From assembly GCA_903862255.1 (NCBI GenBank), contig CAIOXK010000024.1, positions 1 through 46,259 on the forward strand: a stretch of DNA of 46,259 nucleotides. The letters are read 5' to 3'. The notes below the pieces were generated by a model that ran no database searches, was not told where the DNA came from, and worked only from the letters and a program-made list of their open reading frames with translations. The stretch comes from Candidatus Nomurabacteria bacterium (GTDB taxonomy: Bacteria; Patescibacteriota; Minisyncoccia; Phycocordibacterales; UBA9973). A program made the position numbers and the translations under genes. The stretch's first letter is position 1. Every line of letters begins with the position of its first letter. Positions 1-46,259 of the stretch are shown in pieces.

Positions 1-513
1 ACTAGACGCGATATTGTAGTCACCAAATGCAGTCGATGCTTCTCCAGAAGCAATATTATTTTCACCAAACGCAGCCGAAGCGAATCCAATATTGCTACTA
101 TCCCATTCAGTGTCATCTATACTCCCCGCTCGAAACGCGCTGGCACTTGGTATCCACATCATGCGTGTGCCAGCACCGAGGTCCGGGACAGCAATTCCTG
201 AGCCAGTCGTACCAGAGGCAATGATCGCACCGTCACCTTCGAGATCAAGTGCAGTAGCAGGAGTAGTGGTACCAATACCAACATTCCCTGTATCAAAGTA
301 TGTATTGTTGCCTGTTATAGTCCAAGGAGATACAGGCAAAGCTACATTACAATTTGCATCACCTGGTGCACAATCTGGATCGAGTGTTTCGCCGGGATTA
401 AATGGCTGCGTCGGAGGTGTCGCATAAGAAACAGTAATTGAAAATGCCACTAAAAATAAAATAGAAACACAGAAAGTGCTATGTTTTTTTAGAAACACCA
501 AAATACCTCGCAT
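1..513 (-). CDS. Secreted repeat protein, N-terminal part (signal peptide plus Hep_Hag/YadA-head-like or tail-fibre-like Gly/Ala/Ser repeats); 3' end runs off the window
   Basis: Absent from the ORF track because it has no stop in the window. Reading the reverse complement from ATG 513-511 gives 171 open codons down to base 1: MRGILVFLKKHSTFCVSILFLVAFSITVSYATPPTQPF..GNVGIGTTTPATALDLEGDG..FASAAFGENNIASGEASTAFGDYNIASS. It has a hydrophobic N-terminus followed by repeated AxGxxNxASG units. Confidence 0.75.
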   Translation of the reverse strand, partial: MRGILVFLKKHSTFCVSILFLVAFSITVSYATPPTQPFNPGETLDPDCAPGDANCNVALPVSPWTITGNNTYFDTGNVGIGTTTPATALDLEGDGAIIASGTTGSGIAVPDLGAGTRMMWIPSASAFRAGSIDDTEWDSSNIGFASAAFGENNIASGEASTAFGDYNIASS

Positions 514-521
514 GTACCAAA

Positions 522-530
522 ATTATAGCA
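522..530 (-). promoter_or_regulatory. Extended -10 promoter (TGcTATAAT), 8 nt upstream of ATG 513
   Basis: The minus strand reads caTGcTATAATtttggtacATG. Confidence 0.55.
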
Positions 531-569
531 TGGCTGATACAGTAAATCCCAAGTAATCCCCATCTATAA

Positions 570-2273
570 CTATAATTCTTGTTCTTCTTGAACAATGATA
601 GGGCGCTGTTTCCAAAAACGGGAACGTACGGTTTCTATAAAGAGCGTGATATCTTCATTCTGCAATGCGCGCAACACTATGCCATACATTGCACCACCTA
701 CAGCAGTGGCAATTACTGCCTGTAGCAATACTCCTAGAAAATGTTCTTGCAAAATATCTCCACCAGTTAGTACCAACGTGCCGTAAGCAGCTGTTGCGGC
801 AATAATACCAGCCGCAATCATATGGCTAAGACTACGAGAAAGTTCTGCATTTTCTGACTTCAATCCTGGCATGATCTTTTTAAATGATTGCCATAGTGCA
901 TACGCATTAATACTTTCACCAATTGAAAAACCTAGAGCCAAAATTACAACGCTTGATCCAGTAGTACCATCAATTCGCATCAGATCATTTAAGAAATCAG
1001 CAAAGAAATTGTTGTAGCGATACATTGCAAGCAATCCAGCTACTGAACCGAGTGTTACCAACGTTGACCAACTATTAATAATCAATGGCGTCTTCGTATT
1101 GCCAATTGCAAAAAATGCGCGGACTAGTAATAGCTCTAAACATTGTGCGACAATTGAAATTGCAAACAACGCTACTGAAGCTGCTACTAATCGAGTATCG
1201 TTCCATGAAAATACGCCGGCACCAAGCAGTAGTCTTACAATGTGGGCACGTAATACAATCATTAACATCGAAGCAGGTACGCAAAAAAAGAAAATACTTC
1301 GTGTAGTGCGATGCAATACTTCCATCAGCTCTTTTTTTTCTCCAGCAGCAAACATACGTGTCATAGCTGGAAATGCAGCAACTGCATATGATACACCAAT
1401 AATTAACAGCGGTGTGTTTTCAATATTGTATGAAAACTGAAAAATAGAAATTGATCCTGCCGCCAACAATGATGCCATTGCACCAATAATAATAAAAGTA
1501 ATGTTATTGAGCGATGAACTCAGTGTACGTGGCAATGACAATGTCATTACTCTTTTAATAGTTGCCCAATCAATATTGAATGAGAATCGTGGCAATTTAC
1601 CGAGCTTAATCAATGTTGGCACCTGTACTGCAAAATATAATACAGCTCCAATTGCAACACCAAATACGACTCCGAGAATACCGAACCAGGGACGCAGTAT
1701 TACTATGCCTATTAAAATGCCAGCGTTATAAAGTAGTGGAGCAATAGCGAATGCAAAAAACTTTTTTTGCACCTGAGCAAAAGAACTTAATAAACTTGAG
1801 AGTCCAAAAAGAAATGGTGATAGCAACATTATTCGTGAATATAGTACGAGATGTGTATGCTCCGCACCACCAAAGCCTGGAGCAACAAGCTTCGTCAGCC
1901 ATGGCATTGCAATAATTAACAACAATGACAACATAGTCATTCCAATCATATAGACACTAAAAATACTGTCGAGAAAACGTCTGAATGCACCACTATGACC
2001 ATCTTGCTTTTCTTGTTCTACATACTGGGCAATAAATGGAATCAGTACTGTAACAGAAAATAACACGCCAAAAGAGTTGTACACAAAATCTGGAATACGA
2101 AATGCTGTGTAGTACGTATCAAGGTTTGCAGAAGGTCCAACAAGTGACGCTAATAAGTGATCTCGCAATAGTCCACATACTTGTGAAAGGAAAGAAAAAA
2201 CAGCAAGAACCAGGGCGGCCTGGTTCATGGTGAAAAGATCACGGTTCAAGAATTTAACTATTTTTGAAACCAT
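570..2273 (-). CDS. murJ: Lipid II flippase MurJ (MviN family)
   Basis: 567 aa and polytopic. The N-terminus AALVLAVFSFLSQVCGLLRDHLLASLVGPSANLDTYYTAFRIPDFVYN is typical of MurJ. TAG stop. Confidence 0.85.
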   Translation of the reverse strand: MVSKIVKFLNRDLFTMNQAALVLAVFSFLSQVCGLLRDHLLASLVGPSANLDTYYTAFRIPDFVYNSFGVLFSVTVLIPFIAQYVEQEKQDGHSGAFRRFLDSIFSVYMIGMTMLSLLLIIAMPWLTKLVAPGFGGAEHTHLVLYSRIMLLSPFLFGLSSLLSSFAQVQKKFFAFAIAPLLYNAGILIGIVILRPWFGILGVVFGVAIGAVLYFAVQVPTLIKLGKLPRFSFNIDWATIKRVMTLSLPRTLSSSLNNITFIIIGAMASLLAAGSISIFQFSYNIENTPLLIIGVSYAVAAFPAMTRMFAAGEKKELMEVLHRTTRSIFFFCVPASMLMIVLRAHIVRLLLGAGVFSWNDTRLVAASVALFAISIVAQCLELLLVRAFFAIGNTKTPLIINSWSTLVTLGSVAGLLAMYRYNNFFADFLNDLMRIDGTTGSSVVILALGFSIGESINAYALWQSFKKIMPGLKSENAELSRSLSHMIAAGIIAATAAYGTLVLTGGDILQEHFLGVLLQAVIATAVGGAMYGIVLRALQNEDITLFIETVRSRFWKQRPIIVQEEQEL

Positions 2274-2282
2274 AGAACGTTA

Positions 2283-4640
2283 TTATTTTTTCTTTGCTGG
2301 AGCTTTTGCAGTCGTAGCAGGAACTGTAGCTGTCTCAATAGATGCAGCAGGACTACTTTGGATTCGTTGAATTTGCTCATCAACACCAGTTACTCGTGGG
2401 AATTTTGTTTTGAAGTCCTGCAATGCTGTAACCGCTGTATCTTTTTGACCACCTGCAATCAATGCGCTAATGTACTGCAAATAATTGTTTGGATTGGAGG
2501 GAGCAAGATCACGAGCTCGTGCATAAGCAGCGATAGCATTAGTATAATCTTTCTGTTGCAAATATACCTGTCCGAGTAACAGATACCCTTGATCATCATA
2601 TGGTGCGGCTTGTACATACGCTGTCAGATCATTTACTACAGCAGTAGTACTACCTCCAGATTGCTCAATTTGTGCCTTAAGTACATACGCGTCAAGATAG
2701 TCTGATTTCAACGCAATTGCCTGTGCAATATAATTAAATGCTGTACCAGTATCCTGTTTTGTAAGAGCTAACTGTGCTTGATTGAGTACAAATACAGGAT
2801 TATTAGGATTGCGCTTCTGTGCTTCATCTGCAGCAGATTTTGCATTGCTAAATGCTTGTGTATTCTGACTACTTGAAACTAGTTGATATACCTGACTTAA
2901 TGTTAACCAGTTATTTGCACTGTTTGGATCCCATGCTACTGCGCCCTGAGCACTTTGTTCTGCTTGAGAGAACACTGTTTGCAACTGACTTTTATCAGGA
3001 TTTTGCTGTCCAGCCAAACTAGTAAACTGATTAGTAAACAAAGCTGTGCCGGTGCGCCAATAAATATCATTCGGAGAAAGTGCAATTGCTCGCTCAAGTC
3101 GTGACTGAGCAGTATAACGATCAGTTGCGGCAATAGCGCGGTTGTAATAAATAATACTTGCAAAACGATTACCACTGAAATATACCGCTGAGAATCCTGC
3201 CATTGCAGCAACAACAATTGCCAAAATAGCGAAGAAGCTGGTACGAGGATCATCAAGGTAATGCAATGAAACTAATTTAGTTCTGCCGATCAAGGTCGAA
3301 ACACCCAATAATAGCCCAAGGTACATGAAGCCAAAAGTAATTAATACTAACCCTGGTGATGCAAATACAATCAAACAAATGAAGGCAACAAGCATAATTA
3401 CTGATGTCACTGCAATAAAGCGACTGAATCGGTCTGGGAATTGATAGTTAAAGAGTTTAAAGCCGTGAATTGCTGCAAAAATAAGCGCTACGACTAAGAA
3501 CAATACTGGCAAAATACCATTTGTAGTAAATATTGACTGAAGGAAGCTGTATCCTGTATCAAATGATGTATTCCAAAACACTGTGTTATTGATAGCTAGA
3601 GGATGATATAGATTCCACATGTCTGCATAACGTCCTGCACCTGCACCAAAAATTGGATCATGAGCAAGTGTTGCACGCATTACATGAGTAGTCGTTGTAA
3701 ATGATGGACGAATATCAGTAAAAGAAATTCCTGCGTAATGAGCTAGACTTGCACCAATTGAACCACTGCTCAAGAAGAAAAATAACCCGACCAATAACGC
3801 CACGAAAGACATGATTGGAAAACGTTGACTGTTTTGCTGTTCTTCTTCCTTTTCAGCTGGGACGCCGTCAGTATTTTTTACGAAGAAATTAGAGATTGAA
3901 CGTTCTACTGATGATTTGTATACGAACACTAGCAATGCAGAAACAATTGTAATAATCCAAGCAGCACTAAAATTCAAGAATACTAACACTATCAACGACA
4001 ATACCATTGCAACAAGTGAAAGAATACGGAAGAATCCCTTTGGCATTAATACTTCATACATTAACAATGCAAGAAGGAATGTGAAAATAACAAAGTATGC
4101 AAAATCAACCCATGAACCAACTAATGTACCCTGTGTTGAAACATGTGCAAGATATGTTGATACAAAATGCGTACGCTGTGTGATATACAAAATAACCTGT
4201 AAAAATACAGTCACTACTGATCCTGCAAATGCCGCAAGGAAAAGCTGTACGAGACGGCGTTGATCTCGAGCAAATGATGCAATCAAAAATGTAAACAGAC
4301 CAACAACTAATACTGTTGCAAATGAATCAACTGCAAACCCTCTACCCCAAAGTGAGATACTTGTATTCAAAGAAGTTAGCGCGCCGATAAATGCGAACAC
4401 TACCCATAATGCAATGAACAAAAATGTCCAATGCTTTGGGAATTTAAATGACCCCTCCAAAAACTGTGCGATTAACCAGAGAGAAAATGCTAGAAATACG
4501 CCAACATACAATACCACTGCCTTAGTTGCACCTAAACCACTTATTGTTGCCGGTAGGAAGAAAAATGGTAACAGAACGCAAAGACCAGTAATAATACTAA
4601 ATGATATTGTGTTGAATTTTCTAATGGTGTTTTGATACAT
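2283..4640 (-). CDS. O-antigen ligase (Wzy_C)-like polytopic membrane protein fused to C-terminal TPR repeats
   Basis: 785 aa. About 12 TM segments, with DPIFGAGAGRYADMW in a loop. The C-terminal ~300 aa are Ala/Tyr/Leu-rich TPR-like repeats (AIALSPNDIYW, AIALKSDYLDAYVLKA, DYTNAIAAYARARDLAPSNPNNY). Confidence 0.65.
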   Translation of the reverse strand: MYQNTIRKFNTISFSIITGLCVLLPFFFLPATISGLGATKAVVLYVGVFLAFSLWLIAQFLEGSFKFPKHWTFLFIALWVVFAFIGALTSLNTSISLWGRGFAVDSFATVLVVGLFTFLIASFARDQRRLVQLFLAAFAGSVVTVFLQVILYITQRTHFVSTYLAHVSTQGTLVGSWVDFAYFVIFTFLLALLMYEVLMPKGFFRILSLVAMVLSLIVLVFLNFSAAWIITIVSALLVFVYKSSVERSISNFFVKNTDGVPAEKEEEQQNSQRFPIMSFVALLVGLFFFLSSGSIGASLAHYAGISFTDIRPSFTTTTHVMRATLAHDPIFGAGAGRYADMWNLYHPLAINNTVFWNTSFDTGYSFLQSIFTTNGILPVLFLVVALIFAAIHGFKLFNYQFPDRFSRFIAVTSVIMLVAFICLIVFASPGLVLITFGFMYLGLLLGVSTLIGRTKLVSLHYLDDPRTSFFAILAIVVAAMAGFSAVYFSGNRFASIIYYNRAIAATDRYTAQSRLERAIALSPNDIYWRTGTALFTNQFTSLAGQQNPDKSQLQTVFSQAEQSAQGAVAWDPNSANNWLTLSQVYQLVSSSQNTQAFSNAKSAADEAQKRNPNNPVFVLNQAQLALTKQDTGTAFNYIAQAIALKSDYLDAYVLKAQIEQSGGSTTAVVNDLTAYVQAAPYDDQGYLLLGQVYLQQKDYTNAIAAYARARDLAPSNPNNYLQYISALIAGGQKDTAVTALQDFKTKFPRVTGVDEQIQRIQSSPAASIETATVPATTAKAPAKKK

Positions 4641-4680
4641 ATGTGTCTCTATAATACATTATTTTTTACTGCTAAAAAAG

Positions 4681-7149
4681 CTACTCTGCTACTACGATGT
4701 TAATAACCCTCCCAGGAACAACAATTATTTTTTTTACTGTCACGCCTTGGAGAAATTCCTTGATGCGAGGCAGAGAAAGCGCGGCAACTTCTATGTCCTC
4801 TTTTGAAGCATCTTTACTGAGAGTAATTTCTGCGCGAACTTTACCGTTTACTTGTACACCAATAGTTATTTCATCTTCTATTAAGAATTTCGGATTATAC
4901 TTTGGCCAGCCAGCGAGATGAATACTTTCAGCACCCTTCCATAACTCTTCAGCAATATGCGGAGCAAACGGTGCAAGTAATTGCAGGAATATTTGAAAAT
5001 CTTTTTCACCTACTCCATTTTTTTCAAATTCATTGAGACAAATCATTAGTGATGACACTGCCGTATTAAATGAAAATGATTGAATATCTTCTGTTACTTT
5101 TTTAATGGTCTTATGAAGAATTTTTGAAATAGTTTTTGTATCTGTGAGCTTGTCATTTAACCTCCATACTCGCTCAATAAAACGACGTGAGCCAATAATA
5201 CCTTCTGTACTCCATGGTAGATGTGACTCGAATGGGCCAAGAAACATTTCAAATACGCGTAACGAGTCAGCACCGTAAAGCTTCACGACGTCATCAGGAT
5301 TAATAACATTTCCCCACCGTTTCGACATCTTACGTCCGTCTGATCCACCAATCAGTCCTTGATTGCGCAATGCTTTGAACGGCTCTTTTGTTGGAACATA
5401 TCCCATATCATAAAGAAATTTGTGCCAGAAACGGCTATACAAAAGGTGACCAGTGGCATGCTCTGCCCCTCCGACATACATATCTACATCTTTCCAATAA
5501 TCAATTGCCTTTTCACCGGCAAAAGCTTTAGCGTTTGTAGGGTCCATATAGCGAAGGAAATACCATGAAGAACCAGCCCAACCCGGCATTGTATTAGTTT
5601 CATACCCTTCCTTCACCCAATCCTTCACACGAGACAATGGACTCTCACCATTACCTGATGGTTCGTATGATTTTACATTTGGTAATTGCAATGGTAATTG
5701 CTTTTCTTTCAATGGCACAATTAATCCATTTACTGCATGTCGCAATGGAATAGGCTCACCCCAATAGCGCTGACGTGCAAAAATAGCATCACGCATTTTG
5801 TATTTCGTAACAATACTTCCGCCTACTTTTTTTGTAATTTCGATTTTATCTACAAGTGGACGATCGATGATATTGAGTTTGTATTTTGTAGCGAAATTAA
5901 AATCGCGCTCGTCGTGCTGAGGCACGCCCATAACTGCACCAGTGCCGTAGTTTGCTAATACATAGTCAGCAATCCAGACAGGAACTTCTTCACCATTAGC
6001 AGGATTAACTGCAACAAGACCTTTTAACTGAACCCCGGTCTTTTCTTTGTCTGCACTAGTACGTTCATTTTCTTCTTTTTGGGCAACACTTTTGATATAT
6101 ATATCAACTTCTGACCAGTTTGAAATAACATTCTGCCATTCAGGTAAGAATGGATATTCGGGGGCAAGGACGATATATGTCACACCAAACAATGTATCGG
6201 CACGTGTAGTAAAAACAGTAACTTCAGCAAGTGAACCAGATGCTGTTTGTAAATTAAATGTTAATTCACTACCTTCACTTTTGCCTATCCAATTTTTCTG
6301 AATTTCCTTAATATTATTTGGCCAATCAAGGGGCTGTAGATCTTGCAATAAACGATCGGCATATGCAGTAATACGCATAAACCATTGGCGCATAGTTTTT
6401 TTGATTACAGGGAAGCCTCCACGTTCAGAAACAGGACCAGTCGGACCATCAACAATTTCATCGTTAGCCAAAACCGTACCAAGTTCTTCACACCAGTTTA
6501 CTTCAGCAAAACCTTCATACGCTAAACGGTACTGCATCAAAATATTCTGCTTTTCGATACTAGAAAATGCCTGCCATTCTTTGGCGGTAAATGTAGGAGT
6601 ATTACTATCAGTCACAGCTGCTACGGATTTTGTGCCACTTTTTTCAAAAAGTACTACAAGCTCTTCGATTGCACGAGCCTTGTTTTTCTTACTGTCATAC
6701 CAAGCATCATAGAGTTTCAAAAAAATCCATTGTGTCCATTTGTAATATTCAGGACGATGAGTAGATACTTCTCGTGACCAGTCATATGAAAATCCAATCA
6801 CTTCTAATTGTTTTTTGTATTGAGCAACCAATTTGTCAGTAAATGGCCCGGGGTGTTTCTTAGTTTGAATAGCATACTGTTCCGCTGGTAAGCCGAATGA
6901 GTCGAAACCCATTGGATGGAGCACATTAAAACCTTTCATACGATTCATGCGAGCATACACGTCACTTCCAATATATCCACGAGGATGACCTACATGCAGG
7001 CCAGCACCAGAAGGATATGGAAACATGTCTAAGATATACATTTTTTTCTTTTTATTAGGCTTATCGGTTTTGTATGTTCCTTGAGTTTCCCAATTTTTCT
7101 GCCACTTTTTCTCAATCTTGAGATGATTATACTGTGAGGATGCCTTCAT
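4681..7149 (-). CDS. leuS: Leucyl-tRNA synthetase
   Basis: HVGH (HIGH) and KMSKR motifs, and LeuRS-type sequence throughout. I place the start at ATG 7149 (MKASSQYNHLKIEKKWQ). The track's longer start at 7182 lies inside the upstream terminator stem. Confidence 0.95.
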   Translation of the reverse strand: MKASSQYNHLKIEKKWQKNWETQGTYKTDKPNKKKKMYILDMFPYPSGAGLHVGHPRGYIGSDVYARMNRMKGFNVLHPMGFDSFGLPAEQYAIQTKKHPGPFTDKLVAQYKKQLEVIGFSYDWSREVSTHRPEYYKWTQWIFLKLYDAWYDSKKNKARAIEELVVLFEKSGTKSVAAVTDSNTPTFTAKEWQAFSSIEKQNILMQYRLAYEGFAEVNWCEELGTVLANDEIVDGPTGPVSERGGFPVIKKTMRQWFMRITAYADRLLQDLQPLDWPNNIKEIQKNWIGKSEGSELTFNLQTASGSLAEVTVFTTRADTLFGVTYIVLAPEYPFLPEWQNVISNWSEVDIYIKSVAQKEENERTSADKEKTGVQLKGLVAVNPANGEEVPVWIADYVLANYGTGAVMGVPQHDERDFNFATKYKLNIIDRPLVDKIEITKKVGGSIVTKYKMRDAIFARQRYWGEPIPLRHAVNGLIVPLKEKQLPLQLPNVKSYEPSGNGESPLSRVKDWVKEGYETNTMPGWAGSSWYFLRYMDPTNAKAFAGEKAIDYWKDVDMYVGGAEHATGHLLYSRFWHKFLYDMGYVPTKEPFKALRNQGLIGGSDGRKMSKRWGNVINPDDVVKLYGADSLRVFEMFLGPFESHLPWSTEGIIGSRRFIERVWRLNDKLTDTKTISKILHKTIKKVTEDIQSFSFNTAVSSLMICLNEFEKNGVGEKDFQIFLQLLAPFAPHIAEELWKGAESIHLAGWPKYNPKFLIEDEITIGVQVNGKVRAEITLSKDASKEDIEVAALSLPRIKEFLQGVTVKKIIVVPGRVINIVVAE

Positions 7150-7164
7150 ATATAGACATTTTTC

Positions 7165-7200
7165 CACAAAAAAGCCTTTCAAGCAAATGAAAGGCTTTTT
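7165..7200 (-). terminator. Intrinsic terminator of the 7216-7719 gene
   Basis: The minus strand reads AAAAAGCCTTTCAtttgctTGAAAGGCTTTTTTGTGG: an 11-bp stem followed by a T-run. Confidence 0.75.
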
Positions 7201-7215
7201 GACACAAACTGAGAA

Positions 7216-7719
7216 TTAAGCAAATTTTTTGATTGCCACCCAAATAAGCGTACCGAGTGCAATTGCTAGAATGAAAACTTTTATCAAACTATTAGCATCA
7301 GACCAGTATCGTACTGATGCAATAAATAGAGACAGTACCCCGCCCCATGAAAATGCTACTGAAAGCACAATGTTTACAAGCAATGATCCAGCAACAATAC
7401 TGAGTACACCAAGAACTACTAATGCAATAAATACGGTACGGTCATATTGCTTTTGTGCTGCTTGATATTCTTGCTGCTTGGTGAAAGTAGGGTCACAATA
7501 TCCTTCATCATATGCTGACCATTGGCCGCCGACTGCAATACAATCTTGTTCGTTTTTTATATTAGGAACAATCTGACTCTGTGGAATGTAGTTGTTGTAT
7601 TCAGGTGATTTGTATACAAGTGAAATTGCATAATTAAAAAATAAATTCATTACAATAACGATCCCAATAGTTAGAGACCATTTCATAAGACGCGAATGAT
7701 GTGTGGTATTGCGTTCCAT
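7216..7719 (-). CDS. Hypothetical membrane protein (N-terminal TM, Cys-containing exposed domain, C-terminal TM bundle)
   Basis: 167-aa ORF starting 15 nt after ddl. Hydrophobic segments at WSLTIGIVIVMNLFF and in the C-terminal 70 aa. It has its own terminator. Confidence 0.6.
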   Translation of the reverse strand: MERNTTHHSRLMKWSLTIGIVIVMNLFFNYAISLVYKSPEYNNYIPQSQIVPNIKNEQDCIAVGGQWSAYDEGYCDPTFTKQQEYQAAQKQYDRTVFIALVVLGVLSIVAGSLLVNIVLSVAFSWGGVLSLFIASVRYWSDANSLIKVFILAIALGTLIWVAIKKFA

Positions 7720-7734
7720 AAGAGTAATTATACA

Positions 7735-8691
7735 TTATTCTGCCTTAACAACAGACTTCACAAACTCTTGCATACTTGCACCTACAGCATCTAGTGCAAC
7801 AAGAAATGGAGAGTTGTTTGTCAGATGAGGATGAGTATCGAGTTCGATGAACCAAGGCTTGCCCTTACCATCAACAATGAACTCACTCTGGGAGTAGTCC
7901 TTTGCACCAAAACGAACATGGAGTTGTTTCGCCAATCGCGCTAACACATCACGCTCACCAATAGTAAATCCCCCATTTAACCGAGCATACTCTTTGTCGC
8001 TCTGGCGGACCTCATGTGTCAAAACACCGCGCAAGGGTGACGCAACTTCAACAACAGGTAAGGTGTAATATTCTTGACCGCGAAAACCATCAATCACGCC
8101 GACAGCAGCTTCTCTGCCTTGGATGTATTGCTCTGCAATAAATGGCTGACCGTTAATAATACTTTCATCGACAAATTGAGAGAGTTCAAGCGGGGTAAAT
8201 GCAAAAAATGTTTGTACTGACCCGCCACCAACTAACGGCTTCAATACCCATGGTGGCGCCATTGTTTTATATATTTTTTGCGTAACTTCTGAAACTGATT
8301 CTCCACCTTCTGGAATTATTAATATTGAAGCCGGAGTAGCGATACCAAGACTTTTTGCTTCTTCTTTTGCATCCTGCTTATTAAATGCTAATTTTGCCGC
8401 TTGTGATAATGACCCAGTAAATGGAATATTAAAATGTTCAAATGCTTCTTGAAGTGCACCATCTTCGCCAAACGAACCGTGGAGGGCATTCCATACAGTA
8501 TCAACTTGGTCTTTCACATCCTGAAATTCAGTTGGAATACCTCTGATATGTAAGATACCATCTTTGTCGAGAAGCATGTCAACAGCTTCAAGACCTGCAT
8601 CATGTAATGCTTTTTGTACATTGGCACCTGTTTTTAATGACAGCGCATATTCAGGACTAACACCTCCACGAAGGATTCCAACTTTTTGCAT
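7735..8691 (-). CDS. ddl: D-alanine--D-alanine ligase
   Basis: 318 aa. MQKVGILRGGVSPEYALSLKTGANV.. followed by an ATP-grasp region (KPLVGGGSV, AEQYIQGRE, FIELDTHP). Confidence 0.9.
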   Translation of the reverse strand: MQKVGILRGGVSPEYALSLKTGANVQKALHDAGLEAVDMLLDKDGILHIRGIPTEFQDVKDQVDTVWNALHGSFGEDGALQEAFEHFNIPFTGSLSQAAKLAFNKQDAKEEAKSLGIATPASILIIPEGGESVSEVTQKIYKTMAPPWVLKPLVGGGSVQTFFAFTPLELSQFVDESIINGQPFIAEQYIQGREAAVGVIDGFRGQEYYTLPVVEVASPLRGVLTHEVRQSDKEYARLNGGFTIGERDVLARLAKQLHVRFGAKDYSQSEFIVDGKGKPWFIELDTHPHLTNNSPFLVALDAVGASMQEFVKSVVKAE

Positions 8692-8697
8692 GGGAAT

Positions 8698-8706
8698 AGT
8701 ATAGCA
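8698..8706 (-). promoter_or_regulatory. Extended -10 promoter (TGcTATACT), 6 nt upstream of the ddl ATG
   Basis: The minus strand reads ggttTGcTATACTattcccATG. Confidence 0.55.
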
Positions 8707-8749
8707 AACCTTGCATTACAATTGCTATAAATAAAAAAGAATCATGCTG

Positions 8750-9691
8750 CTATACATGATTCTTGCCTTTCCATTTTTTAATTATCTCTGCCATACTTGC
8801 TGTTTTATATCGCCCCTTGATCAACCGTGCCCCGGCCCAAGCCATAGCGGTTAATTGTCGTGGCTGATATCCAGAAGATGCTGCAATAGATTCAAAATAA
8901 TATTCAATCAAATCGTATTCACATTTCCTACATTTCAAATAATACTTGCCAGTCTTTTTCCAGAGATACAATTTACCTAATTCACAAGCCTGCAATATCC
9001 ACGAATCAACTGTGACTGCTTGTATATCTCCTGATAACGCTTTGCCATGATTAATTACCTTGCGGCGACTCATCTTATCTTCAAAATATCCGCCCTCAAG
9101 CTCAATCAGCATGTTTTTGATATTAATAAAATAATCCAGTTCTTGAACTGAACGATTTGTATCGCAAAAACATTCATAGGCCTCAATTGCCATTATCAGA
9201 TTTGAGCCCGGATGGTTTTGCGGACTTGTGATTGCAAATATCTGAATAAACAACTCTATGTCGTATTGCGAAAACTCAGCAACAAATGCTGCATGTGTTT
9301 CTGCGTACCAATCTTTTTGACCAAGACCTCTGACAATACACTGCAATAACAAAATAGTATTGATGGGATATTTTTTATCTAGTTGTCGCAACTGATTATT
9401 TAGAGCAGGAAAATAATAGCGATAAATATCTTTGCCGCTAAAATGTTGCCAGCCAGTATAGATCATCCCGATAACAGTTTCTACAGTTATATTTTTATGC
9501 GAAATTTGCTGTGCCCAAAACCACAATTTTTCCCAGACAAATGTACTTCTATTCCGCAAAAATGAATCCTCGACAGATCGAAAAGCATATGGCGTATATA
9601 TTTGATTATTAAGCGAATACAATAAGTAGAATGGAACGTTGTTTTTTAATGACTTACCAGATAGCACTGGCTTCAGTTTTCTTATATCCAT
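8750..9691 (-). CDS. Hypothetical protein (orphan, soluble, 313 aa)
   Basis: Long clean ORF with a TAG stop and its own promoter. I recognise no family motif. Confidence 0.7.
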   Translation of the reverse strand: MDIRKLKPVLSGKSLKNNVPFYLLYSLNNQIYTPYAFRSVEDSFLRNRSTFVWEKLWFWAQQISHKNITVETVIGMIYTGWQHFSGKDIYRYYFPALNNQLRQLDKKYPINTILLLQCIVRGLGQKDWYAETHAAFVAEFSQYDIELFIQIFAITSPQNHPGSNLIMAIEAYECFCDTNRSVQELDYFINIKNMLIELEGGYFEDKMSRRKVINHGKALSGDIQAVTVDSWILQACELGKLYLWKKTGKYYLKCRKCEYDLIEYYFESIAASSGYQPRQLTAMAWAGARLIKGRYKTASMAEIIKKWKGKNHV

Positions 9692-9708
9692 TGTGCATAG
9701 TTTTGCTG

Positions 9709-9719
9709 ACTATATCACA
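9709..9719 (-). promoter_or_regulatory. Extended -10 promoter TGTGATATAGT for the 313-aa gene
   Basis: The minus strand reads acTTGTGATATAGTcagcaaaactatgcacaATG. The 11-mer is identical to the one upstream of uvrC. Confidence 0.5.
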
Positions 9720-9722
9720 AGT

Positions 9723-10997
9723 TTAAATATTCATCGCTTTCTTACGGCGGTCTTGGTGAAATGTCACTGCAAAACGATGGGCCTCATTATTAGCTAATAA
9801 AATAGCGAATTTATTATTTTCTACTATTTCTTGTTTACCACTAATTGATTTTGCCTTGTGGTGCTCGTCTTTTGTTACTGCAACTACAGGTATTTCTAAT
9901 TGTAGTTCAGCCAAAACCTGCTCAGCTGCATTGATTTGAATAGCATTACCATCTACAACAATTGCTGATGGATATTGCCATTCTGTATGTGACAAACGAC
10001 GAATGAGCATTTCTCGTAATGCACCGGCATCATTAGCCTTATCAAAACCACGAATAATAAATTTACGATATTCATTTTTATTGGCGGCAGAGTTTTCAAC
10101 TACAGTCATCACGCCGACCATATGCTTACCAGAAATATGGGCAATATCGTAAGCCTCTAGGCGAAAAATATTTTCACCACTAGCTCTTTCAAGATCGCGC
10201 CTAATTAATGAAATATCTTGAATGTGTTCTAATGCAAATACTTTTTGTTTTAATATAGCAGCCTCCTCAAAAGCCTCAGCTTTTGCAGCAAAAACCATTT
10301 CTTTTTTTAACCCAGAAATAAGTGGCCTCAATTTACCCTGGAAAATTAATTTAATTCGGCTTATGTTTTTTTTATATTCTTGTACAGCTTCAGTATTTGA
10401 AACGTCTGGGGCTAATGCAATCTGTCGATAAAATACCTCTTTGTCTTTCTGAGCACTTGCGCGGTCGCGGTAGGGGAAAATTTTACGAATAATTTTTAAT
10501 GCTTCACGGATAGAAGGACCGTTAGGGAAAGGACCAAACACTGTGTCATAAGCAGTATTAAATAATCCTAAACGGGGCAATGTAACAGTTTTTGCTTGAC
10601 TATCAATATCTTTTTGTCGAACTAAAATAATACGCGGATAGTCTTCTTTGGTGATTGCGACAATATTAAAACTCTTATCATCTTTTTCTTTAGTGTTGTA
10701 GTACGGCTTATATTTCTTAATTAAATTTGCTTCAAGGATGAGTGCTTCAAGAACTGTCGGTGTAGTTTCGAATGCGACAGTTTCAGTCTTGAATACCATA
10801 TCTACAATATGTGCCCCGCGCGTTTTAATAATATCAGGAGCAAAATATGAACGTACACGATCACGCAACGAAGTAGCCTTACCTATATATAAGACCTCTC
10901 TACCATCATATCCGCTGCCTATTCTTTTTTCGCCAAGCCAGAAATAAACTCCTGGCTCAGCTGGTAACTCCAATGTATTTAACTCTTGACGTATCAT
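9723..10997 (-). CDS. uvrC: Excinuclease ABC subunit C, short form lacking the C-terminal (HhH)2 domain
   Basis: GIY-YIG N-terminus (PGVYFWLGE..VLYIGKATSLRDRVRSYF), a UVR motif region, and the RNase-H-like endonuclease domain (EAYDIAHISG..). The protein ends at EAHRFAVTFHQDRRKKAMNI. Confidence 0.88.
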   Translation of the reverse strand: MIRQELNTLELPAEPGVYFWLGEKRIGSGYDGREVLYIGKATSLRDRVRSYFAPDIIKTRGAHIVDMVFKTETVAFETTPTVLEALILEANLIKKYKPYYNTKEKDDKSFNIVAITKEDYPRIILVRQKDIDSQAKTVTLPRLGLFNTAYDTVFGPFPNGPSIREALKIIRKIFPYRDRASAQKDKEVFYRQIALAPDVSNTEAVQEYKKNISRIKLIFQGKLRPLISGLKKEMVFAAKAEAFEEAAILKQKVFALEHIQDISLIRRDLERASGENIFRLEAYDIAHISGKHMVGVMTVVENSAANKNEYRKFIIRGFDKANDAGALREMLIRRLSHTEWQYPSAIVVDGNAIQINAAEQVLAELQLEIPVVAVTKDEHHKAKSISGKQEIVENNKFAILLANNEAHRFAVTFHQDRRKKAMNI

Positions 10998-11008
10998 ATT
11001 ATGAAGGC

Positions 11009-11019
11009 ACTATATCACA
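11009..11019 (-). promoter_or_regulatory. Extended -10 promoter TGTGATATAGT for uvrC
   Basis: The minus strand reads gaaTGTGATATAGTgccttcataatATG. Confidence 0.5.
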
Positions 11020-11038
11020 TTCATAATAAAAGTCTGCG

Positions 11039-12040
11039 TTATTTAATTACACCAATTGTTTTATCTTTTGAGTACTTGGCCTCTGCTTCAATTTTTGCAC
11101 CATTGATAATTTCATCAACATTTTTTGTATTTATTTTCTTTAGATTTGAAGCTGTTGTTTTTATTCTTTCTTCTGTGTACCCAAAAGAAAGTGGTCGGAG
11201 CGTTTTTGGACCTGCAATTCCGTCAAATGCTGACAGATTTGGCATAAAATTATTTTCACTCTCAGTACCTATTTCAATACCAGGAGAATATGTCATATAT
11301 CCATTAAGTGGTCTGCCGCCATTGGCTTTAGTAACAGCCATCTCAGCTATTGCCATAGCTCGCTGAAAAGCCATCTCTCTTTGAACACGAGGAATAAGGT
11401 CTGGGCTCATGTTTGTTGGTACTGTATGTGTACTATTGTACTCATGAATAAAATCATCAATAACCTTATTTGCAAATGCACGAGTATTCATGCGAGGGTC
11501 ATCATGTAGATTTTTACCGTTTACATATGCAACATAGGTATTCCAATCCGTCTTCTCGTCCTTACTTAATTCATCAAAAGCTTCTGCTTTTTGCTTCAAT
11601 GTCTGCAGTGAATCTAATGCCTGTTGTAATGTTTGCTGTGGTGTGATTTTTACCTCTTTCTTCTGGGGATTCTTGTCTGCAGTCATTTTTTCTTGCCCAC
11701 TAGCATGATTGCTTGCAAATATTCCTCCTGCCAAAGTTCCCCACAATGCAACCTTTCGCAATATAGAACTGATTGTTTTTTTATTTGACTCTACTGCGCT
11801 TGAAACAAACTCTGTACCAACAGTATTATCAACGGGTAACGATCGCAAACTGTTATCCATTTTGCCTTTTAAAGAAGCACTCATTTGTGCGGCCTTCTCT
11901 GCATCTTTTACCTCCTGCAATTTATACGCTGCTTTATACATCTCATTGATATCTTCCGGCTTACGAACAACTGACGATTCTGGTGAACTTATTTCTGATT
12001 CTTGTTGGTTTTTTGTTTTTTCCAATGATTCTGCATTCAT
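11039..12040 (-). CDS. Hypothetical membrane-anchored protein (acidic/polar N-terminal ~95 aa, one TM, ~220-aa extracytoplasmic domain)
   Basis: 333-aa ORF with a single hydrophobic span, VALWGTLAGGIFA. No recognisable family. Confidence 0.6.
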   Translation of the reverse strand: MNAESLEKTKNQQESEISSPESSVVRKPEDINEMYKAAYKLQEVKDAEKAAQMSASLKGKMDNSLRSLPVDNTVGTEFVSSAVESNKKTISSILRKVALWGTLAGGIFASNHASGQEKMTADKNPQKKEVKITPQQTLQQALDSLQTLKQKAEAFDELSKDEKTDWNTYVAYVNGKNLHDDPRMNTRAFANKVIDDFIHEYNSTHTVPTNMSPDLIPRVQREMAFQRAMAIAEMAVTKANGGRPLNGYMTYSPGIEIGTESENNFMPNLSAFDGIAGPKTLRPLSFGYTEERIKTTASNLKKINTKNVDEIINGAKIEAEAKYSKDKTIGVIK

Positions 12041-12048
12041 ATGTCACC

Positions 12049-12057
12049 AGTATAGCA
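12049..12057 (-). promoter_or_regulatory. Extended -10 promoter (TGcTATACT), 8 nt upstream of ATG 12040
   Basis: The minus strand reads tttTGcTATACTggtgacatATG. Confidence 0.55.
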
Positions 12058-12070
12058 AAATCTTGATTTA

Positions 12071-13060
12071 TTACACGTTTTTCACATGTTCAATAATTTC
12101 TTGCCAGATCTCATCACCGCCCATGTCGTGTTCAAAAATAGCATCCTCCGCTTGTAAAAAATAAGCATCCATTGTTTTTTCTACATATGTAAGTGCGCCA
12201 GAATGCCGTAAAACCCGCATTAGTTTTTGCTCTTCATCTTCTGACCACTCTTTAGAAAAATACACATTAAATAGATTACGATCTTCTATACCTGCCTGAT
12301 TAAACATGTACCACGATACTAATGTTTGTTGCCCTTCTTTTATATCATTAAGACAATCTGCAATATCGTCTTGCAATTGAAATGCCATACCCAGATTTAC
12401 AGCATATGACTCAATAAAAGATATATCCCCTTCATCTATACCAGCTAAATACTTACCCATTAGTAGTGGTCTAAAAAATGAATATTGTGCACTTTTAAGG
12501 TATATGCTCCGCAAAATTATTTCCTTTGTAGGGTTTTCATTAGTAATAAGCAAAACATCTAATAACTGCCCGTGGAGCACCTCTGATAGCAATCTTCGAA
12601 ATTCTTTTTTTGTATCATCAATAGTGTACGGTTCAACTATTTCAGCCTGATCGATACATTCTACTGACCATGTTAATACTAAATCTCCGATGAGCATAGC
12701 TACAGACTTACCGATCTCTCTACTATGCTTAAGTTCTGCAACTAAACGATGTAGAGCAACAATACCTCGACGAAAAGATTCATTATCTATAATATCGTCT
12801 TGTATTAGACAAAATAGATGAAGTAGCTCAATACCAGCAAGGAGTGAAAAGATATCGCTTTCACCTCCCTCAGTCATATACCCTACATATGCCATATATG
12901 GACGAAGATACTTACCTCTTTTTGCATACTGAACAATATGTGAACATATCATAGCAATGTCACCGTGACCACTCAGTTGACTAAAATCCTTAATTTTATC
13001 TTCAACCAGTGTACTAAATCTATCTTCGAACCATACTTGAAACTGTTTTAATGTCATCAT
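12071..13060 (-). CDS. Polyprenyl diphosphate synthase (trans-isoprenyl, FPP/GGPP-synthase family)
   Basis: First Asp-rich motif LIQDDIIDNESFRRG and second motif FQLQDDIAD. 329 aa. Confidence 0.85.
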   Translation of the reverse strand: MMTLKQFQVWFEDRFSTLVEDKIKDFSQLSGHGDIAMICSHIVQYAKRGKYLRPYMAYVGYMTEGGESDIFSLLAGIELLHLFCLIQDDIIDNESFRRGIVALHRLVAELKHSREIGKSVAMLIGDLVLTWSVECIDQAEIVEPYTIDDTKKEFRRLLSEVLHGQLLDVLLITNENPTKEIILRSIYLKSAQYSFFRPLLMGKYLAGIDEGDISFIESYAVNLGMAFQLQDDIADCLNDIKEGQQTLVSWYMFNQAGIEDRNLFNVYFSKEWSEDEEQKLMRVLRHSGALTYVEKTMDAYFLQAEDAIFEHDMGGDEIWQEIIEHVKNV

Positions 13061-13120
13061 TCCCTAATAATAAAAAAATAGTGATCAATCTAATCTCTAT
13101 AAAATATAAAGATTGTATAA

Positions 13121-13147
13121 AACAATAGGGGTTTAACCCCTGTTATT
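13121..13147. repeat. REP-like hairpin, left copy (AGGGGTTTAACCCCT); also acts as terminator of the transposase-like gene
   Basis: aacaatAGGGG-TTTAA-CCCCTgttat. On the minus strand the hairpin is followed by TTTTATAC. Confidence 0.8.
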
Positions 13148-13797
13148 TAATTCTTGCCAAGTAATCTATATCTTTTCTTATTATTTTTTACTTCTTCTAA
13201 AACCTGGTATGCATATTTTTTATATTCATCTTTAGTCTCAAACTGTTGCAATATAAGACTATGTTTAGTGCAAATACTTCTACCTTGATACTTATAGTCA
13301 ACATACTGACTCCAGCTTGAATAATATTTATAATTAATCGGGGTTAAACCCCTATTGTTTTCCTGATCATCATTTAAGTTAATATACCCAGAAACATACA
13401 ATAAATATTCATTTGTGTTTACATGTTTCGATTTATAGGTAGCCTCAAATAGCGCACCAGATCGTTCATTTTTATTGTTTAAATATAATGTATAACCACC
13501 CTGTAGTCGCTTCATAAACTCACTTATTCCACCATCAACTTCTTGCTGTATCAAAAAATGAAAATGGTTTGGCTGTAATGAATATGCAAGAAAACTCACT
13601 AACGGATTTTTAATAGCAAAACCATTAAGTCGTATTTGCTTATTAAGGCTTTCAACTGGCTCAATATTATTAAATACTATCAATGCGTCGCTAAATCTTT
13701 GTATATCTAAAAAGTCTAAAAAAATATCTCTCTTATCTACACCTCTGTTGTAAATATGATATATCTCTCCAGTAGTAATATTTTTTGGCTTCCTCAT
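13147..13797 (-). CDS. IS200/RAYT-like HUH-Y1 (tyrosine) transposase family protein
   Basis: GEIYHIYNRGVDKRDIFLD, HUH motif PNHFHFLI, and a C-terminal Tyr in YVSGYINLN..YYSSWSQY. I place the start at ATG 13797; the track start at 13803 is a TTG. Confidence 0.8.
   Translation of the reverse strand: MRKPKNITTGEIYHIYNRGVDKRDIFLDFLDIQRFSDALIVFNNIEPVESLNKQIRLNGFAIKNPLVSFLAYSLQPNHFHFLIQQEVDGGISEFMKRLQGGYTLYLNNKNERSGALFEATYKSKHVNTNEYLLYVSGYINLNDDQENNRGLTPINYKYYSSWSQYVDYKYQGRSICTKHSLILQQFETKDEYKKYAYQVLEEVKNNKKRYRLLGKN
13340..13359. repeat. REP-like hairpin, internal inverted copy inside the transposase-like ORF
   Basis: GGGGTTAAACCCCTATTGTT is the exact reverse complement (20/20) of 13121-13140. 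It is read in frame as NNRGLTPI. Confidence 0.85.
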
Positions 13798-13851
13798 GTG
13801 CAAAATACTGTAACAAATTATCTTTCAAGTTTTTCTTGATAATAAATAAAA

Positions 13852-13875
13852 ACAAAGGGGTTTAACCCCTTTGTT
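13852..13875. terminator. REP-like hairpin, right copy; intrinsic terminator of uvrA
   Basis: Perfect 10-bp stem AACAAAGGGG-TTTAA-CCCCTTTGTT, followed by T-rich tracts on both strands. Confidence 0.8.
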
Positions 13876-13880
13876 TTTAT

Positions 13881-16532
13881 TTATAAAATTTTCTTAAGAT
13901 ATGTTCCGGTGTGAGAATGTTTATTGTTAGCAATTTCCTCTGGTGTGCCCTTTCCTACTACCTTACCACCGTGCACTCCACCCTCTGGGCCGAAATCAAT
14001 CAACCAGTCAGCGGTCTTAATGAGGTCAAGGTTATGCTCAATTACGACAACTGTATTACCTTTTGCAACCAGTCTATTTAATACGCCAATAAGATTTTTG
14101 ACATCGTCATAGTGCAGTCCAACTGTTGGTTCATCGAGTAAGTAAATAGTTTTCTCTAAGTATGGACGATATAGCTCAGATGCGATTTTCACACGCTGTG
14201 CTTCACCACCTGATAATGTTGTTGCAGATTGGCCAAGCTTCACATAATTCAAACCTACATCAGACAATGTTTTCAATCGATCTGAAATTGCTGGAATATC
14301 AGTAAAAAATTCCTGTGCCTCCTCTACAGTAAGCTGTAGGACGTCGTAAATACTTTTCTTTTTGTATTTCACTACCAGAGTCTCCTTATCAAAACGCTTA
14401 CCATTACAAACATCGCACGTTACATAAACAGTTGGGAGAAAGTGCATTTCAACAGCTATTTCTCCATTACCTTCACAAGCTTCACAACGACCACCTTTTA
14501 CGTTAAATGAAAAACGGTTCACTTTCCAGCCACGGAGGCGAGCTTCTTCTGTAGCAGCAAATAGTTCGCGAATATGGGTAAATGCTCCAGTATAGGTAGC
14601 AATGTTTGAACGAGGAGTACGACCAATTGGAGACTGGTCGATCATAATTGCACGAGCAAGATACTCACTGCCAGTAAATGATGCACAGTTAAATACCTTG
14701 GCACTGCGAAGTTTGCGCTCAAAACGAGCCTGCAAATTACTATAAAGTACGTCATACAAGAATGTACTTTTACCTGAACCAGACACGCCAGTAATCGCAA
14801 CTAGTCGCCCCAGCGGCACATCGATATTCAAATTATGAATATTGTGCAAATTTGCTCCAACAATTCTAAGCGTTCCCTTATCTTCACTGCGACGTTTTTC
14901 TGGTACTTCGATTTGCGCCTCCTTACGAAGATATGCAAGTGTACGTGAACCTGAATCATTTTTCTTTGCTGATAATAGTTCATCAAGGTATCCAGATACT
15001 ACTACTTGCCCGCCATGCACGCCTGCTTTTGGGCCAATATCAATAATATAGTCAGATGCATAAATAGTATCTTCATCGTGCTCAACAACAATAATAGTAT
15101 TACCAATATCACGAAGTGCTTCAAGAGTCTTGATCAATCGTTCATTGTCACGTTGGTGCAAACCAATAGTTGGTTCATCAAGTACATACATTGCCCCTAC
15201 TAAACGTGAGCCAAGCTGTGATGCCAAACGAATACGCTGTGCCTCTCCACCAGAGAGCGTATTGGCCGTCCGACTGAGTGCTAAGTATTCTAGTCCTACA
15301 TTCAATAAAAAAGTAAGTCGGTCTTCAATTTCTTTTACAATTACTTTTGCAACTTCTTTATCTTTTGCAGTAAGTTTTAATGAGCCAAAAAAATCAAAGG
15401 CTTCTTCAACTGACATAGCTGTGAGGTCGACAATGTTTGTACCATGCACGCTGCCATCTTTATCTGATTTACTTGCAGACAAAAAAACATTCAACGCTTC
15501 GGGGCGAAGACGCTTGCCATGACATATATCACAGGGTTCTGAGCCACCAAAAAATTTTGTACCTATACCATTACATTCAGGACATGCTCCATACGGACTA
15601 TTAAAAGAAAATAGGCGAGGTTCAATTTCTGGAAAAGAGAAACCATCATTTGGACAAGCAAATTTACTTGAGAGTAGAAATTCCTGTAATAAGTCTGTGT
15701 CCATTGAAAAATCAGGTGACGTTCCAAATGTAATCTGCACTAAACCATCAGCTTCAAGCAGTGCTCGCTCTACTGCCTCAGACAAACGAAGTTCTGCATC
15801 ACGAGGAGTATCTGTAAATTCATGCACAGCAAGTTCGTCCACAAGCACCTCAATAGTGTGCGGAGTAGTTTTATTCATCTCAATTTTTTCGCGGAGGTTT
15901 TTTGTCTTACCGTCTACTCGCACAGTTGAGAAACCGCGACCGAGCAAATCGTACAGTAACTGATAGTACTCACCTTTGCGTCCACGAACAATCGGAGCAT
16001 ACACCTGAATACGAGTATCGTTCCAGGCTACACCCATCACTTCTTTGTTTTTACCTTTTGAAAGTTCTTTGATTTTACCAAGAATAAAACCATTAATTTC
16101 TTCCATTGAAAGTTTCTGAATCAATGTGCCACATACTGGACAATATGCCTTACCTACGCGCGCATAAAGGACGCGCAAGTAGTCGTAGATTTCTGTAATG
16201 GTAGCAACAGTCGAACGAGGATTATTTGATCGAGATTTTTGATCAATTGAAATTGCTGGCGAAAGGCCGGTAATCTCATCAACATCCGGTTTAGGCATTT
16301 GATTTAAAAATTGTCGCGCATACGAGGACAATGACTCAACATAACGACGTTGGCCTTCAGCAAAAATAGTATCAAAGGCAAGAGAACTCTTACCTGACCC
16401 TGACATACCAGTAATAGCCACCATCGCATTACGAGGCATTTCTACTGAAATATTTTTTAAATTATGAGTTCGCGCGCCCTTAACAGTAATAACTTCGGTT
16501 GCACTTCCTATCACTCTGTTTCGTTTTTCCAC
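13881..16532 (-). CDS. uvrA: Excinuclease ABC subunit A
   Basis: KGARTHNLKNISVEMPRN, two ABC ATPase modules (GMSGSGKSSL, GVSGSGKST, LSGGEAQR twice) and Zn-finger Cys clusters. The start is GTG 16532, or possibly GTG 16514. Confidence 0.95.
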   Translation of the reverse strand: MEKRNRVIGSATEVITVKGARTHNLKNISVEMPRNAMVAITGMSGSGKSSLAFDTIFAEGQRRYVESLSSYARQFLNQMPKPDVDEITGLSPAISIDQKSRSNNPRSTVATITEIYDYLRVLYARVGKAYCPVCGTLIQKLSMEEINGFILGKIKELSKGKNKEVMGVAWNDTRIQVYAPIVRGRKGEYYQLLYDLLGRGFSTVRVDGKTKNLREKIEMNKTTPHTIEVLVDELAVHEFTDTPRDAELRLSEAVERALLEADGLVQITFGTSPDFSMDTDLLQEFLLSSKFACPNDGFSFPEIEPRLFSFNSPYGACPECNGIGTKFFGGSEPCDICHGKRLRPEALNVFLSASKSDKDGSVHGTNIVDLTAMSVEEAFDFFGSLKLTAKDKEVAKVIVKEIEDRLTFLLNVGLEYLALSRTANTLSGGEAQRIRLASQLGSRLVGAMYVLDEPTIGLHQRDNERLIKTLEALRDIGNTIIVVEHDEDTIYASDYIIDIGPKAGVHGGQVVVSGYLDELLSAKKNDSGSRTLAYLRKEAQIEVPEKRRSEDKGTLRIVGANLHNIHNLNIDVPLGRLVAITGVSGSGKSTFLYDVLYSNLQARFERKLRSAKVFNCASFTGSEYLARAIMIDQSPIGRTPRSNIATYTGAFTHIRELFAATEEARLRGWKVNRFSFNVKGGRCEACEGNGEIAVEMHFLPTVYVTCDVCNGKRFDKETLVVKYKKKSIYDVLQLTVEEAQEFFTDIPAISDRLKTLSDVGLNYVKLGQSATTLSGGEAQRVKIASELYRPYLEKTIYLLDEPTVGLHYDDVKNLIGVLNRLVAKGNTVVVIEHNLDLIKTADWLIDFGPEGGVHGGKVVGKGTPEEIANNKHSHTGTYLKKIL

Positions 16533-16538
16533 GGATCA

Positions 16539-16557
16539 ATTATAACACGAAAGTCAA
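16539..16557 (-). promoter_or_regulatory. uvrA promoter region: TTGACT-N7-TGtTATAAT-N6-GTG
   Basis: The minus strand reads agtTTGACTttcgtgtTATAATtgatccGTG. The TTGAC box is only 7 nt from the -10, too close to act as a -35. Confidence 0.55.
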
Positions 16558-16571
16558 ACTCTGGCGACCTG

Positions 16572-16580
16572 TGGTATTAT
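16572..16580 (+). promoter_or_regulatory. Extended -10 promoter (TGgTATTAT), 9 nt upstream of ATG 16590
   Basis: cctgTGgTATTATtaccaacatATG. Confidence 0.5.
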
Positions 16581-16589
16581 TACCAACAT

Positions 16590-17042
16590 ATGAACATACC
16601 TCGTGTAGATCACATGGCAATCAGATTTTTTCGCCATATTAGCATTCCACTTGCCCGTATCTCACTTTTTGTTATTTATTTTTGGTTCGGTATATTAAAA
16701 GTTATTGGACTTTCGCCCGCATCAGGACTTGTATATGCACTGTATAATCAAACAATTCCATTTGTGCCATTTCATGCATTCTATTTAGCATTTGCATTAT
16801 TTGAGTGTTTAATTGGTATTCTTTTTCTCATCAAGGGTGCAGAACGTATTGTTATTCCATTACTATTGGCACACTTAATTACTACCATCTTGCCACTTAT
16901 CTTTCTTCCTGATATGGCATGGCAACACTGGTTTGTACCAACTCTTGAAGGTCAATACATCATCAAAAATTTAGCATTGATCACTGCAGCAATTGCAATT
17001 GCTGCACACCTTCACCCTCTGCCACATAAAATTGAGAAATAA
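16590..17042 (+). CDS. Small integral membrane protein (tentatively DoxX/DUF417-like)
   Basis: 150 aa from ATG 16590, with 4 TM segments. The longer track ORF (from 16464) overlaps the uvrA 5' end and the promoter region. Confidence 0.6.
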   Translation: MNIPRVDHMAIRFFRHISIPLARISLFVIYFWFGILKVIGLSPASGLVYALYNQTIPFVPFHAFYLAFALFECLIGILFLIKGAERIVIPLLLAHLITTILPLIFLPDMAWQHWFVPTLEGQYIIKNLALITAAIAIAAHLHPLPHKIEK

Positions 17043-17068
17043 AAAAATGGGGCCAGACCCCATTTTTT
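17041..17068. terminator. Bidirectional terminator between convergent genes; GGGG-N5-CCCC type hairpin
   Basis: AAAAAAATGGGG-CCAGA-CCCCATTTTTT. Confidence 0.8.
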
Positions 17069-19124
17069 ATGTATTAATATATGTTCTCTCTCGCAACACC
17101 TTAATTTCATCTCGCAATATTGCAGCTGTTTCGAAATCGAGCAACTTTACTGACTCTTTCATCTCATCTTCTTTCATTTTAATTAATTTTTCGATAGGAT
17201 TACGCTTGCCCTTCTTCCCTTTCATATCTTTTTCAAGTTGCGCGAAGAGTTCGATATCAAGCTCAAGCTCTGCATTCACAGCCTTGGCATGAGGACTTTC
17301 CATTCCCTGTGTGATATCAAGAATTTTCTTTTGAATAGTTTTTGGTGTAATGCCGTGCTTTTTATTATATGCCAACTGAATATTACGACGACGAAGTGTT
17401 TCTGCCATCGCACGTTCCATTGAACCAGTCATATTATCAGCGTACAAAATAACACGACCATTTGAGTTACGAGCAGCGCGACCAATTGTTTGAATTAATG
17501 ACACTTCGCTACGCAAAAACCCTTCCTTGTCAGCATCGAGAATACCGATCAATGTTACTTCTGGCATATCAAGCCCTTCGCGGAGCAAGTTAACACCGAT
17601 CAACATATCAAATTCACCCTTACGAAACTGAGTAATAATTTTAATACGATCAATTGTCTTAATGTCACTGTGAATATACGCAGCCTTGATTTTCTTTTCC
17701 TTCAAATAATCTGTCAGGTCTTCAGCCATACGCTTTGTTAGTGTCGTTGCAAGTACGCGACCGCCTTTTGCAATTTCAATTTCTGCCTCATTGATAAAAT
17801 CATGCACTTGTCCGTGATAGTCACCATTTTCAAGAATAGGCCGTACGTCCACCAGCGGATCAACAAGACCAGTAGGTCGAATAATTTGTTCTACCACTTT
17901 TGTCGCATGCTCTAGTTCATACTTGCCTGGCGTAGCAGACACAAAAATTGTATTACCGATGCGCTCTTTAAATTCTTCAAACTTCAATGGGCGGTTATCC
18001 TTTGCACTTGGCAAGCGAAAACCAAAATCCACCAGAGTTTGCTTGCGCGATGCATCACCCGCATACATACCGTGCAATTGTGGAAGTGTTACGTGTGACT
18101 CATCGATAAAAAGCATGAAGTCTGGCGACCCGTCAGCCTTATGTGGGAAGTATGACAACAAAGTCTCTGGTGGTTCTCCAGCTGATTTGCCTGACATATG
18201 ACGAGAGTAGTTTTCGATACCAGAACAGTATCCGATCTCTCGAATCATAGCGAGGTCATAACTTGTACGACGCTTAATGCGCTCTGCTTCAAGTAACTTT
18301 CCTTCTAATTCAAAATGCTTCAACTGTTGATCGAGCTCATGCTTAATATCAGCGATAGCTCGCTCACGTTCGTTTTCATTGGTAATGAAGTGCTTTGTTG
18401 GGAAAATAAAAATAGTTTCTTCGTCATTTATAATACGAGATGATACTGGATCAATTTTCAAAATACTACTCACACTGTTTCCTGAAAATTCAATTGAATA
18501 TTGAAAAGTGTCAGAGATTGGCATTACGTCAACCTTATTTCCTAGCGCACGAAATTGTCCTGACTCTAAATCAGCGTTTGTACGAGTGAAGTGAATACTG
18601 ACTAACTTCTCCATAAACTCTGTACGAGAAATTTTCATACCTTTCTCTACTTTGAAATTTTCTTTTTCATACTCAACTGGAGAGCCCAAGCCGTAAATAC
18701 AGGAAACTGATGCAACAATAATCACATCATTACGAGTAAGCAATGATTGTGTTGTGGCGTGTCGAAGCCGATCAATTTCTTTGTTGATCTGCGCATCTTT
18801 CTCAATGAAAGTGTCTGTTACGGGCATGTATGCCTCTGGCTGATAGTAGTCGTAATACGATACGAAATAGTGCACAGCATTGTTTGGAAAAAATTCCTTA
18901 AACTCAGAAGCTAGTTGAGCGGCCAATGTTTTATTGTGAGCGATAACAAGGGTTGGTTTTTGAATTTCTTTGATGATATTAGCCATCGTAAACGTCTTAC
19001 CAGTCGCAGTTCCACCCAACAGTGTCTGAAACTGCTCGCCGTCTTTTAGGCCTTGTAATAAGCCTTTTATTGCCTTCGGCTGGTCGCCTGCAGGTAGGTA
19101 GTGATCTGATAACTCAAATTTCAT
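17067..19124 (-). CDS. uvrB: Excinuclease ABC subunit B
   Basis: GGTATGKTFTMANII, helicase motifs, and a C-terminal UVR domain (LDFETAAILRDEIKVLRE). 685 aa. Confidence 0.95.
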   Translation of the reverse strand: MKFELSDHYLPAGDQPKAIKGLLQGLKDGEQFQTLLGGTATGKTFTMANIIKEIQKPTLVIAHNKTLAAQLASEFKEFFPNNAVHYFVSYYDYYQPEAYMPVTDTFIEKDAQINKEIDRLRHATTQSLLTRNDVIIVASVSCIYGLGSPVEYEKENFKVEKGMKISRTEFMEKLVSIHFTRTNADLESGQFRALGNKVDVMPISDTFQYSIEFSGNSVSSILKIDPVSSRIINDEETIFIFPTKHFITNENERERAIADIKHELDQQLKHFELEGKLLEAERIKRRTSYDLAMIREIGYCSGIENYSRHMSGKSAGEPPETLLSYFPHKADGSPDFMLFIDESHVTLPQLHGMYAGDASRKQTLVDFGFRLPSAKDNRPLKFEEFKERIGNTIFVSATPGKYELEHATKVVEQIIRPTGLVDPLVDVRPILENGDYHGQVHDFINEAEIEIAKGGRVLATTLTKRMAEDLTDYLKEKKIKAAYIHSDIKTIDRIKIITQFRKGEFDMLIGVNLLREGLDMPEVTLIGILDADKEGFLRSEVSLIQTIGRAARNSNGRVILYADNMTGSMERAMAETLRRRNIQLAYNKKHGITPKTIQKKILDITQGMESPHAKAVNAELELDIELFAQLEKDMKGKKGKRNPIEKLIKMKEDEMKESVKLLDFETAAILRDEIKVLRERTYINT

Positions 19125-19130
19125 AGCTAT

Positions 19131-19149
19131 AGTATATAGAAGTCGTCAA
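19131..19149 (-). promoter_or_regulatory. uvrB promoter region: TTGACG-N7-TATACT-N6-ATG
   Basis: The minus strand reads atcTTGACGacttctaTATACTatagctATG. The spacing is the same as at uvrA. Confidence 0.55.
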
Positions 19150-19163
19150 GATCTGGATATCTA

Positions 19164-19192
19164 TTGATTTTTTTCTTAAAATGTGCTAATAT
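19164..19192 (+). promoter_or_regulatory. Sigma-70 type promoter TTGATT-17-TGcTAATAT
   Basis: ctaTTGATTtttttcttaaaatgTGcTAATATaattacag, 28 nt before ATG 19221. Confidence 0.6.
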
Positions 19193-19220
19193 AATTACAG
19201 AAAACAACAAAAAAATAGCC

Positions 19221-19463
19221 ATGAAAAAAATCATTTTAACTATCGTAACTCCGTTAATACTAATTGTTCTGTCTATGGCACCTATTACATTAATCATTTG
19301 TACAGTACCGCAAGAAGTATTAACCGAGCAACCTCCTATTTTGCAGATTATCGCGATTGCGGTTATCCTAATCGGATCAATTGCATGGATATTTACAGTA
19401 TTCGGATGGTACCTTGGAAAATTCAGCCATTCGAAAATCGGGAGAGGACTTACGATTGCCTAA
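19221..19463 (+). CDS. Small membrane protein (80 aa, 2 TM)
   Basis: MKKIILTIVTPLILIVLSMAP.. The start at 19221 lies downstream of the promoter, and the gene is followed by a terminator. Confidence 0.6.
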   Translation: MKKIILTIVTPLILIVLSMAPITLIICTVPQEVLTEQPPILQIIAIAVILIGSIAWIFTVFGWYLGKFSHSKIGRGLTIA

Positions 19464-19478
19464 CTAAAATCGAAATTG

Positions 19479-19507
19479 AAAGTGTATAACATTACGTTGT
19501 ACACTTT
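19479..19507. terminator. Bidirectional terminator (small membrane protein gene / tgt)
   Basis: AAAGTGTA-13 nt-TACACTTT, followed by TTTTT on the plus strand. Confidence 0.6.
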
Positions 19508-19512
19508 TTTTG

Positions 19513-20724
19513 TTAACTGGTTTTTGGTGGATGATAGCGAGCTAAGAATTCTTTTTTGTAGGTATGAAAGGTATCATCCAAAATACTTTCACGGATTTTT
19601 TCTACGAGGCGCAAAATGAAGTGTAAGTTATGGATTGATGCCAATGTTGCTGCTGTCATTTCATCAGCACGAAAAAGGTGCGCAAGGTAAGCACGAGTAT
19701 GATGCAGACAAGTGTAACACTGACAACTTGCTTCTATCGGTGTGAAATCTGTAGTAAAGCGAGAGTTTTTAATATTTAACCGTCCATCTGCTGTATGTAA
19801 CGAACCATGACGAGCCATACGAGTTGGTGCGATACAGTCAAATAAATCACAACCAGCTTCTACTGCGTTAAAAAGATCGAGTGGTTCACCGATACCAAGT
19901 AAGTGACGCGGCTTATCTTCTGGTAACAATGCATTCACCCACCCTACTGCAGTACCAATATCATCTTTGGTAAATGACCCACCAATACCAAAACCGTCGA
20001 AACCATCACTGTCCTGTGCTAATGCACCAAGTGATCGCGCTGCTTCTTCACGAAGATCTTGAAAACGTCCACCTTGAATAACTGCAAACAAACTTTGTTC
20101 TTTATTCTGATCGAGTTCGTTATGGCGAGCCAAACTGCGCTTGGCCCAATCATATGTTCGTGCCAAAGATTTCTTTTGATATTCATATGGAGCTGTTGGA
20201 CTAGTGCATTCATCGAATGCAAAAATCATATCGGCACCGAGTTTCCACTGTGCTTCCATTGAAGACTCCGGAGTAAATAAATGTTTACTGCCATCTAAAT
20301 GTGACTTGAACATCACCCCTTCATCTGTTACTTTTGCTAACTGTCCACTTACTGCGGAAATATCAGACACCCCCACATCTGACGTGGCAACTTTACTTAC
20401 TGAATTACCAAATGCAGCACCGAGAGAAAAAGCCTGGAAACCACCTGAATCCGTCATTGTTGGACCATGCCAGTCCATAAACTTACCGAAGCCACCGGCC
20501 TGATCCACGATATCTGCACCTGGTTGTAGATATAAATGATATGTATTTGCCAGCACAACCTGAGCATTCAAACTTCTGATCTGCTCTGCTGTCATAGACT
20601 TCACCGTAGCCTTTGTACCCACCACAACAAAAGCCGGTGTCTTAATAACGCCGTTCTTTGTTTCAATTTCTCCAGCGCGTGCCATCGTACCATCGAGTTT
20701 TTTATGTATAGAAAATTTAAGCAT
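19513..20724 (-). CDS. tgt: Queuine/tRNA-guanine transglycosylase
   Basis: TPAFVVVGT, TDSGGFQ, LLGIGEP, and the Zn site CQCYTCLHHTRAYLAHL. Confidence 0.92.
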   Translation of the reverse strand: MLKFSIHKKLDGTMARAGEIETKNGVIKTPAFVVVGTKATVKSMTAEQIRSLNAQVVLANTYHLYLQPGADIVDQAGGFGKFMDWHGPTMTDSGGFQAFSLGAAFGNSVSKVATSDVGVSDISAVSGQLAKVTDEGVMFKSHLDGSKHLFTPESSMEAQWKLGADMIFAFDECTSPTAPYEYQKKSLARTYDWAKRSLARHNELDQNKEQSLFAVIQGGRFQDLREEAARSLGALAQDSDGFDGFGIGGSFTKDDIGTAVGWVNALLPEDKPRHLLGIGEPLDLFNAVEAGCDLFDCIAPTRMARHGSLHTADGRLNIKNSRFTTDFTPIEASCQCYTCLHHTRAYLAHLFRADEMTAATLASIHNLHFILRLVEKIRESILDDTFHTYKKEFLARYHPPKTS

Positions 20725-20787
20725 AAATGTTTGTATGTTGTTTATAACACAAATATTGAAATTCGAATATCTTAAGCTACGAAAATA

Positions 20788-20822
20788 AACAGCCTGAACA
20801 CATCAATGTCCAGGCTATTTTT
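20788..20822. terminator. Hairpin terminator downstream of the SnoaL-like gene
   Basis: AGCCTGaAC-11 nt-GTcCAGGCT, with T/A runs on both sides. Confidence 0.55.
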
Positions 20823-20825
20823 TGT

Positions 20826-21206
20826 TTACAGTGCAGTTTTTACACTTTTGTAATATTCACGGAGTGAGGAGAACTTTCCATCTCTAGTTCCAAAGATCGC
20901 AACTTCATCGAGGTCAATATGCAGACTGCGTGGTACATCAATAAAGGTAGCATTCCATTCAGCAATTACAGTATCACCATCCTTCCAAACTTTTTTAAGA
21001 TTGAATTTAATATCATCCTGCTCACCAATAACTTTGGTTTCCCAGTACTTTCTAATTTCTTCAATCCCGTTATTTTTTGGCTCTTTAGGGTCATCATATG
21101 TTGCATCATCAGTAAAGATGGTAACGATGAGATCTGGGTCTTTGGTTTCCCATGCTTTGCCGTAAATCTAAATAAGCTTTATTGCTTCGTCTTTAGTCAT
21201 ATTCAT
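20826..21206 (-). pseudogene. SnoaL/NTF2-like small protein gene interrupted by an in-frame TAG at codon 13
   Basis: Not in the ORF track. My translation is MNMTKDEAIKLI*IYGKAWETKDPDLIVTIFTDDATYDDPKEPKNNGIEEIRKYWETKVIGEQDDIKFNLKKVWKDGDTVIAEWNATFIDVPRSLHIDLDEVAIFGTRDGKFSSLREYYKSVKTAL. The TAG is at 21168-21170, and there is no Met downstream of it. Confidence 0.65.
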
Positions 21207-21226
21207 AATGTATCATAGTTTTGCGT

Positions 21227-21255
21227 ACCTTACATCGCGCAATGATGTAAGTCAA
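21227..21255 (-). promoter_or_regulatory. Promoter TTGACT-17-TAAGGT, with the palindrome TACATC-N7-GATGTA in the spacer
   Basis: The minus strand reads ctaTTGACTtacatcattgcgcgatgTAAGGTacgc. Confidence 0.45.
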
Positions 21256-21282
21256 TAGAAAAAGCCTTGCCCTACAAGACTT

Positions 21283-22050
21283 TTACTTCACCACTACAAA
21301 CTTCAATGCCTGCAAATTTACTGGAACCTTCGCAAGGAGTCTCTGAAAAGGGTCACGTGGATCGGTAATAATTTTTTCTACAATTGCCATTGAGGCTACG
21401 TTTACTGATTGCAAAGAAACAACAGCACCGACTGAAAAAGGTACATCACGAGGAAGTTGTACTTCATATTCCCCACCGCCACGACCGATAAGTGTCACTG
21501 CCACACCACTATCAACTGCTGTACCGGAAGTCTGACGACCTGCCGCACTATAAAGCGCGATTGTTGCAGTATTAGTTGTTACGTCACTAATAGTTCCCAG
21601 TGCAACACTATTGAATGCATAAGCAACTGAACCTACCTTAATACCCTCTGCACTACCAGCGTCAATAAGTACAGTATCGTAAAAACTACGATTCGGTAAT
21701 GTCATAACATGGGCAAGAATACCCTTACGATCAATATTCCTGCCGAGCTCAGCTTTGAGTTCATTATTCTCATTTTGCAATTGTTGCAATGTAGTGATTT
21801 CTGCGTCATATGCTGTGAGAGTACTTTCTTGTTCGGTAACTTTTTTGATCAAAGCGCTTTTTGAAAGAAGATGGTCTGCCACAATGCCACCATATACTGA
21901 AGGAGTCTGACCTACGATTTTTTTGACTGTCATACTAGCAATAGTAATTACAAGTACAACACTAGCAATAGCAATACCTATACGAAGCCATGGATGCAAT
22001 GTATGAAGTGGTCGTATTGTATGTGGTTTTGGTGGACTATAGCGAGGCAT
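21283..22050 (-). CDS. mreC: Rod shape-determining protein MreC
   Basis: N-terminal TM, a coiled coil (LQQLQNENNELKAELG), then a beta-rich domain. Overlaps the end of mreB by 14 nt. Confidence 0.8.
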   Translation of the reverse strand: MPRYSPPKPHTIRPLHTLHPWLRIGIAIASVVLVITIASMTVKKIVGQTPSVYGGIVADHLLSKSALIKKVTEQESTLTAYDAEITTLQQLQNENNELKAELGRNIDRKGILAHVMTLPNRSFYDTVLIDAGSAEGIKVGSVAYAFNSVALGTISDVTTNTATIALYSAAGRQTSGTAVDSGVAVTLIGRGGGEYEVQLPRDVPFSVGAVVSLQSVNVASMAIVEKIITDPRDPFQRLLAKVPVNLQALKFVVVK

Positions 22051-23080
22051 GGTCTTCTATTGATAGGAGTGTGATTTTATAATTATCGAACTGTTCCAAA
22101 ATAATACCAGTACCACGAGCTACTGCAGATAACGGATCTTCTGCAATATGTACTGGCAATTTTAATTCTTGCTGCAACAACAATGCCAGCCCACGCAAAT
22201 TTGCACCACCACCACTTAATACAACTCCTGACCGCAAAATATCAGAAACCATTTCTGGCGGAGCTGTTTCTAACACTTCTCGAATACCAGCAACAAGTAG
22301 CGCCACTGTCCGCGCAAATGCTTCACGAACATCACCGTCAGTAATCATAAGTGCTTTTGGTAAACCAGATACAAGATCGCGGCCACGCACTTCTGTTTCC
22401 ATATATTCTGTTTCCATAGCAGAGCCAAGTTCGAGCTTTACATTTTCTGCAGTACGTTCACCAACTAATAATTTGAATTCATCACGAAGGTAATCAATGA
22501 CACGAGCATCGAAGTGATCTCCGGCTACACGCAGATTTAATGAGCGGACAATACCACCCAAAGCAATCAGTGCAATGTCAGTTGTTCCTCCACCAATATC
22601 AACGATAAATGAAGCGCTTGAAGAAAGTACTGGCAATCGAATACCGATCGCTGCGGCCATCGCTTCTTCTACTAGATGTACTTCACGAGCACCTGCATCA
22701 ATACCGGCATCGTATACAGCTCGCAGTTCTACATTGGTAATGCCAGAAGGTACACCAATTACTAATCGCGGGCGGAAAAATTTCTTTGAAAGTTTTTCTA
22801 CCTTACGAATGAAGTACGCGAGCATTTCTTCTGCCATTTCAAAATCAGAAACAACGCCTTCAGATAATGGTCGGATAATTTTAATATGTTCCGGAGTCTT
22901 GCCCCACATTTCTTTTGCCTCACGCCCAATAGCAACAATCTGTCCAGTTTTTTGGTTTACAGCAACAATAGACGGCTCATTGATAACAATGCCGTGACCT
23001 TTCACATATACAAGAGTATTGGCAGTACCAAGGTCGATACCAATATCATTTGAAAAACGCTGGTAGAAATTTTTGAACAT
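22037..23080 (-). CDS. mreB: Rod shape-determining protein MreB (actin-like ATPase)
   Basis: DIGIDLGTANTLVY, VDIGGGTTDIA, VLSGGGANLRGL. Confidence 0.95.
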   Translation of the reverse strand: MFKNFYQRFSNDIGIDLGTANTLVYVKGHGIVINEPSIVAVNQKTGQIVAIGREAKEMWGKTPEHIKIIRPLSEGVVSDFEMAEEMLAYFIRKVEKLSKKFFRPRLVIGVPSGITNVELRAVYDAGIDAGAREVHLVEEAMAAAIGIRLPVLSSSASFIVDIGGGTTDIALIALGGIVRSLNLRVAGDHFDARVIDYLRDEFKLLVGERTAENVKLELGSAMETEYMETEVRGRDLVSGLPKALMITDGDVREAFARTVALLVAGIREVLETAPPEMVSDILRSGVVLSGGGANLRGLALLLQQELKLPVHIAEDPLSAVARGTGIILEQFDNYKITLLSIEDHASL

Positions 23081-23082
23081 AA

Positions 23083-24345
23083 TTATGCAGTGAGCATTTG
23101 TATTAGCTCTTCAAAAGAAACAATCTTTGCCTCGCTTGAATTACGTTTTTTATATTCAACAAATTTTCCATCTTTTAAACTTCGAGCAGAAACCACAACT
23201 CTATGAGGAATACCAATTAAATCACTGTCAGCAAATTTTTCTCCTGCCATCACGTTTATACGATCATCCCAAAGTACCTCGATGCCTTTCGAAGTAAGTT
23301 CGATATATAGATTTTTTGCCTCTTCAAAACTCATACTAGTAATATCGTCCCCAAGAGGTAATAGATGAACCTTAAAAGGAGCAATACTTTCTGGCCATAC
23401 AATTCCCTTTTCATCAGATAATACTTCAACAACAGTCCCCATCAAACGAGTAATACCAATACCGTACGAGCCCATGAATACAGGCACTTCCGTACCCTCA
23501 GTAGTTTTGTATGTTAGTTGAAATGGTTCTGAGAATTTAAATCCAAGTGAAAAAATATTTCCTACTTCAATAGCTTTTTTTTCAACCAATGAGTCGCGGT
23601 TGATTTCGAGTTCCGCAAGTACATCATCAGTCAAAACCTCTTTATTAATAGCAATTCCTTTTGCTTCATCAATATAAATAAGATCTTCGCCTGCATCTGA
23701 AACAGTTTGAAATTCGTGAGAGTATTTTGAAAATGTTCCACCTGATGCGAATGTCATATAAGTATAGTCACCGAGACCTACACGTTTATACACATTTGAA
23801 TAAGCAGTTTTTGCTTTTTCATAAAAAGTATCATGCTGCTCTTGATCAGCAGAAAATGAATATAACGCCTTCCAATAGAACTCACGTCCCCGCATGATTC
23901 CAGATTTACTGCGAGTTTCATTACGAAAAATAGTTTTGAAGTCGTAGGGATACTGAGGAAGATCTTTATACGAACTTATGAAATTTTTCATAATGCTTGA
24001 ATAAGCTTCTTCATTAGTAAATGACAAACCAACCTCTGTACCATTTTTAAGCGTAGTTTTGAACCAGTTGTCGACAATATCATCACTCCAACGATTTGTT
24101 TTCTCCCATACTTCCTTACTCTGAATTGCAGAAGTTTTCATCTGAATACCACCAATAGTATTCATTTCTTCTTTTACAATGCCAATAATTTTTTCCATTA
24201 CACGATATCCTAGTGGCAATATCGAATATACTCCTGCCATTTCCTTGTGAATATAACCTGCACGAATAAGCAGCTGGGCATTCTTCGATACCTCATCTGA
24301 TGGGTTGTCCTTACTGGTTTTGGTGAAAAGCTGTGTTTGTCTCAT
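23083..24345 (-). CDS. proS: Prolyl-tRNA synthetase, bacterial type without the INS editing domain
   Basis: IFRNETRSKSGIMRGREF (motif 2), GSYGIGITRLMG (motif 3), and a C-terminal anticodon-binding domain. Only 420 aa. Confidence 0.88.
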   Translation of the reverse strand: MRQTQLFTKTSKDNPSDEVSKNAQLLIRAGYIHKEMAGVYSILPLGYRVMEKIIGIVKEEMNTIGGIQMKTSAIQSKEVWEKTNRWSDDIVDNWFKTTLKNGTEVGLSFTNEEAYSSIMKNFISSYKDLPQYPYDFKTIFRNETRSKSGIMRGREFYWKALYSFSADQEQHDTFYEKAKTAYSNVYKRVGLGDYTYMTFASGGTFSKYSHEFQTVSDAGEDLIYIDEAKGIAINKEVLTDDVLAELEINRDSLVEKKAIEVGNIFSLGFKFSEPFQLTYKTTEGTEVPVFMGSYGIGITRLMGTVVEVLSDEKGIVWPESIAPFKVHLLPLGDDITSMSFEEAKNLYIELTSKGIEVLWDDRINVMAGEKFADSDLIGIPHRVVVSARSLKDGKFVEYKKRNSSEAKIVSFEELIQMLTA

Positions 24346-24356
24346 AAATCACCTAC

Positions 24357-24365
24357 ATAATCGCA
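24357..24365 (-). promoter_or_regulatory. Extended -10 promoter (TGcGATTAT), 11 nt upstream of the proS ATG
   Basis: The minus strand reads ttgTGcGATTATgtaggtgatttATG. Confidence 0.4.
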
Positions 24366-24376
24366 CAAAATGGCAA

Positions 24377-24412
24377 ATAAAAAAAGCCTTTGAATTATTC
24401 ATTCAAAGGCTT
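24377..24412 (-). terminator. Intrinsic terminator of the 24431-24655 gene
   Basis: 12-bp stem AAGCCTTTGAAT-tattc-ATTCAAAGGCTT, followed by a T-run on the minus strand. Confidence 0.8.
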
Positions 24413-24430
24413 ACTAATTCTTAGTTCAAC

Positions 24431-24655
24431 TTATTTTCTTTCGATTTTTATAATAAACAACTTCTCATTTCGTTGTTGTTGAGAATTCGCTAATAAGCAA
24501 ACTAGTATTAGTGCAGACATTAAAACAACCATCTGCTTTATGTACTGATACCATTTATCTCGTTCACTGCTAAAAAGTGTGAAGAAAAAATGGAATACTA
24601 TTAACACGGTAAAAGTATGTATACATATAACGAAAACATCAATAGTTTCTATCAT
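24431..24655 (-). CDS. Small membrane protein (74 aa, 2 TM)
   Basis: MIETIDVFVICIHTFTVLIVFHFFF.. I place the start at 24655 because a consensus promoter lies inside the longer track ORF (to 24781). Confidence 0.55.
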   Translation of the reverse strand: MIETIDVFVICIHTFTVLIVFHFFFTLFSSERDKWYQYIKQMVVLMSALILVCLLANSQQQRNEKLFIIKIERK

Positions 24656-24700
24656 TTTATTTAGTTTTAAAGAGTTTATAGTTGATTTATTTCTGACTTC

Positions 24701-24729
24701 AGAATAGCACACTTTGATCAAAAAGTCAA
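24701..24729 (-). promoter_or_regulatory. Promoter TTGACT-17-TGcTATTCT
   Basis: The minus strand reads atcaTTGACTtttgatcaaagtgTGcTATTCTgaag. Confidence 0.6.
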
Positions 24730-24739
24730 TGATCTCCCC

Positions 24740-24768
24740 TTGCCAAATAAGGTTATAAATGCTATGTT
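24740..24768 (+). promoter_or_regulatory. Candidate rpsB promoter TTGCCA-17-TGcTATGTT, giving a leader of about 170 nt
   Basis: ccTTGCCAaataaggttataaaTGcTATGTTtatgg. It lies back to back with the divergent promoter at 24701-24729. Confidence 0.45.
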
Positions 24769-24887
24769 TATGGCTCATCACCGCCTTCGTTTTTAGGAAC
24801 TTCGGCGCGTTAAAAGATGAAATTATTCAGTAAACCTACTAAGAAAAAGTAGGCCCTTATTAACGTAAGGGTAAGGTTCTTACTGTT

Positions 24888-24915
24888 ATCCCACTTCGCT
24901 AAAGCTACGCGGGAC
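24888..24915 (+). repeat. 28-nt element, copy A (ATCCCACTTCGCTAAAGCTACGCGGGAC), in the rpsB 5' leader
   Basis: 27/28 identical to the reverse complement of 44945-44972. Confidence 0.85.
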
Positions 24916-24944
24916 GACAGATAAAGAATCTGTCGCAGATTGTT

Positions 24945-25616
24945 ATGAAAACTATTGACCCTAAAGTCCTCATGGAGGCAGGTGTCCATTATGGATACTC
25001 ACGTACTCGCCGTCACCCTACTGTTACTAAGTTCATTTACGGAACAAAAGATAAGGTAGACATTATTGACCTCGAAAAAACTGTTCCTCAAATGGAGGCT
25101 GCAGTTAACTTCTTAAAAGGACTTGCTGCATCTGGCAAGACAGTGCTATTCGTTGGTGTTAAACCAGAATCACGTGGCGCAGTACAAGAAGTTGCCGCTC
25201 TATTAAAACAGCCATATGTTACAGAACGTTGGATTGGCGGTATGCTCACAAACTTTACTGAAATCAAGCGCCGTATCAACAAACTTGAAGATATGCGTGA
25301 AAAGACAGCTTCTGGCGAACTTGCTAAGTTCACAAAAAAAGAACAGCTCCTTATGAGTCGCGAAATCGAACGTTTGAACAAATACTTTAGTGGTTTGGTT
25401 GGAGTAACTAAACTCCCTGACGCATTGGTTATTATTGACTCAAAGAAAGAACATATCGCTGTTGCAGAAGCTCGTAAGAGTAATATTCCAATGATCACTA
25501 TCGGTAATACTGACTGTTCTATTCGCGCTATTGAATACCCTATCATTGCTAATGACAGTTCTGCTTCATCAATTAATGCAATTCTTGGTATACTTAAAGA
25601 CGCATTTCAGCAATAA
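24945..25616 (+). CDS. rpsB: 30S ribosomal protein S2
   Basis: LMEAGVHYGYSRTRRHPTVTKFIYG.. Confidence 0.95.
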   Translation: MKTIDPKVLMEAGVHYGYSRTRRHPTVTKFIYGTKDKVDIIDLEKTVPQMEAAVNFLKGLAASGKTVLFVGVKPESRGAVQEVAALLKQPYVTERWIGGMLTNFTEIKRRINKLEDMREKTASGELAKFTKKEQLLMSREIERLNKYFSGLVGVTKLPDALVIIDSKKEHIAVAEARKSNIPMITIGNTDCSIRAIEYPIIANDSSASSINAILGILKDAFQQ

Positions 25617-25654
25617 TTATTAAAGTAATTCGCGAGAGCGAAATCAAATAACAT

Positions 25655-26440
25655 ATGATCACTACAGAACAAGTAAAAGAACTTCGTGATAAGACAGGTG
25701 TTTCAGTAATGCAATGTCGCAAGGCGCTTGAAGAAGCAAATGGCGATATGGAAAAAGCTATTGTTATCTTGCAAAAAAAAGGTGGTGAAGCTGCTCAGAA
25801 AAAAGCTGACCGTTCAGCTGCTGACGGTATCGTAGTGATGCGTACTGATGGCAAGCGCGCTCTTACTTTAATATTGAACTGCGAAACAGACTTCGTTGCT
25901 CACAATGATGACTTCATACACCTTGCTAACACTCTTGCTGATATGGTTTGGAAAGATGGCGTACAAAGTATGCAGGATAACTCAGCTACATTGATCAGTG
26001 ACCTTGTATTAAAGATCGGTGAAAATATTCACATTGGTGGTGTTGAAGAGCTTGATGGTGATGTTGTAAATGGATACACTCACTTCGACCACAAATCAGC
26101 TGCTGTGGTAACACTTCAGGGTGGTACTCCAGAAGTTGCAAAGGATATCGCTATGCATGTTGCCGCAATGAAACCTTCATTTTTGAATAAGGATGAAATT
26201 TCAGAAGAAAATCGCGCAACAGTTAAATCAGTAATGGAAGCAGAAGTTGCCGCACAAAGTGAAGGCAAGCCTCAGGAAATCAAAGACAAAATGCTTGAAG
26301 GTAAAATCAACGGCTTCTTTGCTGAGCAAACATTGCTCAACCAATCATTCTTCAAAGCTCCTGAAAAGACGATTGAACAGTACGCAAAAGAAAACGGCGC
26401 TACAGTTCAGAAGTTCGTATTGTATACTGTAGGAGCATAA
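25655..26440 (+). CDS. tsf: Elongation factor Ts
   Basis: VKELRDKTGVSVMQCRKALEEANGDMEKAI.. Confidence 0.93.
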   Translation: MITTEQVKELRDKTGVSVMQCRKALEEANGDMEKAIVILQKKGGEAAQKKADRSAADGIVVMRTDGKRALTLILNCETDFVAHNDDFIHLANTLADMVWKDGVQSMQDNSATLISDLVLKIGENIHIGGVEELDGDVVNGYTHFDHKSAAVVTLQGGTPEVAKDIAMHVAAMKPSFLNKDEISEENRATVKSVMEAEVAAQSEGKPQEIKDKMLEGKINGFFAEQTLLNQSFFKAPEKTIEQYAKENGATVQKFVLYTVGA

Positions 26441-26907
26441 TGATCCTGACACTTGTTATTATTCTTATCGTGCTCATCGTAGCGCTTTGGATAAGCGCCA
26501 TGCTGCTTTGGTGGCGCAGTGAACAAGTTGTACCAATTAAACCCATCAAATCTGATGACGTTGTCAATGTATGGAATAAAGCCACTCGTTTGATGCGACG
26601 TAGTTGGTATAGCGGTGTACGCTACAGCAAACAAGGAGCACTCTGGGGGAATAAGAAAGCACGCAACGCATTCATTACCCTCTTCCCTAAATCTAAGCCA
26701 GCATTTATTGAAAAAGATATGCTGACAGGACTTGAACACGGACCTTCATCATATTTCCTAGCCAATCTTTCCCCCGCCTCCGGTAAACCTACGGCGCGGC
26801 GAAGCAAACCTGCTGCAAGAGCCGTAGCTATGAAAATCCCTGCTGGACGAAAAAAGGTGGTAGAAATCGATAGTATTTCCAACGATCTGCAGGATTTGTC
26901 AGATTAA
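26440..26907 (+). CDS. Hypothetical membrane-anchored basic protein
   Basis: 155 aa. The start overlaps the tsf stop (TAATG). N-terminal TM MILTLVIILIVLIVALWISAMLLWW. Confidence 0.55.
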   Translation: MILTLVIILIVLIVALWISAMLLWWRSEQVVPIKPIKSDDVVNVWNKATRLMRRSWYSGVRYSKQGALWGNKKARNAFITLFPKSKPAFIEKDMLTGLEHGPSSYFLANLSPASGKPTARRSKPAARAVAMKIPAGRKKVVEIDSISNDLQDLSD

Positions 26908-26950
26908 AAAAAGTTTGGTATCCTAGTGTACTCCTTACTAGGAACCATAT

Positions 26951-27026
26951 GCCGGATTAGCTCAGTTGGTAGAGCAACGCTTTTGTAAAGCGAAGGTCGT
27001 CAGTTCAAGTCTGACATCCGGCTCCA
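26951..27026 (+). tRNA. tRNA-Thr (anticodon UGU), with encoded CCA
   Basis: Manual cloverleaf: acceptor GCCGGAT/ATCCGGC, D arm GCTC-AGTTGGTA-GAGC, anticodon loop TT-TGT-AA, T arm GTCAG-TTCAAGT-CTGAC, discriminator T, then CCA. Confidence 0.9.
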
Positions 27027-27063
27027 AAATAAAAATACCCCATCTCAACGAAGTGTAAATATA

Positions 27064-27101
27064 AAAAGGGTCTCAACGTTTGTTGAGACCCTTTTGGGTT
27101 T
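27064..27101. terminator. Bidirectional terminator (tRNA-Thr / 27102 gene)
   Basis: AAAAAGGGTCTCAAC-gttt-GTTGAGACCCTTTTGGGTTTTT. Confidence 0.85.
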
Positions 27102-27584
27102 TTATAGTCTACCCATAAACGACCACAGGATAATCACCGGTATTTCCCAAAAGAACCAGAACTGCCACCAACTGCGCGTTCTCCATTGACTAGAATTAGG
27201 ATCATATGGAATCTGATATTTTCTTTTTTCATATTCCGGAATACCTAGCTTAAAGGCGATGGAGCGCACTAACCACAACAGTGCTGGGTGGCCGACATAC
27301 GTAATGTACCTAAAACCTTTTTCTTGTACTAATCCTGCAGCCCTACATAAGACATCGAACGTATCCAGGTCTTTGCCTTTTGTAGTCATAACATAAAGTG
27401 GCAATCCTTCAATCTGATTGAAAAATTTTTCCTGAATGATTTCATATAATTCCCACTGGACGATACCGGCACATTGTTCAACATGCATTTCTTCAGCGAC
27501 ATTTTTAGCAATGTAGTAATTTGATATGCCATGGTTTTCGCCAGCACCAAAACATAATCCAATAAAGACTAATTTGTTATCCAT
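27102..27584 (-). CDS. Hypothetical protein (160 aa, Trp-rich hydrophobic C-terminus)
   Basis: Clean ORF with a consensus promoter and a terminator. No confident family assignment. Confidence 0.6.
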   Translation of the reverse strand: MDNKLVFIGLCFGAGENHGISNYYIAKNVAEEMHVEQCAGIVQWELYEIIQEKFFNQIEGLPLYVMTTKGKDLDTFDVLCRAAGLVQEKGFRYITYVGHPALLWLVRSIAFKLGIPEYEKRKYQIPYDPNSSQWRTRSWWQFWFFWEIPVIILWSFMGRL

Positions 27585-27604
27585 AATTATGAGTATTTTT
27601 CTTT

Positions 27605-27632
27605 ACAATACTATTTTTCTATCATAAGTCAA
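27605..27632 (-). promoter_or_regulatory. Promoter TTGACT-16-TATTGT
   Basis: The minus strand reads gagTTGACTtatgatagaaaaatagTATTGTaaag. Confidence 0.6.
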
Positions 27633-27789
27633 CTCTTATTTCCCTATTGGTTTCTAAGCGCTACTAAGTAAGACCATAATATAAGTCTCTTTGAGGCTGT
27701 AGTCGTATTTACGAGCTCTGACAAGGACTTCCATAATATACCACTAACTACTGATTACTAGCCCAGAAAAGAGCTTTTAGCTGACCATG

Positions 27790-29001
27790 TTATCTATCTA
27801 CACTTACTGGAGCCTTGTTGAAATGTGAATTGAAATCATAAAAAAATTTACTATCAGTATCGTGTAAAGCATTCACTACCAATCCAACTGTCACCATAAA
27901 CCCTATTATGAAAAACAGTCCGAAGAATAACAACTGAGGGAGTTTAAAATATTCTAATATATAAACAATGCCAAAGGCACTGAGCATTGCAATGTACGGC
28001 AAAAATACCAACACGTAACGCGCTTCTTTGTGCACCTGATACGTAAAATATCCACCCACAAGTACTATTGCTGTAATTAATATAAACAAACCCTTTGTAC
28101 GCCATTCTTTTTTCCACAGTAGACCAATAGGCAGCAATGCCAGTACAAATATGGGGTCAGCTTTTAATACTGTTATGAAGTAAAACAAAGGACCGTTTTG
28201 ATACAAAATCGGATAGAGTTTAACCACTGCAACACCTTGAATAAATGGCAAAAATGCATTGTGATAAAAATAATAATTACATACTAAATATGGAACAGTA
28301 ATGAGAAAGAATCCACCACCAATGCTAAACATTCTTTCAATAGCAGTTACCACTCGCTCACCTAACTTCTGCTTACTTTTACCATACTTAAAAAGAGTTG
28401 GTTCATAAAAAAATTTGATTGCCACAGCGATCATACCAACTACAAGCAGAAGACCTTGTGGGAAGTGAAACATAAATCCTAATGCAATAACACTACCAGC
28501 AATAAAATACTGATGATTCGCTTTTGCTCGATAAATAAGAAATAACGAGAGTACTGCAAAAAATGTTGAAATAATGTCAGTAATTGGCAATGCACTATTA
28601 CTAAAAAATACCCCTGTTGCAGCCAGAATAGTTGAAGCAATAATGCCTGTTCGCGGGCGAATTTCTTCTGAGAAAAAATGCACTAATACTAGCAGTGCCA
28701 TACTAACAATTACAGCAGTAACTTCACCTGCTGCATATGGATTAATACCAATTTTCCAAAAGGATCCAAGAATGATTGGCAGACCAATTGGACGCGCTAT
28801 TTCCCACATACCAACAGTGCCGTGAGAAAATAAAAACTTACCTATTTCTATATATGCTATTCCGCCTCCCAATGGAGTTGCATTATGCTCAATAGTAGCA
28901 ATACGAATGGCAACAAAAATGATGACTAGCGCAATTAGTTTCCAATATGGCAGTATGCATTTTTTGAAAAAATTTTGAGCGTATTTGCACCATTCATTCA
29001 T
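27790..29001 (-). CDS. Polytopic membrane protein, GT-C type glycosyltransferase-like (ArnT/PMT-like)
   Basis: 403 aa with about 11 TM segments. Its position in an operon downstream of a GT2 supports the call. The family assignment rests on topology only. Confidence 0.5.
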   Translation of the reverse strand: MNEWCKYAQNFFKKCILPYWKLIALVIIFVAIRIATIEHNATPLGGGIAYIEIGKFLFSHGTVGMWEIARPIGLPIILGSFWKIGINPYAAGEVTAVIVSMALLVLVHFFSEEIRPRTGIIASTILAATGVFFSNSALPITDIISTFFAVLSLFLIYRAKANHQYFIAGSVIALGFMFHFPQGLLLVVGMIAVAIKFFYEPTLFKYGKSKQKLGERVVTAIERMFSIGGGFFLITVPYLVCNYYFYHNAFLPFIQGVAVVKLYPILYQNGPLFYFITVLKADPIFVLALLPIGLLWKKEWRTKGLFILITAIVLVGGYFTYQVHKEARYVLVFLPYIAMLSAFGIVYILEYFKLPQLLFFGLFFIIGFMVTVGLVVNALHDTDSKFFYDFNSHFNKAPVSVDR

Positions 29002-29018
29002 AAAATTTTGTATTCATT

Positions 29019-29738
29019 TTATTTTGTAGATGCTTTAGCTGTCGCAGTAGTTTTTGTTGTAGGTGTAGTGGTTTTATTTTGAATAGGGTTTGTTAGCGTT
29101 GCAGGTAGAATTTTCTTAATATCATCAAGAGAAATATATCCATTTTCAGTCTTACCATTTATCACCAGTGACGGAACAGAATCGCTAACCTTATAGACTG
29201 TGAGTAGTGCACGCACTGTTGAACTATCAAGACCAGCATCAAATGAGTAGATTCGAAGTGTTGGGTATTGCTGATGCAATGCGTCGAGTACATACCCTTG
29301 CTTAACACAGTCATCACAAATATCAGCATTCTTATAAAAATACAAAATAGTTACAGTATTTTGTTTACAGCGATCACTAATACGCTTAGTAAGTAGGTAG
29401 TCTTTTACTTCTAAAATACTATATTGCTGCTTCAATAAATTAAGCTGACTTTGATCGTTGAAGTTTTGCTCGCCATAGGTGATTTTGTCTGCGAGATTAG
29501 AGATCTCACTTGAGAGATAATTATTGCCAACATCCTGACATGAAAGCTCTTGTAACAAATCAAACTGTGCTTCAGACGAGAGAATGTCTGTAGTTACCTG
29601 ATTTTGCGCTTCTTTAATTTCTGCTATTTTACGATTAGTTAAATACTGACTAAAAAAGAAAGCAGCAACAAATAATGCAGCAGTAATAATTAAAGCGATA
29701 AAATATTTTCTAAATCCTTTCATATAGATTAACGCCAT
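29019..29738 (-). CDS. Membrane-anchored thioredoxin-fold protein with a CxxC motif (CDDC) and a Thr-rich tail
   Basis: N-terminal TM, a coiled-coil region, then TILYFYKNADICDDCVKQG..PSLVINGK, which resembles a Trx fold. The start may be ATG 29723. Confidence 0.55.
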   Translation of the reverse strand: MALIYMKGFRKYFIALIITAALFVAAFFFSQYLTNRKIAEIKEAQNQVTTDILSSEAQFDLLQELSCQDVGNNYLSSEISNLADKITYGEQNFNDQSQLNLLKQQYSILEVKDYLLTKRISDRCKQNTVTILYFYKNADICDDCVKQGYVLDALHQQYPTLRIYSFDAGLDSSTVRALLTVYKVSDSVPSLVINGKTENGYISLDDIKKILPATLTNPIQNKTTTPTTKTTATAKASTK

Positions 29739-30982
29739 GCTGGCTGTCCACGTTTAGCAATTGTATTCCATACTGCCTTCAAAAGCCAGAACGGCGCGAT
29801 AACACTGTAAATCGCAAGATATGCCAAGATGTGCCAATCAAATCCTCTGCCTTGCTTATTTAAACGTGTCCCCATAACGATTGAGAAAAGCAGAACAACA
29901 TACAAAAATACTGTTACAAATGTTACTGTCTCTGTATTGATATAAAACCAATCAAACTGAACATGAGGCAATGGCCCGCCATGAAAACCAGCAATGCTGT
30001 ACTGAGTAATCTTTTTAATTATAAAAAGAATTGCATCATACACAAAGACCAATGATAGATATACAACGGCAATAATAGAAATTATGCCTGATGGTAATGT
30101 AAAGAACGAGAAGTTAAGATATTCTTTCTTGAACAACAATCGACGATAATCCATCGTGTTTTGGATAAAACCATAAATCCATCGTAGGCGTTGCTTGTAC
30201 AACTTCTTCACAGTATCAGGAGAGCGAGTATAAATAAATGCATTCACACAGTGCTCAATTTGCATATGGTTTTCTTGCATACGATATGCTAGTTCCTGGT
30301 CCTCGGTATTGTGAGCCTTACGGAACTTACCAATTTTTTTAAACATTTCAGCACGGAACAAAGAGAATGGCCCTGGCGTAACGTGAATAGCCCCGAGAAA
30401 TGACAACATTTTTTTATTATACGTACTCATATTATACTCAACGCGCTGAGCATACTGTAGTAAGTTTTTTGGTTGATCAACAATTAGCGACGGTGTCACT
30501 GCCATTGTCTGGGGGTTGTCTTGGAACATGCCAACCATACGACGAAGTGCATCTGGGGCAACAAAAGAGTCCGCGTCGAGACCGCCGATAATAGCTGCAT
30601 CAGTATTATCAATACCAAAATTTATAGCAGTGTGTTTGCCGCCATTTTCTTTGTGAAAAATACGCACGCGTGGGTGGTTTTGATACTGCAACAGCTCTTG
30701 CCATGTTGTATCAGTACTACCGTCATCGACAGCAATTACTTCCAATAATTCTGGCGGATAATCAAGCGCTAAAATTGAAGCAATCGTACCATGGACTGTT
30801 TTTTCTTCATTCCAACAAGGCACAATAATTGCCACCTTAGGTGGATTAACTAAGTCAGGGAGTGGTTCTTTTTTGAATGTTTTGATCTTTTTGCGATGCT
30901 CAAAATAAGTAATCATCAAAAAGACCTGGACGTACATAGCCAGGAAAACGACTGCATACGTAAAAAACTCAGGAATCGTCAT
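29729..30982 (-). CDS. Family-2 glycosyltransferase, processive type (QxxRW), with flanking TM segments
   Basis: VAIIVPCWNEE, AVDDGSTD, GGLDADS, and QRLRW followed by C-terminal TMs. I place the start at ATG 30982; the track start at 31006 is a GTG. Confidence 0.8.
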   Translation of the reverse strand: MTIPEFFTYAVVFLAMYVQVFLMITYFEHRKKIKTFKKEPLPDLVNPPKVAIIVPCWNEEKTVHGTIASILALDYPPELLEVIAVDDGSTDTTWQELLQYQNHPRVRIFHKENGGKHTAINFGIDNTDAAIIGGLDADSFVAPDALRRMVGMFQDNPQTMAVTPSLIVDQPKNLLQYAQRVEYNMSTYNKKMLSFLGAIHVTPGPFSLFRAEMFKKIGKFRKAHNTEDQELAYRMQENHMQIEHCVNAFIYTRSPDTVKKLYKQRLRWIYGFIQNTMDYRRLLFKKEYLNFSFFTLPSGIISIIAVVYLSLVFVYDAILFIIKKITQYSIAGFHGGPLPHVQFDWFYINTETVTFVTVFLYVVLLFSIVMGTRLNKQGRGFDWHILAYLAIYSVIAPFWLLKAVWNTIAKRGQPAWR

Positions 30983-31039
30983 ATATTTGTCATAACATCC
31001 TATCACAAATAGCCTGTTTTTTCTAGCCCAGATGTGGGG

Positions 31040-31045
31040 TATACT
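31040..31045 (+). promoter_or_regulatory. -10 box TATACT, 6 nt upstream of ATG 31052
   Basis: gtggggTATACTtggataATG. Confidence 0.4.
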
Positions 31046-31051
31046 TGGATA

Positions 31052-31876
31052 ATGGAATCACAAGAAACAACACCAAAAGATACTCCGGAAATTACAACTT
31101 CTACTGAAAATTCTACACCGCCCTCCTCCGCCACGGTAGGAGAAGTAAATAAACAGTCTACTAACATTGCTGCGGCTATTGTTACTAGTGTGGCAATGAT
31201 TGCCATTGCATTAGTTATCATTCTCCATCCAAGTAGCACAAATACTACTCCAACAAATCCTGCTGCTGCACAGGCCACAGACCAGACAGCTCCTGCTACT
31301 CCAACATCTATTCCTGCTGACATCGCAACACTTCGTCCAAGTGATACAAACTATGTTCGAGGTGACGTGAATACAGCACAGGTATTAATTTTTGAATACT
31401 CTGATAGTGACTGTCCTTTCTGTGTTCGTTTTCACCCAACACTGCAACAAGTAGTAAATGACTACAAAGGCAAAGTTGCTTGGGTATATAGATTTTTCCC
31501 TCTTACTTCATTACACCCAAATGCATACAATGAAGCACTTGCACTTAGTTGTGCTGGTCAGCTTGGCGGATCAAAAGTATTTAATAACTACCTCGACAGC
31601 GCAATCAATATAACCGTAAATCCTGACCCTAAGAGTGATGAGATTCTGACAACGTTCGCTACACAAAATGGCCTTGATGCAACAAAGTTCAAAGCATGTA
31701 TGGCTGCCCCAGCAACTGCAACAGTAATACAAACCAGCATTGACGAAGCAAATAAAATTGGTGCGCAAGGAACTCCTTTCAGTGTGATTGTAAACAAAAC
31801 TACAGGTAAGCAAGTTATTATTCCTGGTGCCTACCCTATCTCAGACATAAAGAAAGCGGTTGATTCAGTCATGTAA
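31052..31876 (+). CDS. Membrane-anchored DsbA-family thiol:disulfide oxidoreductase
   Basis: CPFC active site (EYSDSDCPFCVRFHP), GTPFSVIV near the C-terminus, an N-terminal TM and a Thr/Pro/Ala linker. The track start at 31034 is a GTG. Confidence 0.8.
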   Translation: MESQETTPKDTPEITTSTENSTPPSSATVGEVNKQSTNIAAAIVTSVAMIAIALVIILHPSSTNTTPTNPAAAQATDQTAPATPTSIPADIATLRPSDTNYVRGDVNTAQVLIFEYSDSDCPFCVRFHPTLQQVVNDYKGKVAWVYRFFPLTSLHPNAYNEALALSCAGQLGGSKVFNNYLDSAINITVNPDPKSDEILTTFATQNGLDATKFKACMAAPATATVIQTSIDEANKIGAQGTPFSVIVNKTTGKQVIIPGAYPISDIKKAVDSVM

Positions 31877-31923
31877 AAATATAAAAGCCCTTCGTAAATA
31901 TAAATTATTGGTAAAGAAAATAT

Positions 31924-31936
31924 GGGGACTGTCCCC
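31924..31936. repeat. GGGG-ACTGT-CCCC hairpin, intergenic copy
   Basis: The 16-mer GGGGACTGTCCCCTTT is identical to 43600-43615 inside trmD. Confidence 0.8.
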
Positions 31937-31952
31937 TTTCTCAAGAAATAAT

Positions 31953-31984
31953 AAAAACCTCCAGATATCTGGAGGTTTTTATTT
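31953..31984. terminator. Bidirectional terminator between the dsbA-like gene and rpoD
   Basis: AAAAACCTCCAGAT-ATCTGGAGGTTTTT (20-bp palindrome). Confidence 0.85.
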
Positions 31985-32005
31985 ATCGTTTTCGCTATAG
32001 TGCGA

Positions 32006-33382
32006 CTAGTCGAAATAGTTTCGGAGGCGCTGAATGCGATCATTCTGACGGAGCTTCTCGTGAACCTTGGCTTCGATTTGTCGAATACGTTCACGAGTCA
32101 CGCCGAACTCCTTACCTACTTCTTCAAGCGTGTGCTGTACACCATCGATGAGTCCGTAGCGCATTTCAAGAATTCTTTTTTCCTTAGGAGAAAGTTCTTC
32201 TAGAACAGCACGGATTGCATCCTGAAGCATACGGCGACTTGCCTCTTGATCTGGGCGAAGAATCTTATCGTCAGGAATAAATTCACCGAATGTAGACTTG
32301 TCTTCATCGTCACCGATTGGAGATTCCAATGAACGAGTTTCTTGATTGATCTGTTCAATCACATGAACCTTTTCAACTTCAATACCCATTTCCATTGCAA
32401 TTTCTTCTGGCATGGGATCACGGCCGAGGTCTTGTGCCAAACGACGCATTACCTGTTTGTATTTTGAAATAGTTTCAACCATGTGCACCGGGATACGGAT
32501 AGTGCGTGATTGGTCTGCCAGTGCACGAGTGATTGACTGACGGATCCACCATGTTGCATATGTTGAGAATTTAAATCCTTTTGTGTAGTCGAATTTTTCT
32601 ACAGCCTTGAAGAGGCCGATGTTCCCTTCTTGAATCAAATCGAGCAATGTAAGGTCTGCTGTACGATTTGCATATTTCTTGGCAATTGAAACTACCAAGC
32701 GGAGGTTTGATCGAGCGAGCAAGTTCTTTGCTTCTCCATCACCTGCAGCAATACGTTTCGCAAATTCTTTTTCTTGAGCAGCATTGATCAATGGATACTG
32801 ACCAATGTCTTTCAAGTACATTTGCACAGAACTGAAACTGTGACTATCTTTTACATATTTTGAAAGGTCTTCTGTATTATCAATATCAAGAAGATTGCCA
32901 CCTTCTAGAATATCAATACCTGCAACACTGAACTTCTCATACAGTTCATCGAGGAACATAATGTTATTTTCAATGTCAGGAAATGTTTTTAAAATCTCAT
33001 CATACGTAATGAATCCGCGTTTCTTACCTTTTGTGATAAGTTCTTCGGACTTTAATTCCATGTCTTTGATTTTCTTTTCACTATTGTTTTCACGCTTTGG
33101 CGCTGAGCCAGCGTGACGAATAGTAATCGGCTTTGGTTTTGCCTTGACTACCGTAGCTTTGGCGGAAGAGGTGCTTTTAGGTGTTACAACTTTTTTTACA
33201 GGCGCTTTCGCGACTGCTTTGGCAGTTACTTTTTTAACGGGTACTTTTTTTGGAGCTGGTTTTGCTGCACTCTTTGGTGCCACTTTTTTTGCTACCTTTT
33301 TTGTCGGCGCTGGTGCGCCTTTTTTAACTACTTTCTTCGGTTGTGCTTTTGGAGCTGGTTTTTTGTTTGGCATAAAGTTCAT
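32006..33382 (-). CDS. rpoD: Primary sigma factor (sigma-70 family) with a Lys/Ala/Pro-rich basic N-terminal extension
   Basis: Regions 1.2 to 4.2 are present ([63 protein letters not shown]). The start is ambiguous among ATGs 33394, 33391, 33382 and 33373; the first two overlap the -10 box. Confidence 0.9.
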
Positions 33383-33386
33383 TCGT

Positions 33387-33415
33387 ATCATCATTTAAAA
33401 AGGGAGAAATGTCAA
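33387..33415 (-). promoter_or_regulatory. rpoD promoter TTGACA-17-GATGAT
   Basis: The minus strand reads ggaTTGACAtttctccctttttaaatGATGATacga. Confidence 0.5.
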
Positions 33416-33430
33416 TCCCGTAACACGGGA
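33416..33430 (-). terminator. Hairpin directly after dnaG (TCCCGT-gtt-ACGGGA); weak or partial terminator
   Basis: 6-bp GC-rich stem with only a short T tract downstream. It abuts the rpoD -35 box. Confidence 0.35.
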
Positions 33431-33436
33431 CGTATC

Positions 33437-35164
33437 CTACGGCGCATGTCTGCGCTGGTGGAGTTTTTGTAGTAGGGCTAAATAGTATAATTCTTTTTCT
33501 TCGTCTTTTTGTTGTTTTGCTTCGTTCATTTTCATCGAGTATTCGAATTTCAATTGATCCAAAAACTGTGCAATCACAGTTGCAGAAAGTTCTTTAATAA
33601 TTCCTTCGATATCCTCTTCTTTAGCTGTTGCATACTGTCTTTCAACAGACGCAACAATCCATTCTTTTTTATCATCAGCAATCGGACTAATTACTAACAG
33701 AGAGTCTTCGAACTGAAATTCATCAAGAAGTTTTTTCTGTGCTAGTACAGATTCAATTGGATATAATTCTATTAGGCCAATTAGTCTTTCTGCATGTGTT
33801 AACTGATGTGCATTTGAAGCCTTAATGGTCTTAATTGTTTGAGATGTCTCTGTTTCAGGTACCTTACTCTCAAGAACGAAAGAATTGAAGTCATCATTCA
33901 CTTCTTTGGTCCCAAGGTTAGATTCTGTAGCAATAGTATTTACATATACTTGCCGCTCAATTGCAGAAGGTACACGCAAAAGAAATGGAAATAGCTGCAT
34001 ACGGATTGATTGTTTCAACTGATGAGCAGATGGTGATTTCTTTTGTATTTCATGAAGTGTATGTGGAATGAAGTGCTCAGCTTTTTTTAATAACTCTTTC
34101 CATCCTTCGCTATGCTCAGGATCTCCGCCTCCGGCTCCGATAAAATCTGCTGGGTCTACCCCTTCCGGCAGTGCTACAACTTTTGGATTCATCCCTAGTG
34201 ACAATGCAACTATTGCTGCACGCTCCATGGCTTTCTTACCAGCACTATCGCCATCAAATGCTAAGAAAAGATTCTGTGTTAGTCGTGCAATAATTGATAG
34301 CTGTGCACCTGCATCACCGATCACTGTTTCAGAAACTGCAGTACCAGAAGTTGCAACAGTATTTTTGAAACCCGCTTGGTGACTAAGCACTAAATCCATT
34401 TGACCCTCAACAAGAATAGCAAAATTATGTTTCTTGATTGCCAATTTAGCTTTATCGAAACCGAACAATATTCGTGACTTATGGAAGACCTCTGTTTCTG
34501 GACTGTTCAAATATTTTGGACCTTCTGGAGTATCTGGAAACATGCGACCAGAAAATGCAACAATGCGTCCACTACTATCCATTAGCGGAAACATGATGCG
34601 TCCACGAAAGCGATCATAATACCCCTTCTCTGTTTTTTTGATTAAACCTGCACGCTCATAAAACACCTGACTTTGAGTATCAAGCGTTGCAGAGATACTC
34701 CGCCATTCTGTTGGAGCATAGCCAATACGAAATGCTTCTATAGTCGCATCAGTTAGTCCTCTATTTTTGAGATATGCTATTGCTTCAGTATTTTGTGCAA
34801 GGTAGTGCTGATATTTTGTAGCAGAAACCTCTAATGCTTCATAGACACTATCTGTCGGTTCAACCTTGGTGAATTGATTATTTGTCAGCGCAATACCTGC
34901 GCGATCGGCTAATACCTTTAGTGCCCCCTTTTTATCGAGCCCTTCAAACCTTTCAACAAAATTAAAAATGTCGCCTTTTTCTCCACAGCCAAAACAATAG
35001 AAAAGACCGCGTTCCGGTGATACCGAAAACGACGCAGTCTTTTCATTATGAAATGGACACCGAGCCTTAAACTGAGTCCCTGAGGGTTCAAGTGTAATAT
35101 AGGTCGAGAGTACTTCGGCAATAGGCAGTCGTTGTTTTATTTGTTCGAACAACCTGTTATCCAT
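33437..35164 (-). CDS. dnaG: DNA primase
   Basis: CHC2 zinc finger CPFHNEKTASFSVSPERGLFYCFGCGEKGD and a TOPRIM domain (ILVEGQMD, FDGDSAGKKA). Confidence 0.93.
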   Translation of the reverse strand: MDNRLFEQIKQRLPIAEVLSTYITLEPSGTQFKARCPFHNEKTASFSVSPERGLFYCFGCGEKGDIFNFVERFEGLDKKGALKVLADRAGIALTNNQFTKVEPTDSVYEALEVSATKYQHYLAQNTEAIAYLKNRGLTDATIEAFRIGYAPTEWRSISATLDTQSQVFYERAGLIKKTEKGYYDRFRGRIMFPLMDSSGRIVAFSGRMFPDTPEGPKYLNSPETEVFHKSRILFGFDKAKLAIKKHNFAILVEGQMDLVLSHQAGFKNTVATSGTAVSETVIGDAGAQLSIIARLTQNLFLAFDGDSAGKKAMERAAIVALSLGMNPKVVALPEGVDPADFIGAGGGDPEHSEGWKELLKKAEHFIPHTLHEIQKKSPSAHQLKQSIRMQLFPFLLRVPSAIERQVYVNTIATESNLGTKEVNDDFNSFVLESKVPETETSQTIKTIKASNAHQLTHAERLIGLIELYPIESVLAQKKLLDEFQFEDSLLVISPIADDKKEWIVASVERQYATAKEEDIEGIIKELSATVIAQFLDQLKFEYSMKMNEAKQQKDEEKELYYLALLQKLHQRRHAP

Positions 35165-35171
35165 TTATGTT

Positions 35172-38100
35172 TTATTCTTGATCTCCGTCGTACTTAATGT
35201 TGTTAATATCAAGAGCAGAACGTTCACGGAATCCAGTACCTGCAGGAATCAATCGTCCAACAGTTACATTTTCTTTCAAGCCGCGGAGAGTATCTGTTCC
35301 GCCCTTAACTGCATTAGCGATCAATACACGGTTTGTGTTTTGGAATGAAGCAGCTGAGATCCAACTTTTAGCGTTCAATGCTGTCTGAGTAATACCCAAA
35401 ATAATGAGTGTACCCTTTGCTTCTGCAAGACCTTTTTCACGCATCTTTGCATTTTCTTCCATCATTTCTGTCGCTTCAATTGTATCACCAGGAGAGAATG
35501 AAGTATCACCTGCATCTCGAACTTTGCGACGTGAGAACATTTGGCGAACAATAATTTCCAAGTGTTTACGAGCAATTGATGCACCTTGTAATTCGTACAC
35601 CTTGATGATTTCACGAATGATGTAGTCTTCTGCAGCTTCACGGCCACCGAATTCATACACTTCATCAATGTTTGCAGAACCATCAGTGAGCAATTCACCA
35701 CCAGCCACATCTTGACCAGCTTTTACAATTGCTACACGACGAGGACCAATAACATATTCAACACTGTCTTTCTTTGCCTCCTTGTCAGAAGAAAGAACAA
35801 CAATAACTTTTTCTGTGCCATTATCTTTGATTTCTGAAACAGTACCAGCATATTTGTTAACAGCTGCAGGATTTTTCACTGTACGACATTCGAATACTTC
35901 TTCAACACGAGGAAGACCCTGAGTAATGTCGACACCAGCAAGACCACCGGCGTGGAAGGTACGGAGTGTAAGCTGTGTACCTGGTTCACCGATCGCTTGA
36001 GCAGCAACGATACCAACTGATTCACCACGATCTACTAGGTGATTACGTCCGAGATCGAGACCGTAACACTGACGACAGATACCATAAATAGTTTTACATA
36101 CCATCGGTGTACGCACAAACACTTCTAGGATTCCTTTTTCATCAATTACTGCGGCATCATCCTTAGTAATAAGGTGTCCACGTTTGAACAATGTTTCTCC
36201 ACCTTCTGTAACGATATCTTTTGCAAGAACACGTCCGCGTATACTTTTTGCTAGTGGAATTTCAAAACCTGAAATCACTTCTAGAGTCATACGCTTAGCA
36301 CCTTTTGTTCCACAGTCATCTTCAGTAATAACGACATCTTGTGCAACGTCAACAAGACGACGGGTCAAGTAACCAGCACGAGCTGTGTTCAAAGCAGTAT
36401 CGGCAAGACCTTTACGTGAACCGTGAGTTGTAATGAAGTATTCCAATGGAGAAAGACCTTCCTTGAATGATGGAATGATTGGGAAATCAATAGTTCGTCC
36501 AGTAGTATTCTGAATCAAACCTTTCATACCTGCCATCTGAGTAACGTTACTCATAGATCCACGGGCGCCAGAAATGATCATGTCATACACTGATCCATGT
36601 TTTTCTAGTGTGTCAGGCAAAATCTTTTCGATTTCACTCTTAGCCTTGTTCCAGTTAGAAATAACTTTTTCATATCTTTCATCTTCAGAAAGCAACCCTT
36701 CTTCGAACTGAGAACGAATTTCTGCTTCAAGAGTGCGGTATTTAGCAACAATAGCTGGCTTTTCTTTTGGTACTATAACGTTATCAATACCCCAAGTTGT
36801 ACCTGAACGAGTCGCATACTTGTAACCGAAGTCTTTTACACGGTCAAGAATTGGAGCAACACGGTCTATACCGTATTTTGCAATCAAAGAATCAATTACA
36901 GCCACCATTTTCTTACCAGTCATATCTTCGTTCATGAATGGGAAATCACTTGGCAACACTGCGTTGAACAATAAACGTCCAACAGTTGTTTCAAATGGTT
37001 TGCCGCCAAATCCTGCATATTTATCTTTCTGTGTGCCTAATACGAATATTTTTGCACGAAGAGAAACTGCACTGAAGTCATTAGTAGTAATTGCTTCATT
37101 TGGACTTGAGAAATACATACCTTCTCCTTTTTCTCCTTCGATAGCAGTTGTCATCCAGTAACATCCCAACACAATATCCAACATTTTTGAAGAAACGATT
37201 GAATCACCGTTTTGTGGTTTCAAGATATTTTTATCAGCAGCAATTAATGTTGCAGCCTCATGTTGCGCAAGCTCTGATAGTGGAAGATATACGCCCATTT
37301 GGTCACCATCGAAGTCGGCGTTGAACGCAGGACAAACGAGCGGGTGAACTTTGATAGCGTTACCTTCAACCAATACTGGCATGAAAGCCTGAATACCAAG
37401 ACGGTGCAGAGTTGGAGCACGGTTCAACATAACGTACTTGCCTTTAATTGCTTCTTCGAGGATAGCCCATACTTCTGGGATACCATCTTCGATCAATTTG
37501 TTAGCGCCACGGATGTTATATGCCAATTCCTGTTCGATGATTTTTGAAATCACAAATGGACGGAAAAGTTCCAATGCCATGTGCTTTGGAAGACCACACT
37601 GACTAAGTTTAAGCTGAGGACCAACAACAATAACTGAACGGGCTGAGTAGTCAACACGCTTACCGAGCAAGTTCTGACGGAACAAACCTTGTTTTGATTT
37701 CAAATTATCGGAAAGAGACTTCAATGCACGACGCTGTGCCTGACTCATAGCAGGACTATCCTGTCCAGCAATTGAGTTATCAATCAACGCATCAACAGCT
37801 TCCTGCAAGATACGCTTTTCATTACGCAAGATAACATCTGGCGCACCAATTTCTTTCAATTTTTTCAAACGATTGTTTCGGTTGATCACTCGACGATAAA
37901 GGTCGTTGATATCAGAAGTAGCATGACGACCACCTTCAAGTGCCACCATAGGACGAATCGCTGGTGGGATTACTGGAATAACAGTCAAGAACATCCATTC
38001 TGGACGAATGTTTGCATACATCATGCCGCGTACCAAAGATAAACGCTTATGAAGTTTTTCTCGCTCTGCAGCACCTGCCTTTTCAAGCAACTTTTCTGTA

Positions 38101-38798
38101 GTAGCTTTTACTTTTGCAAGATCCATATCGCGGAACAATTGATAGATTGGTTCAGCACCAACACCGGCTTCAAAAGCAGAACCATACTTCAATGAGTAGT
38201 GGTGGTATGAAATTTCATTCAATACCTTACCAATACGGATTTCAGCAATTTCTTTCTTTGTATTTGTAAGAAGTGTGCGAAGTTTGTCGCGAGTTTCTTC
38301 ATCTGCCGCACCCTTTAATTTGTTTTTAAATTCTGCATCCAAATCAGCAATGATACGTTCGCGTTCATCTTCATGAACCGTAGTAACAATGTATCCAGCG
38401 AAGTACACCACCTTTTCAAGATCAGTAAGAGAAACGTTGAGCAAGATACTCATACGTGAAGGAACTCCACGGAGGAACCAAATGTGAGCTACAGGACTAG
38501 CAAGTTCAATGTGCCCCATACGTTCACGACGAACAATAGACTGTGTAACTTCAACGCCGCACTTTTCACAGATAATACCAGCATAACGAATACGCTTGTA
38601 CTTTCCACAGTAACATTCATAGTCTTTTTCAGGACCGAAAATACGTTCATCAAATAATCCTCCGCGTTCGCTGCGACCAGTACGGTAGTTAATAGTTTCC
38701 GGCTTTGTAACTTCACCGAAAGACCATTCGCGAATACGATCTGGACTAGCAAGCTTCAGAGAGATTTGATCAAAATTTGTTGTATCGAGTGTTTTCAT
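35172..38798 (-). CDS. rpoC: DNA-directed RNA polymerase subunit beta'
   Basis: [23 protein letters not shown] Zn site and the NADFDGDQM catalytic motif. 1208 aa. Confidence 0.97.
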
Positions 38799-38817
38799 AA
38801 TAGTGTTTTGTTATAGG

Positions 38818-41800
38818 TTAGTTAGCTACCTCGTCTTCTACTGTTTCGACCTTAAGTGTATTTTTCAATTCAACATCAAGTGATAATCCGCGAAGGTAGT
38901 TCAACATCACAGAGAATGATGCCGGTACATTTGGTTCGCCGATTTTTTCGTTCTTGATAATTGCATCAAATGTAGCCGCACGACCACGGATATCATCAGA
39001 TTTAATTGTGAGCATTTCACGCAATGTGTGCGCTGCACCGTACCCTTCCAATGCCCATACTTCCATTTCTCCGAAACGCTGACCACCACCTTGTGCCTTA
39101 CCGCCGAGAGGTTGCTGCGTAATGAGACTGTATGGCCCGATTGAACGCATGTGAATCTTGTCTTCTACCATGTGGTGAAGTTTCAAAATGTACATGTATC
39201 CAACAGCAATGTCTTGTTCATATTTATCACCTGTACGTCCATCGAAGAGTGGTACACGTCCGTTTTCAGGAAGACCAGCTTTTACAAGTTCTTCTTTGAT
39301 TTCACTATCTGTAGCACCTGCGAATGGAGGCACGATTGCTTGATAGCCAAGTTCGTTTGCAGCCATACCCAAGTGAAGTTCAAGAATTTGTCCGAGGTTC
39401 ATACGTGATGGTACGCCGAGCGGTGTAAGCACAACGTCAACAGGACGACCGTCTGCCATGTATGGCATGTCTTCTTCTGGAAGCACTACTGAAATAACAC
39501 CCTTGTTACCGTGACGTCCAGCAAGCTTATCGCCGACTGAAATGTTACGGAGCTGAGCAACTTCAATAACGATTTTCTTGATCACACCTGATTCAAGGGT
39601 ATGTCCCTGATCACGTGAGAATACTTTCACACGAATGATACGTCCGCGTTTGCCGTGATCCATTTTCAATGATGTGTCTTTCACGTCACGAGCTTTTTCA
39701 GCGAAGATACTTCGGAGCAAACGTTCTTCAGGAGTAAGTTCTGTTTCACCCTTTGGAGTAATTTTACCAACAAGGATGTCGCCTTCTTTTACTTCTGCAC
39801 CTACGCGAATGATACCGTCTTCATCAAGGTCTTTGAGACGAGCTTCACCAACGTTTGGAATATCGCGAGTAGTTACTTCTGGTCCGAGTTTTGTATCACG
39901 AACAACTGAAGTAAATTCAGCGATGTAAATTGATGTAAATTTTGAATCTTTGATCAAACGTTCTGACAAGATGATCGCATCTTCGAAGTTTGCACCGTTC
40001 CAACTCATAAACGCTACCATCATATTCTGACCGAGAGCGATCTGACCGTGGTCTGTAGTTGAAGTATCAGCAAGAAGATCTCCCTTCTTAACTTTTTGCC
40101 CCATAGTTACTACTGGACGCTGGTGGAATGCGTTGAAGTTGTTGTTACGCTGGAAAGAAGTAAGGGCGTAACTCTTATCTTTATTTTTTTCATCACGTAC
40201 TGTGATCTTAGAAGCATCAACATATGTTATTTCTCCATCTGATTCAGCAAGAATCAAACGACCAGAGTATGGTGCTGCATCCTGTTCTACACCTGTAGCA
40301 ACCAAAGGAGCTTCAGGGCGGATCAAAGGAACAGCCTGACGTTGCATGTTACTACCCATCAACGCACGGTTCGCGTCGTTGTGCTCAACGAATGGAATCA
40401 TTGAAGTACCAACTGAGAACGCCTGATTAGGTGCCACGTCGATATAATGTACTTCTTCTTTTTTCACAATACCTGGGTTTGTACGAATACGCGCTTCAAC
40501 ATTTTCTGGAAGGTTACCCTTTTCATCATATTTATTACCGCCATGAGCAATAATAACTTTTTCTTCTTCGGCAGCGTTCAAATATTCTACTTCACCAGTA
40601 ATCTTACCGTTTTTAACTTTTACATATGGAGTTTCAATAACACCAAAAGCGTTTACGCGAGCATAAATAGACAGACGCAAGATAAGACCGATGTTTGGAC
40701 CTTCTGGAGTTTGGATAGGACATACGCGACCGTAGTGAGATGGGTGCACGTCACGCACTTCAAGAGTAGCGCGCTCACGAGTCAAACCGCCGGGACCAAG
40801 CGCAGATAGAGTACGTAGTTCTTCAAGTTCAGACAAAACGTTTTCTTGTTGCATGAACTGAGAAAGCTGGTTTGTTGTGAAGAATTCTTTGATACGAGCT
40901 TGCAATGGACGCTGGTTCACCACCTGAATAGGAAGTGCGTTTGATGCATCGATTGTAGACATACGATCTTGAACGTTACGCTTGATTTGAGTCAAGCCAA
41001 CATAGATCTTCTGCTGAAGCATTTCACCAACGAAACGTACACGACGTGAAGAAAGGTTATCAATATCATCAGCATGAGAGCCAGGAGTATTGTTTAAAGC
41101 AATGATATTATTTACGATCAATGCCAAGTCAGTAGCAGACAATGTCTTGCGTTCCATTTCTGCATCACCCATATCAAGTTCAAAACGCTTGTTGAAGCGA
41201 AAACGTCCAACAGATGAAAGGTCATAGCGTTCTTCTGAGAAGAGATTGTTTACGAAGTCACGTGCGTTGTCAGCAGTAGCCAAGTCACCATCGCGGAGTT
41301 TACGGTAGATTTCTACAAATGCTTCACCAGGAGTTTTTGCTACATCTTTTTCTAATGAGTGAAGAATTACTTTTTGTGCAATTTCATTTGGGAAGTGCTT
41401 TTTGATATCTTCATCTGTAGTCAAACCAAGAGCACGCAAAAGAGACACAACTGGGAATTTGCGCTTCTTGTCGATACGTACATATACAGTACCGTCTGGG
41501 TCTGATTCAATTTCGATCCACACACCACGGTTTGGGATAATTTTTGCGCCAAAGAAACGCTTGCCTTTTACTTCAAGTTCTGTGAAGAACACACCACTTG
41601 AACGTGAGAGCTGTGGAATGATAGAACGCTCAACACCGTTGATGATGAATGTACCGTGTGGAGTCATTACTGGTAAATCAGCCATGAAAATTTCCTGCTC
41701 CTTTTCAGAACCAGTTTGTTTGTTGGTCAATTTAACGCGAGCTTTGATTTGTGTTTCGAGAGAGAGTTTGTTTTCCTTGCAGTAGTGTTCGTCGAACTTA

Positions 41801-42024
41801 GGTTCTACAAGGTGAAATGATACGAAATCCAATTGGAACTTCTTAGCAGAATAGTCATTAATAGGAGTGAATTCCTTGAATGTTTCCTTAAGGCCTTTTT
41901 CTATTAACCAGTTGAATGAATCAAGCTGGTGCTGAATAAGGTTCGGAAACTCTACAAGAGGTTTCTTATATTTCGAAAAGTACTTTTTAGGACGCTGTGT
42001 GCCCTGTGGTGATGCTTTACTCAT
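38818..42024 (-). CDS. rpoB: DNA-directed RNA polymerase subunit beta
   Basis: Canonical beta motifs (GRHGNKGV, FGEMEVWALE). I place the start at ATG 42024 (MSKASPQGT). The track's upstream start at 42081 would read through the leader hairpin. Confidence 0.96.
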   Translation of the reverse strand: MSKASPQGTQRPKKYFSKYKKPLVEFPNLIQHQLDSFNWLIEKGLKETFKEFTPINDYSAKKFQLDFVSFHLVEPKFDEHYCKENKLSLETQIKARVKLTNKQTGSEKEQEIFMADLPVMTPHGTFIINGVERSIIPQLSRSSGVFFTELEVKGKRFFGAKIIPNRGVWIEIESDPDGTVYVRIDKKRKFPVVSLLRALGLTTDEDIKKHFPNEIAQKVILHSLEKDVAKTPGEAFVEIYRKLRDGDLATADNARDFVNNLFSEERYDLSSVGRFRFNKRFELDMGDAEMERKTLSATDLALIVNNIIALNNTPGSHADDIDNLSSRRVRFVGEMLQQKIYVGLTQIKRNVQDRMSTIDASNALPIQVVNQRPLQARIKEFFTTNQLSQFMQQENVLSELEELRTLSALGPGGLTRERATLEVRDVHPSHYGRVCPIQTPEGPNIGLILRLSIYARVNAFGVIETPYVKVKNGKITGEVEYLNAAEEEKVIIAHGGNKYDEKGNLPENVEARIRTNPGIVKKEEVHYIDVAPNQAFSVGTSMIPFVEHNDANRALMGSNMQRQAVPLIRPEAPLVATGVEQDAAPYSGRLILAESDGEITYVDASKITVRDEKNKDKSYALTSFQRNNNFNAFHQRPVVTMGQKVKKGDLLADTSTTDHGQIALGQNMMVAFMSWNGANFEDAIILSERLIKDSKFTSIYIAEFTSVVRDTKLGPEVTTRDIPNVGEARLKDLDEDGIIRVGAEVKEGDILVGKITPKGETELTPEERLLRSIFAEKARDVKDTSLKMDHGKRGRIIRVKVFSRDQGHTLESGVIKKIVIEVAQLRNISVGDKLAGRHGNKGVISVVLPEEDMPYMADGRPVDVVLTPLGVPSRMNLGQILELHLGMAANELGYQAIVPPFAGATDSEIKEELVKAGLPENGRVPLFDGRTGDKYEQDIAVGYMYILKLHHMVEDKIHMRSIGPYSLITQQPLGGKAQGGGQRFGEMEVWALEGYGAAHTLREMLTIKSDDIRGRAATFDAIIKNEKIGEPNVPASFSVMLNYLRGLSLDVELKNTLKVETVEDEVAN

Positions 42025-42165
42025 AATTTGAACGTGCTCCTTCGCCGAAGGCTTCGGCGACAGAACCAAAAATAGCCTCAAGTTTCCCTGATGGCGTTAA
42101 TCTATAAAACTCTCATAATTTACAGGTCTCTCTACCGTAACCCTTCCACAATCTGTAATGCCTAT

Positions 42166-42194
42166 AATATAAACAAAATATAAAGAAATGTCAA
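42166..42194 (-). promoter_or_regulatory. rpoB promoter TTGACA-17-TATATT, giving a leader of about 135 nt
   Basis: The minus strand reads tgaTTGACAtttctttatattttgttTATATTatagg. Confidence 0.6.
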
Positions 42195-42195
42195 T

Positions 42196-42226
42196 CAAAA
42201 TACCGCCCCCAGATTGGAGCGGTATG
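42196..42226 (-). terminator. Terminator of the 42246-42815 gene
   Basis: The minus strand reads ATACCGC-tccaatctgggg-GCGGTATTTTGATT. Confidence 0.65.
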
Positions 42227-42245
42227 GCAATTTTGTGTGCGATTT

Positions 42246-42815
42246 TTAATCTTGTCGAATTGGGACAACTTTAGCATCCTCTTTAAAGAGAATGTTTGAC
42301 CATTTTTTTCCAAAAATAAACTTACAGGCTAGGGCTGATAATGTAACCAATGCTCCATAACCCAACAGGGCAAACATTTGCGACAAAGATTCAACTCCGG
42401 CATAAAACAGAAAAAGTACAAACACTAAGTTGAATACCAGGCTATACCTTATACGGTTTAGTCCCAATATAAATGAGGCAATCATTGCAAAAAGCAATGT
42501 ATTGTTTTCTGTAACCCATTCAGCCGGCAGCAAATATCCCCATACAACTAGCGAAGCAATCACTGTCGCCAGTATGATTGAGATCGGATAATATATCTGA
42601 TTGGGCTTTTTTGTTTCCGTTGGTGAAATAAATTTTACTTCTTTCACTAATGCAATATAAACAACAGCAGCTACTGTTGCTGTGACATATTGCAGGCTAA
42701 AAGCAGTTTGGAATTTATGGTATACAACAAAACGGTACACCGAGACTACGGCGAATGTAATCAATGACGATGCAATAAGGTATTGCACGTAGTCAACAAT
42801 TTTTTCTTTTTTCAT
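42246..42815 (-). CDS. Hypothetical polytopic membrane protein (189 aa, about 6 TM)
   Basis: Hydrophobic throughout, with a perfect consensus promoter and a terminator. Confidence 0.65.
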   Translation of the reverse strand: MKKEKIVDYVQYLIASSLITFAVVSVYRFVVYHKFQTAFSLQYVTATVAAVVYIALVKEVKFISPTETKKPNQIYYPISIILATVIASLVVWGYLLPAEWVTENNTLLFAMIASFILGLNRIRYSLVFNLVFVLFLFYAGVESLSQMFALLGYGALVTLSALACKFIFGKKWSNILFKEDAKVVPIRQD

Positions 42816-42842
42816 TTTTGTTTAAATATGTGATTTTTACAT

Positions 42843-42871
42843 ATTATATACATAAGTTAAGAAAAAGTCAA
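42843..42871 (-). promoter_or_regulatory. Consensus promoter TTGACT-17-TATAAT
   Basis: The minus strand reads gtaTTGACTttttcttaacttatgtaTATAATatgt. Confidence 0.75.
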
Positions 42872-42894
42872 TACCCTATCGACTATTACTATAT

Positions 42895-42925
42895 AAAAAT
42901 ACCCCTTTATAAGGGGGTATTTTTA
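42895..42925. terminator. Terminator after the 39-aa peptide gene
   Basis: AAAAATACCCCtttataaGGGGGTATTTTT. Confidence 0.75.
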
Positions 42926-42944
42926 ACAATTTCAGAAAAATAAT

Positions 42945-43064
42945 TTAATTACAACTTGAATAAATTGGACAAACAGAGCCGCCCGCAGCTGATACTGTCC
43001 CAACAGAAAAACAAACTATAAATGCAACGACAACGGCTACTATTAAAAATGTAGGGGTTTTCAT
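42945..43064 (-). CDS. Small secreted peptide precursor (39 aa): signal peptide plus a 13-aa two-Cys mature peptide
   Basis: Below the ORF-track size cutoff. My translation is MKTPTFLIVAVVVAFIVCFSVGTVSA/AGGSVCPIYSSCN, with a VSA-A cleavage-type site. It has its own terminator and a -10-like TATACT 33 nt upstream. Confidence 0.55.
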   Translation of the reverse strand: MKTPTFLIVAVVVAFIVCFSVGTVSAAGGSVCPIYSSCN

Positions 43065-43115
43065 AATTAAAAATTAATTTAAATAAATAATGTAAGTATA
43101 TTCACATTTTTTCAC

Positions 43116-43850
43116 TTATATGTCAAAATTTTTTTGGTTTTTACGCCACTCTTCAATCTTCTTATGATCTCCTGAGATCAATACCGGTGGTACAGCGTAT
43201 TTTTTAGGTTTAACTATTTTTGTAGTCTTGCCTGATTTTGCGGATGTGGGCGTGCCCCGCATAGTTTTGGCGGAGTGGGGCCATACAAGAACCTCTGGAC
43301 GAGTAAATACGCGAGGACTAGCATTTCGCAACTCCTCTACTGATTCGTGTGTGCCAAGTACTCCGGGGATCTGACGACAAATAGCATCTGTCATAACCAA
43401 TGCTGGCAATTCACCTCCTGTTAATACAAAGTCACCGATTGATACTTCTTCCGCTTTCAAGATAGTTCGTACGCGATCATCTACTCCTTCATACCTTCCA
43501 CATATAAACACAACATCACTATATGATTTCGCCCATTTTGCCGCCATGGTATTGGTAAACATGGCACCAGTCGGCGAAAGCATTACTACTTTTACCTTAG
43601 GGGACTGTCCCCTTTTTAAAGATAATTTCAATTTATTATAGGCACGTAGAATTGGCTCTGGTGTCATAACCATTCCTGGACCACCGCCATATGGGCGTTC
43701 ATCAACTTTCTTATGTTTATCCAGCGTATAATCACGGATATTTTTCACATCAAAAGACACGAGCTTCTTTTCAGATGCGCGCCTCAACATTGCTTCGCTG
43801 AGATAGCTTTCGATCATCTCTGGGAAAATTGTTAGAAAGTGAAATTTCAT
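43116..43850 (-). CDS. trmD: tRNA (guanine37-N1)-methyltransferase
   Basis: ERPYGGGPGMVM, ICGRYEGVDDRV, SIGDFVLTGGELPALVMTDA. Carries an insertion of about 25 aa before VPPVLISGDH. Confidence 0.93.
   Translation of the reverse strand: MKFHFLTIFPEMIESYLSEAMLRRASEKKLVSFDVKNIRDYTLDKHKKVDERPYGGGPGMVMTPEPILRAYNKLKLSLKRGQSPKVKVVMLSPTGAMFTNTMAAKWAKSYSDVVFICGRYEGVDDRVRTILKAEEVSIGDFVLTGGELPALVMTDAICRQIPGVLGTHESVEELRNASPRVFTRPEVLVWPHSAKTMRGTPTSAKSGKTTKIVKPKKYAVPPVLISGDHKKIEEWRKNQKNFDI
43600..43612. repeat. GGGG-ACTGT-CCCC hairpin inside the trmD coding sequence
   Basis: Read on the minus strand as K-R-G-Q-S-P-K. The 16-mer is identical to 31924-31939. Confidence 0.8.
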
Positions 43851-43857
43851 AAGGTTA

Positions 43858-43885
43858 ATACTACAATAGGTAGCTAAAAAGTCAA
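43858..43885 (-). promoter_or_regulatory. trmD promoter TTGACT-16-TAGTAT, 7 nt upstream of the ATG
   Basis: The minus strand reads tttTTGACTttttagctacctattgTAGTATtaaccttATG. Confidence 0.6.
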
Positions 43886-43898
43886 AAAAGTCCCAGTT

Positions 43899-44090
43899 TT
43901 ATAAACTAAGACTTTTTAATTGCACTGCGGGTAATGTTTTTTTATTTTTACGTTTTAAATAATTCATTAATACTGCTAATGCTATTGCTCCAGCGCAAAA
44001 AGATACCGAAACAATCTCCCAGCCGAATTCAAAGTGAAAATAAAATGATGCGACAATACATGCTGCCATTAGGTACTCTATTTTTTTCAT
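43899..44090 (-). CDS. Small membrane protein (63 aa, 2 TM)
   Basis: MKKIEYLMAACIVASFYFHFEFGWEIVSVSFCAGAIALAVLMNYL.. It has its own promoter. Confidence 0.6.
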   Translation of the reverse strand: MKKIEYLMAACIVASFYFHFEFGWEIVSVSFCAGAIALAVLMNYLKRKNKKTLPAVQLKSLSL

Positions 44091-44117
44091 AGCAATCAGG
44101 ATTTAAGTATTTCCACA

Positions 44118-44146
44118 ATTAAATCAACGTAATTAAAATAAGTCAA
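44118..44146 (-). promoter_or_regulatory. Promoter TTGACT-17-TTTAAT
   Basis: The minus strand reads attaTTGACTtattttaattacgttgaTTTAATtgtgg. Confidence 0.55.
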
Positions 44147-44152
44147 TAATGT

Positions 44153-44177
44153 AAAAAAGTACCAATTGGTACTTTTT
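44153..44177 (-). terminator. Terminator of the 44182-44385 gene
   Basis: AAAAAGTACCAATTGGTACTTTTT palindrome. Confidence 0.8.
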
Positions 44178-44181
44178 AAAT

Positions 44182-44385
44182 TTAGCGCAGTGTATATTTT
44201 TTCTTTCTATATGCCGCACTATTTGACCGATCTCTATTTCTAATAGAGTAAATGAGTCTTGTTCGATATACCTGTTTACTAACAGGTTGTGGAGTACAAT
44301 ACTCGCCTTCACTATAAAAATAGTAAATAAACGATGCTATACAAGCTAAAAATAGAATGTATAGGTAAAATAGTGCGATTTGCAT
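44182..44385 (-). CDS. Small membrane protein (67 aa, 1 TM plus a basic tail)
   Basis: MQIALFYLYILFLACIASFIYYFY.. with a promoter and a terminator. Confidence 0.6.
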   Translation of the reverse strand: MQIALFYLYILFLACIASFIYYFYSEGEYCTPQPVSKQVYRTRLIYSIRNRDRSNSAAYRKKKYTLR

Positions 44386-44414
44386 ATAGTTTTTAATGAG
44401 TTAGGTTCTACTAG

Positions 44415-44443
44415 ATAATAGCACAAAACAACAAAAAAGTCAA
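44415..44443 (-). promoter_or_regulatory. Promoter TTGACT-17-TATTAT
   Basis: The minus strand reads taaTTGACTtttttgttgttttgtgcTATTATctag. Confidence 0.7.
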
Positions 44444-44477
44444 TTAAAATACCCTGTCCTAATTTATTGTTCCATAC

Positions 44478-44506
44478 AAAAAACCCCTATTTCTAAGGGT
44501 TTTTGC
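44478..44506 (-). terminator. Terminator of the KH-domain gene
   Basis: The minus strand reads AAAAACCCTTAgaaaTAGGGGTTTTTTGT. Confidence 0.7.
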
Positions 44507-44515
44507 GTATATTTA

Positions 44516-44821
44516 TTAGAGATCTTTCAAATCAGCCATTGCATCATCAAGGTTTGCAACGTCTGGCTGGCGTTCATAGCCGGCTGGTTCATTAATCTTG
44601 AGGTTTACGCGAGCATTATTTTTCATGCCAACTACGCGAAGCAGTGTTCGGATAGCTTTGGCAGTATTACCAGAGCGACCAATGATTTTACCCATATCGG
44701 CCTGGTTAATAGAGAGTGTCAAAAGTACGCCCATCTCATCAACGGTACGGTCAATAACCACATCATTCGGGTTATCAACAAGCGCTTTTATAAGCATTTC
44801 AAGAAATTCTTTGTCAGACAT
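44516..44821 (-). CDS. KH-domain RNA-binding protein (YlqC/UPF0109 family)
   Basis: LEMLIKALVDNPNDVVIDR..MGKIIGRSGNTAKAIRTLL (GxxG loop). I place the start at ATG 44821; the track start is 44854. Confidence 0.8.
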   Translation of the reverse strand: MSDKEFLEMLIKALVDNPNDVVIDRTVDEMGVLLTLSINQADMGKIIGRSGNTAKAIRTLLRVVGMKNNARVNLKINEPAGYERQPDVANLDDAMADLKDL

Positions 44822-44892
44822 ATAAGGTATAGAGATTAGCTGATAACGCACCATAAGGTACTGCTTTTATAATAACATAAAGAAAATCTAAA

Positions 44893-44925
44893 CAAAAAGA
44901 CCAACATCGAATGTTGGCCTTTTTG
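44893..44925 (-). terminator. Hairpin/terminator between rpsP and the KH gene
   Basis: The minus strand reads AAAAAGGCCAACATtcgATGTTGGTCTTTTTGTTT. Confidence 0.7.
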
Positions 44926-44944
44926 TGAAGTATTTTTGGGACGT

Positions 44945-44972
44945 GTCCCGCGAAGCTTTAGCGAAGTGGGAT
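44945..44972 (-). repeat. 28-nt element, copy B (minus strand ATCCCACTTCGCTAAAGCTTCGCGGGAC), abutting the rpsP stop codon
   Basis: 27/28 identical to 24888-24915. Its 3' GGGAC pairs with the following GTCCC (GGGAC-ac-GTCCC). Confidence 0.85.
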
Positions 44973-45277
44973 TATTTCTTCTTAGCGTCTTTACGCTTTG
45001 GAGTAGGAGATTTCTTTGAAAGTACGTTTTTTGCACGTCCTTCAACAATTCCTTGCTTCACAAGCATATTGTGAGCAGTGTCAGAAACCTGAGCGCCATT
45101 TGCAATCCAGTGAGTAATGCGTTCTTTCTTAAGAGTCACAGCATCATTTTTCAGAGTGTATGAACCAAGGATTTCCAAGAACTTACCACTTTGTGGCCCG
45201 TTTTTAGAGTCCGTCACTACTAGTCGGAATGCTGCTTCATTTTTGCGCCCAATGCGCTGTAGTCGAATCTTTAACAT
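44972..45277 (-). CDS. rpsP: 30S ribosomal protein S16
   Basis: MLKIRLQRIGRKNEAAFRLVVTDSKN.. Confidence 0.95.
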   Translation of the reverse strand: MLKIRLQRIGRKNEAAFRLVVTDSKNGPQSGKFLEILGSYTLKNDAVTLKKERITHWIANGAQVSDTAHNMLVKQGIVEGRAKNVLSKKSPTPKRKDAKKK

Positions 45278-45286
45278 GTAGGTCGT

Positions 45287-45315
45287 ATCGTAGCAGAGAA
45301 AAGAAAAAAGGTCAA
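45287..45315 (-). promoter_or_regulatory. rpsP promoter TTGACC-17-TACGAT, 9 nt upstream of the ATG
   Basis: The minus strand reads gtcaTTGACCttttttcttttctctgcTACGATacgacctacATG. The -35 box contains the TGA stop of the upstream ORF. Confidence 0.65.
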
Positions 45316-45821
45316 TGACGACCTTTTAATAATAGCTTTAATTCCCTTCTAATTGAAATAGTCCACAGCATAGAAAGTGCTGTCGCCATGAACCATGGCC
45401 ATACACCGGTTTTGTAAAAAGCATATATTGATCCCAAAAATAATAATGGAATTACAATAAATGCCCAAAACGATAGTTCTGTTTTAACTAAAGCATTCTT
45501 TTCAATACCACTGACAAGTACTTCAATTTCATCCCATTTAGCATTCTTAATGGCTCTAATTTTTTTCTGTATTTCCTCAATCTCTGACAAAGAGTATTCA
45601 CCCATCAAAATTGCCGATATCGATTCAGGCGATTTTGCCTTTTTATAATCTTGATTGAAATACATTGTTAAATTTTGAGCATCCTGCGTGACTAAAAAAT
45701 TATACCCTTGCAATGTAATGATTGATTTTTGTCGGGGCGTTGAATACACATGTACCACCTGGCTAAACTCTATAGTACCTATAACGAGCCTATAAAAAAC
45801 TGGTTTCAATAATCTATCCAT
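45312..45821 (-). CDS. Hypothetical protein with two C-terminal TM segments (169 aa)
   Basis: Clean ORF with a consensus promoter. It is the only TGA-terminated gene in the window. Confidence 0.6.
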   Translation of the reverse strand: MDRLLKPVFYRLVIGTIEFSQVVHVYSTPRQKSIITLQGYNFLVTQDAQNLTMYFNQDYKKAKSPESISAILMGEYSLSEIEEIQKKIRAIKNAKWDEIEVLVSGIEKNALVKTELSFWAFIVIPLLFLGSIYAFYKTGVWPWFMATALSMLWTISIRRELKLLLKGRH

Positions 45822-45840
45822 TTCTTTTAAATTTTTGAAA

Positions 45841-45868
45841 ACTATACTGTAATTTATAAAAATGTCAA
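45841..45868 (-). promoter_or_regulatory. Promoter TTGACA-16-TATAGT
   Basis: The minus strand reads cctTTGACAtttttataaattacagTATAGTtttc. Confidence 0.65.
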
Positions 45869-45899
45869 AGGTTTTTCCATTCGTTCTTTATATGAATCG

Positions 45900-45908
45900 T
45901 GTTACGAT
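45900..45908 (+). promoter_or_regulatory. Extended -10 promoter (TGtTACGAT), 9 nt upstream of ATG 45918
   Basis: atcgTGtTACGATagataccatATG. Confidence 0.5.
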
Positions 45909-45917
45909 AGATACCAT

Positions 45918-46259
45918 ATGGAAACAACTTCACCGGAGCTTAAAGTAGGTGCGCAGTACGAAGGACAAATTAACATTTCAACAAAAGGTACAGGCTTCGT
46001 TAAGGTACGTGACCGAGGGATTACTATCGAAGTTCCCCGTGAGTCACTAAACAAGGCTTTTCATAGCGATACAGTACGTGTTGAAGTAACAGCAATGGTT
46101 GCTCCCCAATCTCGTGAAAATAATCCAGAAGGAAAGGTTGTTGATATTACTCGCCGATCAAAAGTTGGCTACAGTGGCACATTGGTTCTTGAAAATGGTA
46201 TTTATAGCATTACATCAAATGATGGGCGTATGTATACAACTATCGCCATCCCCAATGAC
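45918..46259 (+). CDS. rnr: Ribonuclease R / RNase II family exoribonuclease, N-terminal OB/cold-shock-like part; 3' end runs off the window
   Basis: Not in the ORF track because it has no stop in the window. 114 open codons: METTSPELKVGAQYEGQINISTKGTGFVKVRDRGITIEVPRESLNKAFHSDTVRVEV..GKVVDITRRSKVGYSGTLV.. This matches the RNase R N-terminal pattern. Confidence 0.65.
   Translation, partial: METTSPELKVGAQYEGQINISTKGTGFVKVRDRGITIEVPRESLNKAFHSDTVRVEVTAMVAPQSRENNPEGKVVDITRRSKVGYSGTLVLENGIYSITSNDGRMYTTIAIPND

Follow-up and report, generated by a model that had tools for sequence, protein, structure and literature searches.

A RAYT-like gene family of Patescibacteria with cognate hairpins around and within its coding sequence

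We looked at a RAYT-like gene and at the hairpins that accompany it in a 46,259-nt stretch of DNA from a Candidatus Nomurabacteria bacterium (contig CAIOXK010000024.1, hereafter the window). The gene belongs to a very large family of Patescibacteria (CPR), and the window locus is a fairly degenerate, AT-rich member of a Patescibacteria-wide cassette. This cassette is probably REPtron-like, that is, the gene of a RAYT-like Y1/HUH enzyme of single-stranded DNA packaged with several cognate GC-rich hairpins. It differs from known REPtrons by its phylum, its motif set, its type of hairpin, its fixed and conserved insertion sites and the copy embedded in the promoter. The function of RAYTs and their tie to REP hairpins are unsettled, and the CPR family makes this link unusually explicit: across a radiation of reduced genomes, each gene has three or four private hairpin copies at fixed places, which co-vary as a set.

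The RAYT-like gene of the window and its three hairpin copies

The RAYT-like gene occupies 13147-13797 of the minus strand, from the ATG at 13797 to the stop codon at 13147-13149, and encodes a protein of 216 aa; the ORF list gives a TTG at 13803 as an alternative start. Its neighbours, also on the minus strand, are uvrA (13881-16532) and a polyprenyl synthase gene, named from its Pfam family (12071-13060). The GC content falls to 29-30% across the gene, against 35-42% nearby. The first-pass annotation had recognized the signatures of a Y1 transposase in this ORF, and all the sequences that it quoted are present, including YHIYNRG, PNHFHFLI and YVSGYINLN, with the ORF read from the minus strand. 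A profile search bore out this proposal: the window protein matched Pfam Y1_Tnp (PF01797) with 34.1 bits for a cut-off of 23 (E = 3.4e-8), over residues 67-140 and up to position 119 of the 121 positions of the profile, and the profile was also matched by all the relatives tested (24/24). The NCBIfam model NF047646 (REP_Tyr_transpos) was likewise matched by 24/24 relatives, the best E-value among them being 5e-9; the window protein scored 23.2 bits with this model, below the equivalog cut-off of 80.

When 102 sequences were aligned, N77, H78, H80, Y131 and Y138 were found to be invariant. They include both histidines of the HUH motif H78-F79-H80 (HFH; 13558-13566, minus strand), which stands within PNHFHFLI, and the presumed catalytic Tyr138 (13384-13386, minus strand), which stands within YVSGYINLN, in agreement with the earlier reading of these motifs as Y1 signatures. 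The tyrosine motif of the family is Y-[VI]-N-L-N-[DN] and not the Y...NP of class 2. An AF2 model of the window protein was obtained with a pLDDT of 87, and its top fold match (E = 5e-6) was 4ER8, in which the E. coli TnpA_REP is bound to a REP hairpin; the TnpA of IS608 and that of ISDra2 came next. With Foldseek, 4ER8, 2VJV and 2XQC were all matched at a probability of 1.0. A sequence-profile search of the PDB with the window protein gave a marginal match to ISDra2 at the HUH motif only, and neither a Bac_DnaA_C nor an HTH tail was detected with Pfam in the window protein and the relatives tested. The window gene is a true member of the Y1/HUH superfamily, and the invariant HUH histidines and tyrosine suggest that catalysis has been retained by the protein.

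Three copies of one hairpin, GGGG-TTTAA-CCCC in the two that bracket the gene, accompany it. What had been described as a 10-bp stem on its right-hand side forms the middle of a perfect palindrome of 43 nt at 13842-13884 (the upstream copy, with its core GGGGTTTAACCCC at 13857-13869), which has a 20-bp stem and a DNA fold of -18.6 kcal/mol (z = -8.2). The centre of this copy is 66 nt before the ATG, and the uvrA stop codon (13881-13883) is inside the palindrome. The downstream copy (13119-13149, core at 13128-13140) is centred 12 nt past the stop codon of the gene, and AGGGGTTTAACCCCT is present in both outer copies, at 13127-13141 and 13856-13870. The third copy is located within the ORF (13331-13361, core at 13340-13352), directly after the Tyr motif YINLN and in the opposite orientation to both flanking copies. 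In the frame of the gene, it encodes N-R-G-L-T-P-I (residues ~148-154), which is the sole internal segment of the AF2 model with a pLDDT below 50. The existence of this inverted, in-frame copy, already noticed in the first reading, was confirmed: the sequence of 13340-13359 is reproduced exactly (20/20) by the reverse complement of 13121-13140, and the internal copy can be matched to the downstream one as an inverted repeat over 31 nt at 90% (13119-13149 versus 13331-13361).

When GGGGTTTAACCCC was searched with up to two mismatches, just three sites were found in the 46-kb window (13128, 13340 and 13857). This corresponds to 6 strand-hits for 0.44 expected, a number that was reached in 0/100 shuffles, and the remaining GGGG-N5-CCCC sites of the window have loops that differ from that of the TTTAA hairpin. 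Chance and coding constraint were both considered as the origin of the internal copy, and both were ruled out by the shuffles, the 31-nt inverted match and control windows within the genes of the family. Taken alone, the internal and downstream copies are weak (-5.2 and -5.8 kcal/mol, with z of about -2 and -1.4, respectively). Both outer copies were flagged by a terminator scan, each with a T-rich tail, as expected from the earlier suggestion that they double as terminators in this AT-rich genome; the internal copy does not qualify as an intrinsic terminator. When the window was compared with an independent assembly (L001, Logan ERR4193932), no difference was found over their overlap (window positions 13050-13895), so the hairpin arrangement is not an assembly artefact. 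This is the sole other assembly of the locus, and the comparison of the two revealed no strain variation.

Hairpin sets across the Patescibacteria family

A word-indexed search with the window protein gave 2245 homologues. All 120 of them that were listed are about 200-240 aa long, and the few that have a name are Patescibacteria MAG proteins called "transposase" or "RayT"; the closest relative among the matches listed is just 54% identical in alignment to the window protein. A profile search against 1.84 billion cluster representatives gave 1132 clusters (50% identity) at E <= 1e-30 and 11664 at E <= 1e-10. A REP/RAYT-type system had been thought to be unusual in CPR genomes, and this view has to be abandoned given the very large size of the family in Patescibacteria. 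For the comparison of loci, 80 related loci were taken from GTDB species genomes, and counts per zone were made on about 70 of them. The highest identity among 70 loci was 88%. Several genomes contain two copies of the gene; where a MAG has paralogues, these share 45-71% identity and differ in their hairpin variant. Synteny with uvrA or the polyprenyl synthase gene was found in no other locus among the related GTDB loci, and no relative of the family was found in IMG/VR viral contigs, by which phage carriage was rejected. Altogether, the CPR genes annotated as "transposase" in many genomes are probably not ordinary insertion sequences.

Hairpins were then detected zone by zone in 70 loci, without seeding by the internal copy. 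An upstream hairpin was found before the gene in 60/70 loci and a post-stop hairpin in 54/70, the most frequent position of its centre being 13 nt past the stop codon. Within the coding sequence, two sites were detected. The first, at about +187 nt, was occupied in 36/70 loci; it encodes the peptide LGGETPKS before the HUH motif (residues ~57-66) and falls between helix B and strand 2. The second, at about +450 nt and after the Tyr helix (residues ~145-155), was occupied in 51/70. Within a locus, the inner 6-nt arm was identical in 90-92% of zone pairs, compared with 10-13% between loci, and the loop was the same or inverted in ~85% of cases within a locus versus ~13% between loci. Each copy lengthens its own stem with private complementary flanks, which argues for selection on hairpin formation and not on a fixed duplex sequence. 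The feet of the hairpins read (C)ACTTGG.. or A(A/T/C)AGGGG.., and no GT[AG]G tag was seen at the foot in the listed copies and their flanks. Most downstream copies in the GC-richer relatives are without T-runs. The hairpins had been proposed to be cognate elements of the gene on the basis of the window, and the related loci, about 70 of them, support this proposal, each having its own variant upstream, inside and downstream of the gene. These results indicate that the hairpins are cognate elements of the gene and not plain terminators, and that their sequence tracks the gene and not the genome, paralogues being different.

The orientation of the loop among outer copies was near-random. Loops reading TGA or TAA were found in 0/78 internal copies, in contrast to 14 such loops among the external ones. 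The internal copy of the window is inverted because only the TTA (Leu) orientation avoids a stop codon, the flipped loop being TAA, and the special meaning that had been given to this inversion is lost. The downstream and second internal copies are in the same frame in 29/47 loci, a modest enrichment that is probably phylogenetic. One locus (L018) contains two types of hairpin, one shared by the upstream and first internal copies and the other by the second internal and downstream copies; a segment-wise BLAST of this locus did not tie the protein segments to the hairpin type.

Solo copies of the locus-specific hairpin were also found, 8 of them in 268 kb of the flanks of relatives (~1 per 30 kb). 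A metagenome scan for CACTTGGNGGTNNNACCNCCAAGTG gave at least 120 contigs. Among the matches listed, 60 are beside a family gene, 56 have none within 800 nt to the left or right, and 36 could be placed in neither class. Where the gene and a distant copy were on one contig, the hairpin variant was the same in 3/3 cases. Solo copies can also be in frame in other genes, as in those of RNase HII (L104) and of an LTD/PKD protein (L135). REP-like spread therefore exists in the family, at a low level. As for the further copies that a REP/RAYT system would lead one to look for elsewhere in the genome, none was found in the 46-kb window beyond the three linked to the gene, dispersed solo copies being seen in relatives only. 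The 46 kb of the window thus give no sign of REP-type proliferation. A systematic blastn of the flanks detected no partial gene duplicates or circle-junction remnants beyond the hairpins. In one locus (L010), the sequence before the upstream hairpin resembles the 3' end of the gene over 22 nt.

Hairpins in the coding sequence and in the promoter

In 57/73 genes, the DNA encoding NLN..SSW contains a perfect stem of 7 bp or more, the longest being of 18 bp. Other windows of these genes, taken as controls, gave mostly stems of 4-6 bp, except for another internal site and for upstream copies that ORF extensions had brought in. The peptide encoded by the palindrome is HQLGGxTxKLV family-wide, and the NRGLTPI of the window aligns with it. 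An example of the corresponding hairpin is CACCAACTTGGGGGT-GAA-ACCCCCAAGTTGGTG. The palindrome is centred on one codon. On either side of it, the codon for His faces that for Val, the one for Gln faces a Leu codon and the one for Leu a Lys codon; each of the two Gly codons contributes its silent third base, which is paired with the first base of the Thr/Ala codon in one case and of the Pro/Ser/Ala codon in the other. An alignment of 53 hairpins (A4) showed double-sided changes at 17/18 stem pairs; only loci whose stem reaches 7 bp were taken into it, by which its percentage of paired positions is inflated. In this alignment, the pair between the third base of Gly and the first base of Pro/Ser/Ala was CG in 27 hairpins, AU in 14 and GC in 11, and another covarying pair was UA in 39 and CG in 14. 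U-G pairs were found in the outer stem of internal copies (12/53 at one pair). This pattern of substitutions indicates that selection acts on the structure of the nucleic acid, the stems changing in a compensatory way and overriding the encoded amino acids, from which it would follow that the peptide HQLGGxTxKLV is a consequence of the hairpin. The family thus offers a clear case of selection on DNA structure dictating amino acids.

Upstream of the gene, 54/69 loci have a TAnnnT hexamer with its end at 6-8 nt from the ATG, for a background of ~1.5 loci per position, and the TG of an extended -10 element is present in 42 of these 54 loci (family pattern TGnTAnnnT). In the loci with the closest hairpin, this TG is the end of the hairpin foot (..CCAAGTG). 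An SD-like motif was found in 4 loci only out of the 69. As an example, L004 has TTGGCG-N17-TAGAAT, with the upstream hairpin in the -35/spacer region. Judging from these sequences, the mRNAs of the family appear to be leaderless. Since a -10-like box stands just before the ATG and SD-like motifs are few, the upstream copy would be located in promoter DNA that is not transcribed, and for this reason the hairpin shared by all zones most likely acts at the level of DNA. The window is off this pattern: 66 nt separate its upstream copy from the ATG, so that this copy falls outside the place that it has in the promoter of relatives, and it doubles as a terminator-like element for uvrA. A candidate extended -10 element, TGTTACAGT, can be read from the sequence at 13807-13815 on the minus strand; it ends 9 nt before the ATG, off the canonical spacing of the family (6-8 nt).

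Possible modes of action and relation to known systems

If the cassette is REPtron-like, as we think probable, the similarity of fold suggests that the protein would recognize its own hairpin as extruded single-stranded DNA, like E. coli TnpA_REP with REPs, and that it would nick and rejoin DNA at the hairpin. The activity of the enzyme, or short-patch gene conversion, could keep the copies of one locus identical and seed the solo copies. The promoter copy present in most relatives might be the handle of the protein on its own transcription, the in-frame copies might persist owing to their location in a disordered surface loop, and the two outer copies of the window would additionally terminate uvrA and the gene itself. 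The system is compact, with a protein of ~220 aa, a DNA hairpin of ~25 nt and natural variants of specificity, including pairs of paralogues in one genome. Points that speak against a REPtron-like cassette are, in the window, the lack of further copies in 46 kb, the weakness of the internal and downstream hairpins, the distance of the upstream copy from the ATG and the low NCBIfam score of the protein, as well as the missing GT[AG]G tag.

A bolder version of this scheme, which we think less likely than not, is that the in-frame hairpins are functional self-targets instead of junk that the gene tolerates. The coding sequence of the enzyme would then be shaped by its own DNA recognition site, the peptide HQLGGxTxKLV would be a by-product, and the four hairpins of the same sequence (one in the promoter, two in frame and one post-stop) would let the enzyme sense or rearrange its own gene. 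This could occur either by hairpin-to-hairpin strand exchange, removing in-frame modules, or by replication-coupled autoregulation. If true, this would amount to a self-limiting REP/RAYT system kept across an entire bacterial radiation.

Three rival explanations are less well supported than a REPtron-like cassette. It is unlikely that the protein is a domesticated DNA-binding regulator, which as a dimer on the double-stranded promoter palindrome would repress its own gene without any cleavage, the other copies serving as auxiliary operators or roadblocks and the solo copies as a small regulon. The position of the upstream palindrome in the -35/spacer region at most loci and the low dispersal of the hairpins are in accordance with such a regulator, and the locus-specific co-variation of all copies would suit a co-evolving recognition surface. 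Selection on a double-stranded operator could likewise yield a co-variation across the whole locus, and we counted this against the REPtron-like reading. Contrarily, the HUH histidines and the tyrosine, invariant in 102 sequences, argue for a catalysis that has been retained; moreover, the known relatives (4ER8 and IS608) bind single-stranded hairpins and not duplex DNA, and each stem is lengthened by private complementary flanks.

We consider it quite improbable that the locus is an autonomous IS200-like insertion sequence, in which the ~755-bp hairpin-to-hairpin unit would be mobile, its left and right subterminal ends being the outer hairpins, and the internal copy would be incidental. The resemblance to IS200/IS605 is in the HUH-Tyr fold of the TnpA (the model matches IS608 and ISDra2 TnpA), the subterminal hairpins and the size of the unit (~0.7 kb). 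The presence of two copies in several genomes, the GC dip to 29-30% over the gene compared with 35-42% nearby, and a genomic context that is not conserved, with the uvrA and polyprenyl synthase neighbours found at no other locus, are also what an insertion sequence would give. However, IS200/IS605 elements have the tyrosine motif Y...Q (PMC6006769, Table 1), are present as identical multiple copies, frequently have tnpB and have no hairpins in the ORF. Here the motif is Y-x-N-L-N (class-2/RAYT-like), the two neighbours of the gene in the window are not tnpB, and near-identical copies were not found: identity is 45-71% between the paralogues of a MAG, which have different hairpins, and at most 88% among 70 loci. 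The lack of relatives in IMG/VR viral contigs and of partial gene duplicates in the flanks also argues against an insertion sequence.

Finally, the T-rich tails of both outer hairpins of the window and the U-G pairs in the outer stem of internal copies would fit ordinary terminators or RNA structures unrelated to the protein (outer copies as intrinsic terminators, the internal one as an element of mRNA stability or pausing or as a coincidence), an explanation that is very improbable in view of the 20/20 match (31 nt at 90%) between internal and downstream copies in the window, the family-wide upstream copy that precedes the -10 box of an apparently leaderless promoter and would thus be untranscribed, the downstream copies without T-runs in most GC-richer relatives, the identity of hairpins that follows the gene and differs between paralogues, and a search of Rfam in which no family was above threshold and permissive E-values gave generic sub-threshold hairpins only.

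We found no open-access paper linking REP/RAYT with CPR or Patescibacteria. REPtrons are well described as RAYT genes flanked by cognate REPs, with one REP family per paralogue. The CPR cassette is alike the REPtron (E. coli yafM type, 4ER8; Quentin et al. 2018, PMC6006769) in its Y1/HUH fold, its gene flanked by cognate hairpins, its single hairpin family per paralogue, its low copy number and divergent paralogues, and its solo copies elsewhere, some of them inside genes. It differs from it in several respects. CPR hairpins are without the 5' GT[AG]G tag and have a loop of 3 nt on long near-perfect stems; Y-x-N-L-N-[DN] takes the place of Y...NP as the Tyr motif, and the window protein is far under the NCBIfam equivalog cut-off; dispersal is low in the family and null in the window; and the copies have fixed places, namely the promoter, the ORF and the stretch directly behind the stop codon. 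In class 2, TnpA_Y1 proteins have the Y...NP motif and, at the foot of the hairpin, a 5' GT[AG]G guide (PMC6006769). The RAYT/REP assignment made by the first-pass annotation hence stands as far as the flanking cognate hairpins are concerned, and is weakened by the NCBIfam score (23 versus 80 bits) and by the missing GT[AG]G tag and Y...NP motif.

In-frame REPs inside a RAYT gene have been described for subclass 2.4 only, where their position is not that of the CPR family and the motifs of which are NH[IFV]H / WQ / YIxNNP (PMC6006769). As in this TnpA_Y1 subclass (Bertels group 4), the CPR gene contains its own hairpin in its own ORF, in a peripheral tolerant region and with the frame kept intact. 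In contrast to subclass 2.4, the CPR hairpins keep to set sites, one following the Tyr helix and another, occupied in about half of the family, between helix B and strand 2, and these sites are conserved throughout a deep family; the motifs are NHFH / FQ / YxNLN with an SSW tail, and the hosts are of another phylum. With inserts after the Y motif and, in about half of the family, also before the HUH motif, and with the motifs FQ and YxNLN, the family falls outside this subclass. The subclass that appears closest by its motifs (NHFH / FQ / Y[VI]NLN[DN] / SSW), and by motif comparison alone, is the second variant of 2.1, which has NH[YF]H, FQ, Y[IV]HLNP, an SS-containing tail and a length of ~220-240 aa (PMC6006769). 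Subclass 2.1 (TIRYT) is reported to be without REP-like hairpins and to have only terminal inverted repeats, in some members (PMC6006769; PMC3733652), whereas the CPR family has hairpins and is without a Bac_DnaA_C or HTH tail.

In-frame intragenic REPs were already known, and RPE-1 inserts (Rickettsia palindromic elements) are longer palindromic elements; in both, as in the CPR family, palindromes are read in frame as short peptides in normal proteins (PMC3733652). Unlike the Rickettsia elements, the CPR peptide HQLGGxTxKLV corresponds to a palindrome at the level of codons, with a one-codon loop, inside the presumed mobilizing enzyme itself. RPE-1 inserts are not known to have a dedicated enzyme. 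Short peptides like LGGxTPK in CPR proteins can likewise be the footprints of hairpins.

Promoters and surroundings of the Y1 gene

Promoters of the RAYT-like Y1/HUH family were surveyed in the related loci L004-L081, over the 70 nt that precede each gene. In 54 of the 69 family genes, a -10 box, with the TG of an extended -10 in 42 of them, ended 6-8 nt 5' of the ATG and no SD-like motif was present. With a -10 box this close to the ATG and no SD-like motif, the family mRNAs are apparently leaderless, judging from the sequence. Where the upstream hairpin sits nearest, its foot (..AAGTG) provides the TG of the extended -10. In L007, L008, L017, L019, L020, L031, L040, and L050, a DnaA-box-like TTATCCAC(A/T) motif located at about -51 relative to the ATG adjoins the upstream hairpin at its 5' foot; in 410 kb, 10 of 69 matches to this motif were found at -90 to -20 of a start, mostly at -50 to -53. 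A DnaA_C-like tail is reported for relatives belonging to TnpA_Y1 subclass 2.1 (PMC6006769; PMC3733652); a profile search of the window protein and 24 relatives detected none.

In the window, the uvrA stop codon is contained in a 43-nt perfect palindrome (13842-13884), so that uvrA overlaps at its end, over 13881-13884, with the hairpin upstream of the Y1 gene (13147-13797, minus strand). In the region 12900-13800, the GC content drops to 29-30% over the Y1 gene, versus 35-42% in the neighbouring genes. All three of uvrC, uvrA, and uvrB are located within about 10 kb around the Y1 gene.

Internal sites and the post-stop copy

In 29 of 47 family loci, the post-stop hairpin shares its reading frame with the second internal copy, the one located after the catalytic Tyr, and if read in frame beyond the stop codon it would again give ..LGGxTPK. 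The C-terminus of P0137, a family protein, appears to read into such a copy. A more distant subfamily (P0208, P0245, P0252, and P0261) continues after the Tyr as YINANAEIHG...W.WCSY, without the palindrome-encoded peptide at that place. This subfamily carries long (40-60 aa) low-complexity inserts at the first internal site, before the HUH motif, and this site may be a general hotspot.

Solo and mixed hairpins

Solo copies of the family hairpin, without an adjoining family gene, were found in frame within other genes: one in the RNase HII gene of L104 (2246-2270, peptide TWGSDPQV) and two in a 555-aa LTD/PKD-domain protein of L135 (1392-1416 and 2093-2117, peptide HLGVRPPS). Compound solo hairpins were present in L124, L195, L134, L137, L152, and L164, with partial arms of the same hairpin nested in or repeated alongside a full copy, as in ..ccgcCACTTGGCGGTTAAACCGCCAAGTGgcggattaaccgccaa... 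Copies apparently insert into or beside existing ones. Finally, locus L018 (CAYPVT010000007.1) harbors two hairpin types, GGCGGT-GAA in the upstream and first internal copies and GGAGGT-TCA in the second internal and downstream copies. This pattern hints at modular replacement or recombination, on which segment-wise BLAST was uninformative.

Other palindromes in the window

A small palindromic repeat, GGGGACTGTCCCCTTT, occurs twice in the window with 16/16 bases identical, between convergent genes (31924-31939) and inside the trmD ORF (43600-43615; ORF 43116-43850, minus strand, Pfam tRNA_m1G_MT), where it reads in frame as KRGQSPK. It may represent a second hairpin family likewise landing in frame within genes. 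The 27-nt hairpin AAAAAATGGGGTCTGGCCCCATTTTTT (17042-17068), between the convergent ORF 16464-17042 and uvrB (17067-19124), looks like a bidirectional terminator; it has a GGGG..CCCC core and a loop unlike that of the Y1-gene hairpins.

Follow-up and report, generated by a model that had tools for sequence, protein, structure and literature searches.

Several described systems resemble, each in part, the short repeat analysed here. Rickettsia palindromic elements (RPE) are about 100-150 bp long and are known only from Rickettsia. Like our element, they are palindromic and sit in frame in the housekeeping genes of a reduced genome, where translation turns them into additional surface segments that orthologues do not have. 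Our element differs from them in being 30 nt long and in crossing phyla, the comparison being one of habit and length only. The REP/REPIN systems, mobilised by RAYT (TnpA_REP, HUH Y1) transposases, offer a closer parallel: there too, a GC-rich imperfect palindrome of 20-40 nt is dispersed in tens of copies, is overrepresented behind stop codons and in intergenic DNA, has some copies within replication and repair genes, leaves clean empty sites without target duplication, and shares its genome with RAYT-like genes. The survey by Di Nocera et al. (2013; PMC3733652) describes GTAG- and CGTC-tagged REP superfamilies, and REPs that are sometimes intragenic, notably in replication and repair genes.

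Other systems are further away. One copy of the element lies within an rpsB 5' leader, which recalls the S2 leader of the rpsB-tsf operon in Gammaproteobacteria, but unlike the autoregulatory leaders of ribosomal protein operons the element is neither conserved at its locus nor specific to it, and it has no Rfam match. It is unlike a MITE in that no flank is duplicated at pairs of filled and empty sites, and its arms recur no more commonly than in shuffled sequence. DNA uptake sequences occur about once per kb as a fixed short word, whereas the element is a hairpin with variable arms and has a density of about one copy per 16 kb in its host genome.

That host (G000) is a member of the Patescibacteria with a genome of 0.67 Mb (670 kb) and 39% GC. 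The window, by which we mean the whole stretch of 46,259 nucleotides analysed, contains two near-identical 28-mers, one ahead of rpsB and the other behind rpsP, for which a first-pass annotation had proposed three candidate roles: a shared autoregulatory site for ribosomal proteins, an RNase processing signal, or a dispersed repeat family. We conclude, with a probability of roughly 0.78, that they are two members of a REP-like, probably mobile family of palindromic repeats, and that they are passengers at both ribosomal protein loci. Mobility is deduced from insertion polymorphism and from the existence of subfamilies with common stems.

Two copies at ribosomal protein loci

The 28-mer ATCCCACTTCGCTAAAGCTACGCGGGAC (copy A) is matched at 27 of 28 positions by copy B, the one difference being A to T at position 20. 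Both positions were confirmed. In 100 dinucleotide-preserving shuffles the expectation for a second match was 0, and the initial view that the repetition exceeds chance stands. The features of the two loci are as follows.

24888-24915, plus strand: copy A of the hairpin repeat, with stem TCCCAC/GCGGGA and loop TTCGCTAAAGCTAC; covariance model (CM) R1 score 40.9 bits, E=1.3e-8.
44945-44972, minus strand: copy B of the hairpin repeat, following the rpsP stop codon and ahead of an intrinsic-terminator-like hairpin; CM score 41 bits.
24740-24768, plus strand: promoter-like site of the rpsB-tsf operon, TTGCCA-17-TATGTT, a block kept in relatives, upstream of copy A, which sets the extent of the leader.
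44892-44926, minus strand: 16-bp intrinsic-terminator-like hairpin 3' of copy B, a separate feature outside the repeat.

Pfam matches (Ribosomal_S2, EF-Ts, Ribosomal_S16, a KhpA-type KH protein, and TrmD) agree with the gene identities assigned at first reading. Copy A ends 30 nt before the ATG of the Ribosomal_S2 gene (24945-25616; Pfam E=1.6e-71), within an rpsB 5' leader of about 170 nt. Copy B begins with the last base of the TAA codon of the Ribosomal_S16 gene (44972-45277), and the KhpA-type KH gene lies 3' of both copy B and the terminator-like hairpin. Both copies do run in the sense orientation within ribosomal protein transcripts, and the internal direct repeat CTTCGC...CT(A/T)CGC and the downstream hairpins CGACAGAT-aaaga-ATCTGTCG and GGGAC-ac-GTCCC are also present as described. 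The last of these, a hairpin of the GGGGACWGTCCCC type, overlaps the 3' arm of copy B. Folded as sense RNA, copies A and B reach -6.3 kcal/mol (z -0.9 and -1.4, respectively), with an A.C mismatch in the stem, while the opposite strand reaches about -13 kcal/mol (z -3.5 and -3.9).

Anatomy of the hairpin

The element can be written as Y-CC-NN-C / TTCGCTAAAGCTAC / G-NN-GG-R followed by a CAAG tail, which makes about 30 nt, or ten codons. An outer stem of 6-7 bp carries a 14-nt apical part that is kept from copy to copy and is closed by a 2-bp helix and a YRAA tetraloop; on the opposite strand, the loop core reads GCGAAG/GTAGC and the tail CTTG. This architecture departs from that of REPs in two ways. 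It is the loop that is conserved and not the stem, and neither GTAG nor CGTC is present as a terminal tag, the conserved unpaired tail being CAAG (CTTG on the opposite strand) and GTAG occurring within the loop on the reverse strand.

The stem is maintained by covariation. Within the genome, stem cells are paired in 80.6% of cases against 63.6% after shuffling, with 26 double changes against 8.6 (0/500 shuffles). Across phyla, the pairs -1/+1, N4/N23 and N5/N22 form in 133, 103 and 114 of 145 sequences, the corresponding shuffle means being 97, 54 and 72. In the inner helix, made of a G-C and an N-N pair, pair 17-22 varies as CG, AU and UA. In the 145 cross-phylum copies the helix stops exactly at the Y/R pair -1/+1 and is followed by the C-A-R-G tail, and a flank profile of 120 copies retains only Y at -1 and R-C-A-R-G at +1 to +5. 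The rival stem CTTCGC/GCGAAG was rejected, as it does not covary. Because the covarying positions are first and second positions of different codons, coding cannot account for their covariation.

Two further structural proposals were rejected. A U8-A19 pair inside the loop is formed in just 12 of 31 sequences. A stem derived from the target, or a target-site duplication, was also considered: downstream recurrences of the 5' arm number 8, where shuffles give 2.8 on average and 9 at most, and the excess is not significant. Single recurrences of an arm, as at C26:833 or in TCCCA...TCCCA at copy B, may be due to chance.

Number and placement of copies in the host genome

The family has 10 copies in the host genome by fuzzy search, 33 by nhmmer profile and 43 by covariance model R1, the low-score end of the CM set possibly including a few Ala-rich coding false positives such as C6:6828. 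With 33-43 copies, the third of the roles first proposed, a dispersed repeat family, is borne out. At least 90% of the copies lie at non-ribosomal loci. Long ORFs contain 28 of the 42 listed CM matches, so that the element, unlike REPs, is not predominantly extragenic. The other 14 are intergenic, a 3.6-fold enrichment (p=1.5e-5) given that about 9% of the genome is non-coding. Around 8 intergenic copies are sense to their neighbours and around 5 antisense; three of them (copy B, C12:18043 and C36:5897) come after a stop codon and before a terminator. Gene context had been put forward as a test of a regulatory role, and it speaks against one, the copies occurring in unrelated gene types and the intergenic ones in both orientations.

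Among the proteins encoded by the hosting ORFs are IleRS, RNase H, FtsK, an amidase, a XerC-like recombinase, ParB, the delta' subunit of pol III, RpoD, RecA, RecJ, TsaD (with two copies), TrmD and L23. Within them the copies are placed in inter-domain linkers, N- or C-terminal tails and low-complexity regions. About 24 of the 28 ORF copies in the CM set are sense and in a single frame, as are 19 of the 22 coding copies in the nhmmer set (p=2.5e-9 against 1/4), and the translated frame reads x-[SD]-[FSD]-A-[KE]-A-[TM]-x-[GD]-[EK]. Three diverged copies of this kind are found in the window.

43255-43280, minus strand: diverged family copy, in frame in trmD (PHSAKTMRG); CM score 37.6 bits.
33147-33172, minus strand: diverged family copy, read in frame near the N terminus of rpoD (Sigma70 domains), within a low-complexity region; CM score 37.3 bits.
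26773-26799, plus strand: diverged family copy, in the reading frame of an ORF 3' of tsf that encodes a membrane protein of 155 aa; 25.2 bits, against 20.8 bits for the orthologue in the nearest relative.

The strong bias toward one frame is what would be expected if selection acted on the protein, with SxFAKATxG as a useful peptide motif and the non-coding copies as decayed or accidental ones. We consider such a protein-level module highly improbable, as the non-coding copies are the best conserved, the covariation of the stem has no coding explanation, the insertions in linkers and tails are missing from orthologues, and most copies in large genomes are intergenic. The frame bias is read here as a property of where a REP-like repeat can persist.

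Three observations can be added on the surroundings of copies and hosting genes. At C19:8861-8943 an inverted pair of family copies, with 3 nt between them, stands immediately 5' of a tRNA gene (spacer CGAA), and in another genome (L119) the order is element, GACGAA, tRNA. The IleRS-like class I aminoacyl-tRNA synthetase at C17:5767-9240 has a complete His_Phos_1 domain (aa 504-670) between its catalytic parts.

Turnover among relatives

The flanks of every copy were aligned to 774 kb of sequence from the nearest relative, G006, which has about 80-89% nucleotide identity to the host genome and whose S2 and S16 proteins are 94% and 93% identical to those of the host. Copies present in one genome and cleanly missing from the other are seen at many sites; the gaps span 21-33 nt, fall in coding and non-coding sequence alike, and have no duplicated flanks. 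The coding copies missing as gaps in G006 include the two in TsaD and those in L23, ParB, the XerC-like recombinase and PolA. Roughly 18 copies are found only in the host genome and roughly 9 only in G006, about 8-10 being common to both. At one common site the stems differ and yet are compensated (CCGGAC/GCCCGG against CCCTCC/GGCGGG). A surface position of TrmD carries a GGGGACAGTCCCC hairpin in the host (window 43599-43613) and a FAKAT-type element in G006 (C8:246120); different hairpins at the same position mark it as a recurrent landing place.

The 19 congeners have 0-43 copies each and 12 other families of the order have 0-2. Of 151 genomes sampled evenly across the phylum, 51 contain 1-18 copies.

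These results bear on a host function, by which the hairpin would be a protein binding or processing site (an RNA-stability or transcription-pausing hairpin, or a structural site in DNA) kept at many loci. The geometry of a 14-nt loop on a 7-bp stem, conserved and covarying in more than 10 phyla, would fit such a site, as would the intergenic copies located between stop codon and terminator and the roughly 3.6-fold intergenic enrichment. A range of 0-43 copies within one genus is difficult to reconcile with it, however, as are the many empty orthologous sites, the occurrence of both orientations among intergenic copies, the two thirds of copies contained in ORFs, the weak sense-strand hairpin of copies A and B, and the lack of an Rfam match. 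We hold this explanation to be unlikely, at about one chance in eight.

The REP-like reading can be put as follows. The element, which folds as DNA or RNA into a 7-bp stem, would behave as a non-autonomous mobile element of the REP type, entire hairpins being copied into new sites whose target is not duplicated. Copies would last wherever they do no harm, which includes intergenic DNA (in both orientations), untranslated leaders and trailers, the tips of hairpins, and the interior of genes. In the latter case they would survive almost only in the sense frame that gives a small hydrophilic peptide of the S-F-A-K-A-T-A-G-E type, in linkers and tails. Any effect of copies A and B on the expression of S2 or S16 would be incidental.

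The rpsB and rpsP loci in relatives

Presence in close relatives was the second test named for a regulatory role, and again its result is negative. Copy A is missing from the orthologous rpsB leader of the three closest relatives (G006, G001 and G008). Two other congeners (G002 and G003) have in that leader another family copy, with stem CCCTGC/GCAGGG, at the tip of the first hairpin. Among the relatives compared at rpsP (G006, G001, G008 and G003), only G006 has an orthologue of copy B, in the diverged form TAATCCCCACTTCGCCTAAGGGCTTCGCGGGAC; the rpsP 3' ends of the other three have ordinary terminator hairpins and no element. As copy B is present in both G000 and G006, and copy A in G000 only, B is older than the split between these genomes and A younger. 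The rpsP 3' UTR already held copy B when the host and its nearest relative separated; copy A is lineage-specific and lies in a variable part of the rpsB leader. Their 27/28 identity, which extends to an unusual stem, suggests from the sequences that A may have been copied from B or from a sibling of B.

What the genus conserves ahead of rpsB is a scaffold. It runs from the promoter TTGCCA-17-TATGTT to GGCTCATC[hairpin 1]GATGAAATTATTCAG, then to TAAGG[hairpin 2]CCT, and then to GCTACAGATTGTTATG / GCTACAGATTGT(T)ATG, and the tips of its hairpins carry assorted, species-specific GC-rich inserts (window 24740-24944; L006-L011 upstream of rpsB). The scaffold has no Rfam match. Judged by its sequence, it would be a better candidate for an S2 feedback leader than the 28-mer.

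A cis-regulatory site shared by ribosomal protein operons, whether autoregulatory or an RNase signal, had been suggested by the sense orientation of both window copies in ribosomal protein transcripts. Another copy at the 5' end of rplW, and the family copies found elsewhere in the rpsB leaders of G002 and G003, could be added in its favour. Yet G001 and G008 lack the element at both loci, G006 lacks it in the rpsB leader, and G003 lacks it at the rpsP 3' end; this absence from close relatives already largely refutes regulation of these operons. Moreover, the 33-43 copies in the genome lie mostly in unrelated ORFs, or between genes in either orientation, with at least nine in ten at non-ribosomal loci. 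What the rpsB leaders conserve is the scaffold described above and not the element, and the sense RNA of the element folds weakly, with no more stability than shuffled sequence. Both proposals fail on the same evidence, the RNase processing signal as much as the ribosomal protein site (non-specific copies, missing in relatives, weak sense RNA fold), and we give a shared site of either kind only the slightest chance of being correct. Copies A and B are better understood as members of a dispersed repeat that happened to enter two such transcripts.

Spread across phyla

The pattern CCNNCTTCGCTAAAGCTACGNNGG, in which the loop is exact and the stem bases are free, is expected to match about once by chance in the species-genome collection. 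Its matches there number at least 120 genome stretches and come from more than 10 phyla. Among the matches listed are Patescibacteria, Verrucomicrobiota, Planctomycetota, Bacteroidota, Alpha- and Gammaproteobacteria, Acidobacteriota, Nitrospirota, Elusimicrobiota, Spirochaetia and Bdellovibrionales, with two isolate genomes included. REPs, in contrast, are species- or genus-specific. The same pattern occurs in 25 viral contigs. The consensus has no match among PLSDB plasmids. Twelve genomes of other phyla contain from at least 7 to at least 97 copies each, and copies in large genomes are mostly intergenic. In Bacteroidota, Planctomycetota and Verrucomicrobiota (L065, L070, L080, L109, L117 and L134), copies are often found inside short G/T-rich tandem repeats with units such as TGGTTA, TTGGGG and AAGTCC, and there are also tandem or half-unit arrays of the element itself.

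No Rfam family matches at the gathering score, and none at E<=10 around copy A. Literature searches on the sequence, on its peptides, and on REP together with CPR found no description; the nearest was the REP survey PMC3733652, and the end tags that define REPs there are missing from this element. The 14-nt loop is kept across phyla beyond what a neutral selfish repeat would allow, which points to a sequence-specific partner or to a host function. A pan-bacterial superfamily of 30-nt (ten-codon) hairpin repeats, which keep the loop TTCGCTAAAGCTAC and the CTTG tail, is conceivable, although we rate it at somewhat less than even odds. It would imply a widespread partner enzyme that recognises the tip, would rank among the smallest mobile DNAs known, and in ultrasmall CPR genomes would repeatedly supply essential genes with new protein loops. 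Such a superfamily would be uncatalogued. Among REP-like repeats, the element stands apart in four ways: its tip is conserved, its stem covaries, it is ten codons long, and it is spread across phyla.

Candidate mobilising enzymes

Two Y1_Tnp (RAYT-like) genes are present in the host genome, at C26:37757-38299 and in the window, and four in G006. One of the two in the host matches model NF047646, for REP-associated tyrosine transposases, over its full length (E=5.5e-19), with a score under the curated cut-off.

13147-13803, minus strand: RAYT-like HUH/Y1 gene, NF047646 E=5e-5, flanked by GGGGTTWAACCCC hairpins and not by the repeat studied here.

All six RAYT-like genes, the two of the host and the four of G006, are flanked by mini-hairpins other than the 30-nt element, which is a further difference from REP/REPIN-RAYT systems: no cognate RAYT gene is flanked by the element. 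Two other families of mini-hairpins occur in the host, GGGGACWGTCCCC with 9 copies and GGGGTTWAACCCC with 10, and each of them brackets one RAYT-like gene; such hairpins lie at C26:37706-38329 and in the window at 13128-13869, 31925-31935 and 43599-43613.

Across the phylum, presence of the element is only weakly associated with presence of Y1_Tnp, at an odds ratio of 1.8 (p=0.12; these statistics ignore phylogeny). Seven of the eight phylum genomes with at least 8 copies are Y1_Tnp-positive, against a base rate of 42% (p=0.011), and within the genus the relation of copy number to Y1 gives p=0.07. Five genomes (G007, G011, G031, G042 and G116) have 16-33 copies yet no Y1_Tnp match. The link between copy number and Y1 transposase is suggestive only. 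We infer, tentatively, that the hairpins, when single-stranded, may be moved in trans by an HUH/Y1 (RAYT-like) transposase, and regard such an enzyme as the leading candidate.

A DUF559 (Vsr-like) partner was rejected, G000, G001, G006, G007 and G011 having no PF04480 match. A screen of neighbouring gene families at 145 cross-phylum loci revealed no strongly recurrent partner. A faint signal was seen at three loci (L075:5828-6400, L103:3312-3800 and L118:5374-5800), where a tRNA gene is followed by a reversed element and then by a small GIY-YIG gene, an arrangement that spans Rhizobiaceae, Rhodospirillales and Patescibacteria. In the host genome a GIY-YIG gene at C33:3247-3862 has a weak copy of the element 320 nt upstream; the GIY-YIG genes of G006 have no adjoining copy.

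Conclusion

The shared 28-mer was a false lead on the coordinated control of S2 and S16, and it is now removed. In its place is a REP-like element that about 25 housekeeping genes, in a genome of 0.67 Mb, carry and translate in frame, and that turns over between species still 80-89% identical. Its hairpin tip is common to copies from Verrucomicrobiota, Planctomycetota, Bacteroidota, Proteobacteria and other phyla. Finding its mobiliser would explain a frequent source of the spurious "hypothetical proteins" of metagenome-assembled genomes (FAKATADK, SYGGQ-type peptides), and would also explain a mechanism by which protein loops are innovated in reduced genomes.

Follow-up and report, generated by a model that had tools for sequence, protein, structure and literature searches.

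The question raised by this locus is why the gene of an essential, drug-targeted enzyme, the tRNA (guanine37-N1)-methyltransferase TrmD, carries in its reading frame a perfect hairpin that recurs between two other genes of the same genome. The DNA derives from a Patescibacteria (Paceibacterota/Nomurabacteria-like) MAG, and the window, by which the whole analysed stretch of 46,259 nucleotides is meant, has ~39% G+C and is 92% coding. As stated in the original prediction, the 16-mer GGGGACTGTCCCCTTT is present twice on the plus strand, once in an intergenic spacer and once at 43600-43615 inside trmD, 11.7 kb apart (Table 1). The minus-strand reading K-R-G-Q-S-P-K given for the trmD copy likewise agrees with the translation, the coding strand being AAA AGG GGA CAG TCC CCT AAG and the surrounding protein sequence ...LKLSLKRGQSPKVKVVMLSP. 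The trmD hairpin itself is 15 nt long and GC-clamped, with a perfect stem of 6 bp (AGGGGA/TCCCCT) and a 3-nt loop, CAG, that corresponds to exactly one codon. Despite the insert the trmD ORF is intact and its conserved motifs are kept, and three contigs assembled independently of one another (ENA, Logan, NCBI) encode an identical TrmD protein, an agreement that excludes an assembly artefact.

Table 1. Features of the window, with positions counted from its first letter, and palindromes in the TrmD loops of relatives (labelled L).
Feature	Position	Strand	Sequence or remark
GGGGTTTAACCCC with flanks	13119..13149		Immediately past the stop codon of the RAYT-like gene
RAYT-like Y1 (HUH) transposase gene, 216 aa	13147..13797	-	PF01797, E 3.5e-8
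GGGGTTAAACCCC in the RAYT-like ORF	13340..13352		In frame, N-R-G-L-T-P-I
Palindrome around GGGGTTTAACCCC	13842..13884		Perfect 20-bp stem, upstream of the RAYT-like gene, at the uvrA stop
Palindrome between convergent genes	17042..17068		AAAAAATGGGG-ccaga-CCCCATTTTTT; perfect 11-bp stem, terminator-like
Family C, intergenic	24888..24915	+	ATCCCACTTCGCTAAAGCTACGCGGGAC
Intergenic twin	31924..31939	+	GGGGACTGTCCCCTTT; 48 nt past the stop of the dsbA-like gene
Family C in frame, Lys/Ala-rich N-terminal tail of rpoD	33131..33166	-	CACCTCTTCCGCCAAAGCTACGGTAGTCAAGGCAAAA
trmD, tRNA (guanine37-N1)-methyltransferase, 244 aa	43116..43850	-	PF01746, E 1e-45; PDB TrmD matches
Family C, two diverged tandem in-frame copies, TrmD second variable region	43215..43275	-	
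In-frame trmD hairpin	43599..43613	-	AGGGGA-cag-TCCCCT; encodes R80-G-Q-S-P84 (R80-P84 = 43613-43599)
Family C, intergenic	44945..44972	-	Abuts the rpsP stop codon
Twin-hairpin motif, further written forms			GGGGACWGTCCCC; GGGGNCWGNCCCC
L086 loop palindromes			GGAGC-tta-GCTCC; CGGGAGC-taa-GCTCCCG
L088 loop palindromes			ATTTGGGAGC-tta-GCTCCCAAAT; GTAGCGAC-cag-GTCGCTAC
L090 loop palindromes			ATTTGGAGG-ctcaa-CCTCCAAAT; GGAGGT-cgg-ACCTCC
L091 loop palindrome			GGAGAC-cgg-GTCTCC
L103 loop palindrome			TCCGCCAGCTGGCGGA
L175 loop palindrome			TGGCGAC-ctg-GTCGCCA

On comparison of protein sequences, RGQSP proves to be a lineage-specific in-frame insertion into a hypervariable surface loop of TrmD. 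Homologues of the enzyme are numerous (8000 found by BLASTP, those at 63-81% identity being abundant); ~20 usable relatives were obtained from a metagenome scan with the clade-specific TrmD N-terminus, and a profile search of genome contigs with the TrmD alignment returned, among the matches listed, mostly distant taxa and one usable locus (L003). In an alignment of TrmD orthologues (n = 37, the window and 36 relatives), which the original prediction had proposed as a check, RGQSP is present in none of the 36 relatives, whether by these or by other codons, so the refuting outcome named in that prediction did not arise. The segment between the helix end ...ILRAxxKLK and the strand KVVMLSP ranges from 6 to 29 residues, so that the loop preceding the V(V)MLSP strand is indeed variable, as had been supposed. 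Its commonest and widespread form is the short loop MKGKKT with close variants, and this minimal loop is also carried by the nearest relatives L083 and L176, the latter with an RpoD that is 92% identical to that of the window. As MKGKKT-type loops are interspersed among insert-bearing lineages on a neighbour-joining tree, several independent gains are implied. In structural terms, the TrmD of S. aureus (3KY7) has a 6-residue gap when aligned at the insert site, and in the AF2 model of the window's TrmD the insert segment connects helix 64-72 to strand 86-97. The intergenic twin is absent from the same spacer of L175 and L176, where only ordinary A/T-flanked terminators are found; together with the relatives that do not have RGQSP, this argues that both copies are specific to the lineage of the window.

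The spacer of 129 nt that holds the intergenic twin extends from the dsbA-like gene (31034-31876, +) to rpoD, and the twin is followed there first by the main bidirectional terminator (31950-31983) and then by the stop codon of rpoD (32006). Identity between the two copies covers the 16 nt and then 8 of the next 10 positions on one side, and does not continue on the other. A terminator scan flagged the intergenic twin on the minus strand only and left the trmD site unflagged; the trmD sense strand (...TCCCCTAAGGTAAAAG) has no U-tract, which excludes a sense-strand terminator or attenuator in trmD, and TTTTT comes after the hairpin on the antisense strand. Folding of 61 nt of sense-strand RNA at the site gives -14.2 kcal/mol (z -2.5) and lets the hairpin continue into an imperfect outer stem. 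Two further candidates could be dismissed, a mimic of the tRNA anticodon arm serving TrmD autoregulation, since the hairpin loops are 3 nt long and variable, and a DNA uptake sequence, since the density is far too low. Rfam models, applied to the window at the gathering threshold, recovered a single tRNA and nothing else.

The shape of the twins, searched as GGGGNNNNNCCCC, occurs exactly six times in the window (13128, 13340, 13857, 17049, 31924 and 43600), and the earlier estimate that six GGGG-N5-CCCC hairpins lie far above chance is borne out by dinucleotide-preserving shuffles (n = 100), which contain 0.07 on average and 1 at most, none of them reaching six. The count stands, but the idea that the six form one motif family does not: the set is heterogeneous. 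Three of the sites (13128, 13340 and 13857; GGGGTTWAACCCC) belong to the locus of a RAYT-like gene, while 17049, situated between the convergent genes 16464-17042 (+) and uvrB (17067-19124, -), looks like a plain bidirectional terminator with A7/T6 flanks. The dispersed set is the ACTGT pair alone, with 17049 perhaps added, as its core matches the twin at 11/13 positions (2/13 nt differ) and has the CAG centre in common. The bases before GGGG at the six hairpins are ATAG, ATCG, AAAG, AATG, ATAT and TTAG, none of which is GTAG or CGTC.

The RAYT-like gene was considered early on as a possible partner of the trmD hairpin, and from the sequences such a link is suggestive. Its product scores 34 bits with PF01797 (cut-off 23), contains the HFH (HUH) and YVSGYINLN (Tyr) motifs and obtains 23 bits with NCBIfam REP_Tyr_transpos, below the cut-off of 80 bits; the family comprises 2245 homologues, mostly from Patescibacteria, and the gene has the same context on 4/4 contigs that carry it. 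Cognate hairpins with similar flanks bracket the gene upstream (13857) and downstream (13128), and the downstream one pairs as an inverted repeat with the ORF-internal copy (13340), over arms of 31 nt that are 90% complementary. As originally read, this in-gene copy encodes R-G-L-T-P in the phase of the trmD hairpin (A-GG GGT TTA ACC CC and A-GG GGA CAG TCC CC), with the same clamp and spacer; the loop and the fifth stem pair differ. The proposal that it had colonised the transposase gene has to be abandoned, since N-R-G-L-T-P-I aligns with the family-wide motif L-G-G-x-T-[PAS]-K-L and the hairpin is therefore not an insertion. This motif is antisense-symmetric in 88/105 homologues (shuffles 7.8 +/- 2.5), and 55 of these 88 have five-codon arms (HQLGGETPKLV). 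The one homologue for which DNA is at hand, L173, has the same layout of hairpin, Y1 domain, in-frame hairpin, C-terminal part and hairpin, built with a different stem (CTTGGCGG-N5-CCGCCAAG) that is found upstream, in frame, after the stop and after an orphan second C-terminal module. The layout shared by the window and L173 and the symmetry of the family motif thus suggest that this gene family carries its cognate hairpin in frame, an arrangement that to our knowledge has not been described for RAYTs.

Outside its locus the RAYT-type hairpin GGGGTTTAACCCC, with up to 2 mismatches allowed, is absent from the 46 kb, and the L173 hairpin has no further copy in the adjoining 10 kb, so that classical REP proliferation is not seen. 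Homologues of the protein were absent from viral contigs; tblastn gave one distant Pseudoalteromonas match among plasmids and, among all loci collected, none besides the window and L172-L174. In the RAYT-like family, the motif variants LGDQVAK, LGGSTSK and LRSETPK resemble the peptides YGDLVAN, FGGSTSK and LRSLASK in the TrmD loops of relatives. This likeness, together with the clamp, spacer and phase common to the window's own pair, is the best evidence for the proposed connection. It is indirect, since similar peptides are to be expected from any GC-clamped palindromes that have TT/AA at their flanks, and the confinement of the RAYT-type hairpin to its own locus in the 46 kb has to be set against it.

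In-frame repeats of the window are not limited to the hairpin. Family C, an element of ~30-36 nt with the peptide SAKASARQGK, is read in TrmD as PHSAKTMRGT (CCCACTCCGCCAAAACTATGCGGGGCACG) and PTSAKSGKT (CCCACATCCGCAAAATCAGGCAAGAC), where residues 194-211 have an AF2 pLDDT <50, and its two intergenic copies are near-identical. The R-G-T-P at 43247-43258, earlier taken for a degenerate third case of the hairpin, belongs to this family. Among relatives, family C occupies both TrmD loop 1 and loop 2 and also occurs in RpoD and a solute-binding protein, the reading being (T)SSAKA[ST]A... throughout; a comparison with Rfam in E-value mode returned nothing credible. Together with the loop inserts of relatives, family C adds strength to the broader view of in-frame gene colonisation by short repeats.

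The TrmD loop in related Paceibacterota repeatedly acquires short hairpins, in which stem pairing takes precedence over the peptide sequence. Nearly all loop inserts of at least 5 residues in the relatives are perfect palindromes with a sequence that differs per lineage (Table 1), and in most cases with DNA the hairpin loop is exactly one codon, a phase that for hairpins with TTA/TAA loops is partly forced by the avoidance of stop codons. Among protein-only homologues, antisense symmetry with arms of 3 codons or more is seen in 10/33 long loops, as compared to 2.3 +/- 1.3 in shuffles. The hairpins of L090 and L091 (GGAGGT/ACCTCC and GGAGAC/GTCTCC) differ by 2 compensated base pairs with altered amino acids, and the same holds for the loop hairpins of L088 and L090. 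The hairpin loop is inverted, CAG versus CTG, between L088 and L175 and also between the L175 twins, and in L089 and L088 older palindromes enclose further palindromes at their centre. In L086 the same palindrome is present twice, with opposite loop orientation and in different phases.

Second copies of such palindromes are rare. The trmD-loop palindrome of L175 has a second copy at a distance of 18 kb, in a class II aminoacyl-tRNA synthetase gene, the twins sharing 20 nt (TTGGCGACCAGGTCGCCATA) with an inverted loop and the same codon phase, and the left arm of the synthetase copy is native conserved sequence (LGD). In a different genome, the loop palindrome of L103 is found as the core of a bidirectional terminator that lies upstream of trmD. 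Besides L103/L112 and L175, no second copy of the relatives' loop palindromes was found in 2.1 Mb of loci, most of them having none within +/-10 kb. A census of hairpin twins in 18 related loci (~330 kb) found no hairpin more than once apart from those of trmD loops or RAYT-like loci (shuffles 0.00).

Perfect GC-containing hairpins amount to 1.13/kb in trmD versus 0.145/kb in the remaining coding DNA of these loci, an ~8x difference with a binomial P of 8e-8 that ignores shared ancestry and concerns a gene which was already of interest. Inserts of at least 5 residues in five other orthologous genes of these loci contain no stem >5 bp. Several relatives have in addition a palindrome with a 13-bp stem in the conserved trmD core (DEIS.GDFV), a region in which the window has none. 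Synonymous-codon identity across this core palindrome is 90-100% among L088, L090, L091 and L094 and 70% against L109, where a D-to-N replacement keeps it paired, as compared to 31-60% outside it in trmD. Many lineages (among them L083, L093, L105 and L108), including the nearest relatives of the window, have no hairpin anywhere in trmD.

The explanation which we prefer, and to which we would give an even chance, is that the trmD palindrome belongs to an ultra-short (15-20 nt), REP-like class of hairpin repeats, dispersed in few copies, and that it is tolerated in its loop and kept perfect by arm-to-arm template switching. It would have entered a permissive surface loop of TrmD in frame, with the residues R-G-Q-S-P as a by-product of a nucleic-acid element. 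Copies would spread as single-strand hairpins, with the RAYT-like Y1 transposase as the likeliest candidate mobiliser because its own hairpin has the same GGGG-N5-CCCC shape and the same phase within its own gene; on these features, mobilisation by this enzyme is plausible. Intra-hairpin template switching during replication may then keep the arms complementary after insertion, and both the compensatory double changes and the inverted loops would follow from this. Neither the high hairpin density of trmD nor the non-palindromic inserts of the five other genes are explained by random insertion, and the 13-bp palindrome in the conserved core of relatives cannot be an insertion. A more far-reaching version, which we hold only tentatively and with some doubt, is that patescibacterial RAYT-like Y1 transposases carry their recognition hairpin in frame (motif LGGxTPKL) and seed a hitherto unrecognised class of ultra-short translatable hairpin repeats, which enter essential genes in frame and favour the TrmD loop as a landing place.

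That neither a mobile element nor a dedicated enzyme took part, the hairpin having been made and maintained by template switching (quasi-palindrome correction) in a loop that tolerates the outcome and the twin having arisen by an ectopic switch or gene conversion, appears unlikely to us. Multi-base compensatory changes, stem extension and loop inversion are published signatures of template switching (PMC8794818), and the nested palindromes, the core palindrome built in place out of existing codons, the native half of the synthetase palindrome in L175 and the outer stem of the window hairpin speak for this purely mutational course. In an ancestral-type loop, AAA GGC AAG, the sole possible template-switch seed is AAAGG...C AAG. 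Local switching, however, yields no identical copies of 16-20 nt at distances of 12-18 kb, and a genome-wide bias should affect other genes as well, where hairpins stand at ~0.145/kb versus roughly 0.09/kb in shuffles of the window and where inserts are non-palindromic; the concentration in trmD is left unaccounted for.

This concentration would be explained by a third possibility, which we consider rather improbable, namely that the hairpin is selected as a trmD-specific structure in mRNA or DNA, useful for instance in reducing or timing trmD expression with respect to the ribosomal-protein gene upstream, in pausing translation of the knotted protein or in halting antisense transcription, with the peptide as the price. 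Compensatory changes that override amino acids, the synonymous-codon identity of the core palindrome together with its pairing in L109 and the antisense TTTTT after the window hairpin are in line with such selection. It is at odds with the many lineages that do without a hairpin in trmD, with the varying position and number of hairpins, with a sense strand that neither has a U-tract nor is flagged as a terminator, and with a fold that is just moderately unusual; moreover, twins at unrelated places are left unaccounted for. Mere coincidence, in which GC-rich loop codons became palindromic by chance and match an unrelated terminator-like hairpin, is very improbable. An exact shared 16-mer in 46 kb is in itself not rare, our own estimate under uniform composition being about one pair, and short GC-clamped hairpins are common terminator cores; against this, six GGGG-N5-CCCC sites were found where 0.07 are expected, repeated hairpins do not arise in shuffles, L175 repeats the phenomenon with a different sequence, and at least six lineages have palindromes in this same loop.

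How the preferred REP-like repeat relates to known systems can be considered feature by feature. REPs inside genes are known, among them those tagged with GTAG/CGTC (Di Nocera et al. 2013, PMC3733652), and the elements described here resemble a REP/RAYT system in that short GC-rich hairpins lie between genes, often downstream of them, as well as in frame within functional genes, and in that a Y1 (HUH) transposase gene, putatively single-copy and of RAYT type, has cognate hairpins on both sides. They differ in being perfect palindromes of 15-20 nt, whereas REPs are imperfect and 20-40 nt long, in the absence of the GTAG/CGTC tag at all six hairpins, and in a copy number that, in the stretches sampled, is low (2-3 per 46-54 kb), REPs proper numbering tens to hundreds per genome. 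In addition, the sampled DNA shows no dispersal of the RAYT-type hairpin, with which the twin pair and 17049 have just clamp and spacer in common, and the cognate hairpin is here also in frame within the transposase gene. With the tag, a defining feature, absent, membership in the REP/RAYT system proper is not established.

Rickettsia palindromic elements (RPEs) are palindromic repeats that occur in frame in essential genes, with the peptide at a surface loop, and also in non-coding DNA (PMC3733652). In-frame insertion, an intact ORF and a surface-loop site (by the model, and opposite a gap in 3KY7) are shared with them, but RPEs measure ~100-150 bp and are confined to Rickettsia, while the trmD element has 13-16 nt, adds 5 residues and resides in a Patescibacteria MAG; family C with its ~30-36 nt is the nearer analogue in size, still much shorter and unrelated in sequence. 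Template switching creates and maintains hairpins (Monttinen and Loytynoja 2022, PMC8794818), with examples in yeast coding sequence (PMC8604942). Perfect stems, multi-base compensatory changes, loop inversion and stem extension, also within coding sequence, are common to both; those events are local, however, and leave distant identical copies and the concentration in one gene unaccounted for. Intrinsic terminators, finally, share the GC-clamped stem and A/T-rich flanks with 17049 and the palindromes flanking the RAYT-like gene, in contrast to the trmD copy, which lies in an intact ORF and has no U-tract on the sense strand. A full-text search of the literature gave no paper on palindromic in-frame inserts in Patescibacteria. 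New with respect to in-frame REPs and RPEs are the size of 15-20 nt, the perfect palindromy, the missing GTAG/CGTC tag, the recurrence at one site of an essential gene across a clade and the in-frame hairpin in a RAYT-like family.

If the reading as a REP-like repeat holds, the smallest known translatable repeats (15-20 nt, 5-7 residues) repeatedly shape TrmD at one site in the Candidate Phyla Radiation (CPR). They would offer a compact natural system for the spread of hairpin repeats in the absence of a full transposon, for the preservation of stems by template switching and for the generation of loop diversity from nucleic-acid elements. Conservation of an in-frame hairpin in a family with >2000 RAYT-like genes would open the poorly understood relationship between REPs and RAYTs to testing in a new lineage, and inserts of this kind can mislead CPR marker-gene alignments and phylogenies. 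Should RAYT-like transposases indeed seed such repeats, hairpin-encoded peptides of the G-G-x-T-P type would time and again supply these reduced genomes with new loop sequence and, in a stronger form of this proposal, the trmD hairpins would also be under selection as structures.

The in-frame hairpin in the hypervariable surface loop of TrmD (loop 1) and its identical twin elsewhere in the window have an independent replicate in locus L175, one of the loci fetched for comparison. Here, the trmD-loop palindrome TGGCGAC-ctg-GTCGCCA possesses a 20-nt identical twin with inverted loop, which is read in frame within a gene for an aminoacyl-tRNA synthetase and half of which is made up by native conserved sequence. 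Between two different genomes, the TrmD-loop insert of L103 (NPPAGGG) is encoded by a 16-nt palindrome that recurs, base for base, as the core of a bidirectional terminator in L112, located between the KH-protein gene and trmD, with a chance probability estimated at about 0.05, since free positions in a palindrome are few.

Palindromes also extend to the conserved core of TrmD, as DEIS.GDFV is encoded by the perfect 13-bp-stem palindrome GGACGAAATCTCC-nnn-GGAGATTTCGTCC, the synonymous sites of which are frozen compared with the remainder of trmD. The L109 variant shows one compensated pair, at the cost of a D-to-N change. The window TrmD, with the corresponding peptide AEEVSIGDFV, does not carry this core palindrome.

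Coordinates of repeats and associated features
Feature	Locus	Positions
trmD-loop palindrome and twin	L175	661-677; 18950-18966
Shared palindrome	L103	1935-1950
Shared palindrome	L112	1713-1728
Core palindrome	L088	10453-10481
Core palindrome	L090	10411-10439
Core palindrome	L091	10408-10436
Core palindrome	L094	1635-1663
Core palindrome	L175	826-854
Core palindrome (variant)	L109	
Family C	window	24888-24915; 44945-44972; 33131-33166; 43215-43275
Family C	L084	10240
Family C	L003	10234; 10588
Family C	L088	10285; 19760
Family C	L086	3426
Family C 13-mer core	L069	about 10780-10860
RAYT-like gene	window	13147-13797
RAYT-like gene hairpins	window	13119-13149; 13340-13352; 13842-13884
RAYT-like homologue	L173	9970-10860
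Pre-rpoB hairpin	window	42042-42060
Pre-rpoB hairpin	L084	11524-11540
tRNA gene	window	26951-27023

A second short repeat, family C, has the intergenic form ATCCCACTTCGCTAAAGCTWCGCGGGAC and the in-frame form ACCTCCTCCGCTAAAGCTWCGGCGCGTCAAGG, the latter found in TrmD, both in loop 1 and in the second variable region (loop 2), as well as in a solute-binding protein and the N-terminal tail of RpoD, and translated as TSSAKA[ST]ARQGK. Family C found no match in Rfam; the only Rfam match of the window at the gathering threshold is one tRNA gene (68.7 bits). The 13-mer core (CGAAGCTTTAGCG, opposite strand) also occurs in frame in the phylum-distant Geomonas diazotrophica (L069), in a repetitive C-terminal tail (EALAKA...TEALAKAEGG) lengthening the TrmD ORF, which may be coincidence. 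A separate conserved hairpin, (T)CGCCGAA-gcc-TTCGGCG(A), directly precedes the AAGGAG ribosome-binding site and ATG of rpoB and may serve in the 5' UTR as a regulatory or stability element. The mechanical ORF with a TTG start extends across it.

Genes of the RAYT-like (Y1 transposase) family appear to contain their cognate hairpin as an in-frame part of the coding sequence. Among 105 homologues, 88 show antisense symmetry in the conserved motif LGGxTPKL. Past the RAYT-like stop codon of L173 follows a second, orphan C-terminal module with the same hairpins at its borders, an arrangement that points to the hairpins as sites of duplication or of cassette exchange.

Family C units with quasi-palindromes nested at their centre, such as CCGCTA-[TTACCGCGCCAAAGGCGGGTA]-AAGCTACGG, are present in trmD loops 1 and 2 of L089 and L098 and in loop 2 of L088. 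Judging from these sequences, it looks as if the centres of older hairpins are where new hairpins insert or from which they grow.
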